A stretch of 57,539 nucleotides of DNA from Candidatus Pacearchaeota archaeon. GTDB lineage: Archaea; Nanobdellota; Nanobdellia; Pacearchaeales; GW2011-AR1. The notes under the pieces are model-generated. The model was not told where the DNA came from, made no database searches, and was given only the letters and a program-made list of their open reading frames with translations. Below are positions 1-57,539 of this stretch, in pieces. The first letter of the stretch is position 1, and the number at the start of each line of letters is the position of its first letter. The translations under genes were made by a program, and so were the position numbers. The stretch covers positions 1 through 57,539 of the forward strand of contig JAFCEO010000002.1 in the NCBI GenBank assembly GCA_017609085.1, given 5' to 3'.

Positions 1-498
<498 letters not shown>

Positions 499-610
499 AT
501 AAAAAATAAAAAAGTGCTGGAGAATGAACTAAATACTGCCTGTCTAGCCAACGTTAGAATACTAAAATTTAACAATAAATTTAAAAATCAAAACAGGCTC
601 AAAATGTTAA

Positions 611-682
611 GGGCCTGTAGTTCAGTGGTAGAATACCTCGTTTGCACCGAGGAGATCCTGGGTTCGAATCCCAGCAGGTCCA
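611..682 (+). tRNA. tRNA-Ala(TGC) in the 16S-23S spacer
   Basis: Cloverleaf: GGGCCTG/CAGGTCC acceptor with G3:U70, anticodon arm CCTCG-TT-TGC-AC-CGAGG, GGTTCGAATCC T-arm. Confidence 0.97.
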
Positions 683-762
683 TTTTATTCTAAAAATGGA
701 CAACAAATTGCATTAAAAATCAAACAAATATCAAATAACAAATCATATTCATCAAAGATAAA

Positions 763-790
763 ATGGTGTGTTAGCTTGCTAACATATCAT
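763..790 (+). other. 12-bp RNA hairpin in the 23S leader
   Basis: ATGGTGTGTTAG-CTTG-CTAACATATCAT; two G-U pairs work only on the + strand transcript. Confidence 0.7.
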
Positions 791-813
791 GCTGAGACAT
801 AGTCAATGAGGTA

Positions 814-832
814 AGCAGACAAAAGCTCTTAG
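814..832 (+). repeat. 5' arm of the 23S processing stem
   Basis: AGCAGACAAAAGCTCTTAG is the exact reverse complement of 3670-3688. Confidence 0.9.
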
Positions 833-3669
833 TCTTCCTTTGATGCTGTTAGACGGATAGCTCGGTTTGGGCTGTGAAGAAGGACGTGGCAAGCTGCGAA
901 AAGTTAGGGGGAGTCGCAAGCAGACCTTGATCCCTAAATCTCCGAATGTGTAACACTTCCTTTTTGGAAATTCCGAGAGGAAGAGCTACGCCGGGAATTG
1001 AAACATCTTAGTACCGGCAGGAAAAGAAAACAAATAGTGATGTCCTTAGTAGCAGCGAGCGAACAGGACAGAGGGCAAACCGAATCTCTCTCGAAAGAGA
1101 GTAAGAGATGTGGTGAGCATTAACTCCTAAGTAAGCGAATCGAACTTCTCTGGAAAGAGAGGCCTTAGAGGGTGATAGCCCCGTAGATGAAGCTTATATG
1201 GAGTTGCTCAAGAGAGTAGGGCCTCCCGGATTGGAGGTCTGAATATGGCAGGATTAACTGCCAACCCTAAATATAGGTCCAAGTCCGATAGCGCATTAGT
1301 ACCGCGAGGGAAAGCTGAAAAGAACTCTTGGCAGAGAGTTAAAAGACTTGAAATCTAACAGCTACAGATTGTTACTGCTCTGCTCACTTTCTAAGTGAGG
1401 GGGTTGTAACGTACGTTTTGAAAAACGGGCCAGGGAGTTTACCTAAGTGGCGAGGTTAATCTTTTAAAAGAGGAGCCGTAGCGAAAGCGAGTCTGAAAGG
1501 GCGATATAGTCACTTGGGTAAGACCCGAAGCCAAGTGATCTACTCCTGGGCAAGGTGAAGCTCCCCGAAAGGGGAGTGGAGGCCTGAACCGGTCCTGCGG
1601 GCATGCGGTCGGATGACCTGGGAGTAGGGGTGAAAAGCCACTCTAACTTGGCGATGGCTGGTTCCTGCTGAAATATGCCTAAGTATAGCCTTGTCTTGCT
1701 TGTTAGCGAGGTAAAGTACGGATAGTTTGTGCAGAGCGCTCTTGCTACGGCAAACTTTCCAACTCAGAACTTGCTAACTGCAGGACAGGAGTGAGGGGCG
1801 CCGCGTAAGGTGGTGTTCCGAGACCCGAACAAGGGAGACTATGGTTAAGGTCCCAAAATTCATGCTAAGTGTACCAAAAGGTGTCTTGAACCTGAGACAG
1901 TAGGGATGTAGGCTTAGAAGCAGCCACCATTTAAAGAAAGCGTAACAGCTCACCTATCGAGGTTCAGGGCCCTGAAAATGGACGGGGCTAAGCATGATAC
2001 CGATACCATAGGCATACTCTTTTCGAGTATTGCGGTAAGCAGGCGTCTTTTTCGCGTAGAAGCCTTTTCTAAAGAAAGGGTGGAGCGAAAAGGAATGAGA
2101 ATCCTGGCGGAAGTAAGATCAAATCTCTCTGAGAACGAGAGATGTCGTAAGGGCAAGGTTTCCTCGGCAATAACAATTAACCGAGGGTTAGTCAGCTCCT
2201 AAGTTGCACCTTAACCGAGTGCAGCGATGGGCAACAGGTTAATATTCCTGTACCGTGTAAATTCGTTTAGTGCACGATCTGCTTTCGGATAGGCGTGCTT
2301 CCGAGAGGGAGTTCATGCAGAGAAGACTGTGGATCGTAATGAGTAGAAGCAGTCGAATCTGTATGATGAATAAACGCCGATTCCAAGAGTCCATGAAAAA
2401 ATCGTGCATAGAATTTACATGGCTGTACCGAGATTCAACACAAATGCCCTAGCTGAGAAGGCTAAGACATGAAAGTTTAAACTGGTTAAGGGAATTCGGC
2501 AAATTGGCCCTTTAGCTTCGGTAGAAGGGGTGTCTATCTTTGTGTCTTGTTGAAAAATGAGACGCATTGGTAGATCTCAGTGACAAGGACGGTTCGACTG
2601 TTTACCAAAAACATAGCCGGTTGCTAACCCGAAAGGGCTTGTATAACCGGTGAGACCTGCCCAGTGGTGGTGTTTAAAACTGCTTTCCAAGGCAGCTAAG
2701 ACCCATCAAACGGCGGGCCTAATTCCTGAGGCTCTTAAGGTAGCGCAATACCCTGTCGTCTGAATGGCGACTTGCATGAATGGTTCAACGAAATCGTCAC
2801 TGTCCCTAACCAGAAACTTCCGAACTCACTGTCTGGTGAAAATGCCAGAGACGCCTAGTGGGAAGCTAAGACCTTGTGGACCTTTACTGCAACTTGTTGT
2901 TGTAGCTTTACGTGAGATACATAGAATAGGTAGGAGCTATGAAGTTAGGCTTTGGCCGAAACAGAGCAACAGTGTAATACTACCTATCTTTTGTAAAGTT
3001 ACTAACTCGCAAGAGGACAGCAGCAGGCGGGCAGTTTGGCTGGGGCGGCACCCTGGAGAAAAGATATCTCTAGGGCCCAAAGACAAGCTCATCCGGGTTG
3101 GAAATCTGGAGTAGAGTGCAAGGGCAAAAGCTTGTCTGACTGGTTTTTGAAAAGCAAAAAAACCAGGACTGAAAGGTTGGCCTAGCGAACCCACAATGAC
3201 TTTTAATAGGTCATGTGGATGACAGAAAAGGTACCCCAAGGATAACTGGCTAGTCGCGCCCGATAGTTCACATTGACGGCGCGGTTTGGTACACCGCTGT
3301 CGGCTCTTCCTATCCTGGTTGTGCATAAGCAACCAAGGGTGTCGGAGTTCACGCATTAAAAGGAATCGTTAGCTGGGTTAAGATCGTCGTGAGACAGATT
3401 GTATGATATCTACTAGGCGTGTTGTTGTCTGAGTGGAACGACCCTGTAGTACGAGAGGAACCAGGGTTGGGAGCCTCTGGTGTAGCGGTTGTTACGAGCA
3501 GGCCGCGTAGCTACGCTCCATGTGGATAAGTGCTGAAAGCATCTAAGCACGAAGCCACCCGCAAAACGAGACAACAAAGGCCCACGAAGAAGACGTGGTT
3601 GATAGAGTTGGGGTGTAAGCTTTAAGCTTCGGCGAGAAGTTCAGCCCACAACTACTAAAAGCCTCATCG
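833..3669 (+). rRNA. rrl: 23S rRNA (ends approximate)
   Basis: GAATTGAAACATCTTAGTACC, P-loop GGCTGGGGCGG, GGATAAC, sarcin-ricin loop AGTACGAGAGGAACC, GCTGAAAGCATCTAAG; bracketed by a 19-bp inverted repeat. Confidence 0.97.
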
Positions 3670-3688
3670 CTAAGAGCTTTTGTCTGCT
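3670..3688 (+). repeat. 3' arm of the 23S processing stem
   Basis: CTAAGAGCTTTTGTCTGCT pairs perfectly with 814-832. Confidence 0.9.
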
Positions 3689-3710
3689 GAAATTCTATAT
3701 TTGATGTACA

Positions 3711-4157
3711 ATGAAAATAAAAATAAAAAAAATTGAAAAAGATGCTATCCTTCCCCATTATGCTCATGAAGGCGATGCGGGAATGGATGTTTATTCTTGT
3801 GAAGATTGTGTAATCAAGCCGGGAGAAAGAAAACTCGTTAGAACTGGCTTATGTTTTGAAATTCCAAAAGGCTATGAAATTCAAATTAGGCCGAAATCTG
3901 GACTAGCTTTAAATTACGGGATAACTGTTCTTAATACACCTGGAACGCTCGATTCTGGTTATAGAGGAGAACTGAAAATAATTTTATTTAATACTGGAAA
4001 GGAGGAATATAAAATAAAAAAAGGTCAAAAAATTTCTCAAATAGTTCTTTCAAAATATGAAGAAGCTGAAATCGAAGAAGTTTCGGAATTAAGTAACACA
4101 CGAAGAGGAGAAAACGGGTTCGGTTCTACTGGATTGGAAGCTAAAAATCAAATTTAA
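3711..4157 (+). CDS. dut: dUTP diphosphatase (trimeric dUTPase)
   Basis: Motifs GDAGMD, RPKSGLA, GTLDSGYRGE, RGENGFGSTG. Confidence 0.95.
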   Translation: MKIKIKKIEKDAILPHYAHEGDAGMDVYSCEDCVIKPGERKLVRTGLCFEIPKGYEIQIRPKSGLALNYGITVLNTPGTLDSGYRGELKIILFNTGKEEYKIKKGQKISQIVLSKYEEAEIEEVSELSNTRRGENGFGSTGLEAKNQI

Positions 4158-4427
4158 TTAAAATTGAATAATAATTTTATAATCGAGAACACGAACTTTT
4201 TTTAAAAAATTCGAACATCGTGCTGATACTATCAAAAAAGAAAAAAGATTTATCGATTATTTATTGAAGGGAGAAGATTATTCCATCCACATCAGCAATA
4301 ATAGAAGCAAAAAATTTAGGAATATAAAATACTCCGAAATTAACAAAAGGCTGGAATAATTCCACTTACTCAACAATGCATCAAGATAGATCTTAATGAT
4401 AATAATAAAAAAGAGAAAGATGAAAGA

Positions 4428-4568
4428 ATGGCAAAAATAAAGGTAAAAAAACATAAAAGATGTATAAGATATCCTTCTGGTAGAATTAAAAAATGTGTTC
4501 CTGTTAAATCTCATAAAAGAAAGAAGCCAAAGAAAAGAAGTATTTGGAGAGATATCTTAGGAGCTTAA
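4428..4568 (+). CDS. Small basic protein, 46 aa (below ORF-track cutoff)
   Basis: Manual translation MAKIKVKKHKRCIRYPSGRIKKCVPVKSHKRKKPKKRSIWRDILGA; stop lies 1 nt before the ATG of the PIN gene. Confidence 0.6.
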   Translation: MAKIKVKKHKRCIRYPSGRIKKCVPVKSHKRKKPKKRSIWRDILGA

Positions 4569-4569
4569 A

Positions 4570-5178
4570 ATGCCTGATAGATTCTTTATTGATTCTTCAG
4601 TCATGGCTAATTATCTCTTGATTAAGTTATTGGCAATAGATGAAAAAATACCAAATGATAGAATAAAAGAAGAAGTATTTAAAGAAAAAATAACTCCTGG
4701 ACTTAAAAGAGCCTATTCTTCATACGAACTTATAGAAAAAATTAAAGAACTAAAAAAACCGAAAATGTTCTTTACATCTTCTTTAGCCTTATCAGAAACT
4801 ATTTCTGTTGTATATGATAATTATATTTTATCTCATATGAAAAAAGAAAGAATACCCATAAAATATTTTTTCCAATATAAAGAATATATAAGAATGCCTT
4901 CTCGTTATTTATCAAGAGTTGCAAAAGAGGCGATTTCTTTTTATTTAGAGATAAAGAATAAAATTACCTTCACAGAAGACTCTTTTATACAACTTGTAAC
5001 AGAATTAATAAGTAAGTTTAAATGTGATACACATGATTCTTTCCTATTAGGTCAAGCATGGAGAAAGAAATGTAATTATTTTGTTACAACAGATAAAAGA
5101 TTAAAAGATAAATTAAAAAAGAGAAAAAAACCTAAATTAATTTATCCACAAGAAGCACTAAATTTCCTCAAAAAATAA
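4570..5178 (+). CDS. PIN-domain (VapC-like) nuclease
   Basis: N-terminal FFIDSSV, central E (LSET), DTHD and C-terminal FVTTDKRL acidic pattern. Confidence 0.8.
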   Translation: MPDRFFIDSSVMANYLLIKLLAIDEKIPNDRIKEEVFKEKITPGLKRAYSSYELIEKIKELKKPKMFFTSSLALSETISVVYDNYILSHMKKERIPIKYFFQYKEYIRMPSRYLSRVAKEAISFYLEIKNKITFTEDSFIQLVTELISKFKCDTHDSFLLGQAWRKKCNYFVTTDKRLKDKLKKRKKPKLIYPQEALNFLKK

Positions 5179-5268
5179 AACTATTATAAAAATCTATCTA
5201 CCAACCGATAACTTTACAGAACCTTAAGATAGTTACTTTTTTAAATTAAAAAATATTAACGCAGATGT

Positions 5269-5401
5269 GCGGGGATGCCGGAGTGGCCAAACGGGCAGGT
5301 TAATCTGTTTTAGATTATGCCAAACTTAAGGTCTCCGGATCCGGAAAAAAAGGAAATCCTGTGGCTTAGTGCCTGCGAAGGTTCGAATCCTTCTCCCCGC
5401 A
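5269..5401 (+). tRNA. tRNA-Leu(TAA) with two introns (5300-5323 at 30/31; 5331-5355 at 37/38)
   Basis: Removing both introns gives CAGGA-CT-TAA-GA-TCCTG, a long variable arm and a GCGGGGA/TCCCCGC acceptor; intron 1 has bulges flanking a perfect GGCA/TGCC helix. Confidence 0.9.
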
Positions 5402-5452
5402 TTTAAAGGAATATTTAAATAAGTATCTTTCTTCTGTCAATAAAAGGGGAAA

Positions 5453-6613
5453 ATGAAAACTTTAAGAGATTTTAATTTTAAAAATAAAGTAGTCCTTTTA
5501 AGAGCAGATTTGAATTCCGATGTGAAAAATAGGAGAATTATTCTTTCTGAAAGAATAAAGCAAAGCGTAAAAACAATAAAGCAACTAAAAAAGAAAGGGG
5601 CCAAAGTTGTAATTGTGGCTCATCAAGGAAGACCTGGAAAGTTAGATTTTTTATCTCTGAAACAACATGGAAAGTTTTTAAATAAATTCACTAAAGTTAA
5701 GTTTGTGCCGGACATAGTTGGAAAAAAAGCGGAAAAAGAAATAAAAAAATTAAAATCTGGGGAAGCTATACTTCTTGAAAATATAAGATATGAAAAAGAT
5801 GAATTTAAACCTGAAAAAGGAAAAAAGAATAAGTTATATAGGCTGGTAGAATTGGCTGATATTTATGTCAATGATGCTTTTTCTGTTTGCCATAGAAAAC
5901 AAGCGTCAATAGTTTTATTCCCCAAATATCTTCCAAGTTTTGCAGGCCCGCTTCTTGAAAAAGAAATCAACGCCTTAAAAAAAATTGAAATAAAAAATTG
6001 CCTATATATTTTAGGGGGCGCGAAACCAAGGGACAATATTAAATTATTAAAGAATAATAAAGTGTTAGCCTGTGGTTTGTTTGGGCAATTATGTTTAATT
6101 GCAAAAGGAAAAGATTTGGGGGCGCAAAATAAATATTTACAAAAACAAATTGAAAATTTCGATAGAATTATTAAAAAACTAAAAAATAAATTAAGGAATG
6201 TTGAAACACCTCTTGATTTTGCTATTAAAAAAGGAAACAAAAGAGTCGAATTAAAGCTTGATGAATTCCCAAGTAAATATGAAATTTTTGATATCGGAAG
6301 TGAGACAATAAAAAGATATATTAATGAAATTAAAAAAGCGAAGGCAATCTATATGAAAGGTCCGGCTGGAGATTGTTCGGATAAGAAATTTGCCAAAGGG
6401 ACGTTTTCTATCTTGAAAGCAGTTTCAAACAGCAAAGGATTTTCTGTAATAGGGGGAGGACATTTATCAGACGCTATAGAATCTTCTGGAATTTCAAAAA
6501 AGAAATTTGGACACATTAGTTTATCTGGAGGCGCCCTTCTCAATTATATTGCAGGCGAAAAACTTCCTGGCATAGAAGCGTTAAATAAATCTAAAAATAG
6601 AAATTTATCCTAA
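5453..6613 (+). CDS. pgk: Phosphoglycerate kinase
   Basis: RADLN, AHQGRP, LLENIR, YVNDAFSVCHR, LGGAK, DIG, GGGH motifs. Confidence 0.95.
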   Translation: MKTLRDFNFKNKVVLLRADLNSDVKNRRIILSERIKQSVKTIKQLKKKGAKVVIVAHQGRPGKLDFLSLKQHGKFLNKFTKVKFVPDIVGKKAEKEIKKLKSGEAILLENIRYEKDEFKPEKGKKNKLYRLVELADIYVNDAFSVCHRKQASIVLFPKYLPSFAGPLLEKEINALKKIEIKNCLYILGGAKPRDNIKLLKNNKVLACGLFGQLCLIAKGKDLGAQNKYLQKQIENFDRIIKKLKNKLRNVETPLDFAIKKGNKRVELKLDEFPSKYEIFDIGSETIKRYINEIKKAKAIYMKGPAGDCSDKKFAKGTFSILKAVSNSKGFSVIGGGHLSDAIESSGISKKKFGHISLSGGALLNYIAGEKLPGIEALNKSKNRNLS

Positions 6614-6617
6614 TCAA

Positions 6618-7787
6618 TTAGCCAATTTTTAAAGGAGGGACAATTTCTTTTTCGATATTTAATTTTTCTTTTGTAATCTCTATCATTTTTTTCGATATTA
6701 ATCTATAGTCTAAATTTTTAACAACGTGCTCTCTTGCTTGTTTCCCCATTTTTTCCACTAAATCAGATTCTGTTAAAAGTTTTAAGGTATATTCTCTTAA
6801 ATCATTTATATCTGCCCGATAAGCAAAAGTTTTTGCTTCATCAAATTTCAGAATTTTTTTTGTCTTAAAACCCATCCAAGGATATACCCATTCTTCAGTC
6901 AATACCACCTCTTCTGCAGGTTCAGCTAAAAACCCTGTTTTATTATGAATTATTGTTTCTGAAGGACCCATTTTATTTATAGAAATAACAGGCTTTCCAC
7001 AAGCCATTGCCTCTACTTGAATCATCCCAAAACCTTCTAATCTCGAAGGAGCGGCATAAATATCAGCTGCGTTTAATAAATGAACCATAAATTCTTGAGT
7101 AAACTCATCGTCAATAAAAATAACTTTATCTTTTATTCCGAGTTCCTCAGCAAGTCTTATTTCTTCATTTCTCCACTCACTCGCACATTCACTAGGCCAA
7201 GATTTACAGACATATTTCCAATCTTTAAATTCTTTATCTACTTCTGCTAAAGCTTTCATCATCTCTTGAGCTCCTTTTGATGTTGTATCTCCTCCGACAG
7301 TTAGTATCATTTTCTCATTATCTTTAATATTAAACATTCTCTTTATTTCTCTTTTATAATTTTCATTTTCTAACGGCCTAAACAAATCTGTATCTATCCC
7401 TATATGCATTGGAATTATTTTCTTTACATCCACTCCGTCTCTTTTGTATATCTGTCTAACCCACTCACTTGTCGTAAACATCAAATCCAGCTTGTTAAAT
7501 TCTTCTTGATAATTTGCCACCCAACCATCTGAATTAAACCAAGGAACTGGTTTTATTCCGTATTTTAATGGTTCTTGCACAACTTCTGGAACATTCCCCC
7601 AAAATCCCACTCCAAAACAAACGTCTGGCTTAAAGTGTTTTAAATAGAATTTTTTTTGTAAACTTTCTTTAAAATGGCACGGAACCGCCTCATTCTGAGA
7701 ATTCAAAATTCCCTTATAGAGCAAGTCTCCCTGAAGACTTTGCCCGTCTGGTTCAGGAGGGTAAGCATAAAGTACCAAGCATTTCAT
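6618..7787 (-). CDS. GT4 family glycosyltransferase
   Basis: GIDTDLF, KG, PSRLEGFGMIQVEAMACGKPVI (EX7E) motifs. Confidence 0.9.
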   Translation of the reverse strand: MKCLVLYAYPPEPDGQSLQGDLLYKGILNSQNEAVPCHFKESLQKKFYLKHFKPDVCFGVGFWGNVPEVVQEPLKYGIKPVPWFNSDGWVANYQEEFNKLDLMFTTSEWVRQIYKRDGVDVKKIIPMHIGIDTDLFRPLENENYKREIKRMFNIKDNEKMILTVGGDTTSKGAQEMMKALAEVDKEFKDWKYVCKSWPSECASEWRNEEIRLAEELGIKDKVIFIDDEFTQEFMVHLLNAADIYAAPSRLEGFGMIQVEAMACGKPVISINKMGPSETIIHNKTGFLAEPAEEVVLTEEWVYPWMGFKTKKILKFDEAKTFAYRADINDLREYTLKLLTESDLVEKMGKQAREHVVKNLDYRLISKKMIEITKEKLNIEKEIVPPLKIG

Positions 7788-8003
7788 GTTCTTCTTGGAT
7801 ATCTTGGGTTCCTATTATGTTCTGTTTTTCCGAGAGATTTATTTTTTAAACCCAGATATCTTCTAATTAACCTTTTTTTCTTAAATCAATAAATCAAATA
7901 AGTATATAAATTTATCTACATCTGAATTCAATCAAAATTTTTTCGTAAAAATAAAAAGATTTTTAATTGGAAGAATCTTCTCAAAATAAATAAAAGAGAT
8001 GAA

Positions 8004-8903
8004 ATGAAATTCGATGTTGTAACTTTCGGATCTGCGGTTGTGGATGTTTTTGTAAATACAGATGTAGCTGAAAAAAGAAATCTGATTGCTTATCCAATCG
8101 GAGAAAAAATTTTAATTAAAGATTTAAAATTTGATATTGGTGGGGGAGGAACAAATACTGCGGTTGCTTTTTCAAGACTGGGATTAAAGACAGGATGTAT
8201 ATGCAAAGTTGGAAAGGACGAACAAGGAAGAAGTATACTTAAATTATTGAAAAAAGAAAAGATTAAATTTTTAGGAAAAGAGGGGGAAGGAAAAACAGGT
8301 TACTCCATTATCCTCGATAGTAAAGAAAAAAATAGAACCATTTTAACTTACAAAGGTGTTAATGATAAAATAAGTTTAAAAGATATTAAGAAATTTAAAA
8401 CAAAATGGCTTTATCTTTCTTCTTTGTTAGGAAAAAGTTTGGAAAGTCAGAAAAGATTAGTTTATTTATTAAAAAAAAGAGGAGTAAAGATAGCTTTTAA
8501 TCCGAGCAGTTATTTAATTAAAAAAGAAAATCTGCAAAGAATATTAAAACTAACAGATATCCTAATTTTAAATAAAGAAGAGGCCAAGATGCTAACAAAA
8601 AAAAGAGAGAATCTTCTCGAAAATCTTTATGAACTAATAGCTGAAGAAGGGATAGGGATTATCACAGATAAAAATAGAAAAATTGAGGCTTATGACGGCA
8701 AGAAAAAATATTCTCTTAAGCCGAATAAAATTAAAGTTGTAGAAAGGACTGGTGCAGGAGATGCTTTTGCAGCAGGTTTTGTTGCAGGACAAATTGTTGG
8801 TAAAAGTATCGAAGAAAGTTTGAGTTTAGGACTACGAGAGAGCGAATCTGTAATAAGATATTTTGGTGCTAAAAATAACTTATTAAGAATTAAATTAAAA
8901 TGA
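8004..8903 (+). CDS. PfkB/ribokinase-family carbohydrate kinase
   Basis: GGGGTNTAVAFSRLG, NKEEA and TGAGDAF signatures. Confidence 0.92.
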   Translation: MKFDVVTFGSAVVDVFVNTDVAEKRNLIAYPIGEKILIKDLKFDIGGGGTNTAVAFSRLGLKTGCICKVGKDEQGRSILKLLKKEKIKFLGKEGEGKTGYSIILDSKEKNRTILTYKGVNDKISLKDIKKFKTKWLYLSSLLGKSLESQKRLVYLLKKRGVKIAFNPSSYLIKKENLQRILKLTDILILNKEEAKMLTKKRENLLENLYELIAEEGIGIITDKNRKIEAYDGKKKYSLKPNKIKVVERTGAGDAFAAGFVAGQIVGKSIEESLSLGLRESESVIRYFGAKNNLLRIKLK

Positions 8904-10003
8904 AATTTTTATTATTATATAAAAAAAAGACAGAAGAAAAGAAATATGAAGATAAATTGCTCCTCAAACCTAAAGATTTCAAACCTTCTTTAAGAGCTGT
9001 AAAAATTGACGGCATTTTTAACCCGGCAGCTATAAGGCTCCCTAATAGGGAAATAATGCTCTATGTGAGAGTCGCTGAAAGGCCAATAAGAAAAGGAAAA
9101 AGAGGATGTCCTATTATTGTTGAAAAAGATAAGTATAGATTCGAGAAAAAAACAAATTATGAAATTCTAGGACAGAAAGAGAATGTAATCTATTTAAGAG
9201 ATGGTATTTGTAGGCTATTAAATCTTTCACATTTTAGAAAAGTTATTTTACATAAAAATGGTTTTGAAATTAAAAGAATAAACCAAAGACCTGTCTTTAC
9301 TGGTTTGCCCTCTGATGGAAATTTGGGAGTTGAAGACCCAAGGATAGTCAAAATTGGAAAAAGGTATTTAATGACGTATGTTTCTGTTTCTACCGACAGT
9401 GGAGTTTCAACTTCTTTGGCAATTTCAGAAGATCTTAAGAGTTGGCATAGACAAGGAATAATTTTTAGAGAGCAAAATAAAGATGTTGTTTTATTTCCAG
9501 AAAAAATAAATGGAGAGTATGTCGCTCTGCATCGTCCAGAAGGATTTTTTTCTTTCAACAAACCATCAATATGGATATCTTACTCAAAGGATTTAATTTA
9601 CTGGGGAAGGGACAGGTGCATAGTTCATCCAAGAGATAATGGATGGGACAATGTTAGAATAGGGGCTGGACCACCTCCAATTAAAACAAAAAAAGGGTGG
9701 CTTGTAATATATCATGGCGTAGGGAAAGAATATGGGAGAAGAATTTATAGAGTCGGCTCCTTTTTGTTAGATAAGAAAAATCCTCATAAAGTTATAGCTA
9801 GAACTCCGAAAAAGAAAGCGTTCATAGAACCGGTACAACCTTATGAGAAGAAAGGATATTTAGGCAATGTTGTTTTTCCTACTGGAGCAGTACTGGACTT
9901 AAATGGCAAGGATTTATTGATTTATAGTGGAGGGGCAGATAGCATAATAAGCGTTAAAAAAATTCCTATAAATGATTTTTTAGAACATATGGAATATTAC
10001 TAA
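8900..10003 (+). CDS. GH130-like glycoside phosphorylase/hydrolase
   Basis: FNPAA, GVEDPRI, NKDVVLFPEKING.Y..LHRP, GAGPPPIKT..GWL.IYHG, NVVFPTG. Confidence 0.88.
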   Translation: MKFLLLYKKKTEEKKYEDKLLLKPKDFKPSLRAVKIDGIFNPAAIRLPNREIMLYVRVAERPIRKGKRGCPIIVEKDKYRFEKKTNYEILGQKENVIYLRDGICRLLNLSHFRKVILHKNGFEIKRINQRPVFTGLPSDGNLGVEDPRIVKIGKRYLMTYVSVSTDSGVSTSLAISEDLKSWHRQGIIFREQNKDVVLFPEKINGEYVALHRPEGFFSFNKPSIWISYSKDLIYWGRDRCIVHPRDNGWDNVRIGAGPPPIKTKKGWLVIYHGVGKEYGRRIYRVGSFLLDKKNPHKVIARTPKKKAFIEPVQPYEKKGYLGNVVFPTGAVLDLNGKDLLIYSGGADSIISVKKIPINDFLEHMEYY

Positions 10004-10004
10004 A

Positions 10005-10775
10005 ATGAAAAGAGAGAAAATTGAACTAAACAAAATTCTAAAAAAAGGTAAAGCGTTATTTTTAGCTTATGATCAAGGAATGGAGCACGGACCTACTGAT
10101 TTTAACGATAAAAATGTAAATCCTCTCTACATTCTTGATATAGCAAAAAAGGGCAAATATACTGGAATCATTTTTCAAAAAGGAATTGTAGAAAAATACA
10201 ATGAAGAAATTAAAAAAAGCAAAGTTCCCTTGATTATAAAACTAAATGGAAAAACTAATTTATTTGAAGGTGAACCTATAGCAAGACAATTGTGTACAGT
10301 TGAGGAGGCCATTAAGTTGGGTGCTAAAGCAGTAGGTTATACTATTTACATTGGGAGCGATTACGAAGATGAAATGTTGCAGGAGTTTTCTAAAATTGAG
10401 AGAGAAGCTCATGCAGAAGGTTTGCCTGTAATTGCGTGGATTTATCCGCGTGGAAAGAGTGTAAAGAGGAAAAATAAAGCTAAACTCATGGCTTATGCTT
10501 GTCGTGTTGGCTTAGAAATAGGAGCTGACATAATTAAAATAAAATACGAAGGAACAGAAAAAGATTTAGCATGGGCTGTTAAGTCTGCTGGTAAAACAAA
10601 AGTTGTTATAGCGGGCGGAACAAAGAAGAATGAAAAAATTTTGTTAAAGCAAGTAAGAGAAATAATAAAAGCTGGATGTATTGGTTTAGCTATCGGCAGA
10701 AATGTTTGGCAGAATAAAAATCCTCTCGCTTTAACAGAGAAAATTAAAAAGGTGATTTGGAAAAATAAGATATGA
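10005..10775 (+). CDS. Class I fructose-bisphosphate aldolase (DhnA/FbaB type)
   Basis: AYDQGMEHGP, WIYPRG, GADIIK (Schiff-base Lys), AGG, GRNVWQ. Confidence 0.9.
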   Translation: MKREKIELNKILKKGKALFLAYDQGMEHGPTDFNDKNVNPLYILDIAKKGKYTGIIFQKGIVEKYNEEIKKSKVPLIIKLNGKTNLFEGEPIARQLCTVEEAIKLGAKAVGYTIYIGSDYEDEMLQEFSKIEREAHAEGLPVIAWIYPRGKSVKRKNKAKLMAYACRVGLEIGADIIKIKYEGTEKDLAWAVKSAGKTKVVIAGGTKKNEKILLKQVREIIKAGCIGLAIGRNVWQNKNPLALTEKIKKVIWKNKI

Positions 10776-10797
10776 AAAGAAAATAAAATTAAGTAAA

Positions 10798-11169
10798 ATG
10801 AGTGAAGTTACAATCGGAGGGATAATAAAGACCGCCATAGTGTCTGCTTTTACAATAGCGGCTGCTTTAATTTGGAAAGATGTAATAATTGAAATTATAA
10901 CTATGTTTGTTCCAGTTGAACAAAGATTTTTTTATAAACTGTTAGTGGCAATTATCGCAACAGCAATGATAATAGTCATAATTTACTTACTTCTAGAGGC
11001 TCAGAAAGAAACAGAAGTTGTTTTAAGAAAGTATAAAGATAGAAAACTTAAAGAAGAGATGTACAAGAAAAGAATAGAAATGTGGAAGAAAAAGCTCAAA
11101 AAAGAAAGAAAAAAACGAAAAAAACTCAGAGAGAAAATGAAAAAGTTAAAAAAAGCAAGAAAAAAATGA
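10798..11169 (+). CDS. Small two-TM membrane protein with basic tail (DUF5654-like)
   Basis: SAF..AAAL.W.D.I motif, two hydrophobic helices, Lys-rich C-terminus; in operon. Confidence 0.65.
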   Translation: MSEVTIGGIIKTAIVSAFTIAAALIWKDVIIEIITMFVPVEQRFFYKLLVAIIATAMIIVIIYLLLEAQKETEVVLRKYKDRKLKEEMYKKRIEMWKKKLKKERKKRKKLREKMKKLKKARKK

Positions 11170-11795
11170 AACCTATAATTGTTATTAATTTTAAAACATA
11201 CAAGCAAGGCGAAGCAGCAATAAAACTGGCTAAAGCAGTTGAGAAGGTAGATAAAAATATAATCGTGGGTGTTCAAGCTTCTGACATCTACGAAATTGCC
11301 AAAACTACTAAACTTAAAGTTTATGCACAACATGTTGAATATTTTTGGCCAGGAAGACATACTGGTTATGTTTTGCCTGAAGCAGTAAAAAAAGATGGGG
11401 CTATTGGGACTTTCCTCAATCATTCTGAACACAAGTTAAGTTTTAAAATTTTGAAAAAGACAATCAAAAGATGCAGAGAAGCAGGATTAAAAGTTTTAGT
11501 TTTTGCTTCTTCGCTTAAAGAGGCAAAAAAAATCTCCAAGCTAAAACCAGATTACCTTGTTTATGAGCCCCCAGAACTTGTTGGGGGAAAAATTTCTGTT
11601 TCCAAAGCAAAACCTGAATTAATTGAAAAAATCGCAAAAAAAATTAAAATGCCCTTTTTAGTTGGGGCAGGCATACACAGTAGTAAAGATTTTAAGAAAG
11701 CTTTAGAGTTAGGGTCTTCAGGGATAGCGGTAAGTTCCTCAATCTGCAAAGCAAAAAATCCCGAAAAGAAATTAAGAATGTTACTGAAAACTTAA
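11166..11795 (+). CDS. tpiA: Triosephosphate isomerase (archaeal type)
   Basis: INFKTY, NHSE, YEPPELVG, GAGI; true start is probably the ATG at 11166, overlapping the upstream stop. Confidence 0.93.
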   Translation: MKPIIVINFKTYKQGEAAIKLAKAVEKVDKNIIVGVQASDIYEIAKTTKLKVYAQHVEYFWPGRHTGYVLPEAVKKDGAIGTFLNHSEHKLSFKILKKTIKRCREAGLKVLVFASSLKEAKKISKLKPDYLVYEPPELVGGKISVSKAKPELIEKIAKKIKMPFLVGAGIHSSKDFKKALELGSSGIAVSSSICKAKNPEKKLRMLLKT

Positions 11796-12422
11796 TTTCT
11801 CATTAGAAAATCGTCAAAACCCTTTTTCTTCGAAAATTTGAGAAAAGAGTCAGTCATTTCTAATATATGAGGATCCCTTATTATCTTCTTATGTTTTTTT
11901 CCAATTAAACGCAGCAAGGCTTGTCCGGCTAATAATCCTAATGCTTCAAATCTTGTTAAGCCATAATCCTCTTTAAATAATTTTAAATGTTCTAAAGCTC
12001 TTTCTAAAATAGCTACATTTTGAGGAGAAGGGTTTAGTAATGTCTTATCAATTATGCTCCAATCAGTAGTTCTCTTTTTGTAAAAATTAGGCAATTCTAA
12101 AGAATACTCCTGACATTTCACCCTTCCTAAAACATCTTCTTTTAAAGAGCACTCTAAAACATCTTTTTTAATTTGGAGACATCTTTTCTTCTTTTCCAGT
12201 TTCTGTAAAAACAAACATTTGTTCGATTAACTCCAACTCAACTCTATTTCTTTTTCCATTATAAACATAGTCTCTTTAGTAAACTCCTATTATTTTCGGA
12301 ATAATAATTACATTTTCATTTGACGTTCTAAAATCTAACTCTTCTAAAGAATTTACTTTTTTTGTTTTTCCTCTTAGAACTTCTCTTATCCTTCCAAATC
12401 CGAATGTATATTGTATTTCCAT
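11792..12422 (-). pseudogene. Probable pseudogene of unknown protein (in-frame TAA plus frameshift)
   Basis: ATG at 12422 reads MEIQYTFGFG...IIGVY*RDYVYNG...FVFTETGKEEKMSP, then continues in the frame of the listed 140-aa ORF. Confidence 0.5.
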
Positions 12423-12590
12423 TTTAAATTAAAGTCTTCTTCTCGAGATGAAGAATTCACAATTCTAAAATTTTTAAAAGTTTTTATTTTTGTGGCTTTG
12501 TGTATAGTTTATGATATTATAAATTTGTTGTTTTCGATTTTGTAAAGGATTTTACAAAAAATTTAAAAATTTTATTATCTTTTTAAAAAC

Positions 12591-12857
12591 ATGAAAAACA
12601 ATCTAAAAGAGGTTATTATAGATTTAGATTTGCCAGGTTTTAATAAGGAAGATGTGAAAGTTAAAATTGGCAAGAGAGGTATAGCAGTAAAAGCAGAAAA
12701 AAAGCAAGAGAAGAAAATTCAGAAAAAAGATTTTTTTCACCGAGAAAAAAGTTATAAAAGTTTTAGTTATTTTACTACAGTGCCAAAAATTCGTCCAGAA
12801 AAAGCCAAGTTAAAATTTAGTAAAGGCAAATTGCAAATTAGAGCCTCTAAAGAGTAA
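12591..12857 (+). CDS. Hsp20/alpha-crystallin domain protein (minimal)
   Basis: DLPGFNKEDVKV ... F..G.L.I alpha-crystallin pattern. Confidence 0.8.
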   Translation: MKNNLKEVIIDLDLPGFNKEDVKVKIGKRGIAVKAEKKQEKKIQKKDFFHREKSYKSFSYFTTVPKIRPEKAKLKFSKGKLQIRASKE

Positions 12858-13001
12858 TTTTTTTAAAAGTGAACTTCTCTAATCCTATGAAAGAAGTAAA
12901 AGTAAGAATTTTAAAAGTCGGTTTTAAATGAAAACGTGTTAAAATTTTAAAGTAGAAGAAGAAAGAGAACTTTCAAACAATATTTATTAAGTTTCTAATA
13001 A

Positions 13002-15521
13002 CTATTTTACATATTCATCAATAATTTTTGCAATAAAAATAGCAAGAATAAAAGCTATTACAGCTCCTACAAGAAGGATAATCCAAGGATAAATTCCGAG
13101 AGGAGTTACTTTAAACAATTTATTTAAAGGAGTGTATATGATAATCATCTGCAACAATAGACTAAATCCTAAAGAATAAAGTAGAAGTTTATTATCTGTC
13201 CATTTTAATTTTTCTGTAGCTCTTATACTCCCTATTCTAACAAATTCAAAAAGAACAAATCCTGTAAATAAAGTTGTTCTTGCAATTAAGAAATCGAAAA
13301 AATGAAGTGTTAAAAAGAAGATGGCAAATAACATTCCTGTTTTTTTTAATCCTATTATCCCTATAGTGTATATAAGTTTCTTATTAATAATATGTTCAGA
13401 TTTTTTTCTTGGAGGCTTTTTCATAATATTTGGATTTGCAGGGTCAACTCCTAAAGCAAGAGCAGGCAAACCATCTGTAAGAAGATTTATCCACAAAAGA
13501 TGAACAGGCAAAAGAATTGGATATTTTAAACTTACAAAAAGAGTTGCGAAAAAGATTACGGCTACTTCTGCAATGTTACAAGTAAGAAGGTAGCTAACGA
13601 ACTTTCTTGTATTATCAAATATCCTTCTTCCCTCTTTGATTCCTGAGACAATTGTAACAAAATTATCATCCAACAAAACTAAATCAGAAGCTTGTTTTGC
13701 AACTTCTGTTCCCCTAATTCCCATTGCAATTCCTACATCTGCCTTTTTCAAAGCTAAAGCATCATTAACCCCATCGCCAGTCATTGCAACCACATTTTCC
13801 TTTTGCTTTAACACGCTCATAATCCGTAATTTCTGATCAGGAGTCAACCTTGCAAAAACATTCACTCCTTCATCAAGTTTTTTAATTAAGCCGCCATCAC
13901 TAATTTTTTCTAAATCTTCTCCAGTTAGAATCTCTGAAGTTTGAATATCTGTTTCAAGTGCGATTGCTTTTGCTGTAAGAGGATTATCTCCAGTGAGCAT
14001 GATGACTCTTATACCAGCCCTTTTACACTCACCAACCGCGGCCCCCACCCCTTTTCTCGGAGGGTCTATAATACCAACCAACCCAAGCCATATAAGATTC
14101 TCTTCGAGATTGTTTTTAGAAGACCCCTTCTTAATATTTTTATATGCAAATCCTAATACTCTTAAAGCATTATATGCAAATTTATTATTCATATTCAGAA
14201 TATCTTCCTTATCTTTTTTAGTAAGTGTTCTTACTTTGCCACCTTCTAATATCCTATTACATTTTTTAATTAAAACTTCTGGAGCGCCTTTCGAATATAG
14301 GGTATTCTTTTTTTCTTTTTCTACAACTACGCTCATCATTTTTCTCTCGCTACTAAATGAAATCTCGTAAATTCTTTTGTATTTTTCATCAAGCTCTTTT
14401 TTATTAAATCCAAATTTTTTGCCAAAATTGTATAAAGCTACTTCTGTCTGGTCACCAAGAAGCTTCTTTTCTTCAGAATAAATTTCTCGAACATTATTAT
14501 TCAAGACACAACACAAAAGCAACTCTCTTATTTTTTCTTTTCTTAAATTTTCTACCGAATATTCTCGATTATTAAAAAAAACCTTAACAACATCCATCTC
14601 ATTTTTTGTTAATGTTCCGGTTTTATCAACACATATTACACTAATAGCACCTAAAGATTCAGCTACTCCTAACTTTCTTATTAAGGCTTTCTTTTTAGCC
14701 ATAACTTTCGCTCCAATTGCTAAACTTAAGATTATAACGGCGGGCAATCCCTCTGGAATTGCGGCAACAGCCAATGCGATTCCGCTTAATATAGATTCAT
14801 ACCACCCGTATTTAACTAAACTTGCTAAAGAAGTTATAATTACTATAACCAAAATAATCCAAAAAAGTTTTTTACTTAAATTATCGACTTCTTTATAAAA
14901 AGGTGTTTTTTCCTCTTTAATTGTTTCAAGTTTGTAAGCAATTTTTCCAAGCCTTGTAGACATTCCTGTTTTTTTAACTATGGCCTTCCCATTTCCAACT
15001 ATCACAGAAGTATTCATATAAATCCAATCTTTATTTTTTTTAAGAACAGATTTTGATTCTCCAGTAAGAGTAGATTCGTTTATTTTCAGATTATTCGATT
15101 CTATAATTTCTGCATCTGCAGGGACTATGTCCCCTTCCGAAATTATAATTAAATCGCCAGGAACGATTTCTGAAGAATTGATTATTATTTCTCTTCCATC
15201 TCTTATTACTTTTGATTTTGGCTGAGCCATTTTTTGTAAGGCCTCAATACTCTTTTCAGCTTTATAATCTTGAAAGAATCCTGAAATTCCAGAGGCAAAA
15301 ACAATTATCAAAATTAAAACTATATCTACAATATTTCTTTCTTCTGAAAAAAACCCTAGAATTCCCAAAAGAATGGCAGCCACGATTAAAATTAAGATTA
15401 AAGGAGAAGTGAATTGAGAAAGGAAAATTTTCCAAGCACTTATTTTCTCTTTTCTTTGAATTTTATTTTTCCCGAATTTTTTTAATCTTCTCTTTGCCTC
15501 TTTTGTTGTTAATCCTTTCAT
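13002..15521 (-). CDS. Cation-transporting P-type ATPase (type IIA-like)
   Basis: TGES, IPEGLP, DKTGTLT, KGAPE, TGDGVND motifs. Confidence 0.96.
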   Translation of the reverse strand: MKGLTTKEAKRRLKKFGKNKIQRKEKISAWKIFLSQFTSPLILILIVAAILLGILGFFSEERNIVDIVLILIIVFASGISGFFQDYKAEKSIEALQKMAQPKSKVIRDGREIIINSSEIVPGDLIIISEGDIVPADAEIIESNNLKINESTLTGESKSVLKKNKDWIYMNTSVIVGNGKAIVKKTGMSTRLGKIAYKLETIKEEKTPFYKEVDNLSKKLFWIILVIVIITSLASLVKYGWYESILSGIALAVAAIPEGLPAVIILSLAIGAKVMAKKKALIRKLGVAESLGAISVICVDKTGTLTKNEMDVVKVFFNNREYSVENLRKEKIRELLLCCVLNNNVREIYSEEKKLLGDQTEVALYNFGKKFGFNKKELDEKYKRIYEISFSSERKMMSVVVEKEKKNTLYSKGAPEVLIKKCNRILEGGKVRTLTKKDKEDILNMNNKFAYNALRVLGFAYKNIKKGSSKNNLEENLIWLGLVGIIDPPRKGVGAAVGECKRAGIRVIMLTGDNPLTAKAIALETDIQTSEILTGEDLEKISDGGLIKKLDEGVNVFARLTPDQKLRIMSVLKQKENVVAMTGDGVNDALALKKADVGIAMGIRGTEVAKQASDLVLLDDNFVTIVSGIKEGRRIFDNTRKFVSYLLTCNIAEVAVIFFATLFVSLKYPILLPVHLLWINLLTDGLPALALGVDPANPNIMKKPPRKKSEHIINKKLIYTIGIIGLKKTGMLFAIFFLTLHFFDFLIARTTLFTGFVLFEFVRIGSIRATEKLKWTDNKLLLYSLGFSLLLQMIIIYTPLNKLFKVTPLGIYPWIILLVGAVIAFILAIFIAKIIDEYVK

Positions 15522-15522
15522 T

Positions 15523-16674
15523 TTATTTCGTAATTTTCCATCTGACTAATAAATAAGAAAAAAGAAGAGGGATAACAAACGTAAAAATTATGCTTGAAGC
15601 CACAATAACGGAATACAAATCTACTCCAATCAATTCGTTTTCGAACAAAATTTTAATAATAATAAGGCTTGTACTAAATCTTACTGAAAGTCCTATCCCC
15701 ATCAAAATTGATTGTTTTATTCCGAGCTCTTTTCTTCCAACAACCCAGCTTCCAAAAATTTTCGCAGAATTAGAAACCACGACAACTAAAAGAATAAGTA
15801 AAGGAGAAGCTATAAGATATTTTATATCAAGAGATAAGCCTACCCATAAGAAAAAGATAGGTGCGAAAAAACCATAACACATTGTTTTTACTTCACTTTT
15901 TAAAAATCTTGACCTTTTTTCAGGAAGAAAGGTTTTAAGAGCGATTCCCGAAAGCAAAGCTGCTATTGCAGTAGCATGAGCATACTCCCCTACACCTAAA
16001 AATAAAAACAGAATAAAAAGAACAAACAAAAACAAAGTTTCAATTTCAAAAAAACTAAATTTATTTCCTTGTTTTTTTAATTTAGTAAGACCGAAAGTCA
16101 AACCAAACAAAATTAGAAGAGAAATTAAAATTAAAAGAGTGTTTAGATTGGAAGAAGCTTCTATTAAAAACATGGCTAAAATTAAAATAAAAATTTCTAT
16201 AATGTCATCTAAAGCCCCTATCCCAATTATATTCTGTCCCAATTTAGTATTCACTATTTTAAATTCATCCAGGATTGGCACTAAGATAGCTTCTCCAACA
16301 GTTGCAAATGATAATGCAACAATAAAAGAAATAAATAAAGGATAATGAAAAACAAAATGGACAAGAAGAGTTCCAAAAAATGCCTCAAGCAAAATAATAA
16401 AAAATGTTGATTTAAAAATAAACTTGCTTTGTTTTTTTAATCTTCTCAAATCTAATTCAAAGCCTATAATAAAAAGTAAGAAATACATCCCGAGTTCGGC
16501 GAGAAACTCAAATTCCTTTGAAGAAGTTATAGAAAAAAAAGGATTTTTAATTGCCATTAAAAAACCGACCAATAAAGAAGCAAAAATCCATGGAACACGA
16601 ATCTTTTCGATTAACTTTCCGATTAAAAAAGTAACCAAAAATACGACTCCAAAAAATAAAAATATATTCAACAT
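15523..16674 (-). CDS. Cation:proton antiporter (CPA2/KefB-like)
   Basis: Multi-TM; ELG..FLLF.IG.ELD, DD and FFAPIFF motifs. Confidence 0.85.
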   Translation of the reverse strand: MLNIFLFFGVVFLVTFLIGKLIEKIRVPWIFASLLVGFLMAIKNPFFSITSSKEFEFLAELGMYFLLFIIGFELDLRRLKKQSKFIFKSTFFIILLEAFFGTLLVHFVFHYPLFISFIVALSFATVGEAILVPILDEFKIVNTKLGQNIIGIGALDDIIEIFILILAMFLIEASSNLNTLLILISLLILFGLTFGLTKLKKQGNKFSFFEIETLFLFVLFILFLFLGVGEYAHATAIAALLSGIALKTFLPEKRSRFLKSEVKTMCYGFFAPIFFLWVGLSLDIKYLIASPLLILLVVVVSNSAKIFGSWVVGRKELGIKQSILMGIGLSVRFSTSLIIIKILFENELIGVDLYSVIVASSIIFTFVIPLLFSYLLVRWKITK

Positions 16675-16698
16675 TTTGAATAATTTTAATTTTACTTA

Positions 16699-16890
16699 CT
16701 ATCTACACTTTTTTAAGAGAGGGCATGTCAGGATGGCTGTATTAATTAAAGCCCACAAAAGTAGCGAGCTAATCCACAAGTTTGCTTCTATTTTCAACAA
16801 ATACAGTACATAATACAACGAAATGAAAAAAGCCGCTTCAGCAACCACCCAGTATGCCTTCTCTGAACCTTTTTGTTTTTTAGATGGCAT
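16699..16890 (-). CDS. Small two-TM membrane protein
   Basis: Perfect SD GGAGGTG just before the ATG at 16890; two hydrophobic segments. Confidence 0.7.
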   Translation of the reverse strand: MPSKKQKGSEKAYWVVAEAAFFISLYYVLYLLKIEANLWISSLLLWALINTAILTCPLLKKCR

Positions 16891-16945
16891 TTTCACCTCC
16901 TTTATAATTGAATATGTTTTTAAACTTATAAAACTTTTTGCTTAG

Positions 16946-17047
16946 GGGCCTGTAGCTCAATGGATAGAGCATCCGCCTTCGGAAGGCAGATTATCATAGA
17001 AAACTTGTAGAAAGCGGACGATAGGGGTTCAAGTCCTCTCAGGCCCA
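16946..17047 (+). tRNA. tRNA-Arg(TCG) with 37/38 intron (16983-17012)
   Basis: GGGCCTG/CAGGCCC acceptor; TCCGC-CT-TCG-G^A-GCGGA after intron removal. Confidence 0.9.
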
Positions 17048-17085
17048 TTCACTAGATTTATAAATTAAAGAAACTTAAAAAAAAC

Positions 17086-18528
17086 ATGGGGAAAAAAGAG
17101 AAAGTTAAAGTTAGTTTCAATATAAATAAAAAAGAAAATTTTTCTAATTGGTATAGTGAAATTTTGGACAAAGCAGAAATAACTGATATAAGATATAACG
17201 TTAAAGGATTTGTAGTCATAAGACCTTTAGGTGCCTTTCTTATAGAGAATCTCTATAAACTATGGGAAACTGAATTACAAAAAAGAGGGCATTTTCCTGT
17301 TTTTTTCCCGACTGTAATTCCAGAAGAAAATTTTAAAAAAGAATCGCAACATATAGAAGGTTTCTCTCCAGAAGTCTTTTGGCTTGAAAAAAAGGGCGAA
17401 GAAAAATTAGCTTTAAGGCCAACAAGTGAAACTGCTTTCTATCAACTTTATTCTCTATGGATAAGAAGTTGGCGCGACCTTCCTTTGAAACTTTATCAAA
17501 GAGCAAATGTATTTAGATACGAAACTAAAGCAACACGTCCATTAATAAGGGCGAGAGAATTTTATTGGCTCGAAAGTCACAATTGTTTTGCAAGCAGGGA
17601 AGAAGCAGAAAAACAAGTTCAAGAAGATATAGAAACGACAAAAAAGATTATGTATCAAAAATTAGGTATACCTTTCTTGCCTCTTAAAAGACCTGAATGG
17701 GACAAATTTGCAGGAGCAGAGTACACTATTGGTTCTGATGTTTTAATGCCTGATGGAAAAGTAATACAACAGCCTTCTACCCATCTTCTCGAAAGAGGAT
17801 TTGCAAAATCATTTAATATAAAATTTACAAATAAAGAAGGAAAAGAGGAGTATGTATGGCAAACTTGTTATGGTCCAGCTGTATCCAGGATTTTAGCGTC
17901 ACTTATTTCAATACACGGAGACGATTCCGGATTGGTTTTACCATTTTGCATTTCTCCTATACAGGTAGTTATTGTTCCAATTTACACAATGAAAAATAAA
18001 AGAAAAATATGGAAAAAAGTGCAAGAAATAAAGAATAAACTGGAACAAGAAGGGATAAGAGTAAAAATAGATGACAGTGAGAAAACCCCTGGAGAAAAAT
18101 TTTACTTTTGGGAAGTTAGAGGCGTTCCTTTAAGAATCGAAGTCGGAGAAAAAGAACTCAAAGAAAAACTAACTTTATTTTTAAGAGATGAAAAAAGAAA
18201 GATCAAAGTTGATTTAAAAGAAATAAAAAAACAAGGACTTAATCTCGATAAAAGACTAAAAAGAAAAGCTGATAAAGAATTTAAAAATTCTATAATTAAT
18301 TGCAAATCTCTTGAAGAAGTAAAAAAGACACTAAGTCAGAAAAAAATAGCAAGGTGTAACTTTTGTTTTATAGACAAAAGAGGGGAAAAATGTGCGGAAA
18401 TCGTAGAAAAAAATTTTCTCGCTTTTGTTCGAGGAATTCGACATGATATCAAAGAAAAACCAACAGGAAAATGTGTCGTTTGTAATAAAAAGGCAAACGT
18501 TGTAGTTTATATCGCTAAATCCTATTGA
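17086..18528 (+). CDS. proS: Proline--tRNA ligase (archaeal/eukaryotic type)
   Basis: LRPTSE, FRYE, REF.W.E.H, anticodon domain and C-terminal Cys/Zn domain ending AKSY. Confidence 0.96.
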   Translation: MGKKEKVKVSFNINKKENFSNWYSEILDKAEITDIRYNVKGFVVIRPLGAFLIENLYKLWETELQKRGHFPVFFPTVIPEENFKKESQHIEGFSPEVFWLEKKGEEKLALRPTSETAFYQLYSLWIRSWRDLPLKLYQRANVFRYETKATRPLIRAREFYWLESHNCFASREEAEKQVQEDIETTKKIMYQKLGIPFLPLKRPEWDKFAGAEYTIGSDVLMPDGKVIQQPSTHLLERGFAKSFNIKFTNKEGKEEYVWQTCYGPAVSRILASLISIHGDDSGLVLPFCISPIQVVIVPIYTMKNKRKIWKKVQEIKNKLEQEGIRVKIDDSEKTPGEKFYFWEVRGVPLRIEVGEKELKEKLTLFLRDEKRKIKVDLKEIKKQGLNLDKRLKRKADKEFKNSIINCKSLEEVKKTLSQKKIARCNFCFIDKRGEKCAEIVEKNFLAFVRGIRHDIKEKPTGKCVVCNKKANVVVYIAKSY

Positions 18529-18556
18529 TATTTAGTAAAAGTTTTTTAAAGACAAT

Positions 18557-19495
18557 TTACTTTACAAAGAATTCGATAATTATAAATAAGACATAAATTA
18601 AAATTAAGCTTATACCTTCTAAAGTTTCAAGTTTTCTTCCTGTAATCAAAAAAGTCAGAAAAATAAATCCTGCTATAAACATAAATATCGCAGAAGTTAA
18701 AAACGGTAAAAAGGCGACTTCGATTGGAGAAATCAATGCTACAATTCCAAGGATTAGTGTAGAGTTAGCAAGTATTGTTCCTATTTCATCCCCAATTGCC
18801 ATCTCTTTATGCTTCAATTTTGATGCAAAAACTCCGAAAACAAGTTCGGGAAGGGTGGTAGCTATTGACAATAAAAAAAGACCAATAATTATTTTTGGAA
18901 AGCCTAATTCTGAAGCTATATTAAGAGAATATTTAACTACATAATTTGAAGAAAGATGCAAACTTACAAGTGCTATAAGGAAAACCAAAAGATAAAATAA
19001 TCTATTTTTTCTTTCCCCTGAACTTTTTATTTTTCTAGAATATCTTTTTCTTTTTTTTAGTACCCTATAGGCATTTATAGAGAAAAAGGAAAGTAAAATT
19101 AACCCATCAATTCTTGAAATGACTCTCCCGATTACATAAAGGATAATAATAAGAAATATTCCTGCTAACATAAAATAAGCATCTCTACTTATTTTTCTGT
19201 TTGTTTTTATTTCCTTGCTTAATAAAATAATTATCCCTGTAATTAAGGTTAAGTTAAGAATATTGGCTCCGATAACATTTCCTAAGCTAAGTCCAGAGTT
19301 GTTGGAAATTGCAGAAGAAATTCCGACAAATAACTCAGGTAAAGACGTGGCTATAGCCATTATAATAAAAGCAGAGGAAAATTCACTTATTCTCAAAAAT
19401 TGTGCTATCTTCTCTAAAGATTTTACAAGAAAAGAACCGCCGATTATTAACACTATGCATGATAGGGTGAAGTATAAAAGATTTATCACCAGCAT
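18557..19495 (-). CDS. Na+/Ca2+ (CaCA, YrbG-like) antiporter
   Basis: Two alpha repeats ATSLPE and ATTLPE; GNVIGAN. Confidence 0.9.
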   Translation of the reverse strand: MLVINLLYFTLSCIVLIIGGSFLVKSLEKIAQFLRISEFSSAFIIMAIATSLPELFVGISSAISNNSGLSLGNVIGANILNLTLITGIIILLSKEIKTNRKISRDAYFMLAGIFLIIILYVIGRVISRIDGLILLSFFSINAYRVLKKRKRYSRKIKSSGERKNRLFYLLVFLIALVSLHLSSNYVVKYSLNIASELGFPKIIIGLFLLSIATTLPELVFGVFASKLKHKEMAIGDEIGTILANSTLILGIVALISPIEVAFLPFLTSAIFMFIAGFIFLTFLITGRKLETLEGISLILIYVLFIIIEFFVK

Positions 19496-19608
19496 TTTTT
19501 TGTATAAAGGAAAAAGGGTTTTTATATTTAATGAAAAAAATAAAAATTAGTCCATTCAAATTAGAAATAGAGTTTTATTTTCGAAAATTAGTGAAGTAAT
19601 AACATAAC

Positions 19609-20178
19609 TTACTTTCCTCTTCTTCCTTTCGCTCTTAAACTTGGCCTAACTTTCATTTCTCTTGATTTTTTTCTAAGACCTCTTGATTTTTTTGCTGCAC
19701 TGGTTAAACCTCTAAAAACTCTTCCTCTATTCTCTGGCTTACAAATCCAATTTATTGTAGGATCATTTTTTATTTCTGGCCTTTCAGGGTCAACCAAAAT
19801 AACTTCATAAAAGTAATGGAGACCATCTTTTCCTATGTTATAAGAATTTAATACTTCTAAATTTGGAAATTTTTTTTGTGCTCTTTGTTCAGCAACCCAT
19901 TTATAATTCATTTTAAGAGTTTTCCTTATTGTTTGTCTCTTGCTTCTTCTACCTTTTCTCCTTTTCGGTCTTTTTCTACCTCCCCTCCTAACTCTAACTC
20001 TGACAACTACGAACCCTTTTTTAGCCTTATATCCCAAATTTCTCGCTCTATCTAACCTTAAAGGTTTTTCAACTTTCACGACTGCTTCTGATTTTCTCCA
20101 CTCAACCATCCTTTCCCTTAAAGTCTTAACATCGGGCTTTTTCCATGCTTCTCTTAAAAAATGATAAAGTCCTTTCAT
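19609..20178 (-). CDS. rpl15e: 50S ribosomal protein L15e
   Basis: RLDRAR.LGYKAKKG, AEQRA..KFPNLEVLNSY, RGLTSA.KKSRGL. Confidence 0.97.
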   Translation of the reverse strand: MKGLYHFLREAWKKPDVKTLRERMVEWRKSEAVVKVEKPLRLDRARNLGYKAKKGFVVVRVRVRRGGRKRPKRRKGRRSKRQTIRKTLKMNYKWVAEQRAQKKFPNLEVLNSYNIGKDGLHYFYEVILVDPERPEIKNDPTINWICKPENRGRVFRGLTSAAKKSRGLRKKSREMKVRPSLRAKGRRGK

Positions 20179-20365
20179 GCCTTAATTAAAAAAAATTCGT
20201 TTTTAAATTTATTTGTTTTTAAAATAACCTCAAACAATCTTTTAGATTTGGAGAAAGAGTGATAAATTTTATAAAGGATTCTTCATAAAGCATCATATAG
20301 GCTGTAGCTTAATAAGGACCTTCATACTATAATAACTACATGTTTCATAAGGCTATAAAAAATAC

Positions 20366-20452
20366 GAGGCTGTAGCTCAGTCTGGTTAGAGCACTGCTCT
20401 GATATAATTTTCAGACAGGCAGGGGTCCGCGGTTCAAATCCGCGCAGCCTCA
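20366..20452 (+). tRNA. tRNA-Ile(GAT) with 37/38 intron (20405-20416)
   Basis: GAGGCTG/CAGCCTC acceptor; CTGA/TCAG central helix of the splice motif. Confidence 0.92.
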
Positions 20453-20458
20453 TTTAAG

Positions 20459-21280
20459 ATGGCAAAAAAGGAAAAAAAGAGAATTGGAAATTTTCAAATC
20501 GAAGATATAAAGTTTAGTTTTAGATTTACGATAGTTGCCATAATACTCATTTTTTTAATTCTACTTTTTTTGAGTAATTTAGTAAATATTTTTGAAAAGA
20601 TTGAGAATAAAGCAAATAAAGAAAGCACGAAAAAAGATAGTTTAGAAGATACGACTCCGTTTTTTTCAAAAGAAGGGTCGGGAGTTTTGATGTATCTTCC
20701 TGCAGTAGATTCAAGGGGCAAAGGGATTTACACGCTCTTAAAAGTCGAGGCATTTCCGGGTTCAGGCAGAACTTTAACAGACATAGATAATTTGTTGTTT
20801 TGGGCCGATACGCAACACAGCATTAGAATAGCAAAGAGAGTTGCAGAAAATATCACTGGAAAAAAAGAAGAAGATTACGATGTTATTTATACAATTAAAG
20901 CTAATGCTTCTTTAATAGGAGGACCTAGTGCTGGCGCAGCTCTTGCAATAGCAACAATAGCGGCTTTAGAGAACAAAGAATTAAACAAGAGTGTAATGAT
21001 AACAGGAGTAGTAAATCATGATGGGAGTATAGGGCCTGTTTCTGGAATATTGGAAAAAGCAAAGGCTGCTAAAGAAGCTGGCGCTACCCTATTTCTTGTT
21101 CCATTGTTGCAAAGTAGGGATGTTGTTTATGAAACCTCAAAGCACTGTGAAGTTTTTGGTAATACAAAAATTTGCACAACTGAAACAAGGCCAAAAAAAA
21201 TTGAAGTAGAAAAAGAAGCTGATATTAAAGTTAGGGAAGTTTCTTCTATTCAGGAAGCTATGGAATACTTTTTTAAATAG
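20459..21280 (+). CDS. Membrane-anchored Lon-like S16 serine protease
   Basis: N-terminal TM; GGPSAG catalytic Ser, ITG...DG.IGPV.GI.EK catalytic Lys. Confidence 0.88.
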   Translation: MAKKEKKRIGNFQIEDIKFSFRFTIVAIILIFLILLFLSNLVNIFEKIENKANKESTKKDSLEDTTPFFSKEGSGVLMYLPAVDSRGKGIYTLLKVEAFPGSGRTLTDIDNLLFWADTQHSIRIAKRVAENITGKKEEDYDVIYTIKANASLIGGPSAGAALAIATIAALENKELNKSVMITGVVNHDGSIGPVSGILEKAKAAKEAGATLFLVPLLQSRDVVYETSKHCEVFGNTKICTTETRPKKIEVEKEADIKVREVSSIQEAMEYFFK

Positions 21281-21590
21281 CTCTTCTATAAATACATCTT
21301 TCAATAAAACCATAATCACTTACATCTTTCTCGTCAATTGGTAAAACAACTAAATCAATGGTCATTGTTCTAGAAAGAAAAGTATTATGCAAATTCAAAT
21401 CTAAATCTGTTACCTTATCCTCAAATTTGTCGTCTCTTATTTTTTCAAGAAGAAAATAGTAAGCTATTTTACATCCTTCATAAGGGTACTCAGGACTTGT
21501 TCCTTTAAAAACAGCTTTAAATTTTTTATGTCTTTTAGCAAATTCTATCAATTTTTTATTAATCTCTTTTTCAAAAGATATTTCAGTCAT
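21273..21590 (-). CDS. Hypothetical protein
   Basis: 105-aa ORF whose start overlaps the upstream stop. Confidence 0.6.
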   Translation of the reverse strand: MTEISFEKEINKKLIEFAKRHKKFKAVFKGTSPEYPYEGCKIAYYFLLEKIRDDKFEDKVTDLDLNLHNTFLSRTMTIDLVVLPIDEKDVSDYGFIERCIYRRAI

Positions 21591-22291
21591 TTCTCCCCAA
21601 ATTCAAGGATTAATTTTCCTTTTGAGAACTTGTATCCCAACAAAGGAAATTTAATAGGGAGAAGTTTAAAATATGCTTTGTCTTTTGAAAATGCCTTCAC
21701 CTCTACACTATTTTCTAATTGATTAACAATAATATCTTTTTTGCTCTTTACACCCGGCAAATCTATTTCGTAGATTATTCTCCCACTTAGTCTTCGAACT
21801 TTACTTTCTGCTTCTTCTCTTGGCAACTTAGCTAACTTTCTAGCTTTCTCTTCACTAATTTGAGGTATTTTTACTCTTTCTTTAATTGGTTTTGTCTTAA
21901 TTTGTTTTTCTATTTTCTTAAATTCTGGTATGTTTCCAAAACTTTTAACCTTAATAATAGGGAAACCGTCTCCTGAAGAAATATTTATACTTATACCTCC
22001 TTTTTTTATATTATTTCTTGGAATTTTTTCTTTGCTTAATTCTTTATCTAATTCTCTAAATTGTTTGTCCATTTCCTTTACTATCTTTTTAAAAAGAGTA
22101 TTAAAACCAAAAGGTAATTTTATTTCATCTTCAAATAAATCGAAACTATCCTTTTTTCCAAGAAGTCCATAATCTCTTTCGTCTTTCTCTTCATTTATAA
22201 CAAAACCGCAGTAAGGACAGTAAGTAAAACCTTTCTCTATTTTTCTTCCGCAATTCTTGCAAGTTTTTTTCCAGAGCATAATTATTTTCAA
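21587..22291 (-). CDS. Zinc-ribbon plus Hsp20-domain protein
   Basis: CKNC/CPYC at the N-terminus; DLPGV...G.L.L alpha-crystallin C-terminus. Confidence 0.8.
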   Translation of the reverse strand: MKIIMLWKKTCKNCGRKIEKGFTYCPYCGFVINEEKDERDYGLLGKKDSFDLFEDEIKLPFGFNTLFKKIVKEMDKQFRELDKELSKEKIPRNNIKKGGISINISSGDGFPIIKVKSFGNIPEFKKIEKQIKTKPIKERVKIPQISEEKARKLAKLPREEAESKVRRLSGRIIYEIDLPGVKSKKDIIVNQLENSVEVKAFSKDKAYFKLLPIKFPLLGYKFSKGKLILEFGEK

Positions 22292-22481
22292 GAAGGAGAA
22301 GTTTAAAAGCCTTGTGGAATATGGAATGTTACTATGAAACTATTCTCTAAGCCATAAATTGAAAAATTAACAGTTATTGTTAAAAATTGAAATTTCGGCA
22401 AACTTTAATCGAAAAGCTTTTAATTCTTTTTATGTTATTTAATATATAAAAAAGAAGGAAATTTTATCTATTTTTAGAAAA

Positions 22482-23138
22482 ATGAAACCAGAAGAGATTG
22501 CTAAAAGATATAACATCGATTTGGAAAAGTTAAAAAAGGAGCAAGAAAAATTAGCTAAACAATTAAAGATTGAAGATTCTATAGATTTTTCTCTAGCAGA
22601 AAGAATTGCTGCTATAGATAACTCCTTTTTAAAAAATAAGATAATCTCTGGTTGCATTGTTGTTAATCCTGAAATGGAAGTTCTTGAACAAGAATATTTT
22701 TCAGACATAATGAGATTCCCTTATATTCCAGGATTTAGAGCTTACCGTGAACTTCCATCTATGATAGAAGCCTTTAATAAGTTAGAAGAAAAACCTGATA
22801 TTGTTTTTATCCCGGGGCATGGAATAGCCCATCCAAGACTGGGAATGGCTAGCCATTTTTCAATTTCGACGGGTGTTCCAAGTATTGGAATTGCAAATTC
22901 TTTACTAATTGGAGAAGTGAAAGGAGAAGACATATTTGTTGAAGGCAAAAAAGTAGGAAAGGTTTTGCAAATTAAGCCAGGAAGCAAGCCTATGTACATT
23001 AGTCCGGGGAATCTTATAAGTATAGAAACTGCCTATAACTTGGCCAAAAAGTTTATAAGACTGCCACATAAACTTCCAGAACCTTTACATCTAGCACATA
23101 AATATGCTAAAGAAATAAGGAAAGAAATGTTTGGATAA
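22482..23138 (+). CDS. nfi: Endonuclease V family protein (one catalytic Asp replaced)
   Basis: FPYIPG, RE, G.G.AHPR.G.ASH, P.YISPG, LPEPL..AH motifs. Confidence 0.88.
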   Translation: MKPEEIAKRYNIDLEKLKKEQEKLAKQLKIEDSIDFSLAERIAAIDNSFLKNKIISGCIVVNPEMEVLEQEYFSDIMRFPYIPGFRAYRELPSMIEAFNKLEEKPDIVFIPGHGIAHPRLGMASHFSISTGVPSIGIANSLLIGEVKGEDIFVEGKKVGKVLQIKPGSKPMYISPGNLISIETAYNLAKKFIRLPHKLPEPLHLAHKYAKEIRKEMFG

Positions 23139-23246
23139 ATAACCTCGCTATAAATTTACAAAATTTTTCTCTCTTACCTCTATTTTTTAAGAACAAGATT
23201 TTCCACTTTTTTCATAAAAAAATATTCAATATAAATTAATGCAACA

Positions 23247-23317
23247 TGCGCCAGCCGGGATTTGAACCCGGGTTATCAGCTTGGGAAGCTGATGTCTTGC
23301 CACTGGACCACTGGCGC
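23247..23317 (-). tRNA. tRNA-Gly(CCC)
   Basis: Reverse complement GCGCCAG...TCAGC-TT-CCC-AA-GCTGA...GGTTCAAATCC...CTGGCGCA. Confidence 0.96.
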
Positions 23318-23385
23318 TTTTAATTATTTAAATATGCATATCTAAATTCATAAATTTTTATATAGGTTTGTTCCTTAATAAAGTT

Positions 23386-23883
23386 ATGACAAGAATAACA
23401 AAATTAACTCGATTAGTAGAAGAGACTGTAGCTGCTGCAAGAACAGGAAGGGCGGTTGCTAGTTTAGGAGCAATGTTAACTAATGTGGAAAAAACAAATG
23501 CTCCGGAAATTTACAACAGGCTAATCGCAAAGCAGAATATTAGTGAAAGCTCACCTGTTACATCTGAAATTTTAGAGAAAAAAAGAAAAAGAAAAATTTC
23601 ATTAAAAGAGGCTGTAAAAAGATTTATCGAACAATATCCTAAAGAAAGTTTGCCTTTACAAGAGATTATGAAGCAACAAGAAGAATCTTCTTCTACACTT
23701 GTAGGATATGGTTTAAAGAAAGGAAAAGATTTAGGAGATGACTTTTATATTGATTTAATTATAGAAGTAGCAGGAATTACATCCCAAGAAGCAGGAGTAT
23801 TATATCATGGTGTCTTGAAACCTATGATGAAAAGAGTTGATGAAGAAAGAAAAAAAGGATTGATTGAATATAAAATCAAGTAA
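23386..23883 (+). CDS. Hypothetical protein
   Basis: Long ORF, likely ATG at 23386 after a TTTATA box; no recognised motif. Confidence 0.7.
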   Translation: MTRITKLTRLVEETVAAARTGRAVASLGAMLTNVEKTNAPEIYNRLIAKQNISESSPVTSEILEKKRKRKISLKEAVKRFIEQYPKESLPLQEIMKQQEESSSTLVGYGLKKGKDLGDDFYIDLIIEVAGITSQEAGVLYHGVLKPMMKRVDEERKKGLIEYKIK

Positions 23884-23919
23884 CAAAACTTTTAATAACC
23901 TTCTTTTTCTTCTTAGATT

Positions 23920-25353
23920 ATGAAAAAATTTTATGTTACTACGGCAATAGACTATGTGAATGCAGAGCCACATATAGGGCACGCTTACCAAAAAATTGTA
24001 GCTGATGTTTTGGCAAGGTGGCATAGATTAAGGGGGGAAAAAGTAAAATTTTTGACAGGAACAGATGAGCACGGTCAGAAAATATCGAGAGTTGCAAAAG
24101 AACAGGGGATGAGTGAAAAAGAATTTGTTGACAAGATGGCAGAAAAATTCAAAGAAGCATGGGACAAGCTAAATGTAAAATACGATAGATTTATCAGAAC
24201 AACTGATAAAGACCATGAAAAATTTGTTCAAGAATTCATTAAAAAAATAAAAAAAGATATTTATAAAGGAGAGTATGAAGGACTCTATTGTTTTGGGTGT
24301 GAAAGATATTATACAGAAAAAGATTTAGTTAACGGAAAATGTCCTTTCCATCCAGATAAAAAATTAGAGAAATTAAAAGAAGAAACTTATTATTTTAAAT
24401 TAAGTAAGTACCAAAAACAATTGTTAAAATTATATGAGAATGAAACATTCGTACTGCCTAAAGAAAGGAGAAATGAAATAAGGAACAGAGTTAAAGAGGG
24501 GCTGGATGATCTAAGCATCACAAGAACTAATTTTTCATGGGGTATTCCTTTCCCTTTAGAGAAAGGACATGTAATTTATGTTTGGTTTGATGCTCTTCTT
24601 AATTATCTTTCAGGCTCAGGTGAGAAACAAGAGTTTTGGCCTGCAGAAGTTCATCTTTTAGGAAAGGACAACGGATGGTTTCATGCTGTTATCTGGCCAG
24701 CCATGTTATTGTCGGCAGGATATAAACTTCCTAAAACAATTTTTGTTCATGGTTTTCTTACTTTTAATGGGCAGAAGATTTCAAAGTCATTAGGAAATGT
24801 AATTTCCCCGACATACTTATCTGAAAAATACGGCGTGGACAGTGTTAGGTATTTTATCTGCAGAAATTTTGTTTTTGGAGAAGATGGAGATTTTAATGAA
24901 AAAGTCTTAGTTGAGAGGCACAATAACGAATTAGCTAACAAACTTGGCAATCTTATAAGCAGGGTCTCTGCCCTTATAGAAAAAAACGGCATGGAAAAAA
25001 TAGAAAATAAATTGTTGAAAAAACTTAAACTGAAAGAAATTGAAAGTTGCATAGATGATTTTAAATTGGACAAGGCCTTAAACTCCATATTTGAATTTAT
25101 CGATATATGCAACGAGTATATTCAAAAGAAAAAGCCATGGGAAGCTGAAAGTCAGGATAGAGAAAAAGTTCTATACGAATTGGCAGATAGCATTAAAGCT
25201 ATAGCTATCTTACTTTGGCCCTTCATTCCTGAAACGAGTGAAAAAATTGCAAAGCAATTTGGATTCAAGATAAATTACGAAGAGATTAATAAGCCAATTG
25301 TGGTTAAAAAAATAAAAAAAGGAGAAATCCTTTTTAAAAAAATAAATGAATAA
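23920..25353 (+). CDS. metG: Methionine--tRNA ligase (lacks C-terminal OB domain)
   Basis: HIGH, GTDEHG, YVWFDAL, KISKS. Confidence 0.96.
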   Translation: MKKFYVTTAIDYVNAEPHIGHAYQKIVADVLARWHRLRGEKVKFLTGTDEHGQKISRVAKEQGMSEKEFVDKMAEKFKEAWDKLNVKYDRFIRTTDKDHEKFVQEFIKKIKKDIYKGEYEGLYCFGCERYYTEKDLVNGKCPFHPDKKLEKLKEETYYFKLSKYQKQLLKLYENETFVLPKERRNEIRNRVKEGLDDLSITRTNFSWGIPFPLEKGHVIYVWFDALLNYLSGSGEKQEFWPAEVHLLGKDNGWFHAVIWPAMLLSAGYKLPKTIFVHGFLTFNGQKISKSLGNVISPTYLSEKYGVDSVRYFICRNFVFGEDGDFNEKVLVERHNNELANKLGNLISRVSALIEKNGMEKIENKLLKKLKLKEIESCIDDFKLDKALNSIFEFIDICNEYIQKKKPWEAESQDREKVLYELADSIKAIAILLWPFIPETSEKIAKQFGFKINYEEINKPIVVKKIKKGEILFKKINE

Positions 25354-25537
25354 AAAATCATTAAAAAATAAGTTATCTATAAACGATATAGATTTCTTAG
25401 AACAAGAGGCTTTAAGAGGCAAAGCCCCCTGTTTATTTGGTTTGAGGGAACGTATAGAAAACATTTGTAGTTTATTAAAAGATTATGATGCTGTTAAGAA
25501 ATATCTTAATGATTTGAAGAATTATAAAAAACAATAA
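25346..25537 (+). CDS. Small hypothetical protein
   Basis: 63-aa ORF overlapping the metG stop. Confidence 0.5.
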   Translation: MNKKSLKNKLSINDIDFLEQEALRGKAPCLFGLRERIENICSLLKDYDAVKKYLNDLKNYKKQ

Positions 25538-25570
25538 AATTTTTATAAATCATCCTTTAATTTTATTAAA

Positions 25571-25903
25571 ATGGAGACAATAAAATTTTCAGATTGGTTA
25601 AAACTTGATTTGCGAGTTGGCGAAATTTTGAAAGTGGAGGATATAGAAGGGGCAGATAAGCTTTATAAGTTGGAAGTAGATATTAGAACAGAAAAAAGAA
25701 TTTTGGTAGCAGGGTTAAAACAGCATTATGAGAAGAAAGAGTTAGAGGGGAAAAGATGTATTGTTTTGGTTAATTTAGAACCAAAAGCTCTTAAAGGTAT
25801 AGAAAGTAGGGGAATGATTTTGGCCGCAGTTAACGAGAAAGAGAATAGAGTGATACTGATAGTGCCTGAGAAAGATATAGAAGTAGGAAGCAAGATTATG
25901 TAA
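25571..25903 (+). CDS. Stand-alone tRNA-binding OB protein (MetG C-terminal/Trbp111/CsaA type)
   Basis: LDLRVG.I, ADKLY.L.VD, NL.P..LKG.ES.GM.LAA. Confidence 0.9.
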   Translation: METIKFSDWLKLDLRVGEILKVEDIEGADKLYKLEVDIRTEKRILVAGLKQHYEKKELEGKRCIVLVNLEPKALKGIESRGMILAAVNEKENRVILIVPEKDIEVGSKIM

Positions 25904-25909
25904 TAAGAA

Positions 25910-25981
25910 GGGCCTGTGGTTCAGTGGTAGAACGTCTGCTTCACGTGCAGAAGGTCCGCGGTTCAATTCCGCGCAGGCCCA
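25910..25981 (+). tRNA. tRNA-Val(CAC)
   Basis: GGGCCTG/CAGGCCC acceptor; TCTGC-TT-CAC-GT-GCAGA anticodon arm. Confidence 0.96.
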
Positions 25982-25995
25982 TTTAAAGAATGTTT

Positions 25996-26739
25996 TTATT
26001 TAAAAAATCTAGAGAAAAAACTTTGTTTTTCTTCTCTACCTAAAATTCTTCTCGCTATATTTTTGTATGCTTTAGACGCTTTACTTTTGGGATGTGTATA
26101 TATTATAGAATTTTTTAATGTGAGTGCTTTTTGCATATTTTTATCTTCAGGAACTATCCCCAACAGAGGTAATTCTAACATATCTTTAATGTTATCTAAA
26201 GACATTTCTGATTTTCTTCTTTTGTATCTTGTGACTATAAATCCTTTAATATTCTTATTTAACTGTTCTGCCAATTTGACTGTTTTTAAAGCGTCTGTTA
26301 CTGCAGGCATCTCAGGTTGAGTAACTAAAATAATTTCGTCTGAAGAGTTAATTACTGATTCTACATCGATTCCTAAACCTGCCGGCGAATCGAGGATTAT
26401 ATGGTCAGCAAAGCTTTTTAGTTGATGTGTTATATAGGGCAGATTTTCATATTTTATTTTTCTCAAATCTTTTATTGATAACGAAGAAGGAAGAATTTTT
26501 AATCCGGAATTATGTTCGTAAATTGCTTCCAAAACTTCTGTTTTTCCGTTTAATACATGGTTTAAAGTAATTGGAACAAGGGGGGAACCTAAATGTAAGC
26601 CAATATTTGGAGTCGAGAGATTTGCATCTACAACGAGAACATTCTCTCCAAAAGAGTTCATCGCAGCTGCAAGATTTATGGCAGAAGTTGTCTTTCCTGT
26701 ACCCCCTTTTCCTGACGTTATTCCATAAATTTTTGCCAT
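25996..26739 (-). CDS. minD: MinD/ParA family ATPase
   Basis: SGKGGTGKTT deviant Walker A, DSPAG, C-terminal amphipathic FFSRFFK. Confidence 0.9.
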   Translation of the reverse strand: MAKIYGITSGKGGTGKTTSAINLAAAMNSFGENVLVVDANLSTPNIGLHLGSPLVPITLNHVLNGKTEVLEAIYEHNSGLKILPSSLSIKDLRKIKYENLPYITHQLKSFADHIILDSPAGLGIDVESVINSSDEIILVTQPEMPAVTDALKTVKLAEQLNKNIKGFIVTRYKRRKSEMSLDNIKDMLELPLLGIVPEDKNMQKALTLKNSIIYTHPKSKASKAYKNIARRILGREEKQSFFSRFFK

Positions 26740-26789
26740 TTTAAGCTCTTGACTATAATTGTTTAAAATTGGTGTAGCTTTGCAAAAAG

Positions 26790-27233
26790 CTAGATTGATA
26801 AATATTCTCTAACAAATTTTATAAACCTTTCCAACACCTCATTATATTCCTTTAATTTCTCCATATTTATCTTCACTTCCTTGCCATCTATCACTTTTAA
26901 ACACACATTTTTTCTGAATTCGCTTTCCCTTATCTTATTCAACTGAGGAATTTTTTTAAAGAATTCATAAAGGTCTAAAGTTTGAATGATAGCCGGCTCT
27001 TTTTTGAAAATATCCTTTAACGTTAAGACTTTCATTTTTGGAGCGGCGGGCAGAGTCGTTATAATCTTTTTCTTCTTTAATTTTTGAAGAAGAGCATCTA
27101 TACATAACTCAACCATGCTTCTCCATCTTTCTATGAGATTCAATATAACATCGCAGGTTTTTGTATATTTTAAGCTAACATAAAGTAAATGGTCTGCAGA
27201 TGTTTTTTCTTTCATAATTCTTTCTAAAGGCAT
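26790..27233 (-). CDS. Hypothetical helical protein (paralog-like to 27511-27981)
   Basis: ADHLLY motif shared with the neighbour. Confidence 0.75.
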   Translation of the reverse strand: MPLERIMKEKTSADHLLYVSLKYTKTCDVILNLIERWRSMVELCIDALLQKLKKKKIITTLPAAPKMKVLTLKDIFKKEPAIIQTLDLYEFFKKIPQLNKIRESEFRKNVCLKVIDGKEVKINMEKLKEYNEVLERFIKFVREYLSI

Positions 27234-27510
27234 TTTAACCTATTTTTCCATAATTTAACAAAAAGTTGTGAAACTTATAAAGAAGAAGTTATATTTATAT
27301 TTTTGCTTCATTGCAATTTTTGCTAAAACAATTCTTAAGTAGTAACAGTAGTAACAATTGAAAGATTCGAAATCTTCAATTATTTTTATAATATGAACAT
27401 AAAAATTTAAAATATATAGAAAAAAGTATTTCAAAAATCTGTCAATAAAATGAATTCTGAATTAGTAATTAAAAATCAATCTAATTTTTAAGCTGCCATA
27501 AAAAATTAAC

Positions 27511-27981
27511 TTACTTCCTATTTCGGATTATTGTTTCTGCTTTTCTTAATAGATCTTTGGCTAATAAGATATAACTCTTCATTTTTTCCATCGTTATTGT
27601 ATCTGTTTTTAAGGAATTTGTCATAATTACAATTTTTTCGTTTTTTACAAATTCGAAAGGACTTTTTTTGTGTTTTTCTGCTAAATTAAAAATTTCGATA
27701 ATTTCCTGCACCTGTTCAGGAGTTATACCATATCGTGGAGAGCATTTCTTAAAAACTTCAAAATTAGCTTTTGCATCCTTATATAACTGGATTCTTTTGT
27801 AAAGATACTCGTATTGAAGAATAGAATTTACTATATTTAGAATTGCTAAATAAGTTTCATTTAATATTTTTAAAAGAAGCCTCTTTTCTTTTACAAGAGG
27901 ATAAGTCATGTAAAGCATATGGTCTGCTGTTTGTAAAAGTTTAGAAGCTTTATCTAAATTTTCAATAAATTTTTCAGGCAT
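27511..27981 (-). CDS. Hypothetical helical protein (paralog-like to 26790-27233)
   Basis: ADHMLY motif shared with the neighbour. Confidence 0.75.
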   Translation of the reverse strand: MPEKFIENLDKASKLLQTADHMLYMTYPLVKEKRLLLKILNETYLAILNIVNSILQYEYLYKRIQLYKDAKANFEVFKKCSPRYGITPEQVQEIIEIFNLAEKHKKSPFEFVKNEKIVIMTNSLKTDTITMEKMKSYILLAKDLLRKAETIIRNRK

Positions 27982-28095
27982 TTTATTTTGCTTTCGGAAA
28001 GTGAATAGATTCTCTTTCCCTCAGTCCCATTAATAAAGGGAGATGGATTAATAAAATTATCTATTTAACCATTTGATGTTTTAAGAATTTTATAA

Positions 28096-28437
28096 TCATT
28101 TACTTAATTCCAAAATTGTGGCAGCTATATCTCCATTATTTCTTTCAAGAACTTCTTTTGCTTCCTGTTCTGTGCAGTTTGTTTTTTCAATTATCAGTTG
28201 AATGTCTTTTTCAATATCTTCCTGACTTTCAGGTTCCTCAACTGTTTCTTCTTTTACGTCGCCAGAAATCTGAAAAGTTTCTTGTCCTTGCATTTCTATC
28301 TTGACAACAGAAGGGTTTTCAATTATACTCCTCTTATTAGTACCTTCTATAATAACTCTCTCTGCATCTATATCTTCTTGTTTCATTCCAAGCTGTTTCA
28401 TTACAGCCTGGATTTTTTTAGGATTTATATTGAACAT
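28096..28437 (-). CDS. nac: Nascent polypeptide-associated complex protein
   Basis: NPKK...MKQLG, I.NP.V, FQI.G and C-terminal UBA-like (GDIA..IL.L). Confidence 0.92.
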   Translation of the reverse strand: MFNINPKKIQAVMKQLGMKQEDIDAERVIIEGTNKRSIIENPSVVKIEMQGQETFQISGDVKEETVEEPESQEDIEKDIQLIIEKTNCTEQEAKEVLERNNGDIAATILELSK

Positions 28438-28438
28438 T

Positions 28439-28594
28439 TTAAAAGAAAATTTTTAATAGAGATACAAACAATATAACGAGAATTATAAATATAACAACGT
28501 GCTCGGGCTTTAATTTCAGTTTAGATTCATGTTCCTCGCCGTATCTAACAATACCTCCAATCCCTGAAGGAACACTTATTTTGTTTTGTGCCAT
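28439..28594 (-). CDS. secG: Preprotein translocase Sec61beta subunit, 51 aa (below ORF-track cutoff)
   Basis: Manual translation MAQNKISVPSGIGGIVRYGEEHESKLKLKPEHVVIFIILVILFVSLLKIFF: G.VRY.EE...KL.P plus one TM. Confidence 0.88.
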   Translation of the reverse strand: MAQNKISVPSGIGGIVRYGEEHESKLKLKPEHVVIFIILVILFVSLLKIFF

Positions 28595-28606
28595 AAGATT
28601 TAAAAT

Positions 28607-30967
28607 ATGGGGTTATTTAAAAAGATTATGTTAAAGCAGTATAATTTTAAGGAGATAGAAGAAAAATGGAGAAAGTGGTGGGAAAAAGAGAAAATTTTTA
28701 AGTTTAATTCAAAAAAGAAGGGAAAGGTTTTTTCTGTTGATACTCCTCCACCAACTGTTTCCGGGAAAATGCACATAGGACATGCCTTTTCTTATGCTCA
28801 ACAAGACTTCATAATAAGATTTAAAAGAATGACAGGAAACGTTTTTTATCCTTTTGGAACAGATGATAATGGCCTCCCAACTGAAAGACTTATAGAAAAA
28901 TTAAAAAATGTTAAAAGTAAATCTATGCCAAGAGAAGATTTCATTAAATTGTGTCTCGATACCTTAAAAGAGATAACTTCAGATTTTATTCTAGATTGGA
29001 AAAAATTAGGAATATCTGCTGATTACGATGCTTACTATTCGACTATTGATGAAAATTCTAGAAAGATAAGTCAAAAATCTTTTATCGAATTATATAAAAA
29101 AGGACTTATTTATAAGAAAAAATTTCCGACAATCTGGTGTCCTGAATGTCAAACTGCAATTGCTCAGGCGGAATTAGAAGACAAGCAAGAAGATAGTTTA
29201 TTTTCGACTTTAAAGTTTATGTGCGAGGGAAAAGAATTATTAATTGCGACGACAAGACCGGAGCTATTACCTGCTTGCGTAGCTGTTTTTGTTAATCCAA
29301 AAGACAAGAGGCATAAACATCTAATAGGAAAAAAGGCTAAGGTCCCTCTATTTGATTTTGAAGTTCCTATAATAGAAGATGAGTCCGCAGATATAGAAAA
29401 AGGAACAGGTGTTCTAATGGTTTGCAGCTATGGAGATAAGTTTGATGTAGATGCCATTAACAGACATAAACTAAAACCTAGGATAATTTTAAATGAAGAT
29501 GGAAGTTTAAATTTCGGAAAGTATAAAGGAATAAAAGTTAAAGAGGCAAGGAAAATTATTCTTTCAGAATTAAAAGAAAAAGAGCTGATTAAAGAACAAA
29601 AATCAATTAGCCATGTTGTAAATGTGCATGATAAATGCGGAACAGAAATAGAATTTCTACCAACAGAACAATGGTTTGTTAAGATTTTAGATAAAAAGAA
29701 AAAATTAATTGAACAAGGAAAAAAGATTAAGTGGCATCCTGAGTTTATGTTTAAAAGATATGAAAACTGGGTCAAGGGCTTAGAATGGGACTGGTCTATC
29801 TCCAGAGATAGATATTTTGGAGTTCCTATTCCTGTCTGGCATTGTAAGAGATGTAACAAAATTATTTTAGCTGAAGAAGACGAATTGCCTATAGATCCGA
29901 TGCAAGTTAAGAAAAAATGTATTTGTGGAAAAACTGCGGAGCCTGAAAAAAAAGTTTTAGATACTTGGGCGACATCTTCCTTGACACCTCAAATAGCAAG
30001 TTCTTTAATAAGTAACAAAGTTAAAATTCCATTTTCGTTAAGACCGCAAGCCCACGATATAATTAGAACTTGGGCGTTTTACACAATCGTTAAATCATTA
30101 TATCACAAAAACAACATTCCTTGGAAGAACATTATGATTTCTGGCTTTGTTACCTTACATGGAAAGAAAATGTCAAAAAGTAAAGGGAATGTGATTGAAC
30201 CTCAAGCAATTTTAGAAAAATACGGAGCAGATGCGCTAAGATTCTGGGCAGCAGGAAGCAAATTGGGAGAAGACATAAATTACCAGGAAAAGGATTTAAT
30301 AACTGGAAAAAAACTTTTAACAAAATTATGGAACGCAAGCAAGTTTGTAATTATGAATTTAAAAGATTATAAGCTAGAAAAACCAAAGAAACTAGAAAAA
30401 ATCGATTTTTGGGTGTTGCAAAAGGTATCAGAACTTTCAAATGAAGTCAGAAATCTTTATGAAGAGTATAATATAGCAGAAGCAAGAAAAAAAATCGAAC
30501 TTTTTTTCTGGCATGATTTTTGTGACAATTATTTAGAAATCATTAAGAACAGAATTTATAACAAAAAAGGACGAGAAAAAGAATCTGCACAATACACCCT
30601 TTACCACACTTTGCTCACTATTTTAAAATTATTTTCACCAATAACCCCTTTTATTACAGAAGAAATTTATCAAAATTATTTTAAAGAATATGAGAAAGAA
30701 AAAAGCATACATATAAGCAAATGGCCTACATTTGATATTAAAAAAAATAAAGATGTAGAAGAATTAGGTAATTTATTTATAGAGATCCTGCAAAAAGTAA
30801 GAAAATATAAAACAGAGAAAAAAGTTTCATTAAAAAAAGAAATTGTTTTGCAAATAGAGAAAGAAAAACTAAAACAAATAGGGTCTGCACTCGAAGATTT
30901 AAAAGCTGTAACAAATGCTAAAGAGATCAAAGAAGGCCCTTTTAAAATTGAGCTACCTAATCCTTAG
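28607..30967 (+). CDS. valS: Valine--tRNA ligase
   Basis: DTPPPTVSG.MHIGH, TTRPE, DW.ISR, KMSKSKGN (start may be 28628). Confidence 0.96.
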   Translation: MGLFKKIMLKQYNFKEIEEKWRKWWEKEKIFKFNSKKKGKVFSVDTPPPTVSGKMHIGHAFSYAQQDFIIRFKRMTGNVFYPFGTDDNGLPTERLIEKLKNVKSKSMPREDFIKLCLDTLKEITSDFILDWKKLGISADYDAYYSTIDENSRKISQKSFIELYKKGLIYKKKFPTIWCPECQTAIAQAELEDKQEDSLFSTLKFMCEGKELLIATTRPELLPACVAVFVNPKDKRHKHLIGKKAKVPLFDFEVPIIEDESADIEKGTGVLMVCSYGDKFDVDAINRHKLKPRIILNEDGSLNFGKYKGIKVKEARKIILSELKEKELIKEQKSISHVVNVHDKCGTEIEFLPTEQWFVKILDKKKKLIEQGKKIKWHPEFMFKRYENWVKGLEWDWSISRDRYFGVPIPVWHCKRCNKIILAEEDELPIDPMQVKKKCICGKTAEPEKKVLDTWATSSLTPQIASSLISNKVKIPFSLRPQAHDIIRTWAFYTIVKSLYHKNNIPWKNIMISGFVTLHGKKMSKSKGNVIEPQAILEKYGADALRFWAAGSKLGEDINYQEKDLITGKKLLTKLWNASKFVIMNLKDYKLEKPKKLEKIDFWVLQKVSELSNEVRNLYEEYNIAEARKKIELFFWHDFCDNYLEIIKNRIYNKKGREKESAQYTLYHTLLTILKLFSPITPFITEEIYQNYFKEYEKEKSIHISKWPTFDIKKNKDVEELGNLFIEILQKVRKYKTEKKVSLKKEIVLQIEKEKLKQIGSALEDLKAVTNAKEIKEGPFKIELPNP

Positions 30968-31574
30968 TTCTACTTCTTATGCTTATGTAAGTATGATAAA
31001 GAGGATTCTTATGATAGGTATCTGCTTGAAAATAATTAAATCCTCCTGCAGATTTTTTTCTTCTTATTTTAAATTCTGAAAGATGTTTTAATGCCAACGG
31101 GGTTTGAATCCTCTTTATAAATTCCTCAATTCCTTTTTTTATAGGCAAGCTCGTTATATAAACTAATCTTGAATTTGTAGGGCCGAATGTTCCTGAACTA
31201 GGAGCAGGCAATTTTCCAATGTAAATTCCCTTTTCAGAATTATACCTCCATTCATAATCTAATATCTTTTTTACCTTTTCAGGAAATAAAGAAAGATTTT
31301 CGTATCCTTTAAACAAGAATATTGATTCTAAAGATAACTGGCATCTTCTGCAATTTAAAGCGTGTTCTCTAAAGTTTTTATAATTTTTATTTACCTTGCT
31401 TAAATGTTCGATGGTCTCTCTATGATTTTCTGGAGCTATGGACGAGAAATCTTCAATAACGTGAATACATTTCGAAGTCCTTTCATACCTGTCTATTTTT
31501 TTAACCCTCTCTGTCTTTTCTAAAAACTCAATAAATCTCTTTATTTCCGAAATTTCATTTTTAAGCTTTGCCAT
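30957..31574 (-). CDS. Hypothetical protein
   Basis: 205-aa ORF with a CRRC pair; no family recognised. Confidence 0.65.
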   Translation of the reverse strand: MAKLKNEISEIKRFIEFLEKTERVKKIDRYERTSKCIHVIEDFSSIAPENHRETIEHLSKVNKNYKNFREHALNCRRCQLSLESIFLFKGYENLSLFPEKVKKILDYEWRYNSEKGIYIGKLPAPSSGTFGPTNSRLVYITSLPIKKGIEEFIKRIQTPLALKHLSEFKIRRKKSAGGFNYFQADTYHKNPLYHTYISIRSRTKD

Positions 31575-31697
31575 CTTATATTTTTCAAATTTATTTAAAA
31601 ATTTTATTTATTCGAATACAGAAAATTTGAGAAATATAATGGTTATTTGACAGTTTAAAAACCTTGTGGTTTTTATTTAAAAAGAGTATAAAACTTA

Positions 31698-31913
31698 TTA
31701 AATTTTAAATTCGAATGATTTGTTCTTTATTTTTTTAAAAAAATCTACAACACATTTTTTAATACTCTTATTTTTAAATAAAGCTATCCCGATAAGAATA
31801 AACAAAATTCCTTGTAAAAAAGGCAAAAATAACCCGATTACTCCTATTATAATGAAAAAAATACCTAGTATCTTTTTAAAAATCTCCCACCTCTTTTTAC
31901 TTATTTTTTTCAC
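31698..31913 (-). CDS. Small membrane protein (G.IG..LP..QG hairpin type)
   Basis: GVIGLFLPFLQGILFILIG motif. Confidence 0.7.
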   Translation of the reverse strand: MKKISKKRWEIFKKILGIFFIIIGVIGLFLPFLQGILFILIGIALFKNKSIKKCVVDFFKKIKNKSFEFKI

Positions 31914-32066
31914 ATAATGAAAAGAAAAAAATATTTTAAAAGACTTTCTTTTTGATAGGATTATATTTTAAAATGAGGAAAGTCCATTTTTATTTCTAAC
32001 AATATTTTATTTTAATTAACAAAACTAAATTATTAAGTTTTATAAATCCCTTTTAATTAACGAAAT

Positions 32067-33161
32067 ATGGAAGAAAGTAAAAGATTCGAATTAGAAGAAT
32101 TTATTGCAGAGTTGGAAAAATATAAAGGCAGACATACAGAATTGGTTACAGTTTATGTTCCTGCCGGCTATTCTTTGATAAATATAGCAAAACAACTTGA
32201 ACAAGAAAAATCTACTGCAACTAATATTAAAAGCAAGACTACAAGAAAAAATGTTTTAGATGCTTTAGAAAAATTAATTAGACATATCAAATTAATTAAA
32301 AAAACGCCTGAAAACGGAATAGCTTTATTTGCAGGAAATATAAGTGAAACAGAAGGACAATCCCAGATAGAAGTTTTTAGTATCGAACCTCCTGTTCCAT
32401 TAAAAACAAGATTATATAGATGTGACCAAACTTTTGTTTTAGAGCCATTAAAAGAAATGTTGGAAGCAGGAATAGTTTATGGGTTAATAGTTGTTGACAG
32501 AAGAGAAGCAACTATTGGTTTGTTAGAAGGAAAACAGATTAAAGTCTTACAGAAATTAACATCATTTGTTCCTGGAAAAACCGAGAAAGGTGGACAGAGT
32601 GCGGCAAGATACTCAAGAATAAGAGAGGGGATGGCAAAAGAATTTTATAGAAAAGTAGGAGAAGTCGTTAAAAAAAATTTCTTTGATATGGAAAAATTAA
32701 AAGGAATAATTGTCGGAGGTCCTGGCCCAACAAAAGAAGAGTTTTTGAAAGAAGGTCAGTTGGTTACAGCTTTAAAAAACAAAATCATAGCTGTCAAGGA
32801 TATAGGTTATGCTGACGAGCATGGTTTGGAGTTGCTTGTAGAAGCAAGTAAAGATGTTTTAGCAGAACAAGAAATAATCTTGGAGAAAAAAATCTTGGAA
32901 GATTTTTTTGCTAAATTAGCTAAACAACCAGAAAAAATTGTTTATGGCCTGGAAGATGTTAATAAAGCTTTAGATGTCGGAGCTGTTGAAGTTTTGATAA
33001 TTAGCAAGAAACTTGGAAAAAAACAAATCGAGGAGCTAAAGGAAAAAGCCCAAAATATTTCCTCTAAAGTAGAGCTGGTTTCAGAAGAAACAGAAGAAGG
33101 TAAGCAATTTAAAAGTTTAGGAAGAGTTGGAGCTATTTTAAGGTTCGGAATACAAAAATAA
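32067..33161 (+). CDS. prf1: Peptide chain release factor aRF1
   Basis: NIKS, YRCD and GGQS motifs. Confidence 0.97.
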   Translation: MEESKRFELEEFIAELEKYKGRHTELVTVYVPAGYSLINIAKQLEQEKSTATNIKSKTTRKNVLDALEKLIRHIKLIKKTPENGIALFAGNISETEGQSQIEVFSIEPPVPLKTRLYRCDQTFVLEPLKEMLEAGIVYGLIVVDRREATIGLLEGKQIKVLQKLTSFVPGKTEKGGQSAARYSRIREGMAKEFYRKVGEVVKKNFFDMEKLKGIIVGGPGPTKEEFLKEGQLVTALKNKIIAVKDIGYADEHGLELLVEASKDVLAEQEIILEKKILEDFFAKLAKQPEKIVYGLEDVNKALDVGAVEVLIISKKLGKKQIEELKEKAQNISSKVELVSEETEEGKQFKSLGRVGAILRFGIQK

Positions 33162-33275
33162 AGATAAAAAAATTACAATCTTAATTTGCTTTTTATTCAT
33201 AAATTTATATAAAGATAAAAAATATTATCTAAAATTTATCAAAACCTTTAAAATCTTATCTCAATTTATGTTGTT

Positions 33276-33830
33276 ATGGAACTTACGTCAAAAAGTCAGA
33301 AAGAATTGGATGAAGCAGAAGAAATCAAAAATTTAAAAAAAATAGAAGCTGCTTTGTTTATTTCTGGAAGATTTTTATCTTTGCAAGAACTTGTCGCTTT
33401 AACAGACATAAATCCTCTTTTACTGAAAGAGTTAATAGAAAAGCTACAAGATAAATACGATGATGATTCTGCTATAGAGATTATAAGCAGAGGAGAAAAT
33501 TGGAAAATGGATGTTAAACCAGAGTATAGAGACATAGTTAATAGGTTGGCTACAGGAAGTGCAGAATTTTCAAAAGCAGAGCAGGAAACTCTTGCAGTTA
33601 TAGCTTATAAACAACCTATAAAACAATCAGTAGTTGTTAAAATAAGAGGGAATAAGGCCTATGACCATATAAAGCATTTTCTTGAGATTGGCTTAGTAAA
33701 AGCAAAAAAATTTGGACACACAAAAGAATTAACTTTAAGTGAAGATTTTTACGATTATTTCAGTATACAGAAAAAGGACATAAAAGAAACAATAAATAAC
33801 AATAATCCTCAAGACCTGGTTTATAATTAA
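33276..33830 (+). CDS. scpB: SMC-Scp complex subunit ScpB
   Basis: IEAALF, ETLA.IAYKQPI, IRG, F..YF. Confidence 0.9.
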   Translation: MELTSKSQKELDEAEEIKNLKKIEAALFISGRFLSLQELVALTDINPLLLKELIEKLQDKYDDDSAIEIISRGENWKMDVKPEYRDIVNRLATGSAEFSKAEQETLAVIAYKQPIKQSVVVKIRGNKAYDHIKHFLEIGLVKAKKFGHTKELTLSEDFYDYFSIQKKDIKETINNNNPQDLVYN

Positions 33831-33831
33831 A

Positions 33832-35058
33832 ATGGAAATTTTAGCATATATCTACCTTATGTACATGTTTATTTCTCTATATTTTTTGATCATGTTCTTA
33901 CTTCTGTATTTTAAAAATAAAGAAGACATATTCGGTTATGAAAGACCAACTAAAAAATACTCTGTAAGCTTTATTGTTCCTGCTTTTAATGAAGAAAAAA
34001 CAATAAAAGATACAGTGAAACATATTTTTGATATTAACTATAAAATAGAAGAGGTAATTATTGTTAATGATTGCTCTACTGATGGAACTCTAAAAGTTGC
34101 TCGAGAGTTAATTAAAAAATACCCCAAGTTAAAGATTTTGAATAATAAAAAAAATCTTGGAAAAGCAGGGTCTTTGAATAGAGCATTGAAAATTGCTAAG
34201 GGTGAATTGGTAGCAGTTGTAGATGCAGACAGTTATCCTTCTCGAAATAGCATCAAGAAATTAGTTGGCTTTTTTGATAACGAAAAAGTTGGAGCAGTTA
34301 CTTGTGTTATTGTTGCAAGGAATAAAAATAAATTTATTGAAAAATTACAATCAATAGAGTATAGAGTAATTGCTTTTACAAGAAAACTTTTAGATTACAT
34401 TGATGCAATTTATGTTACTCCTGGACCTTTGGCATTATATAGGAAAAAGGCGCTTCTTGAAATTGGAGGTTTTGACGAAAAAAATTTAACAGAAGATATA
34501 GAGGCCACTTGGCATTTAACGGCCAAAGGTTGGGAAAGAAGGATGTGTTTATCAGCGTCGGTTTCTACTACAGTACCCTCAAAAGTTAGAGCTTGGTTCA
34601 ATCAAAGAAGGAGATGGAACATAGGAGGATTACAGTGTATTTACAAATACAGGAAATTTCTTGGAAAAAAAGGAATGCTTGGATACTTTATTATCCCTTT
34701 TTTTATTATGACTACCTTTTTGGGCTTGCTTGGTTTAAGTATCTTCTCCTACCTTATCACAAGAAGATTTATCTCTAATTTCTTATATACAAAATATTCC
34801 GTAATTGCAGAAACCCCTTTATTGACTTTGGAAAAATTTTATATTACACCCAGTGTATTAAATTATCTCGGAGTCGTCCTATTCATTTTTTGGACAATTT
34901 TTACTTTGATAATACTCTCAATTTTAAAAGAGAAGATTTTAGTTAAACAAAACATTTTAAATATCCCTTTTTATATATTAGTTTACTTAACTTTTTATCC
35001 TTTTATAATGTTAAGTGCCATATGGGGAATAATAAGAGGGAAAAAAATTTGGAGATAG
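33832..35058 (+). CDS. Processive GT2 glycosyltransferase
   Basis: VPAFNEE, GKA..LN, DAD, TED and QRRRW motifs plus TM helices. Confidence 0.92.
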   Translation: MEILAYIYLMYMFISLYFLIMFLLLYFKNKEDIFGYERPTKKYSVSFIVPAFNEEKTIKDTVKHIFDINYKIEEVIIVNDCSTDGTLKVARELIKKYPKLKILNNKKNLGKAGSLNRALKIAKGELVAVVDADSYPSRNSIKKLVGFFDNEKVGAVTCVIVARNKNKFIEKLQSIEYRVIAFTRKLLDYIDAIYVTPGPLALYRKKALLEIGGFDEKNLTEDIEATWHLTAKGWERRMCLSASVSTTVPSKVRAWFNQRRRWNIGGLQCIYKYRKFLGKKGMLGYFIIPFFIMTTFLGLLGLSIFSYLITRRFISNFLYTKYSVIAETPLLTLEKFYITPSVLNYLGVVLFIFWTIFTLIILSILKEKILVKQNILNIPFYILVYLTFYPFIMLSAIWGIIRGKKIWR

Positions 35059-35074
35059 GATCAAAACTAAGAAA

Positions 35075-35734
35075 ATGTTTAGGTCACAGAAGCATATTTT
35101 TTGGGAAGCATTGATAATTACTCTTTTTTTATTTGGAATAGGAATTATCACTGGAATAATTTTGGAGAGTTGGAGAACTAATAATATTGATAAATTATAT
35201 AAATACTCTGAAATAGAGCTACTCGATATAAAAACTCAAAATGAAATTTATAATATGGGAAGTTTTGACTGTGATATCGCCATACAAGAAAATTTAAAAT
35301 TTGCGAATAAAATCTACGAAGAGGCCGAACTCTTGGGAAGATACGAGAAAGCGAGCAGATTAACAGACAATTTAAAATTAGAACACAAAAAGTATGATCT
35401 TCTTAGAACATTGCTATGGATGAATGCTATTAAAATTAAAGAGAAATGTAATGCAGATTATCATAATGTTGTTTACATTTATGATTACAATGACGCAAGT
35501 ATTAAGACAAAAGCTAAACAATCAGTTTTTTCTAAAATATTAGAAGAATTGAAAAAAGAAAAAGGGAATGAAATAATGCTTATTCCAATGGCAGGTGACA
35601 ATAATTTATCTTCCATCAATCTTATGATGGAACTTTACAACATCTCAGAATCTGAACTTCCAGTTATTTTAATAGATGAAAAAATAAAAATCACAAAAAT
35701 TGAAGAAGCCAAAAACATTAGAGATTTATTATAA
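35075..35734 (+). CDS. Membrane-anchored hypothetical protein
   Basis: N-terminal TM, two Cys, C-terminal LPVILID; directly downstream of GT2. Confidence 0.7.
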   Translation: MFRSQKHIFWEALIITLFLFGIGIITGIILESWRTNNIDKLYKYSEIELLDIKTQNEIYNMGSFDCDIAIQENLKFANKIYEEAELLGRYEKASRLTDNLKLEHKKYDLLRTLLWMNAIKIKEKCNADYHNVVYIYDYNDASIKTKAKQSVFSKILEELKKEKGNEIMLIPMAGDNNLSSINLMMELYNISESELPVILIDEKIKITKIEEAKNIRDLL

Positions 35735-35794
35735 AAAAGCAAAATATAATATATTTTAAATTATAGCAATAAATAAAAATAGTTTTTTCTTCTT

Positions 35795-36949
35795 TTGCCT
35801 ATGGAACGATGTTTCAGATGTGAAAGAACAAAGGAAGAAGTGAAACTTATAGACGCTATTTACGGAAAAGAGATAGTTAAGATATGTGAAAGATGCGCAA
35901 TAACTGAAAATATACCTGTAATCAGAAAACCTACTACTTCTCAATTAAAAGAAGCTGAAAAAAATCAAACTGTTTATCAAAGATTAAAAAAGTTGTCAGG
36001 GATAGCAGCTGAAGAAGAAAAGAAAAGAGAATCTATATTAGATAGGATAAGAAAATTAGACGAACAACCAGAACTTGAAAGGCCAGAAGAAAAACCATTA
36101 AATCTCATTGATAATTTTAATTGGCATATCACGAGAGCACGAAGAAACAAAGGGCTCGGTCAAAAACAATTGGCATGGGCTTTAGGAGAAAGTGAAACGG
36201 CGATAAAAATGTTGGAAAAAGGAGAGCTTCCAGAAGAGCCTGAAAAATTAATCAGAAAATTAGAGCAGTTTTTCCAGATTGCTTTAAGAAAAGAAACAGA
36301 AGGAGAACTTGAAGCTAAAAAAAGAAAAAGAGAAGAAAGAATCTTAGAAATGGCTATTGAAGGAGAACCCATAGAAGAAATAATTGAAGAAAGAGCAAAA
36401 AGTGAAGAAGAAATTAAAGAAAGTAAAAAAGATATAGAAAAAGTTGAAGAAAAAGAAAAGAAAAAATACAAGGAAATTCTTAGCTTTGAACCAGAAGTGA
36501 CGAAAAGTCTAACTATAGCTGATTTAAAGAAAATAAAAGAAGAACAAGAAAGAATGGAGAGACTATTAGATACCGAGGAGGAAAGAAAAAAAACATTACA
36601 GGCAGAAAATATCATTCGAGATGTTGCAGTCACAGATGAAGAAAAAAGAAAAATACAACTAAAAGAGGAAATAGCGAATGAAATGAAAAGTATAGCACAA
36701 GGCAAAGAAAAGATTGAAAAGATATCCGAGAAAAAAACGATGCTCGAAAAAGCCGTCGAAAAAATAATAGGAGAAAAGAAAGATTATGTTCCTACAATTT
36801 GGGAATTAATGGAGAAGAAAAAAGAAAAATTAAAAAATAAAGAAGTAGAAGAAAAGGAGAAAATCGAAGAGCCTATAAATATTTCTGATTTACTAAAAAA
36901 AGAGCAAGAAGAATCTTTAATTGGAAACGAAATTGAAATAGCTGAGTAA
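35795..36949 (+). CDS. MBF1-like Zn-ribbon/HTH protein with long charged tail
   Basis: CFRC...CERC, I.RAR...GL.Q..LA..L.E....I..LE.G.L.P HTH, then ~200 aa E/K-rich sequence. Confidence 0.75.
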   Translation: MPMERCFRCERTKEEVKLIDAIYGKEIVKICERCAITENIPVIRKPTTSQLKEAEKNQTVYQRLKKLSGIAAEEEKKRESILDRIRKLDEQPELERPEEKPLNLIDNFNWHITRARRNKGLGQKQLAWALGESETAIKMLEKGELPEEPEKLIRKLEQFFQIALRKETEGELEAKKRKREERILEMAIEGEPIEEIIEERAKSEEEIKESKKDIEKVEEKEKKKYKEILSFEPEVTKSLTIADLKKIKEEQERMERLLDTEEERKKTLQAENIIRDVAVTDEEKRKIQLKEEIANEMKSIAQGKEKIEKISEKKTMLEKAVEKIIGEKKDYVPTIWELMEKKKEKLKNKEVEEKEKIEEPINISDLLKKEQEESLIGNEIEIAE

Positions 36950-36980
36950 GATTTAAAAATGCATTTCTTTTATATATGTA

Positions 36981-37244
36981 ATGGAAATAAAAATTTTGAA
37001 AGATGAAAAGCAAGAATTAAAAGTTCAAATAGATAATCTAACAGTAGTAGAACTTTTGAGAATCTATTTAAATCAAGATGATAGTGTAAAATTAGGAGCT
37101 TGGAGAAGAGAGCATCCAACTAAGGCGCCAATTTTACATATAAAAACTTCTGAAAAATCAGCAAAAAAAGCTCTTCAAGACGCTATCAGTAGAGTAGAAA
37201 AGGATTTAGCAAAATATGAAAGTGAATTTAAGAAAGCAAAATAA
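36981..37244 (+). CDS. rpoL: RNA polymerase subunit L (Rpo11)
   Basis: T..ELLR.YL....V...AW..EHP pattern; size fits. Confidence 0.85.
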   Translation: MEIKILKDEKQELKVQIDNLTVVELLRIYLNQDDSVKLGAWRREHPTKAPILHIKTSEKSAKKALQDAISRVEKDLAKYESEFKKAK

Positions 37245-37284
37245 AATTAAGAAAATTTATTAATTATTATTCTTCTATTGTTCT

Positions 37285-37809
37285 ATGAAAGGAGTTGAAC
37301 TTATCAAATTGGCAAAAGAAGCTATTTCCAGTGAGTTTTCTGGAAAAAAGATTAGAATTCCTCCCTATAAAGAATTAAAAGAAAAAAGAGGATGTTTTGT
37401 AACTCTAACTAAACACGGAGAGTTAAGAGGCTGCATAGGTTTTCCTTATCCTAGTATTCCCTTAGGAGAAGCAATTGTACAGGCAGCAAGGTCCGCCGCT
37501 TTTTCTGATCCAAGATTTCCTCCTGTAACAGAAAAAGAACTTCCGAATATAAAAGTGGAAATCTCTATACTTTCTGTTCCAGAAGAAGTAAAGCCAGATC
37601 CTGTAAATATAGAAATCGGAAAAGATGGAATAATGTGCGAGTATGAAGGATTTAGCGGATTGCTTCTACCACAAGTAGCCATAGAATATAAAATGAATGC
37701 AGAAGAATTTTTAAGAGCTTTATGTCAGAAAGCGGGCTTACCTTTAGATTCTTGGAAAGAACCTGGATTTAAATTATGGAAATTTCAAGCTAAAATCTTT
37801 AAAGAATAA
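37285..37809 (+). CDS. AMMECR1-domain protein
   Basis: GCFVTL...G.LRGCIG, DPRFPP, LLLPQVA, KAGL. Confidence 0.93.
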   Translation: MKGVELIKLAKEAISSEFSGKKIRIPPYKELKEKRGCFVTLTKHGELRGCIGFPYPSIPLGEAIVQAARSAAFSDPRFPPVTEKELPNIKVEISILSVPEEVKPDPVNIEIGKDGIMCEYEGFSGLLLPQVAIEYKMNAEEFLRALCQKAGLPLDSWKEPGFKLWKFQAKIFKE

Positions 37810-38106
37810 TTATTTTTCAAATTTATTCAATTTTTCCATCTTTGTGAATGGAAACGGTCTTTTATTGCTCATAAAAGTTAAGTAATGTATGTATTTGTAA
37901 ACTTCTGTATTAAAGTATTCAGAAAATTCAGCTATATCTTTATTTCTCTTTCCAGAAAAAACTGTTATAAACCAATTAACAACTGCTAAAAATTTGATAG
38001 GTACGCTCCACAAAGAAATAATTACCCCAGATACAATTAAGACGATGAGTCTAAACCATGCTTCTTCTTTTTCTTTATTTTTTTTAACTTTTTTCTTTTT
38101 TGGCAT
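37810..38106 (-). CDS. DUF4389-like small membrane protein
   Basis: W...F.GKR....F......Y..YL.F....RPFPF pattern. Confidence 0.7.
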   Translation of the reverse strand: MPKKKKVKKNKEKEEAWFRLIVLIVSGVIISLWSVPIKFLAVVNWFITVFSGKRNKDIAEFSEYFNTEVYKYIHYLTFMSNKRPFPFTKMEKLNKFEK

Positions 38107-38182
38107 GATTTTATATGTTTTTTAGATTTTTAATATTTTGCATTATAGTAATCCTTATAATATTATTTTTCTTTTTATTTTT

Positions 38183-38908
38183 ATGGCCGAGAGAAAAATA
38201 TCTGCTGGAAGTTATGATTTGAATAAATGGCTTTTTGGAGGTTATGAGAAAGATATTATCACAACAATTTATGGCCCTGCCGGTTCTGGAAAGAGTAATT
38301 TCTGTTTGCTTGTTTCTGTAAGTCAGGCAAAAAAAGGGAATAAAGTAATTTATATAGATACTGAAGGAGGATTTTCTGTAGATAGAATTAAACAACTAAC
38401 AAATAATTACGAAGAAGTGTTAAAAAATATCTTACTTTTAAATCCAGTATCATTTCAAGAACAAGAGAAAGCTTTTATGCAACTGCTTAACGAATTAAAA
38501 AAGAGCAAAATTGGACTAATTGTTGTAGATGGCATGACCATGCTATACAGATTAGAATTAGCAGAAGCAAAAAAACAGGATCAAGAAAAAATAAGAGAGA
38601 TTAACAGCAAATTGGCTAGACAGATGAGAATTTTAGCTGAGATAGCAAGAAAAAAGAAGATTCCAGTTATTGTTACGAACCAAGTTTATAGCGAGTTTTT
38701 AAGTGAAGAGGAAATTAAACAAGGTAAAGAGAGGGCTGTAAGTATGGTTGGTGGCGATATTTTAAAATATTGGTCAAAATGTATAATAGAATTAAAAAGG
38801 GAAAAGGGAAAAAGGAAAGCAATATTACGAAAACATAGAAGTTTGCCTGAAAAAGAATTGAGTTTTGAAATAATAGATAAGGGCATAAGAAGAAAAGGGT
38901 GGATTTAG
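38183..38908 (+). CDS. radB: DNA repair protein RadB
   Basis: GPAGSGKS, YIDTEGG, TNQVY and the RadB-specific KHR motif; ATG at 38183. Confidence 0.92.
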   Translation: MAERKISAGSYDLNKWLFGGYEKDIITTIYGPAGSGKSNFCLLVSVSQAKKGNKVIYIDTEGGFSVDRIKQLTNNYEEVLKNILLLNPVSFQEQEKAFMQLLNELKKSKIGLIVVDGMTMLYRLELAEAKKQDQEKIREINSKLARQMRILAEIARKKKIPVIVTNQVYSEFLSEEEIKQGKERAVSMVGGDILKYWSKCIIELKREKGKRKAILRKHRSLPEKELSFEIIDKGIRRKGWI

Positions 38909-38917
38909 TTTTATTTC

Positions 38918-40984
38918 TTACTCTTCTTTTTTTCTTTTTCCGTTATATTGCTTTCTAGTCGGGCACGCAGGGTTAAAGCAAAATTTCCAGGGTGTTCTGC
39001 CTTTTCTTATAGCTAATATCAAAGGAAAACCACACTCAGGACAAGTTTCTTTTACTCTTTTACCATCATCTTCAATTATAGAAGGTTTCATTAATCCATA
39101 GGGAGGAAGTGTATAGGTATTCTTACATTCAGGATAAGCTGAACACGCAATAAAGTATCTTTTTGAATTTTTATTATAAAGAATTCTTAAATTTCCTTTT
39201 TTGCACACAGGACATTCTATTAAAGTATTATCTTCCATTTCTTTCTCTCTTGATTTTTTAAGTGAGGAAAGAAGTTCTTTACCTATTTTTTCTTCATTTT
39301 CTCTGAATTGTTTTTCTATTTTTAAGAGTGTTTGCTTGGCTTGTTCAATAATTTTTTCTGATTTTTCTTTCAAATTCTTCTTTGCTGTTTGTATAGAGTT
39401 CATTTGTTTTTCGAATTCGCGAGTTAAAGACTCATCTATAATTATTGGAGAATTTTTTTCCAAACTTTCTATCAAAGACATTCCTAAAGGAGTGGCTTCA
39501 ATACTTTTTCCTTTAATGTATCCTCTGTTAAACAAGGTTTCTACTATTGAGGCGCGAGTTGCTTTTGTTCCGAGATTTCTCTTTTCAAGTTCCCTTACAA
39601 GAGAAGCTGAAGTGTATCTTTTAGGGGGCTTTGTCATTTTTTCTTCAATTCTTATTTCTTTAATCTTTACTTTGCCGTTCAAATCTGGCAACTTAGTTTC
39701 TTTAAAATTAGCCTCATATACATTCATCCACCCCCTCTCTTTAATATTCAAACCCTTCGCAATAAATTTTAGACTATCTATTGTCACTTCTATTTTTTTA
39801 TTCTCTAAGACTGCGAAATCACAAAAACAAGAAATGAATCTTCTAACGATTAAGTTATAAACTTTTTTTTCTTCATCATTTAATTCTTTATGTTCCCCAG
39901 TAGGATAAATAGAAGGGTGAGCAGGATCGCTTTTTTTACCTTCAATTGGCTTATCCCTCTTTACATATCTTACAAGTCGAGTATATTTACTGAGCTTCTT
40001 TAAAATTTCTTTATAAGCTATGCTTGGAGGTAACTTTTGTGAAGATGTTCGAGGATAACTTATAAGTCCGGCAAGATAAAGTTGCTGGGCAATTTGTAAT
40101 GTTCTCGAAGGTGTCAACCCATAAAACTTGTAGGCTTCTGTCTGTAAAGTTGTTAAATCAAAAGGAGTAGGAGGAGGAATTTTTTCTTCTTTTACTATTG
40201 TTTTAGCTTCAGCTGTCTTGCCCTTCAAAACTTTAAATTTAGCAAGTTCAGATTTTTTTGTTATATCCTTTGGATATTTGACCTCTATTTTATGGCTATT
40301 GCTAACTACGAGAAAAATCTGCCAATAAGGTTCTGGTTTAAAATTTTTAATAGCCCTTTCTTTTTCAACAACTAGATGTAGAGCAGGTCCTTGAACTCTT
40401 CCGATACTTAATATTTTGAAATTTCCGGCCTTTTTTATAGCTTCCATTAAAGCTCTACTCAAATTAATACCGTAAAGCCAATCTAACTTATGACGAGTTT
40501 CTCCTGCATAGGCTTGTCCAAAGTCTATATTTGGAAGAGGGGAAGTATATGAAGCTCTAAGTTCGTCGGAAGTTAAAGTTGAAAACTTCATTCTTTTTGC
40601 ATTATTTGTTTTTGCTATAAATCTTAAAATATTCCACCCTATAAGTTCGCCTTCTATGTCGTAATCGCAAGCTATAATGAAATTATTAGCTTTTTTGCAT
40701 AAAACAGACAGAGCATCGGAATATTTTTTGCTCCAGTCTTGTTTCTTAACTTTGAAATTAGGTACCCAACCTATATCGAAAATTGGCCAACCCTTCCCTG
40801 ACTTCTGTTTTAAAGTAAATAAATGTCCTACTGCACATCCAATCAAAATTTTTTTTTGAGGAAGGAGAATTTCGTAATAAGGCACCCCTTTAATATTCTT
40901 TTTTTCTGCCTTTCCCAAAGCAGAAGCTATTTTTGCTGCTGCCTGAGGTTTTTCGGTTATAATTAATTCAGTTTGATTGGGCAT
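38918..40984 (-). CDS. topA: Type IA DNA topoisomerase
   Basis: ITEKP, DYDIEGE, S.GRVQ, ISYPRT, GT.ATR, C-terminal Zn ribbons. Confidence 0.95.
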   Translation of the reverse strand: MPNQTELIITEKPQAAAKIASALGKAEKKNIKGVPYYEILLPQKKILIGCAVGHLFTLKQKSGKGWPIFDIGWVPNFKVKKQDWSKKYSDALSVLCKKANNFIIACDYDIEGELIGWNILRFIAKTNNAKRMKFSTLTSDELRASYTSPLPNIDFGQAYAGETRHKLDWLYGINLSRALMEAIKKAGNFKILSIGRVQGPALHLVVEKERAIKNFKPEPYWQIFLVVSNSHKIEVKYPKDITKKSELAKFKVLKGKTAEAKTIVKEEKIPPPTPFDLTTLQTEAYKFYGLTPSRTLQIAQQLYLAGLISYPRTSSQKLPPSIAYKEILKKLSKYTRLVRYVKRDKPIEGKKSDPAHPSIYPTGEHKELNDEEKKVYNLIVRRFISCFCDFAVLENKKIEVTIDSLKFIAKGLNIKERGWMNVYEANFKETKLPDLNGKVKIKEIRIEEKMTKPPKRYTSASLVRELEKRNLGTKATRASIVETLFNRGYIKGKSIEATPLGMSLIESLEKNSPIIIDESLTREFEKQMNSIQTAKKNLKEKSEKIIEQAKQTLLKIEKQFRENEEKIGKELLSSLKKSREKEMEDNTLIECPVCKKGNLRILYNKNSKRYFIACSAYPECKNTYTLPPYGLMKPSIIEDDGKRVKETCPECGFPLILAIRKGRTPWKFCFNPACPTRKQYNGKRKKEE

Positions 40985-41003
40985 TTTCCCATTACTTTTT
41001 AAA

Positions 41004-41855
41004 TTATTTAAGTTTATTCATTTCTTCAATTCTTTTTCTTGCATCAATCGATGAAGAAAACATTTTCCAGAAAATTCTGGAAAGCCACTCTGTCCATTCT
41101 TTGTCTTTTATGGTATAAAATATAAAAATCTTTTTATTTAACTCATTTATTTTTCCGGTCGGTTCTTTTATTTCTTTTATCCTGAAAAGTTTGTTATCAG
41201 CTATAATAGCCCTAAGAGGATGTTCTCTGTGCCTTACCTCTATATTTTCTTTCCCATATTTAAAATTTAGAGATAATATTTTTTCTATATTTTCTTTTCC
41301 AACTAAATCGACCCTACATACTATCTTTATATTTACATTTTTTTTCGCTAAATTTTCAATTTCTTTGAATATGTCAATTTCTTTATTTTTCAGATTTATA
41401 AAAGAAAGATTTCCAGAGAAAATCAAGAGTTGCTTTTTTGTATTTTTTAGAAAATCGGCAAGTTCTCTTATATCAGTTTTATTTTCATTTAATGCTTCTT
41501 CTATACTCGCTTTTTTATTTTTATCTTTTACATGCTGAAAAATATCAAAAGCAGAAAATTCTTCTTTTTTTCTCGCATTCATTATTTCTTTTTCAAGCAT
41601 TTTTTGGAATACAGAACTACTTATCTTTTCCATACTTGCCCAATAAACTATTTTTAAAGCTCCTCTTGTCCCTTCTCTAAAAGTCCTAGTGGCGAGAGTG
41701 CCATATTCTTTTTCTATTTCCTGAATATAGCGGTCAGCAGTTCTCCAACTTTTTCCCAACATCTCTGCAATTTCCTGAATTGAGCGTGGCTTTTCATATA
41801 CAAATTCCTCAATTTTCTTTATTGTCTCATTATTCAACATAATTTTACTTAACAT
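41004..41855 (-). CDS. HTH transcriptional regulator with TrmB/PLD-like C-terminal domain
   Basis: SIQEIA..LGKSWRTA.RY HTH; C-terminal alpha/beta domain ending F.KMF. Confidence 0.6.
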   Translation of the reverse strand: MLSKIMLNNETIKKIEEFVYEKPRSIQEIAEMLGKSWRTADRYIQEIEKEYGTLATRTFREGTRGALKIVYWASMEKISSSVFQKMLEKEIMNARKKEEFSAFDIFQHVKDKNKKASIEEALNENKTDIRELADFLKNTKKQLLIFSGNLSFINLKNKEIDIFKEIENLAKKNVNIKIVCRVDLVGKENIEKILSLNFKYGKENIEVRHREHPLRAIIADNKLFRIKEIKEPTGKINELNKKIFIFYTIKDKEWTEWLSRIFWKMFSSSIDARKRIEEMNKLK

Positions 41856-42057
41856 TAGAAGTTTTTAAACATTACTACAACACTATTGACAAATTTTGTG
41901 CAGAAAAAGGTATATAGTTTGCAACTATATTTTCAGTATGAAAAGATAAAAATGAGGAATAATAAATCTACAACAGATTTTTAGGAGGAAATGCTGGACA
42001 AGTTGATTGTAAAATGTGTTATCTTGAAAGAAAAGAGGTTTGAAAGGAAATTGATAA

Positions 42058-42516
42058 ATGAAAGAAGATAGAATGTTTGGTGAAATTTGTAAGTTAGAAG
42101 GTAAAAGATATGAAGGAGAATTCCGGGGTGTTAGAAGAAGTAGGGAAATAAGGAGAAAGGCCCTTGTCGCAGGATATACAATAGAGATTTATCCGTTTTA
42201 TGAAGGAGTAGGAGTTATAAGAGATAAAGAAAAAGAAGAAAAGAAAATACTTTATTTTACAACCTGGGGAACTTTTTATAACCTACCTTCCAATCTAGAA
42301 GAAACTATTATGAATTTTCCTGCCAGCTTGGACAAAAAAATTAGAGAAAAAGACCGCAAAAGACTTGTGGATTATGTTTTAAAAAAACTGAACGAAGTTA
42401 AATCTTCAGATATTATTTCCACCATAATACTAATGCCCCACAGCAAAGAAGAGTTAGTTAAAGCAGGATTCATCCCAGATGAAAAAGGTCAGTTTTATCT
42501 TGCTTTTAGTGAATAA
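42058..42516 (+). CDS. Hypothetical protein
   Basis: 152-aa ORF; no family recognised. Confidence 0.65.
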   Translation: MKEDRMFGEICKLEGKRYEGEFRGVRRSREIRRKALVAGYTIEIYPFYEGVGVIRDKEKEEKKILYFTTWGTFYNLPSNLEETIMNFPASLDKKIREKDRKRLVDYVLKKLNEVKSSDIISTIILMPHSKEELVKAGFIPDEKGQFYLAFSE

Positions 42517-42536
42517 AAATTGAAAGTAGCAAAAAA

Positions 42537-43106
42537 ATGAAAGTGATTGAATTTGCAGGAATGCCTAAAGCTGGAAAAACTACCGCTATAAATATTGCTG
42601 AAAGTTATTTGAAAAAACAAAAGAAAAATGTAAGAATAATTTATGAAGGAGCAAGAATTTCTCCTCTTAGTAAGGAAGATAGATTCATGTATAATGCGTG
42701 GAGTTTTCATAATACTGCGAACAGAATTTTAGAAGCAAGGTTGAATAAATATGATTTTATTTTAATTGATAGGGGAGTTCTTGATCACTTTGCTTTTTCC
42801 AGAGCAATAGAACATTTATGTCCTGACTACAATATAGACGCTGCTCTAGATTATTATTCGATGTTCGCTAATCTGGAAGACTATGTTTTTTTGTATATGT
42901 TAAGACCAGAAGAAGCTATAAGAAGAGAGAAAAAACATAATCCTTTTCTTGGAAGTGTCTTTAATATAGATTTTTTAAAAAAATTATATAGTTCTTATCA
43001 ATCTCTTTATGAATCAGTAAGGATACAAAAAGAAATGGTCTTATTTGATGGTAGTAAGCCTTTAGATAAAAATACGAAGAGACTTATCGAAATACTGAAA
43101 TCTTAA
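42537..43106 (+). CDS. Thymidylate/nucleotide kinase-like P-loop protein
   Basis: IEFAGMPKAGKTT P-loop, ILIDR, L...Y..LY, D.S.P. Confidence 0.75.
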   Translation: MKVIEFAGMPKAGKTTAINIAESYLKKQKKNVRIIYEGARISPLSKEDRFMYNAWSFHNTANRILEARLNKYDFILIDRGVLDHFAFSRAIEHLCPDYNIDAALDYYSMFANLEDYVFLYMLRPEEAIRREKKHNPFLGSVFNIDFLKKLYSSYQSLYESVRIQKEMVLFDGSKPLDKNTKRLIEILKS

Positions 43107-43732
43107 ATCTCAATTATTTTTCCTTTTCTTCCTACATTAATTACCCTAGTTTTTCCTATTTTTTCTTCAACACCTTCTAGTTCGTGAATATGGCCGGAAA
43201 TAAATAAATCAGGTTGAAATTTTTCAATAGCTTTTCTTATTCCTTTACTTCCTGGAAAACCAGATAATTCTGATTTTGTCCCAGCCGCATGTATGTGGGT
43301 TACCATAATTTTCTTTTCCAAATTTTTAACTTTTTCAAAACTTTTTTTCAATTTCTTAAAAATTTGATTATCATCGACTGTTAAAGTTCCCGGATTTCCT
43401 GCTCCAAAAATACCGACATTCTTATATTTCACATAATAATTATCAAGATTTTTTATTCCGTAAAGTTTGGATAAAACAGTGGCTGTTTCTTGATCGTCCC
43501 AATTTCCTGGAACAAAAACAACCTTTTCGTTTCTATCTGTGAAAGGCTTAATTAGATTCTTTGTTTCAATAAGACCAGTTATATCTCCTGTAAGAATAAC
43601 AAGGTCCACTTTTTCTTTTTCAGCTTTTTCAGCTAATTTTTTTGATAATTTGACATCTCCATGGAGATCGCCGGCTGCTAAAATTTTCAATTTACGTTTT
43701 TCTTTAGATTTGGTTTGTTTTTTATTTACCAT
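43103..43732 (-). CDS. Metallophosphoesterase
   Basis: DLHG, GD, GNWD, TH, GHIHE motifs. Confidence 0.9.
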   Translation of the reverse strand: MVNKKQTKSKEKRKLKILAAGDLHGDVKLSKKLAEKAEKEKVDLVILTGDITGLIETKNLIKPFTDRNEKVVFVPGNWDDQETATVLSKLYGIKNLDNYYVKYKNVGIFGAGNPGTLTVDDNQIFKKLKKSFEKVKNLEKKIMVTHIHAAGTKSELSGFPGSKGIRKAIEKFQPDLFISGHIHELEGVEEKIGKTRVINVGRKGKIIEI

Positions 43733-43774
43733 ATTATAGAAAATATATATGGCTTTTTATATTTATTATTTCTC

Positions 43775-45082
43775 CTAAATTGGAAAATTGCCCTTAAAGA
43801 ATAAACTTTTCTTATTTATTTTTTTAACTGGAGGTTTTATTTCTTTAAAGCCCGTATATTTCCATAACACTTCAGGAATTTTTATGATTCCATTCTTTTT
43901 AATATTGTTCTCGATAAGGCAGGTTAACATCCTTTCTGTAGCTATTGCAGTATTATTTAAAGTATGAACGAATCTCAATTCAGATTTATCTTGATATCTT
44001 GTATTGCTTCTTCTTGCTTGGTAATCTAGACAATTTGAACAAGAGCCAAGTTCTCTGTAACAATTTTGACTTGGGAACCATCCCTCTAAATCTATTGTTT
44101 TTGCAGATACTCTACTTATATCTTGTGACGCTAATACCGCTACTTGAAACGGTATTCCAAGTAGTTTAAACATTTCTACACTATTATTCAAAATTAACTG
44201 AAATTCTTTCCAAGATTCTTCAGGTTTACAAAAAATAAATTGTTCTACTTTCTCAAATTGATGAACTCTAAAAATACCTTTTGTGTCTTTTCCATGAGCT
44301 CCTGCTTCTTTCCTAAAACATGGAGAAATACCTACAAGTCTTATTGGAAGTTCCCTTTCTTGAATTACTTCATTAAAAAAAAGCGCATTTAAAGAGTGTT
44401 CAGCTGTCCCTATTAAATATAAATCCTCTCCATCTATTTTGTAAATTGCATCTTTAAAAGCATCTAAAGTTAATGCTCCCTCCAATATTTTTTTTCTCAA
44501 CATATACGGAGGCTGTATAGGTTGAAACCCTCTTTTGATAAGAAAATCTAAAGCAAAATCTATGAGAGCATGATTTAACTTAACTAACTCATTTTTTAAA
44601 TAATAAAATCTTGCTCCTGCAACCTCTGAAGCTTTTTTTGTATCTATAAGACAATACTTTTCCATTATCTCGGCGTGTCCTTCTTTTCCTTTTTTTGGAG
44701 TGCCGTATTTTTTAATAACTTTCTTTTTTGATTCATCTCCAATAGGAACTGACTCATCAATTAAATTTGGTATGCTTTTTAGAACCTCTAATCTTTGATT
44801 ATTTATTTTTTCGCATTCTTTTTCTTTCTTTTCTATTTCTTTTGGAATAATTTTTGCTTTTTTTATTAACAGACTAATATCTTTTTTTTGTTTTTTTGCT
44901 TCGTTTATTTCCCGACTTATTTTATTTCTCTTCGACCTTAAAAAATCTATTTGTTGTTTTAACTTGCGCCATTTTTCGTCAAGTTTTAGAAAAATATCTA
45001 TTTCTTTCTCGTCGTATCCTCTTTTTTTCTGATTTTCTTTTATAAGGTCCGGATTTTCCCTTATAAGTTTTACATCTAACAT
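43775..45082 (-). CDS. serS: Serine--tRNA ligase
   Basis: MLD.K.IREN coiled coil, GTAE, FRKEAG, FRVHQFEKVE, HTLN.TA. Confidence 0.96.
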   Translation of the reverse strand: MLDVKLIRENPDLIKENQKKRGYDEKEIDIFLKLDEKWRKLKQQIDFLRSKRNKISREINEAKKQKKDISLLIKKAKIIPKEIEKKEKECEKINNQRLEVLKSIPNLIDESVPIGDESKKKVIKKYGTPKKGKEGHAEIMEKYCLIDTKKASEVAGARFYYLKNELVKLNHALIDFALDFLIKRGFQPIQPPYMLRKKILEGALTLDAFKDAIYKIDGEDLYLIGTAEHSLNALFFNEVIQERELPIRLVGISPCFRKEAGAHGKDTKGIFRVHQFEKVEQFIFCKPEESWKEFQLILNNSVEMFKLLGIPFQVAVLASQDISRVSAKTIDLEGWFPSQNCYRELGSCSNCLDYQARRSNTRYQDKSELRFVHTLNNTAIATERMLTCLIENNIKKNGIIKIPEVLWKYTGFKEIKPPVKKINKKSLFFKGNFPI

Positions 45083-45185
45083 TAATTTTTAAAAAAAGAG
45101 AATTATTTAAATTTTGCTGATTCTACGCGTTAATTTTAAAAAAATAAGTTAACAGTATCTTATTCTACTTTTGTTTTTATGAAAA

Positions 45186-46361
45186 TTAATATGTTCCAAC
45201 TTTCCCGTTAATGATTAAAGAAGTTACTTCTTTTATTTTATCAAACCACCTTTCTGCGATGGAAGTTATTTTTTTTCTTTCTGTAAAGTTTATGTCATAA
45301 GGTGTCTGAATGCTGCATAAAAGAGGCTTATCTAAAGGATTTCCAATTCTGCTCAAAATTTTAACATATACTTCTTTGACAGAAGTTTTCTTAACAATTT
45401 CACTTGCTATTATATTGGCTAAAACATTATAGATTTTTCCAACATGTCTTGTAGGATTTTTTCCTGCAGCTGCTTCTAAAGACATGGGTCTGCAAAGAGT
45501 TATAAGTCCATTAACTCTGTTCCCCCTTCCAACCTGTCCATCATCCCCCATCTCTGCACTTAAACCAGTAACTGTTAGGTATATATCTTCTACACTTTTT
45601 GCTTCGTCTCTTTTTTTGTCAAGGGCATTTATTGTTACGTCTTCTATCCCTGTCTTCTTTATAATTTCTTCCTTAACTTTCTCCTTTATTTTGTAATACT
45701 CGTCTATATTTTTAATGTATTTGTCGATAAAAGCAATACTTATCGTAAGCTTTAATTTCCGCCCCACTCTTAATGCCATAACTTTAATGTCTTCTCCAAC
45801 AGCAGGATATTTTTTAATAAATTCTTTTGAATTTAACATTTTCCCAACCCCAAGAACAATTTTTTCAGTTTTTGAAAAAGGAGCATAGCCAACACCAAAA
45901 CTGGTATCATTCGCTAATGGAATTTCTCCGCGAAATACCTCTTTTAAATTTCCGGCTCCTTCTTTTATTTCTGCGATAATTTCATAATCTTCTTCCTTTA
46001 ATGCATGAAACTGGCTAAGATAAGATTTTGCAACTTTCTCTGCTATTTTTTTAACATTTATTTTTTTATTTCCTGCTTGAGAAGTAGCTCTTCCGGAAAT
46101 TATTATTTTTATTTTTTTAGTTACTTTTCCTCCTCCAAATTTTGGCTTGCTTTCTCCCGCCACAAGCAAAGCCTTATCTATATTATGATGCAAAACTCTT
46201 CCAAATCTCTTTTTATACTCAAGACTCAGTTCCCTAGAAACAGCCTCACAAATAGCATCGCAGATAGTATCCGGATGGCCTGAACATTTCCTTTCTATTA
46301 TTTCTACCTCTTGTTTTTCTATAGGCAATAAGTTTATTTTTTCTAGTACTATATTTCTCAT
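45186..46361 (-). CDS. mat: Methionine adenosyltransferase (archaeal type)
   Basis: ERK..GHPD, ANDTS.GVG, GEDIKVM, GDDG.VGRGNR, EAAAGKNP..HVGK. Confidence 0.95.
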   Translation of the reverse strand: MRNIVLEKINLLPIEKQEVEIIERKCSGHPDTICDAICEAVSRELSLEYKKRFGRVLHHNIDKALLVAGESKPKFGGGKVTKKIKIIISGRATSQAGNKKINVKKIAEKVAKSYLSQFHALKEEDYEIIAEIKEGAGNLKEVFRGEIPLANDTSFGVGYAPFSKTEKIVLGVGKMLNSKEFIKKYPAVGEDIKVMALRVGRKLKLTISIAFIDKYIKNIDEYYKIKEKVKEEIIKKTGIEDVTINALDKKRDEAKSVEDIYLTVTGLSAEMGDDGQVGRGNRVNGLITLCRPMSLEAAAGKNPTRHVGKIYNVLANIIASEIVKKTSVKEVYVKILSRIGNPLDKPLLCSIQTPYDINFTERKKITSIAERWFDKIKEVTSLIINGKVGTY

Positions 46362-46454
46362 TTTACTTAATCTGAAAAAGCATTTCTAAAATTTTTAAAT
46401 AAAAGAGGATTTAGGTTTAAAAAGATTTATTAATCATAAAGTATATATTATACT

Positions 46455-47162
46455 ATGCTTCCAAAAATAATAGATTATGCTCCTTCTAAAATGGAGGAGA
46501 TGTTAAAAAGTGTTTATAATTATAATTCTTCCTTCTCTTATGAAAAATTAGAAAAAATATTGTTTGCAATGTCTGTTATAGATAGAAAATTTTTTTATGA
46601 GGAAAAAGAAGCTTATTATGATACTGCCTTACCAATTGGAAGTGGTCAAACAATATCTCAGCCAAGTACTGTAGCAAGAATGTTATTGTTAGCAGATTTA
46701 CAAGAAAATGAGGATGTCTTGGAAGTTGGAGCAGGTTCTGGATGGAATGCTTGTCTTATTGCATTTTTAGTTTATCCTGGAACTGTTTTAAGTGTAGATA
46801 GAATTAGAAGTTTAATAGAAAAAGCAGAGAAAAATGTAGCTAACTTAAAAAATCATCTAGAACAGACGCGACCACAAGATGTAGAAAAAATTAAAATAAG
46901 ATTCCTTGCCGAAAATATTTTTGATAAAAAAAGATGTTGGAAAAAGAGATATGATAAAATTATAATCACTGCAGGAATATCCAACAAAAAAACTGAGAAA
47001 AAAATAGAAGAGTTGGCGAAAAGTTTATTAAAGAAAAACGGCGTATTGATATGTCCTTACACATCAGGACCTTTAATAATTTACAGAAAAAAAGACCAAC
47101 TCAAAAGAGAGGAAACAAAAGAGCATTATATTTTTGTCCCTTTATTGGAAGGTACAGAATGA
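46455..47162 (+). CDS. pcm: Protein-L-isoaspartate O-methyltransferase
   Basis: AY.D..LPIG.GQTISQP, VLEVGAGSG, YD.I.ITAG, FVPL. Confidence 0.9.
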   Translation: MLPKIIDYAPSKMEEMLKSVYNYNSSFSYEKLEKILFAMSVIDRKFFYEEKEAYYDTALPIGSGQTISQPSTVARMLLLADLQENEDVLEVGAGSGWNACLIAFLVYPGTVLSVDRIRSLIEKAEKNVANLKNHLEQTRPQDVEKIKIRFLAENIFDKKRCWKKRYDKIIITAGISNKKTEKKIEELAKSLLKKNGVLICPYTSGPLIIYRKKDQLKREETKEHYIFVPLLEGTE

Positions 47163-47731
47163 ATGAAAGAGAAAGAAAAGAGGGGAGGTTATGGCCTTTT
47201 GCAACTGCAATAATTTTTTTAATTCTATTAGTTGGAGGATTATTTCTCTATTTTGCTACAGCTTCACCTTCAAAACCTAAAAACACTATTGAAAATCCAA
47301 TTTCTCAAAACGTGTCTTATAAAGAAGCAGTTTTGGGGTTTAGTGAAGAGTATATAGATTATCTCGTTTTCTCTATTGGAGGATGGAAATTGCACAATCC
47401 TCCTGCATCAAGCGAAACTCCAAAAATAAAAGTAATTGTTGATTCTGACGTATATGTATCTGAGATTATTAATGGAGAAATAAAAACAAAAAGAAAAGAG
47501 ATAAATAATGAAGATATAACCATCAGAACAACAAGAGAGGAAATAGTTAATGCAATTTTATCTTCAGACATGGGGAATTATATAAAACAATCTGTTCAAG
47601 AAGGAAAAACTGTCTTAGAATTAAAGGCAGACTATACAACCCTGTTTTCTAAAGGCTATCTTAACATTTATAAAGAGTTGACTGGCAAACCATTTACAGG
47701 AAGCGTAATCGAGATTTTTAAACAAAAATAA
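47159..47731 (+). CDS. Membrane-anchored hypothetical protein
   Basis: ATG at 47159 overlaps the pcm stop; N-terminal TM helix. Confidence 0.7.
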   Translation: MNERERKEGRLWPFATAIIFLILLVGGLFLYFATASPSKPKNTIENPISQNVSYKEAVLGFSEEYIDYLVFSIGGWKLHNPPASSETPKIKVIVDSDVYVSEIINGEIKTKRKEINNEDITIRTTREEIVNAILSSDMGNYIKQSVQEGKTVLELKADYTTLFSKGYLNIYKELTGKPFTGSVIEIFKQK

Positions 47732-47939
47732 AAGAAACATAAATTTCTACAGATGAAATAAGTTTGAAAGATTCACTACCAATTGATTAAAATTTTCGAT
47801 AGAAAAATTTATAAAGCATTATTATCGTGTAATATATAGTTTGTATTAGTATATTACAATTATTATAATTTTCAATATACATAACTGACTAAGGGAAAAG
47901 AAAAATTGAATTAGGTTTAAGAATTCAGTTAGAGTTAAA

Positions 47940-48206
47940 ATGAAAGACAATTTCGACATATTTTTTAGAAGAAAACCCTCTCTCATGCTGGTTGCTCTGA
48001 AAAAATTAAGTAAAGCCAGATATGGTTCTATTCTAGCCAAAGAAGTTGATTGCACATATAGTCATGCTGTAAAAATTTTACAAACTTTAGAAAAACTTGG
48101 CTTAGTAACTTTCGAGAAAAAAGGCCGTATTAAACTTATAAAATTGACAAAAAAAGGACAGGATATTGCCGACAATATTGATGCTATTAAAAGACAATTA
48201 GGTTAA
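47940..48206 (+). CDS. Winged-helix DNA-binding protein
   Basis: LAKEVDCTYSH..KIL..LE..GLV..EK.GR.K...LT.KG. Confidence 0.85.
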   Translation: MKDNFDIFFRRKPSLMLVALKKLSKARYGSILAKEVDCTYSHAVKILQTLEKLGLVTFEKKGRIKLIKLTKKGQDIADNIDAIKRQLG

Positions 48207-48224
48207 AATAAAAAAGAAATTTTA

Positions 48225-48893
48225 TCATCTGCTTCTCTTCACACCGATTCTAGGACAATAACTATTAATTGGACACTTTGTGCATAAAGGAGAGAAACTT
48301 TGGCAGAATTCTTTTCCGTGAAGAACAAACAGACCATTGATTTCTTTCCAATATTTTTTTGGGAGGATTTTTTCAAGTTCTTTTTCTGTTTGTTCAGGAG
48401 TTTTTGTCATAACCCATCCGAGTCTATTAGAAACAACATGCACATGAACGTCTACGGGCAATACACATTTATCATAAGCAAAACATAAAACAATATTCGC
48501 TGTTTTTGGCCCGATTCCTTTTATTGATAGGAGTTCCTCCTTATTACTGGGAACTTTCCCTCCAAATCTCTCCAATATTTCTTTAGAAACATGTTTTAGA
48601 GTTCTTGCCTTTTTTTTATAATGTCCAGAACTATAAATTAATTTTTCAAGTTTTTTAATATTCATATTTGCGATTTCAGAAGGAGTAGAAGCGACTTTAA
48701 ACAACTTTTTGCTTACACTTTCTGTATTTGCATCTTTTGTTCGTAAGGAAAGAAGACAAGAAATAAGGATTTTATAAGGATTTGGTTTTTTCCTCATCCT
48801 ATTTAAAGTAGTTCTTCGAGTATAATGAAAATGTTTTGAGAGGATTTTTATTATTTTATCAATGTTTCTTCTTTTTACTATTTCTTTTTCCAT
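48225..48893 (-). CDS. nth: Endonuclease III
   Basis: HhH (I.GIGPKTA), VDVHV, C-X6-C-X2-C-X5-C Fe-S motif. Confidence 0.95.
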   Translation of the reverse strand: MEKEIVKRRNIDKIIKILSKHFHYTRRTTLNRMRKKPNPYKILISCLLSLRTKDANTESVSKKLFKVASTPSEIANMNIKKLEKLIYSSGHYKKKARTLKHVSKEILERFGGKVPSNKEELLSIKGIGPKTANIVLCFAYDKCVLPVDVHVHVVSNRLGWVMTKTPEQTEKELEKILPKKYWKEINGLFVLHGKEFCQSFSPLCTKCPINSYCPRIGVKRSR

Positions 48894-49233
48894 CTTTAAA
48901 ATAACTTGACAAACCTTCGATATGGCTTATTTTTTCTTTTAACAAGAATCCACGTAAAGTATTATCTAATTTAACTCCTGCCTCCAAAAGTTTTGATTTT
49001 AACAAAAAATAAAGTTGTTTTCCTTTTTTATCAAAATCTGTTAAGATACAAACTTTATCTTTTCCTGCTATTTTAAAAATTTGCTCTATTTTTTCTCCGA
49101 GAGATTTTCCAGTTTCGTGTATCACAAAAATCTTCGAAAATCCGAATTTTTGTAAAGCAAATTTATCTTTCTTGCCTTCTACTATAATCAAATGGTCTTT
49201 GGCTTTTTCAATTTGTCTCAAAAGCTCGTTCAT
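48859..49233 (-). CDS. Small TOPRIM-domain protein
   Basis: IIVEGKKD and LTDFD..G motifs. Confidence 0.88.
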   Translation of the reverse strand: MNELLRQIEKAKDHLIIVEGKKDKFALQKFGFSKIFVIHETGKSLGEKIEQIFKIAGKDKVCILTDFDKKGKQLYFLLKSKLLEAGVKLDNTLRGFLLKEKISHIEGLSSYFKDGKRNSKKKKH

Positions 49234-49265
49234 CTTTTATATTACAATTATCCAAATCTTCAAAA

Positions 49266-49352
49266 TGGATCCGGAGGGATTTGAACCCTCGACACCCAGG
49301 TTAAGAGCTTCACCACGATTCTGGTGCTCTAACCAGACTGAGCTACGGATCC
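49266..49352 (-). tRNA. tRNA-Lys(CTT) with non-canonical 30/31 intron (49309-49320)
   Basis: Removing AATCGTGGTGAA gives CCAGG-CT-CTT-AA-CCTGG; CACC/GGTG central helix. Confidence 0.9.
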
Positions 49353-49465
49353 TTTAAATTAGCAGGAAGAATGAATTTAAAAAATTAATTATCTAAAAAT
49401 TCTTTTTAATGATTCTTCTTTTTTCTTCGGAACAAAAATAATGAAAAATATATTTTTAATTTAAA

Positions 49466-49774
49466 TTACCTATACTCTCTCCAAGTATGTTTGCATTTTG
49501 TACATTTGAAAAACCTTGTTTCAGCTTCATCCCCGGCTCTTGTTTGAGCTGTCCAGAAATAAGCTTCTCTATGTCCACATTTGGGACAAACGGCATTTGT
49601 AATAGGGAAAACGTCAGTATCTTTATCTCTAATAACTCCCACCTCTTGTTTTTCCTGTAATTTTTCTGTCGCTTCTATTTTGACTTTATTTTTAGCAGCA
49701 TAACCACATCTCACACAACCAAAATTTTTTCTTTTTTCTATAAAAACAGAACCGCACTTCGGACAAAATTCCAT
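49466..49774 (-). CDS. tfs: Transcription factor S (TFS/RpoM-like)
   Basis: FCPKCG, CPKCG, QTRAGDE, F.KC.KC...WREY. Confidence 0.94.
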   Translation of the reverse strand: MEFCPKCGSVFIEKRKNFGCVRCGYAAKNKVKIEATEKLQEKQEVGVIRDKDTDVFPITNAVCPKCGHREAYFWTAQTRAGDEAETRFFKCTKCKHTWREYR

Positions 49775-49890
49775 TAATGCTCTTATTAAAAAGGATTTAT
49801 AAAACTTTCGTTAATTCGAAACACCCCATTGTCCATTCATTTAGGCAGATTTAGATAGATTTAAAAAATAATATCTGCTTGTTTTAACAT

Positions 49891-49972
49891 GGGACTCTAG
49901 CTCAGTGGGAGAGCACATGGCTGAAGTTTAAATAGAAACCATGACGGCGGGGTTCGATTCCCCGGAGTCCCA
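49891..49972 (+). tRNA. tRNA-Phe(GAA) with 37/38 intron (49927-49937)
   Basis: GGGACTC/GAGTCCC acceptor; CATGG-CT-GAA-G^A-CCATG after removing 11 nt. Confidence 0.9.
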
Positions 49973-50027
49973 TTTGAAAAGATTTATAAATTAGGAATTA
50001 TTAAAGGTAACATAACAAAAGAGGAAA

Positions 50028-50789
50028 ATGTGTTTGGAAAAGTTTTGTGAGAAAGTGAGAAATTTTCATAAGACCGAAATAAATTGTTTGTTACATATAA
50101 TCGCTATTATTGTGTTTGTTTATGCTTTATGGATCCATAGCATAGAATTGATTTTAGTAGCGATTTTAATTGCGATTATTGGACATATAACCCAAGAAGT
50201 TAAATTTAAACTGGATAAAAGAATTAAAAATTCGAAAAGAAGAAAGAAAGGAGCTCTGGAGTTGTCGATTGGAACTATTGTCGTAATTGTTATAGCAATA
50301 ACAATGCTTATTTTAGGGATAGTTTTTGTTAGAAGTGTTATGTGTGGCGCTATGGGTTTAACTGGGGAATTAAATAGTAAGGTCAAAGGAGAAATAAATA
50401 AGCTTTTTGGTTCAACAGGAGGAGAAGTACAATGTCTGGGACAAAGTAGTGAACCTGTTAAAATAATTCCAGGAAAAACAAGTAATATTTGGTGTGGAAT
50501 TAAAGCTCCTCAAACTGCCAAATACTCTATAACCCTGGTAGATTATAATGGAATTTATTCTTCTAAAAGTGAAATTAAAAAATGGATCACAATAGATTCT
50601 TGGACAGGGACAGTAGCTCCTGGAGATGATGTTCCAAAAAAAGTCATAATGTTAAACGTTCCCGAGAATGCTCCAGAGGATACAATAAGATTAAAAATTG
50701 TAATTAAGAAAGAAGGAACAATAATCGCAGAAAGGGATTTAGATTTTAAAATAAGTAGAAGCGGTTTCTTTAGAGCGGCTATGTGTTAA
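50028..50789 (+). CDS. Membrane protein with internal class III (pilin-like) signal peptide
   Basis: N-terminal H...N..LH TM hairpin, then RRKKG^ALELS plus hydrophobic helix and a beta-rich domain. Confidence 0.7.
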   Translation: MCLEKFCEKVRNFHKTEINCLLHIIAIIVFVYALWIHSIELILVAILIAIIGHITQEVKFKLDKRIKNSKRRKKGALELSIGTIVVIVIAITMLILGIVFVRSVMCGAMGLTGELNSKVKGEINKLFGSTGGEVQCLGQSSEPVKIIPGKTSNIWCGIKAPQTAKYSITLVDYNGIYSSKSEIKKWITIDSWTGTVAPGDDVPKKVIMLNVPENAPEDTIRLKIVIKKEGTIIAERDLDFKISRSGFFRAAMC

Positions 50790-50905
50790 GCATGCAATAA
50801 AAATTCTTTAAAATTAAAAGAATTCGTTATAATTCAGTAATTCTTGAGAATTCATATATTTTTTTCAAACATTATATCCTTTTCAATAAAAATTTAGAAG
50901 AACAA

Positions 50906-51481
50906 TTAGTAAGTTTCGCACTTCACCTGATAAAAACTTCTCTCATGGTCGCAGGAAGGGCATTTTTCTGGCGGCTCTTTTCCTTTATGCACATAACCAC
51001 ATTCTCTACATACCCACTCAACTTCTTTGTCTTTTTTAAAAACTGTTTTTCCTTCAATTTCTTTTAAAAGAGTCTTATATCTTTCTTCATGATGTTGCTC
51101 GGCGACGGCGATAGCCCTTAACCTTGTGGCAATTCTTGAAAATCCTTCTTTTTCTGCTATATCTGCAAACTCGAGATACATCTTTGTATACTCATAATTT
51201 TCCCCTGCAATAGCGGCTTTCAAATTTTCTTCTGTTGTTCCATAAACTGTTGGACAAGCTACTTCAACATTAATCTCATCAACTCCTTCTTTTTCTTTCA
51301 ATTCTTGTATATGCTCAAATAATCTTTTTGCATGCTCTTTTTCATTATCTGCAGTAATTAAAAAAATCTCGCTTATCTGTTCATAACCCTCTTTTTTTGC
51401 AATCTTGGCATAAAATGTATATCTATTTCTTGCTTGACTCTCTCCTATAAATGCTTTAACTAAATTTTTTATTGTTTCCAT
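50906..51481 (-). CDS. rbr: Rubrerythrin
   Basis: [28 protein letters not shown]...CPSC. Confidence 0.95.
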
Positions 51482-51673
51482 TTCAAATTAAAATTTAATA
51501 AATTGTATACTTAAAAACACTATTTACACTTCTTCATCAAACTTTCAATCTAATAAAACAATTAAAATTGTTTAACTGAAAATCTCGCCCTTTCCTGCAA
51601 TTAGAAAATAGAAATGAAAATTTAAATAGTTTTTGGTGGGAAGATTTTTATATTCTAAATTACAAGTTTAATC

Positions 51674-53038
51674 ATGTTAAAACTCTACAATACTTTAACA
51701 CGAAAAAAAGAGGTATTTAAGCCTCTAAAAGACAAGCAAGTTGGCATGTATACATGCGGGCCTACAGTATATTGGTATCAGCATATCGGCAACTTACGTA
51801 GTTATATCTTTGCTGATATCTTAAAAAGAGTTTTAATTTATAACGGATATAAAGTGAAACATGTAATGAATGTAACAGATGTTGGACATCTAACTTCAGA
51901 TGCGGATACAGGAGAAGACAAAATAGAAAAAGCTGCTAAAAAAGAAAAGAAAAGTGCTTGGCAAATAGCTGAATTTTACTGGAAAATTTTTAAAGAAGAC
52001 TTTAAAAAACTAAACATCATAGAGCCAGATATTTGGTGTAAAGCGACAGAGCATATAAGAGAACAAATAGAATTGATTAAAAAATTAGAGAAAAAAGGAT
52101 ACACTTACAAAACTTCTGACGGAATTTATTTTGATACGAGTAAGGTAAAAGATTATGGCAAGTTAGCAAAATTACGTATTAAAGATTTAAAAGCAGGCGC
52201 AAGAGTAAAAATAGGAGAGAAAAAACACAAAACAGATTTCGCATTGTGGAAATTTTCTAAACCTCCAGGCAAGAGACAACAAGAATGGGATAGCCCCTGG
52301 GGAATCGGCTTCCCCGGATGGCATATTGAATGCTCTGCAATGTCAATGAAATATCTTGGAGAACATTTTGATATACATACTGGAGGAGTAGATCATATTC
52401 CTGTTCATCATACTAATGAAATAGCCCAAAGCGAAGCAGCAACAGGAAAAAAATTTGTTAACTATTGGGTCCATGGAGCTTTCTTAACATTTAAAGGGGA
52501 AAAGATAAGTAAAAGTAAAGGCGGATTCTGCACAATTTCAGAACTTGAAGAAAAAAATTTCGAACCTCTTGCATATAGATATTTCTGTCTAACTGCGCAT
52601 TATAGAAGCCAGTTAGAGTTTAGTTTTGAAAATCTAAAAAATGCACAAAATGCCTACAGAAGACTAAAAAATATTATATCAGATATTAAAGATGATAAGA
52701 AGATAAATAGAAAGTATCTAACAGAATTTGAACAAGCCATCAATAATGACTTAGATATGCCTTCTGCTTTAGCTGTTTTATGGCGGCTTGTAAGAGACAA
52801 GGAAGCCAAAGGAAAAATTCAAACTATAAAAAAGATGGAAGAAGTTTTTGATTTAAATTTATTAAAAAAAGAAAAAATTAAAATTCCTAAAGAGATTCTT
52901 GAGCTTGTTAAAAAAAGGGAAGAAGCCAGAAAAGAAACTAATTTTGAATTGTCTGATAAATTAAGAGAAGAATTAAGGAAAAAAGGATGGCAAGTGGAAG
53001 ATACAAAATCAGGAAGTAAAGTGAAAAAGATTAATTAG
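51674..53038 (+). CDS. cysS: Cysteine--tRNA ligase
   Basis: CGPTVY...[31 protein letters not shown]. Confidence 0.96.
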
Positions 53039-53104
53039 TCCAAAATAGGTAAAGACTCTTGCTCAATTTAACTTTATAAATGTTTTTAAAGATTGAAAAC
53101 TTGA

Positions 53105-54388
53105 ATGAAACAACAAAAAATGAATTCGTCAAAGTTTCTAAATTTAAAATATAAGCCAAAAGAGAGTGATTTAATTTGCCTTTTCAGAGTGGAGCCTGCG
53201 CGAAGTGTTTCAATTAAAAAAGCGGCTGAAACAGTTGCTCTTGAAAGTTCAATTGGAACGTGGAATGAAGTAACGACGGAGAAGAAATATATGCAGGATT
53301 TAGCTGCAAAAGTATTTTCTATTAAAGGAAATATGGTTAAGATAGCTTACCCTGCTGCTCTTTTTGAAAAAGGAAATGCTCCCAATATTCTTAGTAGTAT
53401 AGCAGGCAATATTTTTGGAATGAAAGTAGTGAAGAATTTAAGACTCGAAGATATTAAAATTCCTAAAGCAATTTTAAACTCATTTTATGGGCCTAAGTTT
53501 GGTATTAAGGGTGTAAGGAAAATGTTGAAAGTAAAAAATAGGCCATTGTTAGGAACAATTATAAAACCAAAATTAGGACTTAGAACGCAAGATCATGCAG
53601 AAGTTGCTTATGAAGCCTGGCTAGGGGGATGTGATATTGTTAAAGATGACGAAAATCTTGCTTCTCAAAAATTTAATGAGTTTGAAGAAAGACTTGCAAG
53701 AAGTTTAGAAGCCGCCAATAAAGCAGAAGAACAAACAGGAGAAAAAAAAGCCTATCTTATAAATGTAACAGCTGAAACAAAAGAAATGATGAAAAGAGCA
53801 CAATTAGTAGAAGATTTGGGAGGAAAATATGTAATGATAGATATTGTAACAGCAGGATTCGCAGCTGTTCAATCTTTAAGAGAATCTGATTTTAAACTTG
53901 CTATCCATGCACATAGGGCAATGCATGCTGCCTTCACACGTAATAAAAAACATGGGATAAGTATGATGGTTTTAGCCGATATTGCAAGATTAATTGGAGT
54001 TGACCAATTACATATCGGAACTGTTGTCGGAAAATTAGAAGGAACCCTTAAAGAGGTTTCTGAACTGTGTGAAGAAATAGAAAAGAAGAAAGTTAAAGAA
54101 ACTAAACTAAGGTTAAGTCAAGACTGGGGGAAGATAAAACCTGTTTTAGCTGTTAGCTCTGGAGGCTTACACCCAGGACATGTTCCTTATCTTATAAAAC
54201 ATTTAGGAAAAGATTTGGTGATACAAATGGGGGGAGGCATTCACGGACATCCAAGTGGAACACTAAGAGGAGCAATCGCAGCAAGACAGGCAATAGATGC
54301 TACAATGAGAAGTATAAGTTTAAAAAAATATTCTAAGAATCACACAGAATTGAAGGTTGCATTAGAGGAATGGGAGAAAAAAGTTTAA
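53105..54388 (+). CDS. rbcL: Ribulose-bisphosphate carboxylase large chain, form III
   Basis: ESS.GTW, KPKLGL, GGCDIVKDDE, HAHRAMH, GKLEG, SGG, GGGIHGHP all intact. Confidence 0.93.
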   Translation: MKQQKMNSSKFLNLKYKPKESDLICLFRVEPARSVSIKKAAETVALESSIGTWNEVTTEKKYMQDLAAKVFSIKGNMVKIAYPAALFEKGNAPNILSSIAGNIFGMKVVKNLRLEDIKIPKAILNSFYGPKFGIKGVRKMLKVKNRPLLGTIIKPKLGLRTQDHAEVAYEAWLGGCDIVKDDENLASQKFNEFEERLARSLEAANKAEEQTGEKKAYLINVTAETKEMMKRAQLVEDLGGKYVMIDIVTAGFAAVQSLRESDFKLAIHAHRAMHAAFTRNKKHGISMMVLADIARLIGVDQLHIGTVVGKLEGTLKEVSELCEEIEKKKVKETKLRLSQDWGKIKPVLAVSSGGLHPGHVPYLIKHLGKDLVIQMGGGIHGHPSGTLRGAIAARQAIDATMRSISLKKYSKNHTELKVALEEWEKKV

Positions 54389-54412
54389 TAATAGCCTTTC
54401 TTTCTTTTCTTT

Positions 54413-54799
54413 ATGAAAGAAATAAAATTTAGAGAATTTATCACAAGTTCGGGGAAAAAAGTTTTGGGAGGCAAGTCTGCTGAAAACAATGAAGAACTGA
54501 TAAAACAAGTAGAAAAAAATGAAATTGTTTTACACACCGCAAAACCAGGAAGCCCTTTTGTCAATATAAAATTTAAGGGAAGAGTAAGTAAAAAAGATAT
54601 TTATGAAGCAGGAATATTTTGTGCTCGTTACAGTCAAGACTGGAGGGACAACAAACGAGATGTAGTAGTTCATTATTTTAAAGGAAAAGAAATTTATAAA
54701 AGAAAAGATATGAAACTCGGAACATTTGGTGTAAAAAATTTTAAAGAAATTAAGATAAAAAAAGAAGACATTGAAAATTTCAATAATATATTTATGTAA
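54413..54799 (+). CDS. NFACT-R (DUF814) RNA-binding domain protein
   Basis: GK.A..NE.L, H...PGS, A....A.YS..W, G.F.V. Confidence 0.85.
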   Translation: MKEIKFREFITSSGKKVLGGKSAENNEELIKQVEKNEIVLHTAKPGSPFVNIKFKGRVSKKDIYEAGIFCARYSQDWRDNKRDVVVHYFKGKEIYKRKDMKLGTFGVKNFKEIKIKKEDIENFNNIFM

Positions 54800-54800
54800 A

Positions 54801-55055
54801 ATGAAATCTTCTCAAGTATCTCTGCAAATAGGTAAAAGAGGATTAACACACGGCACTATTGAAGCAATAAAAAATGCATTTAAAACAAGAGAGAATGTTA
54901 AAGTTTGTGTTTTAAAAAGTGCAGGTCATGAAAAAAAGAAAATTAAACAGATAGCAGAAGAAATTCAAAAAGAGTTGGGCGAGAGATATACTTATAGAAT
55001 AATTGGGTTTACAATTTTCTTAAAAAAATGGCGGAAAGCGAGAAATTTTAAATAA
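54801..55055 (+). CDS. YhbY/CRM RNA-binding protein
   Basis: QIGK.GLT, E.VKV..L, IG...L; likely ATG at 54801. Confidence 0.85.
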   Translation: MKSSQVSLQIGKRGLTHGTIEAIKNAFKTRENVKVCVLKSAGHEKKKIKQIAEEIQKELGERYTYRIIGFTIFLKKWRKARNFK

Positions 55056-55059
55056 ATCG

Positions 55060-55160
55060 ATCTTTGAGTCCTCAGCTCTGTTTCGTTCTGCTACGCTCCT
55101 CGTCTATGGCTTCGGAGAATATAACACACATTCAACAAAATTCAGGCGGCTCACTTAGAT
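55060..55160. repeat. Structured spacer element E1 (most divergent copy)
   Basis: Outer stem ATCT.TGAGTC/GGCTCA...AGAT, GCTACGCT, inner CTCC/GGAG hairpin, ATATAAC-ACACATT. Confidence 0.55.
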
Positions 55161-55194
55161 ATTAATTAGAGTAAAAAAAGAAAGCAAATCAAAA

Positions 55195-55416
55195 TTAGTC
55201 TAATGGCCTATATTGACATTCTGTTGCCAAGATATATCTTTTTGGATCCGTATCCAATTCAATTATTGTTCTATATGGTTCTTCTACATCATCTCTAACG
55301 ATTCTTCCTTTTAAAGTTCTTGAAGTATCATAGTTAAAACAAACTTCTACAACTTTGTCTAAATGTTCTCCTTGTTGAGGGAATCTATCAAAACCTACAT
55401 TTTTTACAACGCCCAT
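55195..55416 (-). CDS. Small hypothetical protein (cassette 1)
   Basis: 73 aa with SD-like AAGGTGG and a TTTATAAA box upstream. Confidence 0.8.
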   Translation of the reverse strand: MGVVKNVGFDRFPQQGEHLDKVVEVCFNYDTSRTLKGRIVRDDVEEPYRTIIELDTDPKRYILATECQYRPLD

Positions 55417-55463
55417 TTTAATCCACCTTACAAATAGTATAAACTTAATCTTTATAAATCTTT
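55417..55463 (-). promoter_or_regulatory. TATA/SD leader module, near-duplicate of 56740-56786
   Basis: Minus strand AAAGATTTATAAAG...TATACTATTT.TAAGG.G.ATTAAA-ATG in both copies. Confidence 0.75.
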
Positions 55464-55604
55464 AGGGTGATGGGGGCTTTGCCTTGATACGCCGATTTTT
55501 TACTTTGGATTTTTCGGCTTCGCCCAACGTTGCACTAAAATCCAACCTTCGCTAACGCTCAGGGAAACTAACACGCATTGTGCGAAATTCACTCCGCCCA
55601 CCCT
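55464..55604. repeat. Structured spacer element E2
   Basis: AGGGTG/CACCCT outer stem, TTGGATTTT/AAAATCCAA hairpin, TCGCTAACGCTCAGGG (identical in E4), ACTAAC-ACGCATT. Confidence 0.75.
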
Positions 55605-55647
55605 TTCAATACTTTTATAAATAATTAAAAATTACTAAATTAGTAAT

Positions 55648-56292
55648 ATGAATAAAAAATTCAATATTCAGGTTCCAAAAGAACATTATTTTGGAAAATA
55701 CGATGATTTAATGAGATTTATATCTTATTTTTATCAAATTGATTTGGTCAGAAAATTAAAACCAAACAATGTTCTTGAAGTAGGAATTGGAAATAAAACT
55801 GTTTCTAATTATCTTAAACAAAATGGAATAAAAGTTGATACTTGTGATTTTAATAAAGATCTTGAACCAAATTATGTTGCTGACATTAGAGAGTTACCCT
55901 TTAAGGACAAATCTTATGATGTTGTTATGGCTTGTGAAGTTCTTGAACATATCCCTTGGAAAGATGTGGAAAGAGCATTAAAAGAACTCCATAGAATTTC
56001 AAAAAAACACGTCCTTATTTCTATTCCTTATTCTTCAACAGGATTTGAATTGCTGTTCAAATTTCCACTAATTGGTAGAATTCTCAAAAGACCTTTTTTG
56101 GATTTATTTTTAAGAATTCCCTATTTTTTCATTGGGATTAAATTTTCTGGTGAGCACTATTGGGAAATGGGTAGAAGAAATTATTCAAAAAGAAAAATAA
56201 AATCACTTTTTGGAAAGTATTTTAAAATAATAAAAGAAATTAGGCCTATTTTAAACCATTATCATTATTTTTTTATTCTTGAAAAAAAGTAG
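55648..56292 (+). CDS. Class I SAM-dependent methyltransferase (cassette 2)
   Basis: VLEVGIG, D, LPF.D.SYDVV...EVLEH motifs; own TTTATAAATA box. Confidence 0.9.
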   Translation: MNKKFNIQVPKEHYFGKYDDLMRFISYFYQIDLVRKLKPNNVLEVGIGNKTVSNYLKQNGIKVDTCDFNKDLEPNYVADIRELPFKDKSYDVVMACEVLEHIPWKDVERALKELHRISKKHVLISIPYSSTGFELLFKFPLIGRILKRPFLDLFLRIPYFFIGIKFSGEHYWEMGRRNYSKRKIKSLFGKYFKIIKEIRPILNHYHYFFILEKK

Positions 56293-56384
56293 GAGGCGGG
56301 GCTCCGTGAACTCAAAATTACTTCATAATTTTGGTGCTAACGCACTCGCACAACAGCGATTATACTCAATTGCGAGTCCGCCTC
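56293..56384. repeat. Structured spacer element E3
   Basis: GAGGCGG/CCGCCTC outer stem, TGAACT-CAAAATTA/TAATTTTG, GTGC-TAAC-GCAC, GCACAAC-AGCGATTAT. Confidence 0.8.
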
Positions 56385-56535
56385 TTTCAGAGGTTGCCAC
56401 CGAAAATTTTTAATGTTGTTTCCTTCGTTAAAATTCACAAACAAAAAAGAAGTAACAAAAATGTTTCACAAATCGTCTAACAAAATTTTAACGAAATTGC
56501 TGAAGATTTTAAAATAAATAAAAACGAAAGAAAGA

Positions 56536-56739
56536 TTATAATTTTTCAACTAATGTTTTGCTTTCTATTTGTCGTCCAGAAAATTGAGTTTTTTGTATTT
56601 GTGTCATCCAGTCTACATATCTTTTTTCAGGACCCGGATTTGGCAAAACACTTGGTTTTGTTTCTTTTTTAGGTATTTGTGTCATCCAATCAGCATATTA
56701 CCTTTCTGGACGATTTTCTATTGCATTTGGATTATACAT
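56536..56739 (-). pseudogene. Short repeat-containing ORF interrupted by TAA (cassette 3)
   Basis: MYNPNAIENRPER*YADWMTQIPKKETKPSVLPNPGPEKRYVDWMTQIQKTQFSGRQIESKTLVEKL. Confidence 0.65.
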
Positions 56740-56786
56740 TTTAATTCGCCTTAGAAATAGTATAACTTATTCCTTTATAAATCTTT
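56740..56786 (-). promoter_or_regulatory. TATA/SD leader module, near-duplicate of 55417-55463
   Basis: Aligns to 55417-55463 with 4 substitutions and 2 single-base indels. Confidence 0.75.
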
Positions 56787-56807
56787 CCTAATTTACTACT
56801 CTGAAGT

Positions 56808-56908
56808 TAATATTGACGCCCGATTCTGAACTCAAAATCCTTTGGATTTTGCCCCGCTGCGCTCTCGCTAACGCTCAGGGCACATAACGCGCATTAAATG
56901 AAATATTA
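56808..56908. repeat. Structured spacer element E4
   Basis: TAATATT/AATATTA outer stem, TGAACT-CAAAATCC/GGATTTTG, TCGCTAACGCTCAGGG, ACATAAC-GCGCATTA. Confidence 0.8.
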
Positions 56909-57157
56909 CTCGGCGGTTTTATCAGCACTAATTATCTTTTCAATTCCTTGTCTTATTTCTCTTAGAAAATCTTCAACATTCATATCTCCCGCATTAATTT
57001 CAAAGTTCCCGACTCTAATACAATGTTCAACGGTTTGTTGTTTTGAGTAATCTAAATTTTTATAGACTACTACTATACATTTACCATACTGATCTAATTC
57101 AAATGTTTTAGGATGTGCATTTATCTGAATATAATACTCCCAAATAGGTCTTTTCAT
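56906..57157 (-). CDS. Small hypothetical protein (cassette 4)
   Basis: 83 aa; TTTAAATA box upstream; stop overlaps the E4 right arm. Confidence 0.7.
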   Translation of the reverse strand: MKRPIWEYYIQINAHPKTFELDQYGKCIVVVYKNLDYSKQQTVEHCIRVGNFEINAGDMNVEDFLREIRQGIEKIISADKTAE

Positions 57158-57199
57158 ATTTTTAGATTAAAGAAAAATATTTAAATATCTCGATTACAA

Positions 57200-57310
57200 A
57201 CCGCCAAGTAATACTCAAAACTTTTTATACTTGCAAAGCTCATTAAAAAGTTTTGGTTTTCTCTCCGAGAAAACTCACTTAACAGCGATTATGTCTATTC
57301 AGAATTCGGT
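57200..57310. repeat. Structured spacer element E5
   Basis: ACCG/CGGT outer stem, ACT-CAAAACTTTTTA/TAAAAAGTTTTG, GTTTTCTC/GAGAAAAC, ACTTAAC-AGCGATTAT. Confidence 0.8.
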
Positions 57311-57539
57311 CTAAATGATGCAATTATCAGAAGACATTTTCATTATTACCTCTTTTCCTAATAATTCTTCTAGTTTTTTCCTGAAATCTTCCTCGTTTTT
57401 TTTCACATCCTATTGCTTCTATTGAAGAAAGGCTACCAGAGGCTACTTGAACAAAAAATCCAGGAGATATAAAATATCTATACATTCTTCCAGAATCATC
57501 TTCTGTTTCCCAATCCCTCCAACCAAGATATCTTACATC
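57311..57539 (-). pseudogene. 3' part of a gene running off the window (cassette 5), apparent frameshift in an A8 run
   Basis: ...YLGWRDWETEDDSGRMYRYFISPG...GCEK, then after removing one A: NEEDFRKKLEELLGKEVIMKMSSDNCII*, with the stop abutting E5. Confidence 0.5.

What the first reader, a model, noticed from the sequence alone, without database searches (positions are those of the whole stretch)
55056..57539. Candidate new gene-cassette array: one small gene between each pair of structured repeats
Seen: right after the last housekeeping gene, five related GC-rich elements (E1 55060-55160, E2 55464-55604, E3 56293-56384, E4 56808-56908, E5 57200-57310) alternate strictly with single unrelated genes. 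All elements point the same way, while the genes go either way (-,+,-,-,-). Four elements touch or nearly touch a stop codon, the four complete genes each have a TATA box, and two genes are decaying. Shared exact words: TCGCTAACGCTCAGGG (E2/E4), TGAACTCAAAAT (E3/E4), AACAGCGATTAT (E3/E5). Established: this layout resembles integron arrays, which are reported in archaea. Inference: a gene-capture platform using non-canonical sites, with a recombinase or HUH enzyme outside the window.
Basis: partly seen in the sequence, partly recalled or inferred. Interest (0 to 1): 0.9.

Follow-up and report, generated by a model that had tools for sequence, protein, structure and literature searches.

The report
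Archaeal Xer-type gene-cassette array
The end of this small archaeal contig is an integron-like array: single genes sit between same-direction recombination sites that resemble Xer/dif sites, and relatives pair such arrays with their own dedicated recombinase, a system I could not find described.

Summary
Five related elements, all on the + strand (55052-57318), alternate with single genes at the contig end. They are not attC sites, MITEs or any Rfam family.

Each element has two parts:
- a structured, GC-rich left module;
- a 28-bp core laid out like a Xer/dif site: 11-nt arm, conserved 6-nt spacer, 11-nt arm.

The family is widespread: 59 of 151 genomes sampled from the order and 65 of 151 from the phylum-level sample. 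Copies form co-oriented arrays, usually with one gene per interval.

In 22 of 22 cases where a XerA-like tyrosine recombinase lies within 5 kb of an element, it sits upstream of the array and is transcribed away from it. These recombinases form clades separate from housekeeping XerA and lack the IntI-specific insertion. Clade I loci also share an attI-like site.

One cassette is 91% identical between two genera, and the identity starts and stops at the cores.

Best reading (0.72): an integron-like gene-capture platform built on a XerA paralogue and dif-like sites. In this genome it looks decayed, with a broken recombinase on contig C13, diverged spacers and one pseudogene. No recombination event was observed directly.

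The parts
55052..55169 (+). Element E1: structured left module plus core. Starts at the stop codon of the CRM/YhbY-domain gene (54801-55055).
   Evidence: R1 match, 46.6 bits, E 8.7e-13. Pfam hit for the upstream gene.
55114..55141 (+). E1 core: GGAGAATATAA / CACACA / TTCAACAAAAT (arm-spacer-arm). Spacer and right arm have diverged.
   Evidence: with coordinates read.
55195..55416 (-). Cassette gene 1, 73 aa, no family. TATA-like box at about 55452.
   Evidence: ORF. No Pfam hit. No homologue in 150 other genomes of the order.
55414..55463 (.). Promoter and 5' leader of gene 1, 82% identical to the same stretch of gene 3 (56737-56786). Both lie directly left of related left modules (E2, E4).
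   Evidence: Direct repeat D1.
55490..55606 (+). Element E2. Its left module is a type that is 84% identical to copies in other families.
   Evidence: R1 match, 44.5 bits. Pairwise comparisons. Helix P1 covariation on the 13-sequence alignment A3.
55561..55588 (+). E2 core: AGGGAAACTAA / CACGCA / TTGTGCGAAAT.
55648..56292 (+). Cassette gene 2, 214 aa, SAM-dependent methyltransferase.
   Evidence: Methyltransf_11, E 2.2e-13.
56299..56390 (+). Element E3. Its own ends can pair (GGAGGCGGGGCTC with GAGTCCGCCTCT).
   Evidence: R1 match, 41.2 bits. Fold z-score -4.2.
56343..56370 (+). E3 core: CACTCGCACAA / CAGCGA / TTATACTCAAT.
56371..56470 (+). Non-coding start of cassette 3, homologous to the flank of the lone element on contig C8. 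Contains a relic second half-site (CCTTCGTTAAAA).
   Evidence: Local alignment with homology from the AAC of the core onward. Not coding: 1 synonymous against 7 non-synonymous differences, read.
56536..56739 (-). Cassette gene 3, broken by one in-frame TAA after codon 13. Holds an internal tandem repeat.
   Evidence: Translation. Repeat D2.
56815..56924 (+). Element E4, the best-scoring copy.
   Evidence: R1 match, 61.5 bits, E 2e-17.
56877..56904 (+). E4 core: AGGGCACATAA / CGCGCA / TTAAATGAAAT.
56906..57157 (-). Cassette gene 4, 83 aa, no family. Its last 7 codons overlap the GC-rich stretch after the E4 core.
   Evidence: ORF. No Pfam hit. Homologues in 2 of 150 other genomes, neither next to a good element.
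57194..57318 (+). Element E5.
   Evidence: R1 match, 31.6 bits. Minus-strand fold z-score -3.8.
57272..57299 (+). E5 core: AACTCACTTAA / CAGCGA / TTATGTCTATT.
57327..57539 (-). Cassette gene 5, cut by the contig end (70 codons seen).
   Evidence: Open-ended ORF. No Pfam hit.

Best explanation
This is the chromosomal end of an integron-like gene-cassette array that runs on Xer-type recombination rather than on IntI/attC.

**Site anatomy.** Each site has a structured left module of about 70-90 nt, followed by a 28-bp core: an 11-nt left arm ending in TAA, a conserved 6-nt spacer (consensus CAGnGA), and an 11-nt right arm starting with TTA.

**The cassette unit.** A cassette runs from the right arm of one core, through a single gene with its own promoter, to the left module, left arm and spacer of the next core.

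**Proposed mechanism (inferred).** A dedicated paralogue of the archaeal XerA tyrosine recombinase binds the two arms and exchanges strands across the spacer.
- Two co-oriented cores release a circular cassette carrying one rebuilt core.
- The reverse reaction inserts the circle at another core, or at the attI-like site next to the recombinase gene.

**Expression.** Cassettes carry their own promoters, so gene direction is free.

**Shown here:**
- site anatomy;
- co-orientation of sites;
- the recombinase-array linkage and its fixed geometry;
- separate recombinase clades with intact catalytic residues;
- cassette boundaries at the cores.

**Inferred:**
- the catalysis itself and the circular intermediate;
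- the role of the left module (an accessory or architectural arm, or a fold on single-stranded DNA).

**State in this genome.** The system looks inactive and decaying.
For: **1. Family and clustering.**
- The own genome holds 8 strong copies: 5 in this array, 2 at contig starts and 1 inside contig C8.
- Matches occur in 59 of 151 genomes of the order at E<=1e-3.
- Matches occur in 65 of 151 genomes of the phylum-level sample at E<=1e-4.

**2. Co-orientation.** All 67 matches in 17 loci lie on one strand per locus.

**3. One gene per unit.**
- Of 45 inter-element gaps up to 3 kb, 30 hold one ORF of at least 50 aa, 7 hold none and 8 hold more. The median gap is 569 nt.
- ORF direction is 28 same and 28 opposite relative to the element.

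**4. The core (72 sites).**
- T9, A10, A11, C12, A13, T18 and T19 are invariant or nearly so.
- The consensus matches the tested Pyrococcus abyssi dif site at 14 of 28 positions. That sequence was read in PMC2958812. Random 28-mers average 7.9.
- Arm symmetry is 4.6 of 11, against 3.0 for random 28-mers and at most 3.35 in shifted registers.

**5. Recombinase linkage.**
- Elements lie within 5 kb of a XerA-like gene in 17 of 62 loci examined.
- The same holds in 5 of 10 further genomes from other families.
- In 22 of 22 such cases the array is upstream of the gene's 5' end and on the opposite strand.

**6. A dedicated enzyme (tree of 60 proteins).**
- All 15 array-adjacent proteins fall in clade I (support 100/100) or clade II (92/87).
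- None of the 37 in clade III (100/97) is adjacent.
- Eleven genomes hold both an adjacent copy and a clade III copy.
- The catalytic residues R-K-H-R-H-Y are intact in 5 of 5 clade I, 17-18 of 18 clade II and 37 of 37 clade III proteins. Lengths in clades I and II are 267-309 aa.
- The best solved relatives are XerA structures 4a8e and 5hxy, aligned over the full length.

**7. attI-like site.** All 4 clade I loci with enough upstream sequence share AGTTCGTTAAAAGYCTG followed by a canonical right arm.

**8. Cassette boundaries.**
- A CYTH-domain cassette is 90.9% identical over 618 nt between two genera.
- The identity starts exactly at the right arm of the upstream core and runs to the spacer of the next core.
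- The flanks beyond are unrelated.
- Across 2556 element pairs, 17 left-only homologies end at +4 to +19 from the core's AAC, and 6 right-only homologies start at -16 to +8.

**9. Left module is structured.** In helix P1, 95.7% of cells are paired and 7 of 9 pairs show compensatory changes. None of 500 shuffles reached this.
Against: - **No event seen.** No excised circle or recombination event was observed.
- **Modest dif likeness.** Only the inner 3 positions of each arm are reliably symmetric. A homodimeric XerA-type enzyme would be expected to prefer more symmetric arms.
- **No recombinase at this array's upstream end.** Housekeeping genes lie left of E1.
- **Broken recombinase in this genome.** The only clade I recombinase is on another contig of a binned genome. 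It has an N-terminal frameshift and a 37-aa internal deletion.
- **Unequal spacers.** The five window spacers are CACACA, CACGCA, CAGCGA, CGCGCA and CAGCGA. Not all sites could exchange with each other.
- **Left modules look self-contained.** They can be 98% identical between families while both flanks are unrelated. That would also fit a self-contained mobile or strongly selected unit.
- **Few shared cassettes.** Only two cassettes shared between genera stood out among the 241 between-genome ORF pairs (780 ORFs compared).
- **Window genes not linked to other arrays.** None of the window's own cassette genes was found beside an element elsewhere.
- **Strand chemistry unresolved.** The covariation does not tell RNA from single-stranded DNA: 3 of 117 cells are G-U/T wobbles.
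Confidence: 0.72

Rival explanations
1. An ordinary integron array without its integrase (a CALIN): the elements are attC sites recombined by an IntI integron integrase, as reported for some archaea.
For: - The layout is integron-like.
- Ghaly et al. 2022 (PMC9668308, Results read) report attC arrays in archaea, including Nanoarchaeota.
- Some copies in relatives (12 of 71) have an imperfect AAC...GTT palindrome.
Against: - The window has 0 RYYYAAC...GTTRRRY pairs at 50-160 nt on either strand.
- The linked recombinases are 267-309 aa and colinear with XerA.
- They score 180 bits against a cut-off of 265 for the integron-integrase model TIGR02249.
- The alignment to IntI4 (2a3v) stops at residue 185, where the catalytic-domain half begins.
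- Gene direction is 28/28, not co-oriented.
- Prevalence here is 39-43% of sampled genomes, against 75 of 6718 archaeal genomes in that paper.
Confidence: 0.03
2. Pile-up of elements that exploit the housekeeping Xer system (IMEX-like) at the chromosomal dif site. There would be no dedicated platform, and the repeated cores would simply be duplicated dif sites.
For: - The core has the dif layout and matches P. abyssi dif at 14 of 28 positions.
- P. abyssi XerA alone catalyses both integration and resolution in vitro (passages of PMC2958812).
- One near-complete genome in two contigs (G002) has a single XerA-like match, and it sits next to its array.
Against: - Array-adjacent recombinases form clades separate from the clade found once in most genomes. 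Eleven genomes hold both kinds.
- None of the 33 non-edge clade III genes is near an element.
- Each site carries a conserved structured left module, and clade I loci share a separate attI-like site. Plain dif duplication does not explain either.
- Units are single genes rather than phage- or plasmid-sized elements.
Confidence: 0.08
3. A family of structured non-coding RNA genes or cis-acting RNA elements that happen to sit between small accessory genes. The fold, not DNA recombination, would be the function.
For: - Helix P1 of the left module covaries strongly.
- E3 and E5 fold better than shuffles, with z-scores of -4.2 and -3.8.
- Left modules are up to 98% identical across families.
Against: - No Rfam family matches, even at E<=10.
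- Element orientation follows the array and the recombinase, not the neighbouring genes (28 same, 28 opposite).
- The most conserved part is an unstructured dyad core.
- Homology breakpoints and a shared cassette end at that core.
- An RNA gene does not explain the fixed recombinase geometry in 22 of 22 cases.
Confidence: 0.07
4. Selfish miniature repeats (MITE, REP or PATE type) that insert between genes in a permissive region, mobilised in trans by some transposase.
For: - The elements have sharp edges with unrelated flanks on both sides in some pairs.
- They break assemblies, with copies at the starts of contigs C13 and C22.
- In two metagenome runs, contigs covering 55418-55621 reach a summed depth of 144-227, against about 4 on the flanks, with unlike continuations.
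Against: - The genome holds only 8 copies, and they are clustered.
- Co-orientation is strict in every locus (67 of 67 matches).
- Neither a Y1/HUH transposase nor a reverse transcriptase was found in this 88%-complete genome.
- I saw no terminal inverted repeats or target duplications.
- The linkage is to a tyrosine recombinase with fixed geometry.
Confidence: 0.05

Closest known systems
Integrons (IntI integrase, attI, attC-bounded cassettes), including the archaeal ones of Ghaly et al. 2022 (PMC9668308; Results read)
   Same: - A tyrosine recombinase gene is transcribed away from an array of co-oriented sites.
- Most units hold one gene.
- A distinct recombinase-proximal site exists.
- The site travels with the cassette on its upstream side.
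- Gene content is mostly of unknown function: 6 of 10 sampled cassettes have no Pfam family.
- Arrays without an adjacent recombinase exist, as does this one.
   Different: - The recombinase is a XerA paralogue without the IntI-specific insertion.
- The sites have a dif-like double-strand core plus a one-sided structured module, not an R/L-box palindrome.
- Cassettes carry their own promoters and point either way.
- Prevalence in this lineage is far higher.
Acinetobacter pdif / dif modules (Xer-dependent modules on plasmids; only search listing and abstract starts seen)
   Same: Small accessory-gene modules are bounded by 28-bp Xer-type sites and appear shuffled between replicons.
   Different: - Those use the host's housekeeping XerC/XerD and sit mainly on plasmids.
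- As I recall, and did not check here, their sites alternate in orientation.
- Here the sites are co-oriented and chromosomal: the contig carries the rRNA operon.
- Here the sites carry a structured module and are tied to a dedicated recombinase clade.
Archaeal XerA/dif chromosome-dimer resolution (Cortez et al. 2010, PMC2958812; passages read)
   Same: - The recombinase family is the same.
- The core has the same 11-6-11 layout, with inner ...TAA and TTA... positions.
- XerA needs no partner protein in vitro.
   Different: - dif is single-copy, lies at the terminus and is not next to xerA.
- Here there are many copies in arrays, next to a paralogue.
- Here the arms are only weakly symmetric.
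IMEX elements integrated at dif
   Same: Mobile DNA enters at a Xer site and leaves duplicated sites in direct repeat.
   Different: Those are whole phages or islands that use the host's Xer enzymes. Here the units are single genes and the enzyme is dedicated.

Membership tests
Integron (IntI/attC) | Integrase carries the IntI-specific extra domain in the catalytic half | tested here: not met
   - TIGR02249 scores 180 bits against a cut-off of 265, as two separate stretches.
- The alignment to IntI4 (2a3v) covers only residues 14-185, whereas XerA structures align over residues 24-269.
- Lengths are 267-309 aa.
Integron (IntI/attC) | attC sites: RYYYAAC ... GTTRRRY inverted boxes 50-150 bp apart, forming an imperfect palindrome | tested here: not met
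   Window 55000-57539 has 0 such pairs on either strand. This was a box scan only; IntegronFinder's covariance model was not available. Among copies in relatives, 12 of 71 do have an AAC...GTT palindrome.
Integron (IntI/attC) | Co-oriented sites separating mostly single-gene cassettes, with the recombinase divergent at one end | tested here: met
   In the window itself the recombinase end is missing.
Integron (IntI/attC) | Mostly promoterless cassettes co-oriented with the array and read from a common promoter | tested here: not met
   ORF direction is 28 same and 28 opposite. TATA-like boxes lie before each complete window gene.
Xer/dif site-specific recombination | Recombinase of the Xer family with the full catalytic set | tested here: met
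   - NF040815 (archaeal XerA) scores 217.8 bits against a cut-off of 220, so just under it.
- The top solved relatives are XerA.
- R-K-H-R-H-Y is conserved.
Xer/dif site-specific recombination | 28-bp site: two 11-bp inverted arms around a 6-bp spacer | tested here: inconclusive
   - The layout and inner positions fit.
- The consensus matches P. abyssi dif at 14 of 28 positions, against 7.9 for random 28-mers.
- Arm symmetry is only 4.6 of 11.
Xer/dif site-specific recombination | Single site per chromosome at the replication terminus, not next to xerA | tested here: not met
   There are multi-copy arrays next to the recombinase gene. The criterion is taken from passages of PMC2958812.
pdif modules | Modules bounded by Xer sites and moved by the housekeeping Xer enzymes | tested here: not met
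   Modules bounded by Xer-like cores are present. The linked enzyme, however, is a separate clade from the housekeeping one.
MITE / REP-type dispersed repeats | Many copies scattered among core genes, on both strands | tested here: not met
   There are 8 strong copies, clustered, with one strand per locus.
Any described RNA family (Rfam 15) | Match to a curated covariance model | tested here: not met
   Nothing on E1-E5 at gathering thresholds, and nothing credible at E<=10.

The most novel reading that the evidence does not exclude
A whole class of small-genome archaea carries a convergent counterpart of the integron.

**Proposed components:**
- a XerA paralogue that has become a dedicated cassette integrase;
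- its own attI-like site;
- cassettes that each end in a structured arm plus half of a dif-like core.

**Distribution.** It is present in roughly 40% of sampled genomes. Cassettes and site modules appear to be exchanged between genera and families, which would make it a main route of gene gain in these reduced genomes.

**Gene-less cassettes.** The 'long-form' sites in relatives would be cassettes without a gene. Their two ends are complementary, so the excised circle would carry a perfectly symmetric core.
Probability: 0.55. Interest if true: 0.9.

Novelty: new variant of a known kind. Interest (0 to 1): 0.85.

Why it matters
**A second origin of gene-capture platforms.** Integrons are the textbook case, and their integrase is thought to descend from Xer-like enzymes. 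This looks like a second, independent route from a Xer recombinase to a cassette platform. It occurs in archaea with very small genomes that depend on other cells, where ways of gaining and swapping accessory genes are poorly understood.

**Scale.** If the mechanism holds, it explains a variable region present in about two fifths of sampled genomes of a large uncultivated class. It also explains why their assemblies break there.

**Practical value:**
- It offers new recombinase-site pairs that need no partner protein.
- It makes the origin of integron-type systems testable by comparing two solutions.

**Prior description.** I found none in five searches of the paper library. Subscription journals and supplementary files were not visible.

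Tried and rejected
**Searches that found nothing relevant**
- Rfam, at gathering thresholds and at E<=10, gave nothing on the elements.
- ARAGORN found no tRNA in the region.
- RNAalifold on all 75 aligned copies gave no consensus structure, because the subfamilies are too unlike.

**Structure ideas dropped**
- A general closing stem between the start of the left module and the stretch after the core is seen in E2, E3 and E4. It is not supported family-wide.
  - Duplex energy of own partners is -11.0, against -10.8 for permuted partners.
  - It is -10.8 against -10.0 for shuffled segments and -10.2 for a downstream segment.
- I first read TTCG as RNA tetraloops. On inspection the hairpins close as TTC triloops, so this says nothing on RNA versus DNA.
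- I first thought E3/C8 homology might be a small protein gene. I rejected this on 1 synonymous against 7 non-synonymous differences.

**Homologues of the window's cassette genes**
- In fetched array loci there was one weak methyltransferase hit.
- Gene 4 has homologues in 2 of 150 other genomes, neither beside a good element.
- Gene 1 has none in 150.

**Sequencing runs**
- Only two DNA runs were found, holding 8-9% of the sampled words. No RNA holder was listed.
- Laid as contigs, they showed no joints across cassettes. This neither supports nor counts against excision.

**Other negatives**
- A 16-nt left-module word hit two viral contigs, but neither matched model R1.
- Y1/HUH transposase and reverse transcriptase were not found in the own genome, which is 88% complete.

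**Tools and files not available**
- Supplementary tables of PMC9668308, which list attC sites and genomes, could not be seen. They might show whether any of these arrays were called as attC there.

Full report
**Setting**

The window is the whole of contig C7 of a 583-kb, 27-contig, 31% G+C archaeal genome bin that is 88% complete. The contig starts with an archaeal rRNA operon. Just before the finding it carries a cysteinyl-tRNA synthetase-like ORF, a 427-aa ORF that reads as RuBisCO-like (my reading; no family search was run on these two), an NFACT-R-domain gene and a CRM/YhbY-domain gene ending at 55055. So the array is chromosomal, and it runs into the contig end.

**The observation**

The five elements are real, related and co-oriented. 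A sequence-only covariance model was built from 11 copies. It finds them at 55052-55169, 55490-55606, 56299-56390, 56815-56924 and 57194-57318, all on the + strand.

Elsewhere in the genome it finds only three more strong copies:
- C8:23324-23415
- the first 104 nt of contig C13
- C22:25-133

The genes between the elements read -,+,-,-,-. One gene (56536-56739) has an in-frame TAA. The last is cut by the contig end.

**Anatomy of an element**

Seventy-two distinct copies from this and related genomes were aligned on the invariant AAC. This gives a 28-bp core with consensus GGGgcAttTAA / CAGgGA / TTAaAcGgAAt.

- The last three bases of the left arm, the first two of the spacer and the first two or three of the right arm are invariant or nearly so.
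- This is the 11-6-11 layout of Xer/dif sites.
- The consensus matches the tested Pyrococcus abyssi dif site at 14 of 28 positions. That site was copied from the Methods of PMC2958812. Random 28-mers from the same loci average 7.9, with a maximum of 16.
- Dyad symmetry beyond the inner three positions is weak: 4.6 of 11, against 3.0 for random 28-mers and at most 3.35 in shifted registers.

Left of the core lies a module of about 70-90 nt with conserved blocks, such as CGCTGCGCT or its variant CGTTGCACT, and hairpins. In the subfamily that includes E2, one 9-bp helix is paired in 95.7% of cells. Seven of its 9 pairs show compensatory changes. No shuffle of 500 reached this, and slid registers pair at 61% or less.

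The elements fail a canonical attC box test and match no Rfam family.

**Distribution**

- The model finds the family in 59 of 151 genomes sampled from the order.
- It finds it in 65 of 151 sampled from the phylum, all labelled same class or same family.
- In 17 fetched loci, all 67 matches lie on one strand per locus.
- Of 51 consecutive pairs of elements, 45 are within 3 kb, with a median gap of 569 nt. Of these, 30 enclose exactly one ORF of at least 50 aa, 7 enclose none and 8 enclose more.
- The ORFs point with the element 28 times and against it 28 times. This ORF call is mechanical. For the window's third interval it picked the antisense frame of the broken gene.
- Of ten sampled cassette proteins, 6 have no Pfam family. 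The others are a methyltransferase, a CYTH domain, an NYN domain and DUF5680.

**The recombinase**

The own genome has two tyrosine recombinase genes.
- One is on C13, one gene away from that contig's element.
- The other is on C4.

I searched the order with the recombinase that sits beside the five- to six-site array of genome G145. I then fetched 60 recombinase loci with 5-kb flanks. Elements were found beside recombinases in 17 of 62 loci examined. I had chosen 14 of these because the earlier listings suggested adjacency, so the fraction itself is not a prevalence.

What is not selected is the geometry. In all 17, the array begins 0.2-3 kb upstream of the recombinase start codon, and the elements lie on the opposite strand. 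Ten further genomes from other families with three or more elements gave 5 more adjacent cases, all with the same geometry.

A maximum-likelihood tree of 60 proteins separates three clades:

| Clade | Support | Adjacent | At contig edge | Labelled non-adjacent |
|---|---|---|---|---|
| I | 100/100 | 3 | 2 | 0 |
| II | 92/87 | 12 | 4 | 2 |
| III | 100/97 | 0 | 4 | 33 |

- Of the 2 non-adjacent proteins in clade II, one lies 465 nt from a contig end. The other lies 14 kb from elements on the expected side and strand.
- Eleven genomes have both an adjacent copy and a clade III copy, which I read as the housekeeping XerA.
- All three clades keep the catalytic R-K-H-R-H-Y.
- The G145 enzyme scores 217.8 bits on the archaeal XerA model (cut-off 220) and 180 on the integron-integrase model (cut-off 265).
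- It aligns end to end with solved XerA structures, but only over its first 185 residues with IntI4.

**An attI-like site**

All four clade I loci with enough upstream sequence share a block about 100 nt before the start codon. The block has three parts:
- GACTTTTAAC, with one base different in one locus;
- about 28 nt;
- AGTTCGTTAAAAGYCTG, running straight into a canonical right arm (TTAG.../TTAT...AAT).

The two outer pieces are inverted repeats of each other. One clade II locus (G002) and the own C13 locus have weaker versions. This is a recombinase-proximal site with a normal right half and a private left half, which is how attI relates to attC.

**Where cassettes begin and end**

Three lines of evidence point to the core.

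1. E3 and the lone C8 element are unrelated left of the core. They are about 90% identical from the AAC for some 85 nt to the right, with weaker similarity beyond.
2. Among 2556 pairs of copies:
   - 17 pairs, all between genomes, are at least 80% identical on the left and at most 40% on the right. Their identity ends at +4 to +19 from the AAC.
   - 6 pairs show the reverse, and their identity begins at -16 to +8.
   - One left module is 98% identical between two families, with unrelated flanks on both sides.
3. A CYTH-domain cassette of G145 is 96.5% identical in protein and 90.9% identical over 618 nt to one in the array of G108, a different genus.
   - The identity starts exactly at the right arm (TTATACGAAAT) of the upstream core.
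   - It runs through the gene and the left module to the ATAA-CAAGGG of the next core.
   - Beyond both points the sequences are unrelated.
   - An NYN-domain cassette is likewise shared between G099 and G108 at 87.9% protein identity. Its nucleotide identity fades before the cores.

So the unit is: right arm, gene, left module, left arm and spacer.

In the window this gives the following cassettes:

| Cassette | Coordinates |
|---|---|
| 1 | 55131-55577 |
| 2 | 55578-56359 |
| 3 | 56360-56893 |
| 4 | 56894-57288 |
| 5 | 57289 onward |

It also explains why the promoters of genes 1 and 3 are homologous together with the left modules E2 and E4 next to them (repeats D1 and D3).

**Mechanism and its status**

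I infer ordinary tyrosine-recombinase chemistry. Two enzyme subunits bind per core, cleavage is at the arm-spacer junctions, and strands are exchanged across a spacer that must match. The strong conservation of the spacer across the family fits that requirement.

- Excision between two co-oriented cores would give a circle with one rebuilt core.
- Insertion would be the reverse, at the attI-like site or at any core.
- P. abyssi XerA can do both reactions without partners in vitro (passages of PMC2958812). This makes a paralogue a plausible stand-alone integrase.

The left module may act as an accessory arm that sets direction or partner choice, or it may fold on single-stranded DNA. An RNA role is not excluded. 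None of this chemistry was observed here.

**State of this genome's copy**

- The C13 recombinase belongs to clade I (57% identical to the G030 protein). It has a frameshift near its N-terminus and lacks 37 residues in the catalytic domain.
- The C4 gene is clade III and is also frameshifted, so assembly errors in this bin cannot be excluded.
- The window's spacers come in three versions, and one cassette gene is broken.
- The array has housekeeping genes, not a recombinase, at its upstream end.

I read it as a recombinase-less, decaying array, comparable to the attC clusters without integrase described for integrons (PMC9668308).

**Comparison with the known**

| System | How this differs |
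|---|---|
| Integrons | Different enzyme lineage, site type and cassette expression logic |
| dif | Different copy number, position, arm symmetry and added module |
| Acinetobacter pdif modules (abstracts only) | Dedicated enzyme, co-orientation and chromosomal setting |

Five full-text searches found no description of such arrays. The tyrosine-recombinase survey PMC8138268 mentions archaeal Xer-like groups, but no cassette arrays in the passages I read. I therefore file it as a new variant of a known kind, a site-specific-recombination cassette platform.

**Limits**

- The adjacency sample was partly chosen by eye.
- The model is sequence-only and misses divergent copies.
- Supplements were closed, and no read-level evidence of movement was obtained.

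Noticed in passing
Relatives, e.g. L083:1520-1750 (-), L068:1503-1690 (+), L081:5000-5241 (-): 'Long-form' sites, seen in relatives but not in the window's five elements.
- In 26 of 71 copies the spacer is followed by a non-coding module of 100-150 nt: hairpin, CCAAATT, hairpin.
- In 12 of 71 the first 12 nt of this module are complementary to its last 12 nt, with at least six different covarying arm pairs. A second spacer and the normal right arm follow.
- It reads either as a fold-back site or as a gene-less mini-cassette whose circle would carry a symmetric core.
- The same CYTH cassette occurs with short sites in G145 and with long sites in G108.
   Followed up: partly
L069:4770-4880, L084:5900-6000, L085:5880-5980, L098:50-140 (-): A conserved block lies upstream of clade I recombinase genes. 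It has a 10-bp inverted repeat (GACTTTTAAC ... GTTAAAAGTC) ending at a canonical right arm, and may be an attI-like site.
   Followed up: partly
G000 contig C8:23324-23415 (-), locus L020: A lone element lies between a 104-aa ORF and a 309-aa ORF that I read by eye as a sugar-isomerase-like gene (no family search run), inside a 31-kb contig. Its right flank is homologous to the start of window cassette 3.
   Followed up: partly
window 56904-56919 and 57198-57213: A 16-nt inverted repeat (94% complementary) brackets cassette gene 4. It is formed by the GC-rich stretch after the E4 core and the first bases of E5 (I16). A family-wide version of such pairing was not supported.
   Followed up: partly
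G000 contigs C4:508-1214 and C13:1150-1821 (loci L001, L003): Both tyrosine recombinase genes of this bin are interrupted by frameshifts, and the C13 gene also has a 37-aa deletion. This could be real decay or assembly error.
   Followed up: partly
G000 contig C15:300-330 (locus L028): An isolated fragment of the E2-type left module (hairpin plus ACGTTGTACT) without a core. It falls below the model's threshold.
   Followed up: no
window 16946-17047, 20366-20452, 49266-49352: Rfam tRNAs in the window, while ARAGORN. The three extra ones are 87-102 nt long, which suggests intron-containing tRNA genes.
   Followed up: no
window 55418-55621: In two public metagenome runs, contigs covering the E2 left module reach a summed depth of 144-227 and 12-14. 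Neighbouring bins are at about 4 or less. Most of these contigs continue into unlike sequence, so this module is common in those communities.
   Followed up: no

Follow-up and report, generated by a model that had tools for sequence, protein, structure and literature searches.

Recombination in integrons is thought to need an IntI-specific domain that reads extrahelical bases of the folded attC site, and the repeats of Vibrio cholerae are long, homogeneous chromosomal attC sites. In archaea, XerA and dif serve chromosome resolution, with one dif per chromosome and dif arms that are conserved in sequence. The CTX phage is a Xer-exploiting element that integrates as folded single-stranded DNA. 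Archaeal integrons were described from 75 MAGs, mostly as CALINs and with six IntIs (Ghaly et al., 2022, PMC9668308), and the five Nanoarchaeota rows in Data S1 of that paper list two to four attCs and no IntI. Full-text literature searches for an integron-like system of Xer type in DPANN brought up only Ghaly et al. (2022) and two papers on Asgard mobile elements, and no account of such a system.

The window, by which we mean the whole stretch of 57,539 nucleotides that was analysed, is the entire contig C7 of an archaeal assembly (583 kb, 31% GC, 27 contigs), and archaeal rRNA and a form-III-type RuBisCO are encoded on it. The last 2.5 kb of the contig, after a YhbY/CRM gene (54801-55055), form an array of five GC-richer spacers, E1 to E5, every one on the plus strand, with small ORFs of both orientations between them. 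This array is integron-like, of a variant kind, and the spacer at its center, E3, is quite probably a site-specific recombination site within it. E3 and its four sisters share one layout, consisting of an outer arm, ACT, a hairpin H1, a hairpin H2 and YAAC-N4-A|TT, where the bar marks the predicted crossover. The parts of the array are as follows.

55056-55130, plus strand: E1, the first site, directly 3′ of the YhbY/CRM gene; AAC at 55123-55125, then ACAC-A to the junction 55130|55131.
55131-55577: cassette 1, starting TTCAACAAAAT; 73-aa ORF at 55195-55416, minus strand; TATA-like promoter region at 55414-55463.
End of cassette 1, to 55577: left part of E2, with ACT at 55502-55504, H1 at 55505-55545 with the mini-hairpin GGCTTCGCC, then CGTTGCACT, H2 at 55546-55563 with GCTAACGC, R″ GAAACTAAC at 55564-55572, ACGC-A.
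55578-56359: cassette 2; methyltransferase ORF (Pfam methyltransferase match) at 55648-56292, plus strand; left end TTGTGCGA at 55578-55585, TTCAC, CTCCGCCCACC at 55592-55602; right end E3, running GGAGGCGGGG, GTGAA, ACT, H1, H2, R″ TCGCACAAC at 56346-56354, AGCG-A.
56292-56384, plus strand: E3, the end of cassette 2 as far as 56359 and then the start of cassette 3 (TTATACTCAAT...).
56292-56301 and 56378-56384: outer arms of E3, GGAGGCGGGG and CCGCCTC.
56310-56312: ACT of E3.
56313-56333: E3 hairpin CAAAATTA-CTTCA-TAATTTTG.
56334-56345: E3 hairpin GTGC-TAAC-GCAC.
56346-56362: R″ end of E3, TCGCACAAC-AGCG-ATTA.
56360-56893: cassette 3; 110-nt non-coding element at 56420-56530; broken small ORF at 56536-56742, minus strand; promoter-like copy at 56737-56786.
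End of cassette 3, to 56893: left part of E4, with ACT at 56830-56832, H1 at 56833-56851, CGCTGCGCT, GCTAACGC, R″ GCACATAAC at 56880-56888, GCGC-A.
56894-57288: cassette 4; left end TTAAATGA plus inverted repeat TATTACTCGGCGGTTT at 56904-56919; 83-aa ORF at 56906-57157, minus strand; inverted repeat AAACCGCCAAGTAATA at 57198-57213.
End of cassette 4, to 57288: left part of E5, with ACT, H1 at 57216-57255, H2 at 57256-57274, R″ TCACTTAAC at 57275-57283, AGCG-A.
57289-57539: start of cassette 5, TTATGTCT..., an R′ type known from relatives; minus-strand ORF truncated by the contig end, with the array continuing off the contig.

The features that a sequence-only reading had listed for E3 to E5 (outer stem, ACT hairpin, second hairpin, YAAC end) are all present in the sequence where that reading placed them, and YAAC-N4-ATT occurs in all five spacers of the window. 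Besides E3, the ACT-CAAAA..TTTTG hairpin is found in E4 (56830-56851) and E5 (57213-57255), and in E2 the hairpin following ACT has TTGGATTTT..AAAATCCAA in place of CAAAA..TTTTG. The GCTAACGC motif is present in E2, E3 and E4 and at six unrelated sites of the 583-kb genome. E1, in which H1 and H2 are not clear, which the element HMM described below missed and whose fold is no better than shuffles, looks decayed. Aligning the five spacers with MAFFT was of no help, column identity being 45%.

The strand of the ORFs varies along the window array while the orientation of the sites is constant. Promoterless co-oriented cassettes, which are an integron trait, are not what is seen here: the ORFs lie on both strands and have TATA-like TTTATAAA regions upstream. 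Two 50-nt regions 5′ of minus-strand ORFs (55414-55463 and 56737-56786) are 82% identical between two cassettes and carry the TATA-like TTTATAAA together with a ribosome-binding-like AAGGTG or AAGGCG, suggesting that the cassettes have their own archaeal promoters. There is no recombinase beside the window array; housekeeping genes lie to the left of E1, so the array is without an integrase of its own (CALIN-like).

Homologous sites are common among related archaea with tiny genomes. A BLAST search with 55056-57539 matched 84 of 101 genomes of the same family at a lenient E ≤ 0.01; the strong matches were to the E2 core (55502-55579), with 80-89% identity in many genera, often several on one contig and often at contig ends. 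When aligned, the E2-core matches show compensatory changes in the inner hairpins. An nhmmer search seeded with three elements of one relative and run on 18 fetched regions gave about 40 elements in the first round and 71 after one iteration; in the relatives, about 60 distinct elements lie in same-strand arrays. In the window's own genome, the element HMM detects E2 (E 1.6e-8), E4 (E 6e-4) and another element near the end of contig C8; E1, E3 and E5 were not detected at E ≤ 0.01, which counts against the reading that we favor. Searching 301 sampled genomes of the phylum by BLAST with one full element matched 69 of them (one flagged unpublished) at E ≤ 1e-6, from many families, with element identities of up to 98-99% between genera and families.

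The full element of the relatives is longer than that of the window and is built as follows.

5′ part: cassette-specific GC-rich arm, ACT, H1 (motif CGYTGCRCT), H2.
Middle: R″ (..YTAAC), four bases, L″, two hairpins around CCAAAT.
3′ part: ACTTC, L′, CGCGATG|TTA.. (R′, often GTTAGTTTCAAT).

Within these long elements, covariation of L″ with L′ can be read by eye in three cases, ATTAAGAG/CTCTTAAT, ATTATCTG/CAGATAAT and ATTTAA/TTAAAT. In the order of its boxes the long form thus agrees with an integron attC, to which it adds a 5′ H1/H2 module, and that module is the structure that the sequence-only reading described. The window has the short form at all five of its sites, R″-N4-A|TT-next cassette, without L″, the terminal structure or L′.

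A cassette, as delimited by these sites, starts with TT, a short cassette-specific sequence and a GC-rich arm; its body is one ORF with its own promoter, in either orientation; and at its far end come the complementary arm, ACT, H1 and H2, followed by a stretch that is complementary to the cassette's first bases and has AAC as its last letters, and then by four bases and A. The claim that the spacers contain only half an attC therefore holds for the spacer as placed in the array and fails for the cassette, the complementary half (TT plus 6-8 nt) being the beginning of the same cassette, on the opposite side of its ORF. Each spacer is a chimera of one cassette's end and the next one's start, an outcome of recombination, which is why it appears to hold half an attC. 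It was likewise noted that no complementary GTTRRRY follows the E3 motif, and there is none in the spacer; a weak AATGTTG is found beyond it, at 56412-56418. The outer stem had been described as self-complementary within the spacer; the arms of E3 do pair, but the outer stem is mostly a cassette-spanning pair.

Two of the four window cassettes (2 and 4) have complementary ends. TTGTGCGA (55578-55585, after E2) is the exact complement of E3's TCGCACAA (56346-56353) at 8 of 8 positions, and E4's TTAAATGA matches E5's TCACTTAA at 7 of 8; in cassette 4, the 83-aa ORF is also flanked by the 16-nt inverted-repeat arms, which are 94% complementary. In the relatives we compared the six bases after GTT of one site with the six before AAC of the next, counting a pair as complementary if at least 5 positions were. 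Among adjacent pairs with a gap below 1.6 kb, 13 of 22 were complementary (15 of 28 with all gaps). The two ends of a single site were complementary in 4 of 35 cases, the rate over all 2223 all-against-all pairs was 9.9%, and none of 20000 permutations reached 13. The nine adjacent pairs that failed count against a cassette-spanning match, one apparent failure being a site missed in the first round. At least 12 different complementary R″/R′ types are present in the relatives. The inverted cores R″ (..AAC) and R′ (GTT..) of integrons, with R′ pairing with the R″ of the next site, are thus found here, the window boundary being an A|TT variant. In one relative (locus L036, G095:C16, 1222-8330), an R′ GTTAATAGA is the perfect complement of an R″ TCTATTAAC 7.1 kb away, and this multi-gene stretch may act as one large cassette.

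When each left part in the window was folded with each right part as bottom-strand DNA, rejoining the ends of cassette 2 gave a gain of -7.6 kcal/mol, compared with -1.3 in the array and -0.8 or weaker with other partners. For cassette 4 the gain was -13.8 kcal/mol, compared with -1.4 in the array, and the fold had a 17-bp outer stem and three hairpins. The rejoined cognate ends of both cassettes are predicted to form four-way junctions in which H1, H2 and an R hairpin, whose loop has 4 nt, meet the outer stem. Four results of this analysis count against the cassette-spanning reading: the cognate ends of cassette 1 are weak (gain -4.0 kcal/mol, with another partner better); those of cassette 3, which has the broken ORF, are unpaired (gain -0.4); the left part of E4 has as its best partner the right part of E5 (gain -7.1); and the arms of E3 itself pair in the array (7 bp), which that reading makes superfluous. 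Cassette 3 is decayed.

It had been suggested that crossovers might be mapped from chimeric copies. In two unrelated metagenome runs, contigs either match 56295-56362 or match from 56360 and then diverge (short contigs, likeness ≥ 90%); the similarity thus breaks at 56360-56362, at the predicted crossover 56359|56360. Among the contigs of two DNA runs (shares 0.10, 0.09), no excision product, empty site or joint was seen.

Both the conservation of pairing and the identity of the folding strand can be assessed from the homologues. In 16 E2-type homologues, 95.2% of 207 H1/H2 cells are paired compared with 84.9% in shuffles, and 27 cells have two-sided changes compared with 9.9; none of 500 shuffles reaches the observed values, and slid controls give at most 70.5% paired. 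The proposal that the stem sequences change while pairing is retained is therefore borne out, and the absence of covariation, which was to have refuted it, is not what we find. Across 62 elements there are 90 clean stems compared with 46.7 in shuffles. Folded in the array, E3 beats nearly all of 200 shuffles on both strands (z -4.05 and -4.22), as does E5 (z -3.9 and -3.5); E1, E2 and E4 are not better than shuffles (z +1.6 to -1.7).

Several observations bear on DNA versus RNA. Among the H1/H2 pairs (207 cells) the bottom strand has five G.T pairs and the top strand has none; this is the strand assignment by wobble pairs that the sequence-only reading called for. Over all stems the top strand has 17 G.T (16.3 in shuffles) and 33 A.C (22.3 in shuffles), a modest lean to the bottom strand, and the 33:17 asymmetry counts against a strong conclusion, with composition alone giving about 1.4:1. 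The loops are more telling. The commonest in the 62 elements, C-TTC-G (20), T-TGC-A (10), C-TAC-G (5) and C-TGC-G (5), read C-GAA-G, T-GCA-A, C-GTA-G and C-GCA-G on the bottom strand, and the GC-TAAC-GC hairpin of the sequence-only reading is GCGTTAGC on that strand. C-GNA-G words number 149 on the bottom strand and 8 on the top (shuffles 29.9 and 17.6), and GCGNAGC words 43 and 0; genome-wide, the two strands have equal rates (1.07 and 1.12 per kb). According to PMC13037366 and PMC3201870, d(GCGNAGC) and d(GCGNNAGC) are extraordinarily stable DNA mini-hairpins, and d(GNA) loops are very stable. The loop motifs thus point to the bottom strand as the folding strand, and taken together with the G.T pairs and the position of arms upstream of cassette promoters, they suggest folded bottom-strand DNA and argue against plus-strand RNA. 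Rfam gave no match over 54800-57539 at gathering score and, at E ≤ 10, chance-level matches only (best E 4.3). A tRNA-like reading, based on a 14-nt identity of E3 with the D-arm region of a tRNA on contig C5, was dropped: ARAGORN and Rfam find no tRNA there, and the 14-nt motif is the GCGNNAGC mini-hairpin. UUCG-tetraloop RNA was also rejected, as the loops are 3-nt TNC with a closing C-G pair and read GNA on the opposite strand.

In contrast to the window, the related arrays adjoin a tyrosine recombinase gene. The IntI model TIGR02249 scored above its cut-off in none of the 101 family genomes, and the tyrosine recombinases match it at 1-185 and 237-315, without 186-236; an IntI-family integrase with the additional domain, as in integrons, was thus not found. 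For 51 recombinase genes from the top of the TIGR02249 match list we fetched 50 loci. Element matches lie near 16 of the 51 genes, and all 31 matches are upstream of and divergent from the gene, none being downstream or co-oriented; a further 10 genes have less than 1 kb upstream before the contig ends. A divergent adjacent recombinase with an attI site, an integron trait, is therefore lacking in the window and present in relatives. In the tree, the array-linked enzymes form two clades, both separate from a clade that is XerA-like. The first, clade A (13 rows, support 100/100), has arrays in seven cases, a contig end in four, none in one, and the copy from the window's own genome; clade B (15 rows) has arrays in six, a contig end in five and none in four; three stray recombinases have two arrays and one contig end; and the XerA-like clade (21 rows) has an array in one case and none in 20.

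All three clades match NCBIfam XerA (NF040815; C 279, B 246 and A 228/212 bits), and all are below the cut-off of NCBIfam IntI (212 and 206 bits compared with 265). Among PDB entries, clade A is nearest to IntI4 (2A3V, E 2e-43) and clade B to XerA. A clade-A enzyme aligns with 2A3V over 15-201 and 243-319, skipping about 41 residues (~202-242). Clade-A homologues are very numerous in metagenomes, mostly on short contigs, and are named XerD, tyrosine recombinase and once "tyrosine recombinase/integron integrase" in Nanoarchaeota/Pacearchaeota records.

Upstream of the recombinase start codon is a GTT-N6-7-AAT site, conserved in the sequence to its left and variable in that to its right. It lies 135-163 nt upstream in 11 of 13 clade-A loci, one of these at 286 nt, and 85-101 nt upstream in 10 of 15 clade-B loci (three with less than 260 nt inspectable). 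From this arrangement it looks like an attI-like site, to which the first cassette would be joined at G|TT. The elements were typed as long or short by HMM coverage, regex typing being unreliable. Of 13 element matches in clade-A arrays, 10 are short, two intermediate and one long, while all 15 elements of clade-B arrays are long; counted by array, the short type is found in 6 of 7 for clade A and 0 of 6 for clade B. Site type thus follows recombinase clade, on the basis of only 13 arrays and of elements that are not independent within an array.

The window's own genome has a second locus, on contig C13, with an integron-like arrangement of array, attI-like site and recombinase.

C13:2-76, minus strand: element at the contig start.
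C13:90-866, minus strand: cassette ORF flanked by GGCGCCCT arms; duplicated AGGGCGCC arms at the locus.
C13:1-1821 (whole locus): attI-like CGCATATGTAGTGTTAGTTTCAAT between the cassette and the recombinase gene.
C13, beyond the attI-like site: clade-A recombinase pseudogene, frameshifted, with about 37 residues gone between the lysine hairpin and HxxR.

This pseudogene is the sole clade-A recombinase of the genome, and the window's copy of the array is probably inactive today. The genome's other tyrosine recombinase, which is XerA-like (C4:508-1250), is in two frames with an intervening stop, which is either a real frameshift or an assembly error.

The model that we favor for E3 would work as follows. 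A cassette would be excised as a circle, so that its two ends meet, and folding of the bottom strand would produce a four-way junction whose arms are the outer stem, the two hairpins H1 and H2, and an R-box hairpin (..AA|T-N4-GTT..). The enzyme would be a tyrosine recombinase derived from XerA, of the clade found beside such arrays in relatives, and would exchange a single strand at A|TT, just as G|TT is used by integron integrases; by analogy with the AA|C of attC, the single exchange would be on the bottom strand at AA|T, and H1 and H2 may serve as a scaffold or in extrusion. What the sequences show is the family, the layout of the arrays, the H1/H2 covariation, the complementarity across cassettes and the recombinase association; the single-strand chemistry is something we infer, and it counts against the model that the insert by which integron integrases act on folded attC is missing from the recombinase. 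The earlier suggestion of a single-stranded DNA recombination substrate is supported: cassettes are delimited by the sites, A|TT (G|TT in relatives) is where the crossover maps, the mini-hairpins are of DNA type on the bottom strand, and related arrays adjoin a recombinase. As a whole, that interpretation is partly supported. Beyond E3, we put forward tentatively, and with rather less confidence, that DPANN have a second kind of integron, run by XerA paralogues without the IntI insert and with two enzyme clades that each have their own site design.

The same reading had offered a structured ncRNA as the other possibility, in which the spacers would be a cassette 3′ element, a terminator or insulator, or an sRNA, with the stems as RNA helices. 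The elements are indeed GC-rich and structured within a 31% GC genome, and H1 and H2 covary, as RNA helices would. Yet the wobble pairs fall on the minus strand, the GNA/GNNA loops of that strand are a DNA-specific stability motif (149 versus 8), Rfam recognizes nothing, and the orientation of the sites is fixed regardless of that of the ORFs. Moreover, the arms are overlapped by cassette ORFs of both orientations, and the pairing partners lie on opposite sides of an ORF and upstream of promoters, which one transcript cannot explain. We therefore regard an ncRNA as very unlikely.

A somewhat better case, though still an unlikely one, can be made for cassettes that are MITE- or IS-type units with terminal inverted repeats, or that integrate by Xer in the IMEX manner at a double-stranded dif-like site, with no folded strand. 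Inverted repeats of 10-16 bp do flank each ORF, the recombinases are XerA paralogues, and the geometry of the rejoined core, with an arm of 8-9 bp on either side of 6 bp, is that of a classical tyrosine-recombinase core site; the arms, however, vary among cassettes and match only inside a cassette, which suits recognition of shape and not of a conserved double-stranded arm sequence. A conserved 11-6-11 double-stranded site with sequence-specific arms, as in dif, is not seen: only the inner (Y)TAAC and TTA are conserved, and the outer 5-6 arm bases come in the at least 12 complementary types. The strong enrichment of DNA mini-hairpin motifs on one strand, the constant orientation of the sites and the fixed distance of attI-like sites from the recombinase gene also speak against these readings, and neither a transposase nor target duplications were seen. 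A classical CALIN, with ordinary attC sites and either a canonical IntI absent from the assemblies or cassettes acquired from bacteria, would agree with the five rows of Data S1 in Ghaly et al. (2022, PMC9668308), which are Pacearchaeales/Woesearchaeales MAGs, and with the R″/L″/L′/R′ boxes, AAC and GTT in the long sites of relatives. We consider it very improbable in view of the failure of all 101 family genomes to pass the TIGR02249 cut-off, the array-side recombinases without IntI4 residues ~202-242, the window sites entirely without L boxes, the extra conserved H1/H2 module, and cassettes with their own promoters in both orientations.

Compared with known systems, the integron-like arrays described here resemble integrons in the divergent tyrosine recombinase gene, attI-like site and same-strand array of single-gene cassettes (in relatives), in the AAC...GTT inverted cores with the cassette boundary at G|TT and each in-array site a chimera, in the signs of bottom-strand folding, and in the existence of integrase-less, CALIN-like arrays such as that of the window. 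They differ in that their enzyme is one of the XerA paralogues and lacks the IntI-specific insert, that a conserved two-hairpin module lies 5′ of R″ together with an outer cassette-specific stem, that the window type has neither an L box nor a variable terminal structure (R box plus 4-nt loop, crossover A|TT), and that the cassettes bring their own promoters in both orientations. With XerA/dif they share the enzyme family (NF040815), and a single exchange on a folded hairpin that mimics the core site is conceivable; here, though, the arms vary with the cassette and the sites lie in arrays, whereas the housekeeping XerA-like clade is array-free in 20 of 21 cases. Like the V. cholerae repeats, these are long, sequence-conserved, branched sites inside one lineage's sedentary array, but there is no sequence relationship, and the extra hairpins lie outside the R box and not in the terminal structure.

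If this reading is correct, a widespread cassette system that runs on plain Xer-type enzymes would widen the known routes of gene capture. As one form of the system has a site wholly lacking the L box, it would follow that the L box, extrahelical bases and the IntI insert are dispensable for folded-strand cassette capture, and the H1/H2 module might instead position the second recombinase subunit or drive strand extrusion; the window design would then be a hairpin with an R box alone, placed within a four-way junction that DNA mini-hairpins build. Such a system would explain hypervariable, assembly-breaking regions of DPANN genomes, would reveal gene flow (98-99% element identity across genera and families), and would provide a testable DNA substrate of about 90 nt for structure-specific tyrosine recombinases. 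Surveys of the IntegronFinder type would overlook the integrase, and probably the majority of short sites as well.

Some further features of the window and its genome were noted along the way. The element of about 110 nt at 56420-56530 is a conserved non-coding long hairpin, TTCGTTAAAATT...AATTTTAACGAA with an A-rich loop, 3′ of the small minus-strand ORF of cassette 3; it has a second copy in the same genome (C8:23257-23359, 84% identical) and is found in several relatives with compensatory stem changes. In one relative (G021) its minus strand has a CGATGTTATGC motif that resembles a site end. Matches in another relative (G033) were rejected as sites, as they are this separate 110-nt element, and locus L025 is without an element. 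The broken ORF of cassette 3 contains a 45-nt direct repeat (56589-56633 and 56667-56711, 78% identical), and the homologous cassette of G021 has an intact 178-aa ORF where that of cassette 3 is broken. The start of contig C25 (~62) and the end of contig C27 (~18803) have identical sequence around a ACTCAAAA match, probably an assembly overlap. Elsewhere in the window, Rfam finds tRNAs of 87-102 nt at 16946-17047, 20366-20452 and 49266-49352 that ARAGORN does not call, and these are probably intron-containing archaeal tRNA genes.
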